A stretch of 32,000 nt of DNA. Origin: Candidatus Saccharimonadota bacterium (lineage in GTDB: Bacteria; Patescibacteriota; Gracilibacteria; BD1-5; UBA6164). The position numbers and the translations under genes were made by a program. The notes under the pieces are model-generated. The model was given only the letters and a program-made list of their open reading frames with translations. It ran no database searches and was not told the DNA's origin. Positions 1 to 32,000 of the stretch are shown here, in pieces. Every line of letters begins with the position of its first letter. Position 1 is the first letter of the stretch. Location of the stretch: the NCBI GenBank assembly GCA_004563595.2, contig CP042461.1:810001-842000 (forward strand). Direction: 5' to 3'.

Positions 1-517
1 ATCACATTACTTCAATTATTTTCTTAATCATTGTAAAAAGATTCTTGAAATGAGTTACAAATAAGGCAAGTCACAATCCCCAGATTGAGACTGCTGCTCT
101 AAATAAACTTCCTCCATCATTATTTACTTCTACACCAAGAGGAGTAAATAAATGAAAAAATATAGCTCATGACATGATCATTACTGCTCACAAACCTCAC
201 AGAGCAAATAGATATTCTGGAACCATCTTTGCCTTGAATAATCATAGTAATTTAGCTATATACATAAGTACAGGAATGATGAGTAATATTGATATAATTA
301 ACTCTCCTGTTCATATCAGATATGCTCAGTAATTAGTAAATCAATTTCAAATAGTCTCTCAAAAAGTCATACTCATCCACTCTCATATAGTTCAAAAAAT
401 GTGTTGAGTTTCTGGATCATCAGTAAACTTAAACGTGAGTGAAATCAAAAAGACATATGATATCCAAATAGAGACCAACGAAGTTACCGTTTTTTTAATT
501 ATAGAACATGTTTTCAT
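1..517 (-). CDS. DoxX-family-like integral membrane protein; the 3' end runs off the window start
   Basis: The ATG is at 517 (MKTCSIIKKTVTSLVSIWISYVFL...). The frame stays open to position 1 with no TAA or TAG, and about 13 in-frame TGA are read as Gly. It has several hydrophobic helices, and the pattern ...GTGELIISILLIIP...GAIFFHLF... is typical of DoxX-like proteins. Confidence 0.6.
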
Positions 518-673
518 AATATAAAAATTAACAAATAATATAAAATTAACATCGTAATAAAATATTTTAAAAAAGCTCTAGCCTATAAGACATTGTAATA
601 TTATTTTACTAAAACTCAAACGATATTTTATGAGTAAAACTTAAATTAATCTTAATTCCAATTTTTATATTAT

Positions 674-2251
674 TTAAATTGCTAATTTATCATCTGCTAC
701 GAAATATGTTGGGTCTTCAATTACATTAATATCAACAATTTTATCTGCATTCTTGATAAGCTTTCTACAATCTGGTGATAGGTGTTTTAAATGAAGCGTT
801 TTTCATGCTTTTTCATATTTTTCTGTAAGAGAATCTATAGCTTCAATAGCAGAATGATCCATTACTCTTGAATCAGCAAAATCAATAATAATTTCTTTTG
901 TATCATTTTTTACATCAAATAATGTTTTGAATTTTGTAATCGAACCAAAGAACACTGGTCAATCTAAGTCATAATGAGTAATATTATCTGAATCAATAAA
1001 CTTTTCTACATGTATACATTCTGCCTTTTCCCAAGCAAAAACTAAAGCTGAAATAATAACTCATGATACCACTGCAAGAGCTAAATCTCAACTTACAACA
1101 GTAATAGTAGTAACCGCAATTATTACAAATGCATCACTTTTTGGAATTTTATTTAACATTTTTATTGTTGGCCATGCAAACGTACCAATTACAACTATAA
1201 ACATAAGCCCTACAAGCGCAGCAAGAGGAATCATTGAAATGTATGCAGTAGCAAAAACAATAAGAAGTATTAAAAATATTGAAGATGAAATTCAAGACAT
1301 TCTCCCCCTTCATCCATTTGATATATTGATCATTGATTGCCCTATCATCGCACACCCTCACATCGCACCGAAAAATCAACAAATAGTATTTGCAATTCAT
1401 TGACCAATTGATTCTCTATTCCCTTTTCATCTTGTTTCAGTAATCTCATCAATAAGAGTTAGAGTCATTAATGATTCTGTTAAACCAATAATAGCAAGAA
1501 TAAACGAATATGGGATAATAATATACAACATCTCTAAAAGTGGTATATCTATAATAGGAATATGGAAGCTTGGAAATGAACCAATCAAACCTGTATAGCC
1601 ATTTTCAGATAAGTATGATGATACCGTTCTTACTCCTTCAAAACCAGGTATAAATAGGACAAGTAATGTAACAAATACAATAGCAACTAATCATGATGGA
1701 ATTGCTTTTGTTAATTTTGGTAAAAAATAAATGATTCACATAGTAAGCAAAATCAAACCTCACATAATGAGGAGTTCTTTTTGAGCCAGCCATTCTCATC
1801 ATACTTTAAATTGCCCGATTTGAGCTAAAAAGATAATGATTGCGAGTCCATTTACAAAACCAAGCATTACAGGATGAGGTATAAGTCTCACGAATTTTGC
1901 TCATCAGAATATTCAAAAAAGTATTTGAATAAGTCACATGAGAATAAGCGTTGCAAAGAGATATTCAATACCATGAGCCAGAACAAGAGAAGTCATTACA
2001 ACAGCCAAAGCTCAGGTAGCACCAGAAATCATACCTGGTCTTCATCCAAAAATTGCAGTTAATAATCATACGATAAAAGCAGCATGTAATCACACCATTG
2101 GATTTACTCATGCAACAAACGAAAATGCAATAGCTTCTGGAATAAGAGCCAAAGCTACCGTTAATCATGATAATATATCAGTTTTTAATTGAGTTTTATT
2201 CTTAAACTCTTCAAAAAATCATTTTTTATTTAAATATGAGAGTAGTAACAT
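674..2251 (-). CDS. sulP: SulP-family anion (sulfate/bicarbonate) permease with a C-terminal STAS domain, 525 aa
   Basis: The frame is continuous from ATG 2251 to TAA 674-676; I checked every triplet and found no TAA or TAG. About 26 in-frame TGA fall at conserved glycines ([53 protein letters not shown]). The STAS tail reads FFGSITKF...[20 protein letters not shown]...[16 protein letters not shown]. Confidence 0.92.
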
Positions 2252-2363
2252 CAAATATTAGTTATTAAGTAAAATAAAATAGCTATCTAAAAGAATAGAT
2301 AACTATTTTTTAAATCAGCCAGATACTATCAAAAAAGTAATAAAAGTAAATAGTTAAATAGTT

Positions 2364-5300
2364 TTAATAACTCAAATTCAGATAAAATGATAAACTTGTT
2401 GTATAATTCCCTGCTGCTTGAAGTTCATCTATAAGTGTTCAGATTTTTATATTATAGGTATATGTATTTTGTAATCCATCTGTATTCAAGCTTTGAATTT
2501 GAGTAGCAATCACAGGATTTAAGTTTATATTTAAATTTGTTCAACTGTATGGAAATGCATCATATCATACTCATTCTAAACCATCCCAATCAATAATTAT
2601 AGATGAGCCTCAATTATCAAAAGTAGCATCTTTAGAGAGCTGTACATCAAATCCAGCTCAGAGAGTTCTTACGGTAATAATAATCTCATCTGTTGAGAAA
2701 TTGAGTCCTCAACTTGGAAGTGTTCCAGCATCCAAACTTCATGTACTTACAATCAATTCTGGAATGTCTATATAAAAAACTGCTCACGTTGTAGCGCTGT
2801 TTCAGTTATTATCAAATATTTGAAAACTATACCTATATTTTCAAAAGCTAAGATCATTTGTTGGATATGTCGCAGATGTTGCTGTTACTACTTTGGATCA
2901 TAGATTAAATCCTGTTGCAGATATATCTGCTCACCAAGAACTCCCATTCCACTTATTCAATGATATGATATCTGAAGAAGTATTTATTCATGATTCTGCA
3001 TCTGAATAGTTAATAACAATATTATGATTTCATCATGGCAACAGAGATCATGAAGAAAAATTGATAGATGAGATAACTGGATCAGTAGAATCAACTGCAG
3101 TATTTTCAAATGTAATATAATCAATAAAAGCATTATCAGTACCTGAGCTTCATCATCCATCTTTTATAAAACACCATTTATATTGATGAGTTCCAGCTAC
3201 TATAGTATTATTAGAATATGTGGCCCATGGAACCGTTCACGACCAATTTTGAGTATCTACATTATCAATATAAAACCTTAAATAATCACTTCAAGCCTGA
3301 GAAGATACTTCATAATCAAAATTAATTGTTCAAACTGCATCAAAAGTATGTGTTACTTCAAAACAAGACTGAGTATTATCTCATCCATTACTACTCTCAA
3401 AAGAGTAAGATCATTCATTTGGATTTGTTGTAGTCCTTGTCCACGTTCATGACGTAACATTATACTTATATTCATTTAATATATTTTCAAAATCAATAAT
3501 TGAATTAACAGTTTCTCATATATTATTTATATTTATAGTAAATGTTTCTTGATATTGTCATCAATTTCAATCATCAGTCTGAATCCTTATACTAAATGTT
3601 GATTTTATTTCATAATCAGGAGAAATATTTATAGATAAAATTGATCCTACTATTGAAAAAAGTCAGTTATCATCATCTCATGATCATGCAACAAAAGTAT
3701 AGACATGACTATCTCAAATATCTGCATCAGTAGTTGTAAAAGTTCATACTGTGGATCATGCTCAGATATTCTCATTAATACTATTATTTGAAACTGATAT
3801 ATCTGTAGGGATATTATTTGTAGAAGAAAGTGTAGCTATAGTAAATTCACGTGTATTATTAAGGTTTATTCAAGGAATTTGCCAAATATCTCAGCTTGTA
3901 TTTATCATTACTTGTGGAATTTCATCAGCAAGACTATTATCATTATCACTATCATAAACGAAATAATAATCTGTTCAAGCACTCAAGACAGGAACATCAA
4001 AATTGATATTTGCAAGGTCAAAATCCAAATTCACAGTTCATAACTCCCCTGTTTCCTGAACCCTCCAGATACGAGAAAGTGAATAGTATCAAGCAGGTGC
4101 ATCTACAGCCGTCCAAGTATTTCCTCAGTCATTATTTGCAAGTGTTAAAAACTCGAAATCTCATATATCAACAAAACTAGGAGATGAATTTGTCCCTTCA
4201 GATATAGCCTCAATAGTAATAATATTATCATTATTTACAGACTTTGATTTTATTTGTCATAACTCAGATATATCATCTCTTCATATACCAAATATATCAT
4301 GTATATATGATCATGCTGAAGCCGTTGACCATATACTTGTTAATCCATCTGATGCTGTATAATTTTGTACTCAAGAATTAAGAGTCATTCAGTATTTTAA
4401 AGATAAATAAGACTCTAATCTTTCTCTATCAGCATCTGCAATTCTTCCACTATAATTAATTACCTCTGCAATTTTCCCATTATAATAAAAAGGATAGGTA
4501 TTATCTAAACTTCTTCATAATGCATAATCCGCTGTACTCAGTGTTTGATATGTATTTACAGTATAATTATCTACTTGTAAACCCTTTTCATATAGTTCTA
4601 GTCCATTTGCTCATGAATTTTCATTTGAAATAATAAGCATTGGCTTTCATGCATCATAAGATGCTATTCAAATCTGAGATGTTCTCAAATTTACACTTGA
4701 TCAAATTGCATGCGTAATAACTTCATCATTAATTGCTGCAGTAAAGGCACCTAGTGTTACTCATGCAAAGCTTAATCAGCATGTTCATGTACTTAATATT
4801 CATGAAAAACAATCAAATCCAAATGGAACCTGTCAGGTAATAGTTCCATCAATAGTACTATCAGGAACAACAACAAGCAAATAACTATCCGTGTACGCTC
4901 CATTATTTAAGTTTTCTAAATATTGTGTTGATCCATTAAAATCAATCACAGGATTAAAATTAAGAGAATCTGTTGTATTACTTCTATATATAGGTGATAC
5001 TCATCATCATGCATTAAAACCATTTCAAGATTGGTCATTCCAACTACTCACACTATTTCAATCAGTAGTAGTACTTGTCCCTTGATCAGCTTTCAGCCAT
5101 ATTTGTAAATTAGTTCCGACTCAACCAGGTCCTGGATCATCACTTACTATTACAGAAACTCAATCTAATTCTACTTGCTGAGTCCCATTTGAAGTTAAAA
5201 ATGCTTTGAATGTAAATATATCAGTTCCTCATCATAGAGCATCAAAAGTAGAGATATTTGTATGTATAATAGATGCGGAGCTTGAATTTATTACTCATGA

Positions 5301-6659
5301 GACTGTTGTTTGCCATGAAGCACCATTATAATAATACCAGGTAATTCAATCATTTTTTGATATTTGATATGTTACTGTTCCTTGGTTTCATCAGCCTAAT
5401 GTTTCTGAAAATCATAAAATATTATATCATAAGTAATCATACCCTGTATTAGGAATCACATCTGGGCTCTGTGAATCATATTCATATGTTAAAATTTCCA
5501 ATCCATCACTTACACCTGAAGCTATATATAGGTAATTTCATACTTTAAATACTCACCTCGCACCATTCAGTTCTTGAGAACCTCATGAATTAAGGATAGA
5601 ATTTAGGAAAAGTGGTGAAAGAGGATTTGAAATATCAATGGCACTTACTGCATCATCTACATTAGCTGTAATAAAAAGAGTATTCCCCTCAATCAATAAA
5701 CCTCTTGCTCAGTTTAAAAGAAAATCTCAACCATCATCAATAGACTGTGCAATAAATAAATTCGATGGATCACTAATGTCAACTATTTGGAGAGAATCAT
5801 CTATATATGATGACACATAAGCGTAATTTCATGAAATGGTAATTTTCCAGGCACCATTTAAACGAGTATCAGTAATACTATCATCAATTACAGGAACTAT
5901 TGGGTTTGAAATATCAACACTTGTAATTCTATCTCTTGTATAAGCTGTAGCAAATATATAATTTCAAGATACATACAGTCATCTTGTTCATCTTAAATTC
6001 GTTGTATCCCTTAATGCTGTAATCCAAACAGGTGAGACAGGGTTAGAAACATCAATAACAACTATCGAATGATCTGATTGAGAAGATACGTATAAATAAT
6101 TCCCATTTTTTACTATTCACCTTGCTCAGTTTAATCTATTAGAAGTCGGACTATTTAAAACTTGAGCTATTGCAACTGGACTTGTTGGAGATGAAACATC
6201 TATAATTTGTACAGCATCACTCACTTGTGAAGCTATATATATATAATTTCAATCTTTCACCAATGAAGAAGCTCAATCTAAACGTATAGTTCATCAATTA
6301 TTTTGTAGAGTAGCAACAATAATAGGAGAAGTTGGGTCTGAAATATCAATAACCTGAAATCTATCACCATTATAAGCTGTCATATATGCATAATTTCAAT
6401 CAACAACCACATCATCAGCTCCGTTCAGAACTGTCCCATCAGTCACACTTCCTATATGATTAAATTTCTCTTTTAATGTAGCAATAGAAGAGCTTATATC
6501 GATACTATTAACATCTGATACAGTATAATTTCATTGAACATCAAAGCTCCAATTATTTGCTGCAGCATATGTTTGGTAAGAAAAAAACACCAGGCTTATC
6601 AAGCAAAGGAGTTGAAAAATAAAAGAAAAATGGACTTTTTTTACTCAAGAATTACTCAT
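2364..6659 (-). CDS. Giant secreted surface protein (1431 aa). Domain order: signal peptide, about 8 LVIVD beta-propeller repeats, LamG-like lectin domain, cadherin-like domain, MAM/CUB-like jelly-roll, Ig-like C-terminal region
   Basis: ATG 6659 to TAA 2364-2366 spans 4296 nt, and I scanned all 1431 triplets and found no TAA or TAG. The N-terminus MSNSGVKKVHFSFIFQLLCLISLVFFSYQTYAAA looks like a signal peptide. The motif GNYAY.....F.VIDISDP.SP recurs about 8 times (LVIVD type). Other recognisable segments are LQIWLKADQGTS..VSSWNDQSGNG (LamG_3-like) and PTDISVSNNSINENIGAGSTVGTFTTTDADIGDSHVYTF...FSIRIQTDDGNGG (cadherin-like). Confidence 0.9.
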
Positions 6660-6890
6660 ATAAAAAAATATAATTATTTATTATTCTTTGATTACAAAGG
6701 TATAAAATACTACTAAAAGTATATTTTTTTGCGGACTCTTGTCAATGATAGAACTTAAAATATCCTAAAAATATAAAAGAAAATATAAAAATAATTTGGT
6801 TTATTCTCATATGTGTATATAATTCATCTACTGTAATTAATTAGATTTACTTCTGGTTAATTATTTATTTATTATTATTTACACATTTTT

Positions 6891-7091
6891 ATGAAAGAAG
6901 GTATTATTAAAGTAAAATTAAATGGTTTTGGTTTTATTAAATTAGAAGACGCAGCAGATGATGTATTTTTCCATGCTAACAATTTAGAAGGTATAGAATT
7001 CGACAGCTTAGAAGAAGGTAACGTAGTTAGCTTTGAAGTTGGTGAAGGTAAAAACGGAAAAGAACAAGCTCTTAACGTTCAACTAGTATAA
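6891..7091 (+). CDS. cspA: Cold-shock domain protein (CspA family), 66 aa
   Basis: MKEGIIKVKLNGFGFIKLEDAADDVFFHANNLEG... contains the RNP1-like GFGFI and RNP2-like VFFH motifs. It ends in TAA and has no in-frame TGA. An intrinsic terminator follows. Confidence 0.93.
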   Translation: MKEGIIKVKLNGFGFIKLEDAADDVFFHANNLEGIEFDSLEEGNVVSFEVGEGKNGKEQALNVQLV

Positions 7092-7121
7092 TTAGCTAAT
7101 TTTCAATAATTAGTTTCTAAT

Positions 7122-7165
7122 AAAAGAAGTTTTTGATGATTTATTATCAAAAGCTTTTTTTATTT
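7122..7165 (+). terminator. Rho-independent terminator of the csp gene
   Basis: The stem pairs ttttgat (7131-7137) with atcaaaa (7146-7152) and is extended by flanking A/G:T pairs. It is followed by gcttttttta tttt. Confidence 0.6.
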
Positions 7166-7238
7166 TGTACTTTTTAATAGCCTTTTTATTAATTACTATT
7201 ATAATCCCCTAAATCAATAATTATATTCATATAAAAAC

Positions 7239-9065
7239 ATGCTGGAAAATATAATAAATAGAGTTTTAGAACATCATGATGATTTTACTTATGAAGAAGT
7301 AAAAGAAATCTGTGATGATTTTTTAGCTGAGATACCAAAAAAGATTAAGCCAGAAACAAAATTAAAAAGACTGAATAAATTTCTAGATAAAGAATTTGAG
7401 TTAGAAGGTAATGATATGAAAACTCAATGAGCTGTTAAAAACTATTCACTGGAAACCATTCCAAAATACCTTTTTGAATGAAAATCAAAAATAGTATCAA
7501 GTTTAATAAATATAAAAACCTTAAATAAAAACATTGAGCAAACATATTTATTTGAAAATGCGAGTTTAAAAGTAAATAGTAATGATAAAATTGCTCTTAT
7601 TTGAAAAAATTGATGCTGAAAAACTACTCTTCTTAAAATGATTATCTGAAAAGAGGAAAACTTAGATGGTATTATAGAAATAGCACCAGGATTAAATATA
7701 TGATATCTCTCTCAAGATCTTTTTTGGAAATCAGAAAAAAATACCCTCAAAGAAGAAATGCTTGAACTTTTTCCTGAAATAAATAAACAAATTGCAAGGC
7801 TCAATGAAATACAAAATGATTCTGAAGCTTGGGAAGAAGTTGAGTCTTTAAATAAATCACTTATAGAAGAAGATGGTTTCAAAAAATATCTTCTTCAACT
7901 AGATATTTTAAAATATTTTTGATTTTCAGACGAACAACTTGATTTTAACGTATTACAGTTATCTGGTTGAGAACAAACAAAAGTACAAATTGCAAAATTC
8001 TTAATTCAAGAAGTTGATTTACTCATACTCGATGAACCAACAAACCATTTAGATATTAATGGGATAATTTTTTTAGAGCAATTTTGTAAAAATTGGAAGA
8101 AGGCAATCCTTTCAATATCACATGATATTAGATTCATAAATAACACTTCAACTAAGATTGCAGAGATATCAAATAAAAGTATCCATAATTACCCAGGAAA
8201 CTATGAAGAGTATTTAATAGAAAAACAGTCTCGTTTTGATAAAGAAATGAAAGACTATACGAATCAAAAGAGAGAAATAGATAGGCAAAACGATTATATA
8301 AATAGATTTAGAGCTAATTCTGCAAAAGCAAGTAGTGTTCAAAGTAGAATTAAAGCTCTTGATAAGGTAGACGTATTAACAAAACCTGAAAATGAATCAA
8401 TCATAAAAATGATTCAAGTAAACTCAGATAAAAGACTCCCCGAAGTTATCATGAAACTTCATAATGTAGAAGTATGATATGACTATCCTATAGTAACACT
8501 CCCAAAATATATAGAAGTATATAAATCTGATAAAATTTGAATTATTTGAGAAAACTGAGCTGGGAAAACCACATTACTCAAAACTATTTTGTGAGAGTTA
8601 AGTGCACTAGATGGAACTTCAGAAATAAATGAAACTATTAAAATAGGGTCATACTCGCAAGTACTTGAAGATTTAGATATAAATTCAAGTATCATAGAAG
8701 AGCTCTGAAAAGATTATGAAAGTGAAAAAGAGATCAGAACTATTCTCTGATGATTACTCATTCAGTGAGACAAAGTAGATCAAAAAATATCAACACTTTC
8801 TGGTTGAGAAAAAGCAAAAGTAGCACTTACTAAGATGTTACTAGTAAAACCACATATAATCGTAATGGATGAACCAACCAATCATTTAGACCTGCATTCA
8901 AAAGAGGTTATCAAAAAAATGTTAGAATGATTTAATGGGACTACTCTTATAGTTTCCCACGATAGAGATTTACTTGAGTCAGTTTCAAATAAAATCTGGT
9001 TGATAAAAGAAAAAATGCTTGTAGTTTATAATGAACCCGAGAAAGGTTTTAGTGAGATTTTTTAG
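7239..9065 (+). CDS. ABC-F family ATPase (two ABC domains, no TM domain), 608 aa, with an N-terminal extension of about 87 aa
   Basis: A single frame runs from ATG 7239 to TAG 9063-9065. Walker A 1 is written ALI-TGA-KN-TGA-C-TGA-KTT at 7596-7628. The signature is LSG-TGA-E with Walker B LLILDEP. Walker A 2 is I-TGA-II-TGA-EN-TGA-AGKTT (about 8536-8575). The second signature is LSG-TGA-EKAKV with IIVMDEPTNHLD. The track ORFs 7239..7430 and 8247..8477 are pieces of this gene. Confidence 0.93.
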
Positions 9066-9090
9066 GGAATTAAACCTAAGCACATAAACA

Positions 9091-9125
9091 AAAAAAATAG
9101 TAATTTTAAAATTACTATTTTTTTT
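9091..9125. terminator. Bidirectional terminator between the convergent ABC-F and SSB-tail genes
   Basis: This is a perfect 17+17 nt palindrome: aaaaaaatagtaatttt (9091-9107) and aaaattactattttttt (9108-9124). A-tracts and T-tracts lie on both sides. Confidence 0.7.
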
Positions 9126-9127
9126 GT

Positions 9128-9427
9128 TTAGAATGGGATATCTTCAACTGAGATATCTCATGCTTCATTATTTCCTTGTGCATTATTTGATGCTGGAGTA
9201 CTTGCTGGCTTATTATTAGCTTCTTCAGGATTCCATTCATTTAATGTAAAGTAATGTGTATCACCATATTGCCCTGGTTCTTTTCTTTTGCTCATTGTCA
9301 TATTTACATATCCTTTCTCATTTGCATATTGTTGTAATTTTTCAACATTTACACTAATATTAAAAAATTCTCCAAATTGTCCTGTAATAGCTTTACAGCT
9401 TGTCCCATCAATATATGTTTTTGCCAT
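9128..9427 (-). CDS. Small acidic-tailed protein ending in the SSB C-terminal tip ...EDIPF; putative non-canonical ssDNA-binding protein, 99 aa
   Basis: The track ORF 9158..9427 stops at a TGA. Reading that TGA as Gly adds GDISVEDIPF before TAA 9128-9130. The architecture is a globular N-terminal region, a low-complexity PASTPASNNAQGNNEA linker and a D/E-IPF tip, as in bacterial SSB. The N-terminal domain is not a canonical SSB OB sequence that I recognise. Confidence 0.75.
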
Positions 9428-9600
9428 GGTTTATTATTAATAATATTATACTAAACAATTATAGTTATTTTTTAAATCTATCAAGTAAATATTTAAAATA
9501 ATATGAACTGAGCATCTAAAATCAAAAATCAAACGTGACTTTTAATAATCAATCCATTCCTTGATTTTTTCCATTTTTTTAAAGGTAAGAGAACTATTTT

Positions 9601-11835
9601 TTATTCAACATTTCAGTCTGAATCCATTTTCGCAAAAAATGCTTCATTTGATCAAACAGCTGTGAAACTTTGTCATGCAATGATGGATGTTCATTCATAT
9701 GCTCATACTAAATATAGACTTGTTCCATCAAACTTTATATCCGAATAATCATCTCTAATTTTATGTTCTCAATATAATTTACTCCAGATAGCATTTCAAC
9801 TAGAATCAAGTTTGCTTACATAAGTAATTCCATCTACCGGGGCATTGACAGATTGTCCAAATAAATCATTTACTCATACTCAAACAGATCAAACCGAATA
9901 TATATTTCAACTACTATCTAAAGCAAGTTTTTGTCAGTAATCATTTCCAGGTCATTTTCAAATACTATTCCAAACAAGGACACCATTACTCGTTATTTTT
10001 GAAACATAGGTATCATTACGGCTGGCATTTGTTGCTGAACTTACAACTTCTCAAAACAATGTTGCAGAAACTCACCTAAACCACCCTGTAAAGAAGATAT
10101 TTCAGTTATTATCAAAAACTATATGTTCAGACTCTTCATATCATACTCATCAAGATGTAAGTATCCATTGTAGTACTCATGAATTATTCATTTTAAGTAC
10201 ATATGAATCGCCATCTCAATAAGTAGTTATACTCGTTCAATATAAGGTCATATTAGCAGAAAAAGATCCGGCTATATATATGTCTCAAGTGGCATTATCG
10301 ATATCAATAGTATTTCACCAATCAGTTCAAATTGAGTTTGAATTCTCGACCCACGTGCTTGTTAATGTATTATCTAATTTTACTACAAAACTATCAGGAT
10401 TTGCGTCAGGAGAGCTGATAGACATTCAAAAAATATCAGCGGTTCAGTCATACTGTCATGTTATATACACAGATCAATCATTTCAAATCACTATTCACTT
10501 TGGTCTATCATCTCAACTTCAACCTCATTTTTTATTAATTAATACGTTTCAATCAGAATCAAATTTTGTTAAAAATATATCATAACTTCAAGAGTTAGTA
10601 AATGATGTTCAAAAAATATCAGGACTTCCTGTCGAGAATCTTCATATCATGTATACATTATCATTCGAGTCTATTTCTAGCATATAAGGCACATCTTTTC
10701 CAGTTCATCATGCGGTTTTACTCCATATATAGTTTCAATTAGAATCAAGCTTTGCTAAAAACGTATCGTAATCTCAAGCACTTGTATAGGTCTCAGTTCA
10801 AATTGTTACATCTCATTTATATAACCCTGCTACATATATATTTCCAGAAGAGTCATAAACAATTGATTCTCAGTATGATTTACCTGAAGCATCTGTCGCG
10901 ATAGAGTTTACGAAGTATGTAGGTCCGGTATCTACATATGTGTCTATTGAAGAGCTAATGTGTTGCTTTACTATTAAATTAGCTAAGGTTTTTTCATCAG
11001 TAGTTCAATTAGCTGTGACAGTAATCGTTTCAATAGTGTTATTATTACTTACAACGTCTGTCCCTGTATAAATAGTTTGTAAATTGTTCAATAATGTAAC
11101 TTGGTTACTTATTTCATTAAGAGATGCAACTGATCATGTATAAGCTACAATGTTTCATGGATTAAATGTAAATCAAGCCCCATTTCAAGTTGTATTTAAC
11201 ACAGTTCATATATAACTTGCTGGTAGGTTAGATGACCCATTATATACTAGAGATCCAGATTGCATAAGAGAAATTATATCTCTGAGCGTTATATCTCATG
11301 AAATAATAGTAGGTACTCATAATACATAAGTAATAGATCAGGTATTTACTTTAGCAAGTATTTGATTGTAATTTCATTTTATATAAGTATACCCAACTTT
11401 TGTTCCTTCAGCATAAGCAGAATTTGTTAAACTATTTTGTGCTATTGATCATTCCATTACAGCTGCTACTTCATACTCTTTCTTTGTATTCAGTCTTGAG
11501 TAAGTATATTCAGATTCCGTGAGAGGGTCAACAGGTTTTTGATTAAAACTTCATAAATTTAGAATTATACTATCTCAAATAGTTCATTGATTCCAAACTT
11601 GTGCTCAACTAAATGTTATATCTACTCATTGAGTTGGCTCTGGAAATACTCATGTTTTTACTTCGAATAATCACATTGCAGAAGTTATTTGTGCAATATC
11701 AGTTTGTCTGACTGAATCACGAGCATTAGCAGAATATCACTGTAAAGATATAAACGCGATTGTTCATAAAATGGCTAAAATTGTAATAACAACTATGAGT
11801 TCAACAAGAGTAAATGCGTATTTGTTTATTTTCAT
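9601..11835 (-). CDS. Type IV pilin-like protein (prepilin N-terminal methylation domain) fused to an SBBP-type beta-propeller, 744 aa
   Basis: ATG 11835 to TAA 9601-9603; I scanned all triplets and found no TAA or TAG. The N-terminus MKINKYA/FTLVELIVVITILAILGTIAF is a class III signal plus hydrophobic helix with Glu5. The C-terminal half repeats D.SGNIYV.G....G......G and F..KLDS.GN..WSK about 7 times (SBBP propeller). Confidence 0.9.
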
Positions 11836-11965
11836 ATGTAGCTAGGTAATTAAAAAATAATTTGTATGCATTCTATGCAAAAAATAACTAATGTAAAATC
11901 TGCTTTTCAATCAAGCAAAGCTTTTGATAATGAGGGTTATACAGAGAAATTATTTGTTACACAGT

Positions 11966-11998
11966 AAAACCCCCTTAGTCTAACTAAAGGGGTTTTTT
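11966..11998 (-). terminator. Intrinsic terminator downstream of msrB (hairpin usable in both directions)
   Basis: In aaaaccccctt-agtctaact-aaggggtttttt, the stem pairs cccctt (11971-11976) with aagggg (11987-11992). T-runs flank it on both strands. It starts 19 nt after the msrB stop. Confidence 0.7.
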
Positions 11999-12016
11999 AT
12001 TTTGAATAATAGAGTG

Positions 12017-12445
12017 TTATTCTCATTCAAATATATTTTTATATTCTCAAAATCATTCAGACTCTAATTCGTCATATGGAATAAATTTTAGAGCAGCTGA
12101 ATTGATACAGTATCTCAGTCCTCAAAATTCTTTAGGACCATCAGGAAACACATGTCATAAATGTGAATCTGCTGTATCACTTCTTACTTCTATTCTTGAT
12201 CTTAATAATTTCATATCAGAGTGTTCTGTAACTCTGTCTTCTTGAATAGGTTTAGAAAAGCTTGGCCAACCACATCCTGAGTCAAACTTGTCTTTTGATG
12301 TAAACAAAGGAGTTCCATCTACTATATCAACATATATCCCATCGTCTTCATGGCTCCAGAATTCATTATCAAATGCTGGTTCAGTAGCACTATTTTGAGT
12401 AACTTGATATTGTATATCAGTTAATCTTTCTTTTAAATTATTCAT
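12017..12445 (-). CDS. msrB: Peptide-methionine (R)-S-oxide reductase MsrB, 142 aa
   Basis: The track ORF 12155..12445 continues through a TGA. Recognisable segments are ...[32 protein letters not shown]...[42 protein letters not shown]. The catalytic RYCINS motif is present. Confidence 0.93.
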
Positions 12446-12474
12446 ACTTTTTTTAATTATAAATTATTGTCCCT

Positions 12475-12921
12475 TTAACTACAAGAATAAGGAGTATCTC
12501 ATGCTTTTTCATAGTATTTTTGGTGATATTCCTCAGCTCTATAAAATAGAGTTTGAGGAAGGACTTCAACAACCACTTCCCTACTCTCAGTTTTTTGAAT
12601 CTTATTTAAAAATTTTTCTATTATATTTTTTTCTTCTTCATCTCAATAATATATAGCTGATTTATACTGTTCAACTTGGATAAGACAAGTGGGATCTCTT
12701 TTCTCTACAAAACCTTCTAATAATTCTTTATATGAGACTTCTTCTGGATAATACTCTATTTTAATAGCTTCGCTATGGTCAAATAAATCATCGTAAGTAG
12801 GATTGAGTACTACTCAGCCAGTATATCAAACTTCGGTTGATTGCACTCAATCAATTTGATCAAAATATTTCTGGACTCCCCAGAAACAACCTAAAGCAAA
12901 AATTGCATCTTTTGTTTTCAT
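12475..12921 (-). CDS. msrA: Peptide-methionine (S)-S-oxide reductase MsrA, 148 aa
   Basis: [36 protein letters not shown]... contains the catalytic GCFWG motif. The frame runs from ATG 12921 to TAA 12475-12477 with no TAA or TAG. msrB starts 29 nt downstream, so the two form an operon. Confidence 0.92.
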
Positions 12922-13021
12922 AAATATCGACTTAATAGTTAAATCTCAGCATATTAGCTATGAACAGTCTATAAAGTAACCTTAAAAAAAACTTAAATAG
13001 TATTTTAATTACTAAAAAAAT

Positions 13022-13054
13022 AAAAAACTCTAGAAAGTAATCCTAGAGTTTTTT
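13022..13054 (-). terminator. Intrinsic terminator of the second pilin-like gene
   Basis: The stem pairs aaaaaactctag (13022-13033) with ctagagtttttt (13043-13054) around a 9-nt loop. It starts 8 nt after the stop at 13062. Confidence 0.75.
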
Positions 13055-13061
13055 ACGTTTC

Positions 13062-14864
13062 TTATTTAAAATAAATTGTAATTCATTTTTTTGTACCTAT
13101 CCACATGTTTCAATCAAGGTCTTGAAATATTACTTGTACATCCTTATCAGCTAATCAATCAATTATAGTATAGTCCTTCCAAGTTGATCCATCATACATA
13201 CTTGCTCAATTCAGAGTCGCAAACCACATATTTCCGTCTGAATCTTGATAAATATCATTTATAAATTGATCTGTTAATCAATCAACTTCATTGTATGTAG
13301 TCCATGTTGCTCCATCATACTTACTCACTCAATCATATGTTCCAAACCATATATTTCAAACAGTATCCGAATAGATAGTATTCACATTTTTATTTGTTAA
13401 TCAATCAGATTCATCATATGTCGTCCATGATACTCAATCATATTTACTGACTCCATCTATAGTAGATATCCGAATATCTCATCATACTGACTGAGTAATT
13501 CAAGTGACAATTTTGTTCGCTATTCCGTCAGCTGTTGTATAGTCATGCCAACTTGATCCATCGTATTTACTCACTCATTTTTTTGTAGCAAACCAAAAAT
13601 TTCATGAAGAATCTTGAATTAAATCTACTACATCATTATCAATTAATCAATCAGATTTATTATATGTAGTCCAGACAGAACCACTCAAAGTACTAATTCA
13701 TTTATTTGTTGCAAACCACATTTCTCAAGCACTTGCTTGTAATACGGTTCTTACATCTTTATTTACTAATCAATCAGCTTCAGCATAACTTCACCAAGTG
13801 TTTCAGATAAAAGTACTCACACCGTTTTTTGTTGCAAACCACATATTTGAAGAAGTATCTTGCGCAATGGATCTTGTATCATTATCAAGTAAAGAATTAC
13901 TTAAATCATATGTTAACCAATTAGGTCATGAAGTTAATTCTAATGGTAAATCAAGATCTAGTTGATTATTCACAAGATCATATGCTATTTCTCTCACAAT
14001 TTTAGAAGGATTTAGGAGATCAATTTCAACTCACAAGATAGAATCAAAAATAGGACTTTCCTCTAATATCGTTCAAGAATATGATGATTGAATATTATTT
14101 AATAGCTGAATCCATTCACTCTCATTATTTATTAAATTATCATAGGTTCATCAATATAAAACAAATATACTTGGATCATAATCAAATCATCAATCAATTT
14201 TGAATACCGTTCAATCATACGACGAAGCAATATTTCAATATCACTTATAGGCCAAAGTTTTTTTATCAATAAGTTTTATAATATCAGTTTCAGTTGTATC
14301 ATAGCTCAATATAGTTGGTAAAGCTAGAACGTATATTAATCACCCTGTACTCGTACTTAAACTCAATCAATTATAGTTTCAAACAACCAAACTTCTTACA
14401 GGAATATTTCAGCTTGCATTTGCTTTATTAGTAAAGCTGTTCAACATTATATCATCAGACTCTAAAACTGTTCATAGTTCATATTGCTTTCTATCATTTG
14501 CTAGAGAATATGCATACTCATTTCAACTCACTAAGTCAGTAGGTTTCTCACTTAAAATTCAGACTAGTCTACGAACCGTATCTCAAAAAGTTCATTGACT
14601 CCATAGTGTGGCTCAGCTGAAAGTAATATTTGACACGTTATCAGGCTGGGGATAAAATCAAGATTTTGTCACAAATACTTCAATTCAAAAATCTATTCTA
14701 TTTAGATTTTCAAATCTAGATACATCTCTTGATTTTTTTAGAAATCAGCTCACACCAAAGAAAGCTATAGATCATAGAATTGCTAAAATAGTAATTACAA
14801 CTATCAATTCTATGAGACTAAAAGCCTCTAAAAAGAGAATATATTTCTTGAATATAAGCTCCAT
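13062..14864 (-). CDS. Type IV pilin-like protein fused to a 7-bladed Reg_prop-type (two-component-regulator propeller) beta-propeller, 600 aa
   Basis: ATG 14864 to TAA 13062-13064; I scanned all triplets and found no TAA or TAG. The N-terminus is MELIFKKYILFLEA/FSLIELIVVITILAILGSIAFF. The first ~200 aa are paralogous to the 9601..11835 protein. The C-terminus repeats the motif D..GN.WFAT..G.S.YDG..W seven times. Confidence 0.9.
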
Positions 14865-15077
14865 TTTTTTAAAAGTCTTTTTCACCCTTTTTAGTTTTCT
14901 TTTCAAACTACCTTTTATTATTTTTTTTATTTCCATTCTTTCAATAAAATTTAGTAATTATTTATCGGAGATAATAATATCATACTATTTATTTTTTGTA
15001 AAAAATATCAGTAATTTTATTTTACTAATTAAAAAGTTTCAATATCATACAATTCAATATCTTCTAAAACAATACAC

Positions 15078-15317
15078 ATGAGAATAAACATTACAGCTAA
15101 ATCTATATGAAATTGACTTGCTTTATTACAATCAAAAGTAGATGATCTTTTTGATTTTTGATTTAAAAAGCTCTCAAAAGCTACAAAAAAAGAACTTCCT
15201 AAAGAGACAAACAAAGTAAAAAAAGCTGGTTATAAACTATGATGATTTATTTGAAATGTTTGAAAGAGTTACTATAAAAAATATAATGAAATAAAAGAAG
15301 AACAAGCAAAAAAATAA
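15078..15317 (+). CDS. Small lysine-rich hypothetical protein, 79 aa
   Basis: ATG 15078 to TAA 15315-15317, with 7 in-frame TGA read as Gly (MRINITAKSIGNGLALLQSKVDDLFDFGFKK...GYKLGGFIGNVGKSYYKKYNEIKEEQAKK). The stop lies in a terminator hairpin. I recognise no homolog. Confidence 0.4.
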
Positions 15318-15344
15318 CAGATATTATATATCTGTTATTTTTTT
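15308..15344. terminator. Bidirectional terminator shared by the convergent genes 15078..15317 and 15335..16000
   Basis: The stem pairs aataacagata (15313-15323) with tatctgttatt (15329-15339) and is flanked by A- and T-runs. Both stop codons lie inside the hairpin. Confidence 0.7.
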
Positions 15345-16000
15345 GCTAACTTATTTAAATATGAATCAAAAGGATGTAAAATCTTACAGAGGGAGGCTAA
15401 GTGTATCAAAAAATCCTCTGCTAATACTTCATCATCAGTAAAATTATGAAGTGCATAAAAACCTTTGTATCTTAATAATTCAATTTCTGGATGGTCTTTT
15501 GCAAATCACCTTGGTGCAGTCTTTAATTTTGAGCCTCTGATTTCAAAAGCTTTTTTAAATTTACTATTTGATATAATCCCTTTAATCTCATCAGGAGCAT
15601 TTACTATATTATTTCTCATATTATGTAACCACTCCGCTTCTGGTGCATACGCTCATCAAACTAAAAAATTATTTCCTGGTTCAATATTTAAAAAATATCC
15701 TGCTCTCTTATGCATAGATGGTTTTCATCAATCAGCAATAAGTAAACCATGATTATTTTTATATGGTCTCCCTTTTGCAAATCTTGCATCACGATAAATA
15801 CGAAACATATATGGCTCAGATTCCATGTTTTGAATCGATTCATCAAACTGATTCAGTTTTAAATACCACTGATTTGCAAATGCTTCAAGCTCTTTTTTTA
15901 TAATGAGATATCTGTCTTTATTTTCCAGGAACCATTCACGATTATTATTGTTTTTTATTTCATTCAAAAAAGAGAGGGCTTTTTTATTAATTGTTTTCAT
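15335..16000 (-). CDS. DUF2461 (TIGR02453) family protein, 221 aa
   Basis: The track ORF 15728..16000 continues through tandem TGA codons. Recognisable segments are ...MFRIYRDARFAKGRPYKNNHGLLIAD-GG-KPSMHKRAGYFLNIEPGNNFLVGGAYAPE...TAPRGFAKDHPEIELLRYKGF..., ending at TAA 15335-15337. Confidence 0.85.
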
Positions 16001-16085
16001 TTAGGATATTATGAAGAGTTAATTCTGCATATATAATATCGAGAAGCTTAAAATATCAAAGAAAAAGTCAGCTCAAGCAAAAATA

Positions 16086-16113
16086 TTGTAAAAAAACTCA
16101 AAAATGTTACAAT
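16086..16113 (+). promoter_or_regulatory. Sigma70-like promoter with an extended -10 for the 16140 membrane-protein gene
   Basis: TTGTAA (16086-16091), a 16-nt spacer ending in TGt, then TACAAT (16108-16113). It lies about 27 nt upstream of the ATG. Confidence 0.45.
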
Positions 16114-16139
16114 AAGAATTATTTTATAATAAAAAATGT

Positions 16140-16565
16140 ATGAAATTATTTAAATCGAAATTAGCAAATAGACTCGCTATCGCAAAAACAATTGGTTTTG
16201 TATTTTGACTTCTTGGTTTTTTCCTAATGCCAGTTGTCTTTAATGAAACTGATTTAATGCTGAGATTTGCATTTTTGGCATGGTACACAACATTTTGAGT
16301 TATTATATGACTCTTTTGAATTATGAAAAAACACCCTGTCATAAATATGCCTACTCCTTTTTGGTTCAGATGAATATTTATGTGAGCGTGGTTAAATTTT
16401 GTTTTAGCATTATTTATGTACGATAGACTTGTGTTACTTATACAAGGGACTACATGGGAATGAATGTCTCCTTTTTGGATAATATTAGAATGACTTGTCA
16501 TTTGACTCATCATTGATTATTTCGCTACTAAATTTGGTTGAGAAGGAAAAGAATTACTTAAGTAA
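16140..16565 (+). CDS. Hypothetical integral membrane protein (about 4 TM helices), 141 aa
   Basis: ATG 16140 to TAA 16563-16565, with about 10 in-frame TGA read as Gly (MKLFKSKLANRLAIAKTIGFVFGLLGFFLMPVVF...WYTTFGVIIGLFGIM...FWFRGIFMGAWLNFVLALFMY...). The opposite-strand track ORF 16124..16513 is an artefact. A strong terminator follows. Confidence 0.7.
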
Positions 16566-16580
16566 TAATACGAGATATTA

Positions 16581-16617
16581 AAAAAGAGATATGAATAATG
16601 TTCATATCTCTTTTTTA
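16581..16617 (+). terminator. Rho-independent terminator
   Basis: The stem pairs gagatatgaa (16586-16595) with ttcatatctc (16601-16610). An A-run precedes it and ttttttattt follows. Confidence 0.8.
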
Positions 16618-16728
16618 TTTATATTTTTTAGCATCAATAAAAATTACTTATTGACTTTTCTAAAAAATAGACTATAAATCTCTATGATTGTTTCGTGAAA
16701 ACTAAATATTCAAAAAAGGTATTTAAAA

Positions 16729-17427
16729 ATGTCTGATTTTAAAAATGACTTAGCAGAATTAGTAATAAAACAAGGTATTGTTGGAATTAAACCAGAAGGA
16801 ATAACATTAAAATCAAAAAAAATCTCTCATTGGTATGCTAACTGTAGAATATTATCACAATCTATGTCATCTTTAAATGATGTATCTCATCTAATAGCTG
16901 GCATAGTTACGGATTTAGTAAAAGACCAAGAGGTCGACATGATAATGGGAGTACCAGAAGGTGCAACATTACTCAGTCAGATAATTAACGAACAATTGAT
17001 TATAGCAGGGATTATTCCTGATAAAATCTATCAAAAAAGGGCAAAAGCAAAAGAGCATGGTGACCAAGCAAATAAATTTTGGGTTACCGGTCAATGCCCA
17101 AAAAAAATTTGGTTATTTGAGGACGTGACTACATCTGGTATTTCAACCTTTGAGTATATTCGAAAACTTGAAAGTGAAGATCCAGAAATTGAAATTGTTG
17201 GTGTAATTGCGCTGATTAATCGATTACAGTTAGATAAAAACGGTGTATCAGTAGTTGAAAATATGGAAAAAATTGGAAAAAAATATTTTCCACTCCTTAC
17301 CGTAAACGAAGTATTGCCTAACGCTATTTCATTACTCCCTGAAAGTGAGCAGGAAGAGTGGAAAAAAGTTATTAACCAAGAATATATTGATGAATGGGGT
17401 GAAAACTCACCTGTGTCACTTTGATAA
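16729..17427 (+). CDS. pyrE: Orotate phosphoribosyltransferase-like type I PRTase, 232 aa
   Basis: Recognisable motifs are ...ITLKSKKISHWYANCR...MGVPEGATLL...RAKAKEHGDQ...KIWLFEDVTTSGISTFEYI...VGVIALINR (PRPP-binding loop). There is no TGA among the first 231 codons. The gene ends ..L-TGA-TAA, so one more Gly is added to the track ORF. Confidence 0.85.
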
Positions 17428-17439
17428 TATTCTACAACT

Positions 17440-17469
17440 AAAAAAGAGAGCATTTCTGCTCTCTTTTTT
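17440..17469. terminator. Bidirectional terminator between the convergent pyrE-like and oxidoreductase genes
   Basis: aaaaaagagagca-tttc-tgctctctttttt, with A- and T-runs on both sides. Confidence 0.8.
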
Positions 17470-17482
17470 GTATGTTACTAAG

Positions 17483-18436
17483 TTATATTTTTACAACCAC
17501 ATTTCCCTTTTTATGTCCTTTCTCTACATATCTATGAGCTTCAGCCATTTCCTCTAAAGAATATACTTTATCGATTTGTGATTTAAAGTCTCCAGATTCA
17601 ATAAGATCTCTTAAAATATCTAAATGTTCAGTTTTTTCAGCAGCAACACCCGCAACTATCTTTTTAGTTCAAAAAATAGAAGTTTTGATGAGTTGGAAAT
17701 AATCATTCATACTCGCATTATTTGAAATAAATACCCCATTCTCTTTCAGCGAGTCTTTAGATTTTAAAAATGAAGTTTTCCCAACTGTATCATAAATAAT
17801 ATCATAATAGTTTTTATTTTTAGTAAAGTCTTCTTTTGTATAATCAATTACTTTACCCGCTCCAAGAGATTGTACCATTTCTATATTTTTTGAGCTACAC
17901 ACTCCTGTAACTTCTGCCCCATAATGCTTTAATAATTGTACTGCAGCTGTTCATACAGCTCCTGAAGCTCCATAAATAAGGACTTTTTGTCCTTGTTTTA
18001 TATTTCCCTTCTCTAAAAAATGGAGTGCTGTTCCTCCTCCAAAAATTACTGCAGAAGCTTCTTCATAAGTAGAATTTGATGGCATTTTTGAAATAACCGC
18101 AGTTTCTGGTAAACATTTATATTCAGCATAAGCCCCAAATGCTAAACCAGTACTTCCATATACTTTATCCCCTATTTTGAATTTAGTCACATTTTTCCCA
18201 ACTGATTCAACTTCACCTGCTAAATTAACTCCTAATATTTTTTTAATTGGATGTATAAACCCCGTAATAAAACGAGCAAAAAATGGATCAGGAATTCTCA
18301 TCCTATAATCTCCCGAAGTTACAGGCGTTGCGTGTATTTTGATTAACACTTCATTATTTTTTGGTACTGGTTTCCTTACTTCTTTCAGCTTAAGAACTTC
18401 AGGTGGACCATATTTTTCAAAGACTATTGCTTTCAT
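17483..18436 (-). CDS. qor: Zinc-type alcohol dehydrogenase-like NADPH:quinone oxidoreductase (MDR superfamily), 317 aa
   Basis: The track ORFs 17951..18436 and 17669..17902 plus a further C-terminal piece join through only two TGA codons. Recognisable segments are ...[18 protein letters not shown]...[26 protein letters not shown]...[17 protein letters not shown], ending at TAA 17483-17485. Confidence 0.9.
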
Positions 18437-18477
18437 ATAATTTATGTTGTCACTTAAAAATAAAAACTAGCTTATTA

Positions 18478-18942
18478 TTATTTTTTTATTCATAATACTC
18501 GATTCTCTTTTTTTGCTTTTATATCCATATATTTTCCAACCATTCCCCCAATAAACATACCAAAGAGCATTCCTGTTGTTGTATCATTAGCTATACCAAA
18601 ATTCAATCATAGAGCTGCACCTAATCCAATTCCAAAACATATTCATAATCCTACTCCAAGTGATAGATAATACTCTTCTTGAACAAATGAAAATTCTTTT
18701 TCCAAATATATTGTAAACTTTAAAAATCTTCATTTTAAATATTTAAATTTTTTTTGTTCAATGGATGTGAGATCGAGTTCTTCAAGTTTTTTTTCAATTA
18801 AAATTACTTGTTCTTCGGTTATGTTCATATTTTTCAAACTTAATAAAATGTTTACAAAATTTTTGTAAAATTTAATCTCAGATTTTTTATCTGTTTCTTT
18901 TATTAAGTTTTCAAGGAAACTTGATGCTTCATTTATATTCAT
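18478..18942 (-). CDS. Hypothetical protein with a helical N-terminal domain and a glycine-zipper membrane C-terminus, 154 aa
   Basis: The track ORF 18730..18942 reads through a TGA into ...EEYYLSLGVGLGICFGIGLGAALGLNFGIANDTTTGMLFGMFIGGMVGKYMDIKAKK..., ending at TAA 18478-18480. I checked the triplets and found no TAA or TAG. Confidence 0.65.
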
Positions 18943-19092
18943 AATACTTATATTAAGATTAATTATTATTATTTTTAGATAAACTCATATTTTTCATGGG
19001 TATATATTTAAAAAAATAGCCTAGAAAATTATACAAGATAATCAGTATTAAACAAAGAAATATATAAATATAAATTTTATACATATATGATT

Positions 19093-20565
19093 TTACGTTC
19101 CACAAAACGTTTTATAGGAAGGGTCTTTCATCTCAGGTGGTAACATATATTCTTTATATTTCAAGCTATCAGTATAAGGATTCTTAAGTATTTCAATTAA
19201 GGTATTCATAAAACTAAAGTCATTCTCAGTAACTGCATGATGTATAGCTTCTTCTACCCTATGATTTCTTGGTATAAATACAGGATTTAATGATTTCATT
19301 TGTATAACAATTTGAGAGAGATTTATATCTTGTTTTTTAATTATTTGAAACCACCTACCTAACCATATATCTATTTCATTATCTTTACAAAGCTTTTTTA
19401 TTATATTGAAATCTTCAGTTTCTACTATTTCACATAGAGACCTAAAAAAGAGAGTATAATCTAATTTGTTTTTTTCCATTAAAGTTAAAAGTTCATCTAT
19501 AAGGTCTGAGTCATACTTATTATCTTCAAAAATTCAAACCTTATTATTCATACCACTGTAATAATAATCATCAAATTTATTTTGAAATCATTTTAAACTA
19601 TTTTGTATGAACCCTATAGATTTCTCAGAGTTACTAGAGATAAGAGGAATCAAAGATTCTCAAAATCTAGCAAGATCCCACTCGATAGCATATTTTTGGT
19701 TATTAAAAGAGTATCTCCCATTTTGATCAATAGAACTAAAAACAGTATTTTTATTATAATCATCCATAAATGCACATGGTCCATAATCCATTGTTTCTCC
19801 TGATATAAGTACATTGTCAGTATTCATAACACCATGAATAAATCCTATATTCATCCACCTAGCTACTAATTGTGATTGAATATCTACTACTGATTCAAAT
19901 AAGCTCAAGTATTTATTTTCATTGTTATCAAGATTTGGATAATGTCTCGTTATTACATAATCAGCAAGTATTTTTAGGGATTCTAGATCCTGTTTTCAGG
20001 AAAAATATTCAAAAGTTCAAATTCTAATATGACTTGATGCAACTCGACAAAGCACTGCTCCTGGATGAGTATTTTCTCTATATACCGGTTCTCAAGTTTT
20101 TACCATAGCAAGTGATCGAGTGGTAGCTATATTTAATGCATACATGGCTTCACTTACAATGTATTCTCTTATCACTGACCCGAGTGTAGCTCTTCAGTCT
20201 CAATTACGAGAAAATAAAGTAACACCAGATCATTTTAATTGAAGATCTCTTCTCTTACCATTTATATCAATGACTTCCCCCAAAAGAATAGAGCGACCAT
20301 CTCAAAGTCTCGGAGAAAAATAGCCAAACTGATGTCCAGCATAGACTTGAGCAATTGGGTTCGATCAATTTAAAACTGTATTCCCAGAAAAAAAGTCAGC
20401 TAATTTTTCAGAGTCTCTATCTTGTAAATCTATTCCTAATTCTTTTGCTAGTCTATTATTCACTCTAATAATTGAGGGACTCCTCACTTGAGTAGGTTTC
20501 ACAGATTCATAAAAATCCTCTGGTAATTGAGAATAACTATTATCAAAATTTATTTTTAAATCCAT
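19093..20565 (-). CDS. selO: Protein adenylyltransferase SelO (YdiU/UPF0061 pseudokinase-fold AMPylase), 490 aa
   Basis: Three track ORFs (19093..19479, 19660..19908, 20365..20616) share one frame, and the gaps contain only TGA. Motifs present include [86 protein letters not shown] and [11 protein letters not shown] placed the start at MDLKINFDN (20565); the alternative ATG at 20616 abuts the upstream stop. Confidence 0.92.
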
Positions 20566-20616
20566 ATTTTTGTTATTATGATAAAATTTAAATATGAAAT
20601 AACTAAATCGTTTCAC

Positions 20617-21077
20617 TTATTTTTTCCTCAAATATCTATTTTCATATAATTCTACCCAGTCTTTTACACTCATTTTTGTAACTAATTCTCAAATTAAATC
20701 AAACGGAATATCATCCATTTTCTTAAATCTAATACAAGACTTTCACATATCAAGCTTATACTTACATACCTTTCAATATTCGGCAATAAACCAATCAGAT
20801 AAGTCTTCACCAGCATATATTCACATGTTATAGAATGCTATATATCCTTTTTGATTCGCTATATTGATAAATGGAAGTGGTAATTCTGGAGTACAATGAT
20901 ATCCAGAAGGATATATAGAGTGAGGAACCACATATCAAATCTTCAATAGCTCATAGTTTCTTCAAACCCTTCAGGGATATTGTCTGTTATGACTTTTCTC
21001 AGTTTTTCAAAATATGGTTTTCTTTCTACTGGAAGCTCTCTTATATACTCATCAACAGTTTTGGCTTTTGATTGCAT
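20617..21077 (-). pseudogene. DUF1801 (YdhG-like) gene carrying a 1-nt frameshift (or requiring a -1 slip) just after a TGA codon
   Basis: The frame from ATG 21077 gives MQSKAKTVDEYIRELPVERKPYFEKLRKVITDNIPEGFEETMSYG, then runs into TAG. The conserved continuation (K)IGYVVPHSIYPSGYHCTPELPLPFINIANQKGYIAFYNMGIYAGEDL...KSCIRFKKMDDIPFDLIGELV... lies in the -1 frame and ends at TAA 20617-20619. The junction is minus-strand tat-tga-ag|att-tga (plus 20935-20948). The total of 461 nt is not divisible by 3. Confidence 0.7.
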
Positions 21078-21321
21078 AATATTTTTTTAAAAAAACTAAT
21101 CGTTATAATCAATACTATAAAATTATTTATTCCTATTTACAATAAAAATAGCTCCTAATAGGTCTAAACCTAATCATACCATTACAGATGCTAAAAAATA
21201 TATGGTTGATCTTTGTAAAAGAGCAAATCCTACTCCAAGTCATAAGATAATTACTCCTAAAACTATAATTAAAAAAGTAAAATAATCAAAATAATTACTT
21301 TACTTTTTTGCTTTAAATTCA

Positions 21322-21356
21322 ATTGGTGGAGTTAATGACACAATTGCATTTCATAG
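21322..21356. repeat. att-like repeat A: copy of the ssrA 3' end plus an island arm
   Basis: ATTGGTGGAGTTAATGACACAATTGCATTTCATAG. It matches the tmRNA 3' core (29960-29975) at 15 of 16 positions and repeat B at 30 of 35. Confidence 0.7.
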
Positions 21357-21397
21357 AAAAATATTCTTTGGTTTAGTGAAAAGAGGAAGATTAATTA

Positions 21398-21793
21398 TTA
21401 TTTAAAATATTTTTTATTTTTATAAACGATTGCTCCAAAAACAGTATATACTATAGCTGGAATCAAAATTGACATAACTCATAATTCATTTCATACAGTA
21501 AATATTGCAACAATACTATTAAGTATAAAAATTGATATAAAAGAGTATGCAATTAAAGGCCCCCAAGTATACTTTTTCAATATTGAAAGAATAAACAATA
21601 ATGGCCCTACAATATCTAAGGCAAATACAATAATAGCAGCATAAATTCCATACAAAGTAAATCAAAAAAATGGTAATCATTGTTCATACCTAATAGGTAA
21701 AGCAAACATTGCTCAAATACCCCAGAAAGCAAACAGTACAACTAGTATTTTTAGTGATAATGGAATGATTTTCATGTTTTCTTTTATATTCAT
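21398..21793 (-). CDS. Hypothetical small integral membrane protein (about 4 TM helices), 131 aa
   Basis: ATG 21793 to TAA 21398-21400; I checked the triplets and found no TAA or TAG. The sequence is MNIKENMKIIPLSLKILVVLFAFWGIGAMFALP...FGFTLYGIYAAIIVFALDIVGPLLFILSIL...VMSILIPAIVYTVFGAIVYKNKK. It sits between the two att-like repeats. Confidence 0.65.
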
Positions 21794-21873
21794 AGTGGTA
21801 TATAAGCAAAATATAATTATAGATAGATTACTCAATAATAATGAAGAATCAACAAAGAGAAAAATTGGTGGAG

Positions 21874-21908
21874 CTAATGACACTATAGCATAACATAGAG
21901 TTATTTTA
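21874..21908. repeat. att-like repeat B: exact 16-nt copy of the ssrA 3' end plus an island arm
   Basis: ATTGGTGGAGCTAATGACACTATAGCATAACATAG. The first 16 nt are identical to 29960-29975, the reverse complement of the tmRNA acceptor 3' strand plus CCA. Confidence 0.75.
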
Positions 21909-21993
21909 TATGAAAAACTTCAAAAATAAAATGATCTATATAAATTTTGTTCATAATGGAGTCTCTCTGTTAAAATATATCTAGATCATTTTA

Positions 21994-32000: not shown

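Follow-up and report, generated by a model that had tools for sequence, protein, structure and literature searches.

Gene content and genetic code of the locus

The window, i.e., the whole 32-kb stretch of DNA that was analyzed, carries two genes, here termed A and B, each encoding a pilin-like N-terminal part fused to a C-terminal β-propeller. The features are as follows (evidence in parentheses; positions refer to the window).

9601 to 11835, minus strand: gene A, putative modular pilin, 744 residues in genetic code 25, stop codon TAA at 9601 to 9603 (ORF, N_methyl, SBBP, AlphaFold2 model)
11815 to 11835, minus strand: A leader MKINKYA, residues 1 to 7; predicted prepilin peptidase cleavage after Ala7, giving F1...E5 (sequence, PF07963, TIGR02532)
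11311 to 11814, minus strand: A pilin module, residues 8 to 175, helix α1 (residues 10 to 61) followed by a β-sheet head (AlphaFold2, profile matches, weak GspG-like matches)
10936 to 11310, minus strand: additional α/β subdomain of A, residues 176 to 300, common to B and the whole family (BLASTP, family alignments, pLDDT mostly 85 to 97)
10891 to 10935, minus strand: A linker, residues 301 to 315, predicted to be disordered (pLDDT below 50 at residues 303 to 311; family homology ends there)
9604 to 10890, minus strand: seven-bladed SBBP-type β-propeller of A, residues 316 to 744 (PF06739, NF047494, repeats, Foldseek)
11870 to 11897, minus strand: promoter-like TTTACA-16-TAGAAT, lying some 35 nt upstream of the A start (consensus match only)
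approximately 11963 to 11995, minus strand: hairpin after msrB (consensus match only)
12017 to 12921, minus strand: msrA (12475 to 12921) and msrB (12017 to 12445), between A and B (ORFs)
13020 to 13056, minus strand: terminator-like hairpin directly 3′ of the B stop codon (16-bp stem, then a T run)
13062 to 14864, minus strand: gene B, putative modular pilin, 600 residues, stop codon TAA at 13062 to 13064 (ORF)
14823 to 14864, minus strand: B leader MELIFKKYILFLEA, residues 1 to 14 of the short gene model; predicted cleavage after Ala, giving F-S-L-I-E (sequence, TIGR02532)
13935 to 14822, minus strand: B carrier, residues 15 to 310, composed of the pilin module and the conserved subdomain; homologous region in A, residues 8 to 300 (BLASTP, alignment)
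13065 to 13913, minus strand: seven-bladed Reg_prop-type β-propeller of B, residues 318 to 600 (PF07494, motifs, DNA periodicity, pilin-fused counterparts)

Both genes exist only under genetic code 25; the source organism is a tiny, probably host-dependent Gracilibacterium that decodes UGA as glycine. When translated with table 11, in-frame UGA codons (66 in A and 44 in B) break both genes into fragments, and no ORF of at least 150 residues is found across positions 9601 to 14864, whereas recoding of UGA yields continuous stop-to-stop frames of 746 codons for A and 631 codons for B. UGA accounts for 66 of the 87 glycine codons in A and 44 of the 56 in B, and it occurs at conserved glycines such as those of the pilin ILAILG motif, the GYTGG motif of MsrA, and the DG and GG motifs of the propellers. 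The A product is 100% identical to a database protein (P0121). The B protein was not found in the public protein collection searched; an alternative ATG upstream, at 14936, would give 624 residues, and the 600- and 624-residue starts are both possible. No TAA or TAG lies between stalk and propeller in the recoded frames, and neither propeller is a separate ORF, in line with their initial description as domains of the same protein. Overall, the features given in the preliminary description were confirmed after four corrections, concerning the genetic code, the gene models, the length of the shared region, and the HMM assignments.

The two genes had been described as flanking msrAB. The msr genes do lie between them on the same strand, but this arrangement is not conserved: of 76 related loci, only 2 have msrAB and family genes 4.5 to 7 kb apart, the flanking is incidental, and msrAB is not part of the system. 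Given the hairpin directly after its stop codon, B looks like a transcription unit of its own. Family genes have no conserved neighbors, any neighbor family being present in at most 7 of the 76 loci; a PilT-type ATPase was encoded nearby in 5.

Prepilin leaders and the shared carrier

As noted initially, both proteins start with a prepilin leader featuring Ala at position −1, with A/F-x-x-x-E preceding a hydrophobic helix (MKINKYA/FTLVE in A and MELIFKKYILFLEA/FSLIE in B, the slash marking the predicted cleavage site); across the carrier family, position −1 is Ala or Gly. A scores 26.9 bits with the N_methyl model PF07963 (cut-off 21.2) and 23.3 bits with TIGR02532. B passes TIGR02532 (19.4 bits; cut-off 16.3) and stays under the Pfam cut-off of 21.2 for PF07963 (18.8 bits). 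Its leader is atypical, being hydrophobic with Glu at −2, which counts against a reading as a modular pilin. Glu5 and a full-length α1 helix, both of which are important for filament assembly, are invariant throughout the family alignments, and it is via α1 that the family profile matches solved pilins, i.e., Geobacter PilA (1e-11), Streptococcus sanguinis PilE1 (2e-7), GspG (4e-7), and Neisseria PilE.

BLASTP aligned 336 positions of A and B, of which 36% are identical (E = 8e-57), and their C-termini showed no alignable similarity. The proposed homology of the N-terminal modules is thus borne out, although the common region spans about 300 residues rather than about 200; homology of A to other family members likewise stops around A residues 260 to 300. 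The AlphaFold2 model of A features a helix at residues 10 to 61 (52 residues) and strands between residues 68 and 173, with pLDDT values mostly of 86 to 96 over the pilin module, and an all-β propeller downstream of the linker. For a carrier-only relative, the same fold as that of the A carrier was predicted (pLDDT 85.5, pTM 0.79). Neither the carrier nor the additional α/β subdomain had a significant fold match in the PDB, the best neighbor of the carrier, below significance, being a monoderm major pilin. Helix α1 and the first half of the A head weakly resemble GspG/PulG, the major pseudopilin of type II secretion systems (T2SS): A residues 8 to 126 match TIGR01710 (E = 3.5e-9) and, marginally, PF08334 (E = 0.01), but the GspG equivalog score of 36.8 bits is far from its cut-off of 88.85, the ComGC equivalog is also far below its own, and A and B are four to five times larger than GspG/PulG.

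Two different seven-bladed propellers

The preliminary assignment of an SBBP propeller to A and a seven-bladed Reg_prop propeller to B agrees with profile scores above cut-off and seven repeats in each protein. The A tail reaches 31.8 bits with PF06739 (SBBP; cut-off 20.5) and 1e-34 with NF047494, contains seven D-x-x-G-N-x-Y-x-x-G repeats with a period of about 62 residues, and is 33 to 36% identical to SBBP proteins over approximately 415 residues. The B tail scores 95.1 bits with PF07494 (Reg_prop; cut-off 20.4) and contains seven W-F-A-T-x-x-G motifs with a period of 41 residues, also visible in the DNA as a 123-nt periodicity; pilin-fused counterparts of this propeller are P0242, P0276, L002, and L034. 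HMM searches, BLASTP, and the A model together uphold the view of two pilin-like proteins that have one stalk in common and differ in their propeller heads.

In a Foldseek search, the A propeller matched best the propeller of the Friedel-Crafts alkylase CylK (E = 1.7e-17), followed by ligand-binding propellers, e.g., BtuG, and sialidases. The propellers might accordingly be extracellular enzymes or sensors, A being a CylK-like catalytic propeller or hydrolase and B a ligand-sensing Reg_prop domain; according to Pfam, the best-known setting of Reg_prop domains is in sensor kinases, and modular pilins with peptidase modules have been listed (PMC8179133). We regard this as improbable: the A propeller is just 24% identical to CylK, B has no transmitter domain, and other tails of the family are typical binding modules. 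Moreover, the closest relatives of both propellers (27 to 39% identity for A, about 30 to 44% for B) are uncharacterised SBBP/Reg_prop surface proteins of Bacteroidota, Cloacimonadota, and others, which carry type IX secretion system (T9SS) sorting domains. Extracellular, as A and B are predicted to be, these proteins depend for export on a signal peptide plus a C-terminal T9SS domain, whereas A and B would use the pilin N-terminus.

A large carrier family with diverse tails

Judged by sequence, the module common to A and B marks out a very large family specific to Gracilibacteria and Peribacteria. A word index gave 1,180 matches, and at E ≤ 1e-30 at least 1,584 representatives (clusters at 50% identity) were counted, the carrier being N-terminal in every one; 554 family stretches were confirmed in GTDB representative genomes, and a single MAG can have 20 or more loci. 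Public annotation lists these proteins as GspG or type II secretion proteins. The anticipated paralogs combining this stalk with variable tips are found throughout the family, with dozens of tail types that include three kinds of propeller, β-helices, and lectin-like, fibrinogen-like, and discoidin domains (named matches: Lcl_C, Fib_succ_major, discoidin, LamG, fibrinogen-C, TSP1, DUF285, RCC1 propeller, and β-helix). These tails are predicted binding-type modules. Few members consist of the stalk alone (7 of 88, about 8%). This diversification at the family level is of greater interest than the two genes themselves.

Such diversity on a common stalk, together with tandem arrays of two to four family genes in some loci, would suit an active cassette system in which stalk genes swap propellers by recombination and thereby switch host specificity, a stronger reading of the interchangeable tips in the preliminary description. 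The tree speaks against it. Tail type largely tracks the carrier tree (Fitch score of 13 versus 18.1 ± 0.9 expected by chance), and all Reg_prop carriers fall in one clan; congruence is imperfect, with SBBP tails at no fewer than three points of the tree. A Peribacteria genome encodes full-length counterparts of A as well as of B, at 35 to 37% identity. At the DNA level, A and B share only one stretch, of 51 nt at 78% identity, without junction repeats, and no recombinase or silent cassettes were found near them. We therefore give active exchange hardly any credence; from tree and counterparts, the stalk-propeller fusions appear to be mostly old and vertically inherited.

A and B as candidate modular type IV pilins

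Most likely, A and B are pilus-displayed adhesins of an already known kind, and we moderately favor the specific reading that they are modular type IV pilins, probably minor ones, with the propeller as ligand-binding head. They would be made as prepilins with a class III signal peptide, from which, we infer, the prepilin peptidase PilD cuts after Ala −1 to expose Phe1, with Glu5 following; the long hydrophobic α1 would then allow entry into a type IV pilus assembled by the PilB/PilC machinery. The 300-residue carrier would be joined via the flexible linker to a propeller of about 32 to 47 kDa (SBBP-type for A, Reg_prop-type for B), exposed most likely at or near the pilus tip. The propeller may bind host or prey cells or substrates through a molecule on their surface, which is probably a glycan or a protein, and PilT-driven retraction would draw the cells together. 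A and B would be two of about 15 such proteins in the source genome, each with a different head.

A propeller of this size appears too bulky for every filament subunit, which makes low abundance most likely. Alternatively, A and B could be major subunits of thick filaments bearing a propeller on each subunit; no other pilin-like family is as abundant in these genomes as the carrier family, members lacking cargo are scarce, and the flexible linker could let cargo splay outwards. Subunit spacing in type IV filaments is tight, though, and some 15 paralogs with different heads better fit a set of minor subunits. Bulky pilins are also minor in Nanosynbacter lyticus TM7x (PMC11623550) and S. sanguinis (PMC8179133). 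This arrangement is very unlikely.

The closed 1.34-Mb Gracilibacteria genome that is the apparent source of the window reportedly encodes PilB, PilC, PilD, and two PilT proteins but lacks PilQ, and lists "15 GspG ... large, on average 528 aa" (PMC6851277). Pilus assembly genes, among them the pilB, pilC, and pilD of the preliminary description, are thus reported for the genome, but none lies in the 32-kb window. This counts against the modular pilin reading, as do the lack of a significant fold match for the carrier, the low GspG and ComGC equivalog scores, the scarcity of stalk-only members, and the absence of B from the public protein collection. The scattering of family genes away from pilus operons, their annotation, the weakly GspG-like head, and the many copies per genome, most with bulky cargo, would also agree with propellers being displayed in the absence of a pilus. 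In that case, the N-terminal pilin-like part would act only as a class III signal that also anchors the protein in the membrane, or form a very short pseudopilus stub, placing the propellers at the cell surface in the manner of archaeal class III-signal sugar-binding proteins or T2SS-type pseudopilins. We consider this rather unlikely: a strictly conserved 300-residue carrier with invariant Glu5 and α1 exceeds the needs of an anchor, and the lineage has neither outer membrane nor secretin, which leaves no role for a classical T2SS (PMC6851277). The TM7x pilin PilX2, in addition, works together with a pilus (PMC11623550).

Comparison with known systems

The design is not new and corresponds to the modular pilins of Raynaud et al. 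2021, whose survey covers more than 1,200 proteins of 264 architectures and has a representative from Gracilibacteria (PMC8179133). S. sanguinis PilB (vWA module) and PilC (lectin module) share it, and they likewise belong to a monoderm-type envelope and are proposed to be tip-exposed adhesins (PMC8179133, PMC9934059). They differ in having a small pilin module rather than a carrier of about 300 residues with an additional α/β subdomain, in lacking the seven-bladed propeller and Ala −1, and in number (two per genome versus about 15 or more). PilY1/PilC of Pseudomonas and Neisseria place a β-propeller at the pilus tip for adhesion, as is proposed for A and B, and combine N- and C-terminal modules in many architectures (PMC8179133), but PilY1 is not a pilin, docks onto the minor-pilin tip complex, and has a propeller of a different family; PilY1/PilC Pfam models did not match A or B at E ≤ 0.1.

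By analogy, the best functional precedent is PilX2, a minor pilin of the saccharibacterium TM7x whose deletion halves host binding and which, as a pilin from a CPR (candidate phyla radiation) episymbiont, likewise joins a lollipop-shaped N-terminal part to a C-terminal seven-bladed propeller, of RCC1 type (PMC11623550). Compared by description, PilX2 reportedly has no PilD-type signal peptide and is encoded in a pilus locus (PMC11623550), whereas canonical prepilin motifs are present in A and B, which carry an SBBP and a Reg_prop propeller, respectively, and belong to a family whose genes are dispersed in the genome. RCC1-propeller tails are present on the Gracilibacteria carrier too.

Gene models under genetic code 25

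With the standard bacterial code, positions 9601 to 14864 contain no long open reading frame (ORF). Recoding UGA raised the number of frames of at least 150 codons in the window from 3 (table 11) to 28 and revealed two minus-strand stop-to-stop frames of 746 codons (9601 to 11841) and 631 codons (13062 to 14957). Since UGA occupies conserved glycine positions, such as those of the pilin motif ILAILG, the MsrA motif GYTGG, and the DG/GG of propeller repeats, the code was assigned as table 25 (UGA = Gly). This code is typical of Gracilibacteria and Absconditabacteria, and the whole window (1 to 32000) uses it. UGA accounts for 66 of the 87 glycine codons in gene A and for 44 of 56 in gene B. The preliminary description of the two genes was correct overall, but it holds only under code 25. 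Many public entries of the pilin family have been translated with table 4, which places tryptophan where glycine belongs (e.g., ILAILW).

Gene models of the two modular pilins
9601-11835, minus strand: gene A, 744 aa, SBBP-type propeller
13062-14864, minus strand: gene B, 600 aa, Reg_prop-type propeller; a second candidate ATG at 14936 gives 624 aa

The DNA upstream of gene B is compatible with either ATG. Neither start variant has an identical or near-identical entry in a collection of 15 billion proteins. Gene B (13062 to 14936, minus strand) is an intact ORF, and both gene A and its paralog P0122 are present in the same collection; in the public record, gene B may lack annotation or carry a pseudogene flag.

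Prepilin N termini and divergent propellers

Both proteins carry a prepilin motif, which consists of a short leader with Gly or Ala as its last residue, Phe or Met at +1, Glu at +5, and then some 20 hydrophobic residues (A, MKINKYA/FTLVELIVVITILAILG; B, ...FLEA/FSLIELIVVITILAILG). As initially described, the last leader residue is Ala; F-T/S-L-V/I-E and then a hydrophobic helix come next, and F1 and E5 do not vary in the family alignments. Protein A exceeds the cut-offs of PF07963 (N_methyl; 26.9 versus 21.2 bits) and TIGR02532 (23.3 versus 16.3 bits). Protein B, which has an atypical leader, likewise exceeds that of TIGR02532 (19.4 bits) and falls below that of PF07963 (18.8 bits). In a pairwise BLASTP comparison, A and B are 36% identical over 336 aligned positions (E = 8e-57), which bears out the proposed common stalk but extends it from about 200 to about 300 aa.

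The C termini do not align, in agreement with the divergence first noted. That of A matches SBBP (PF06739; 31.8 bits, cut-off 20.5) and is 33 to 36% identical to SBBP proteins over about 415 aa, whereas that of B matches Reg_prop (PF07494; 95.1 bits, cut-off 20.4). Each propeller comprises seven repeats, with a period of about 62 aa in A and 41 aa in B, so that a seven-bladed Reg_prop propeller in B was rightly recognized, and both domains qualify as beta-propellers of their respective families by profile score and repeat number. Assignment of A to the LipL53 equivalog NF047494 was rejected, as its score of 119.9 lies below the cut-off of 400 despite an E value of 1e-34. With N_methyl encoded in the same ORF as SBBP (A) or Reg_prop (B), the two proteins are modular pilins in the sense of Raynaud et al. 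2021, who define these by an N-terminal pilin module, a linker, and a further domain that is not peculiar to pilus biology.

Other identities were considered and discarded. Assignment to ComGC, the competence pilin, was not supported: the score against NF040999 is 13.7 bits versus a cut-off of 75, and Ala at -1, although common to ComGC, is a family-wide trait here. PilY1 is a propeller adhesin at pilus tips that is not itself a pilin. No PilY1/PilC family occurs among the Pfam matches of A and B at E <= 0.1, and the prepilin N termini of both also argue against proteins of this non-pilin type. The public label of the family, "type II secretion protein G," was not supported either. Against the GspG major pseudopilin model TIGR01710, A and B score 36.8 and 15.4 (cut-off 88.85), the PF08334 score is 16.3 (cut-off 21), and their 600 to 744 aa compare with about 140 aa expected. 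A type II system should also include a secretin, and no PilQ/secretin is reported from the closed 1.34-Mb Gracilibacteria genome (Sieber et al. 2019, PMC6851277) to which the window is taken to belong by inference.

Predicted structure of the carrier

AlphaFold2 was used to model A (as P0121, an identical database protein) and the stalk-only relative P0004. The model of A (mean pLDDT 75.8) features an alpha1 helix of 52 residues (aa 10 to 61), a head with a seven-stranded beta-sheet (aa 68 to 173; pLDDT mostly 86 to 96), an extra alpha/beta subdomain (approximately aa 187 to 292; pLDDT mostly 85 to 97), a disordered linker between carrier and propeller (aa 303 to 311; pLDDT below 50), and an all-beta domain (aa 319 to 737). 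P0004, which consists of the carrier only, adopts the same fold in its model (pLDDT 85.5, pTM 0.79). When the family profile was compared with solved pilins and pseudopilins, matches were confined to alpha1 (Geobacter PilA, 1e-11; Streptococcus sanguinis PilE1, 2e-7; GspG, 4e-7). A Foldseek search of the PDB with the carrier returned nothing at E < 0.001, the top hit being Clostridioides difficile PilA1 with E = 0.52 and a TM score of 0.43 to 0.45. Given this lack of a significant match, the predicted head is probably a pilin-like fold that has diverged, and the subdomain added to it is without solved relatives.

The propeller of A was modeled from three sequences only, with pLDDT values of about 55 to 85, because mixed-architecture alignments set propeller homologs on the pilin module and were discarded. 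Its top Foldseek match is the CylK propeller (E = 1.7e-17, 24% identity); BtuG, sialidases, and similar ligand-binding propellers come next. Next to ligand binding, an enzymatic or sensory function of the propellers was weighed and is regarded as improbable.

A carrier family with diverse cargo

A word-indexed search yielded 1,180 matches to the carrier, and every source named by organism belongs to Gracilibacteria or Peribacteria. At E <= 1e-30, the family comprises at least 1,584 representatives of 50%-identity clusters; in the best 150 of these, the carrier is always N-terminal, and protein length is mostly 450 to 950 aa (maximum 1,752). In GTDB representative genomes, searched with the alignment-derived pattern VVITILAIL, at least 554 carrier-family stretches were confirmed. 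The best 76 of these loci, of which 20 stem from one metagenome-assembled genome (MAG; Loclat_bin-20132) and 12 from another, contain 113 family genes when translated in code 25, 98 of them complete.

In family members, homology to A stops near residues 260 to 300. The tails beyond this point measure 0 to 1,128 aa in the best 76 loci, where 7 of the 88 family genes with a mapped tail are stalk-only. The tails fall into 29 BLAST clusters among 58 database members and into 56 coverage-filtered clusters among 83 tails (those of A and B and 81 taken from the loci); further stalk-plus-variable-tip paralogs, for which a survey of related genomes had been suggested, do exist. Coverage filtering replaced single-linkage clustering, in which 49 tails, including that of A, had merged via shared subdomains. 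Tails recognized by Pfam are of binding type, namely Lcl_C, Fib_succ_major, discoidin, LamG, fibrinogen-C, TSP1, and DUF285 modules as well as Listeria-Bacteroides repeats, RCC1 propellers, and beta-helices of the right-handed kind. At eight loci (L013, L015, L018, L022, L044, L053, L061, and L067), three to four genes with a pilin motif are clustered, many with differing tails.

The modular-pilin concept is thereby widened: the clusters number at least 1,584 and the head types dozens, and genomes of about 1.3 Mb contain many paralogs, a sizeable part of these reduced genomes being devoted to carrier-family proteins.

An old repertoire rather than switching cassettes

The preliminary description envisaged interchangeable cassettes. 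Genes A and B share a single stretch of 51 nt with 78% DNA identity, on which grounds recent gene conversion or cassette exchange was rejected, and neither a recombinase nor silent copies were found near A and B.

Both fusions recur elsewhere: pilin-SBBP in P0122, P0123, L001, L019, and L048, and pilin-Reg_prop in P0242, P0276, L002, and L034. P0122 (QFR39410.1) is a 744-aa paralog of A with 84% identity in the tail and 78% in carrier residues 61 to 300. One complete Peribacteria genome encodes full-length counterparts of both proteins, of 769 aa for A (37% identity over 776 aa) and of 602 aa for B (35% over 607 aa). On a neighbor-joining tree of 36 carriers, built from saturated sequences and without bootstrap support, tail type required 13 Fitch changes (minimum 6) compared with 18.1 +/- 0.9 after shuffling, the best of 2,000 shuffles giving 14. 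The four Reg_prop carriers all group in one clan, and A clusters with P0122 and L001 in a clade; other SBBP-tailed carriers are placed elsewhere. The idea that proteins with the same tail are simple orthologs was softened, as carrier BLAST ranks are nearly flat and the congruence of tail and tree is significant but imperfect.

Together, the fit of tail type to the tree, the Peribacteria counterparts, the minimal DNA identity, and the lack of recombinases and silent copies argue for a repertoire that, judged from these sequence comparisons, is old and mostly vertically inherited and in which some modules were replaced over long periods. Active cassette exchange is accordingly considered highly improbable.

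Comparison with known systems and proposed function

The finding is real and was sensibly interpreted, but its kind has been described before. Raynaud et al. 2021 listed more than 1,200 modular pilins with 264 architectures, many of them from CPR phyla and one from Gracilibacteria (PMC8179133), and S. sanguinis PilB and PilC share the design of A and B. In the Saccharibacteria strain TM7x, PilX2 is a minor pilin with an RCC1-type propeller of seven blades, and a strain in which it is deleted binds hosts half as well while filaments are kept (PMC11623550); in contrast to A and B, it was reported to lack a canonical prepilin motif. A and B further differ from S. sanguinis PilB/PilC, PilX2, and PilY1 in propeller family, in paralog number, and in their large two-domain carrier. 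The present analysis adds a definition of the carrier family and shows how broad its cargo is.

What was observed for A and B comprises their sequence features, their homology and architecture, and the breadth of the family. On these grounds, a modular-pilin mechanism is favored as the probable one. A PilD-type peptidase would cleave after Ala, and alpha1 would then enter a type IV pilus, in which A and B would be minor, probably tip-exposed subunits; major filaments decorated with propellers are the far less plausible arrangement. The propeller would bind a ligand, and PilT would retract the filament. No pilus machinery gene, including pilB, pilC, and pilD, lies in the 32-kb window. PilB, PilC, PilD, and two PilT proteins are nevertheless reported from the closed genome (PMC6851277), so that, given its inferred link to the window, the objection that the genome lacks pilus genes does not apply. 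At 5 of the 76 loci, a PilT-type ATPase (PF00437, E = 1.4e-48) is encoded near a family gene.

PilT-type ATPases near carrier-family genes
L046, 8774-9871: 365 aa, immediately adjoining a carrier-family gene
L048, L067, L025, and L032: within a few kb of a carrier-family gene

The main competitor of incorporation into a pilus is display at the cell surface without entry into a long filament; it is considered unlikely, though less so than the other alternatives.

We tentatively suggest that the carrier may be a platform for display on pili that is peculiar to Gracilibacteria and Peribacteria, in which the subdomain (approximately residues 176 to 300 of A) could serve as an adaptor for mounting cargo that is very bulky and diverse and in some cases exceeds 1,000 aa. 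The repertoire of heads, 15 to 20 or more in each genome, might then be the main determinant of attachment to host or prey in code-25 episymbionts, a role comparable to that of phage receptor-binding protein repertoires. How ultrasmall CPR bacteria recognize and attach to hosts is largely unknown, and A and B are concrete candidates for this step. To our knowledge, no Gracilibacteria have been cultured, and a genetic system for them is lacking. The candidates have a recognizable pilin secretion signal and putative binding heads that can be expressed separately.

Genomic neighborhood

Conserved neighbors are absent, any neighbor family occurring in at most 7 of the 76 loci. As first described, the two genes flank msrA and msrB, which lie between them on the same strand. 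This arrangement appears incidental, because msrAB is found 4.5 to 7 kb from a family gene at only 2 of the 76 loci and because terminator-like hairpins and a promoter-like site preceding A part the genes. Hence, msrAB was dismissed as a functional partner, and the sequence suggests that B, msrAB, and A are separate transcription units.

Terminator-like hairpins around genes A and B
11963-11995 (approximate): directly after msrB
13020-13056: directly after gene B
15305-15347: perfect 20-bp hairpin, bidirectional, between converging genes upstream of B

Other features of the window
2364-6659, minus strand: secreted protein of 1,431 aa with LVIVD repeats (PF08309, 97 bits); also a weak cadherin-like match
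7239-9065, plus strand: ABC-F-type ATPase (identified by eye), adjoining gene A
21994-29852, minus strand: type I restriction-modification system hsdR, hsdS, hsdM (identified by eye)
24862-26169: pentapeptide-repeat membrane protein of 435 aa, interrupting the hsd system
27590-28168: PemK/MazF-like toxin ORF of 192 aa, interrupting the hsd system
29962-30420, minus strand: tmRNA gene (ARAGORN), tag peptide AAFSNVTSNTLAFAA

The LVIVD-repeat protein is a third large repeat-rich surface protein, encoded less than 3 kb from gene A. Homologs of the ABC-F-type ATPase lie near family genes at four loci (L010, L030, L059, and L063), which may reflect weak residual synteny. An ORF of about 400 aa with a reverse-transcriptase-like YVDD motif was noted by eye at L034 (1636 to 2856, plus strand) and at four other loci.
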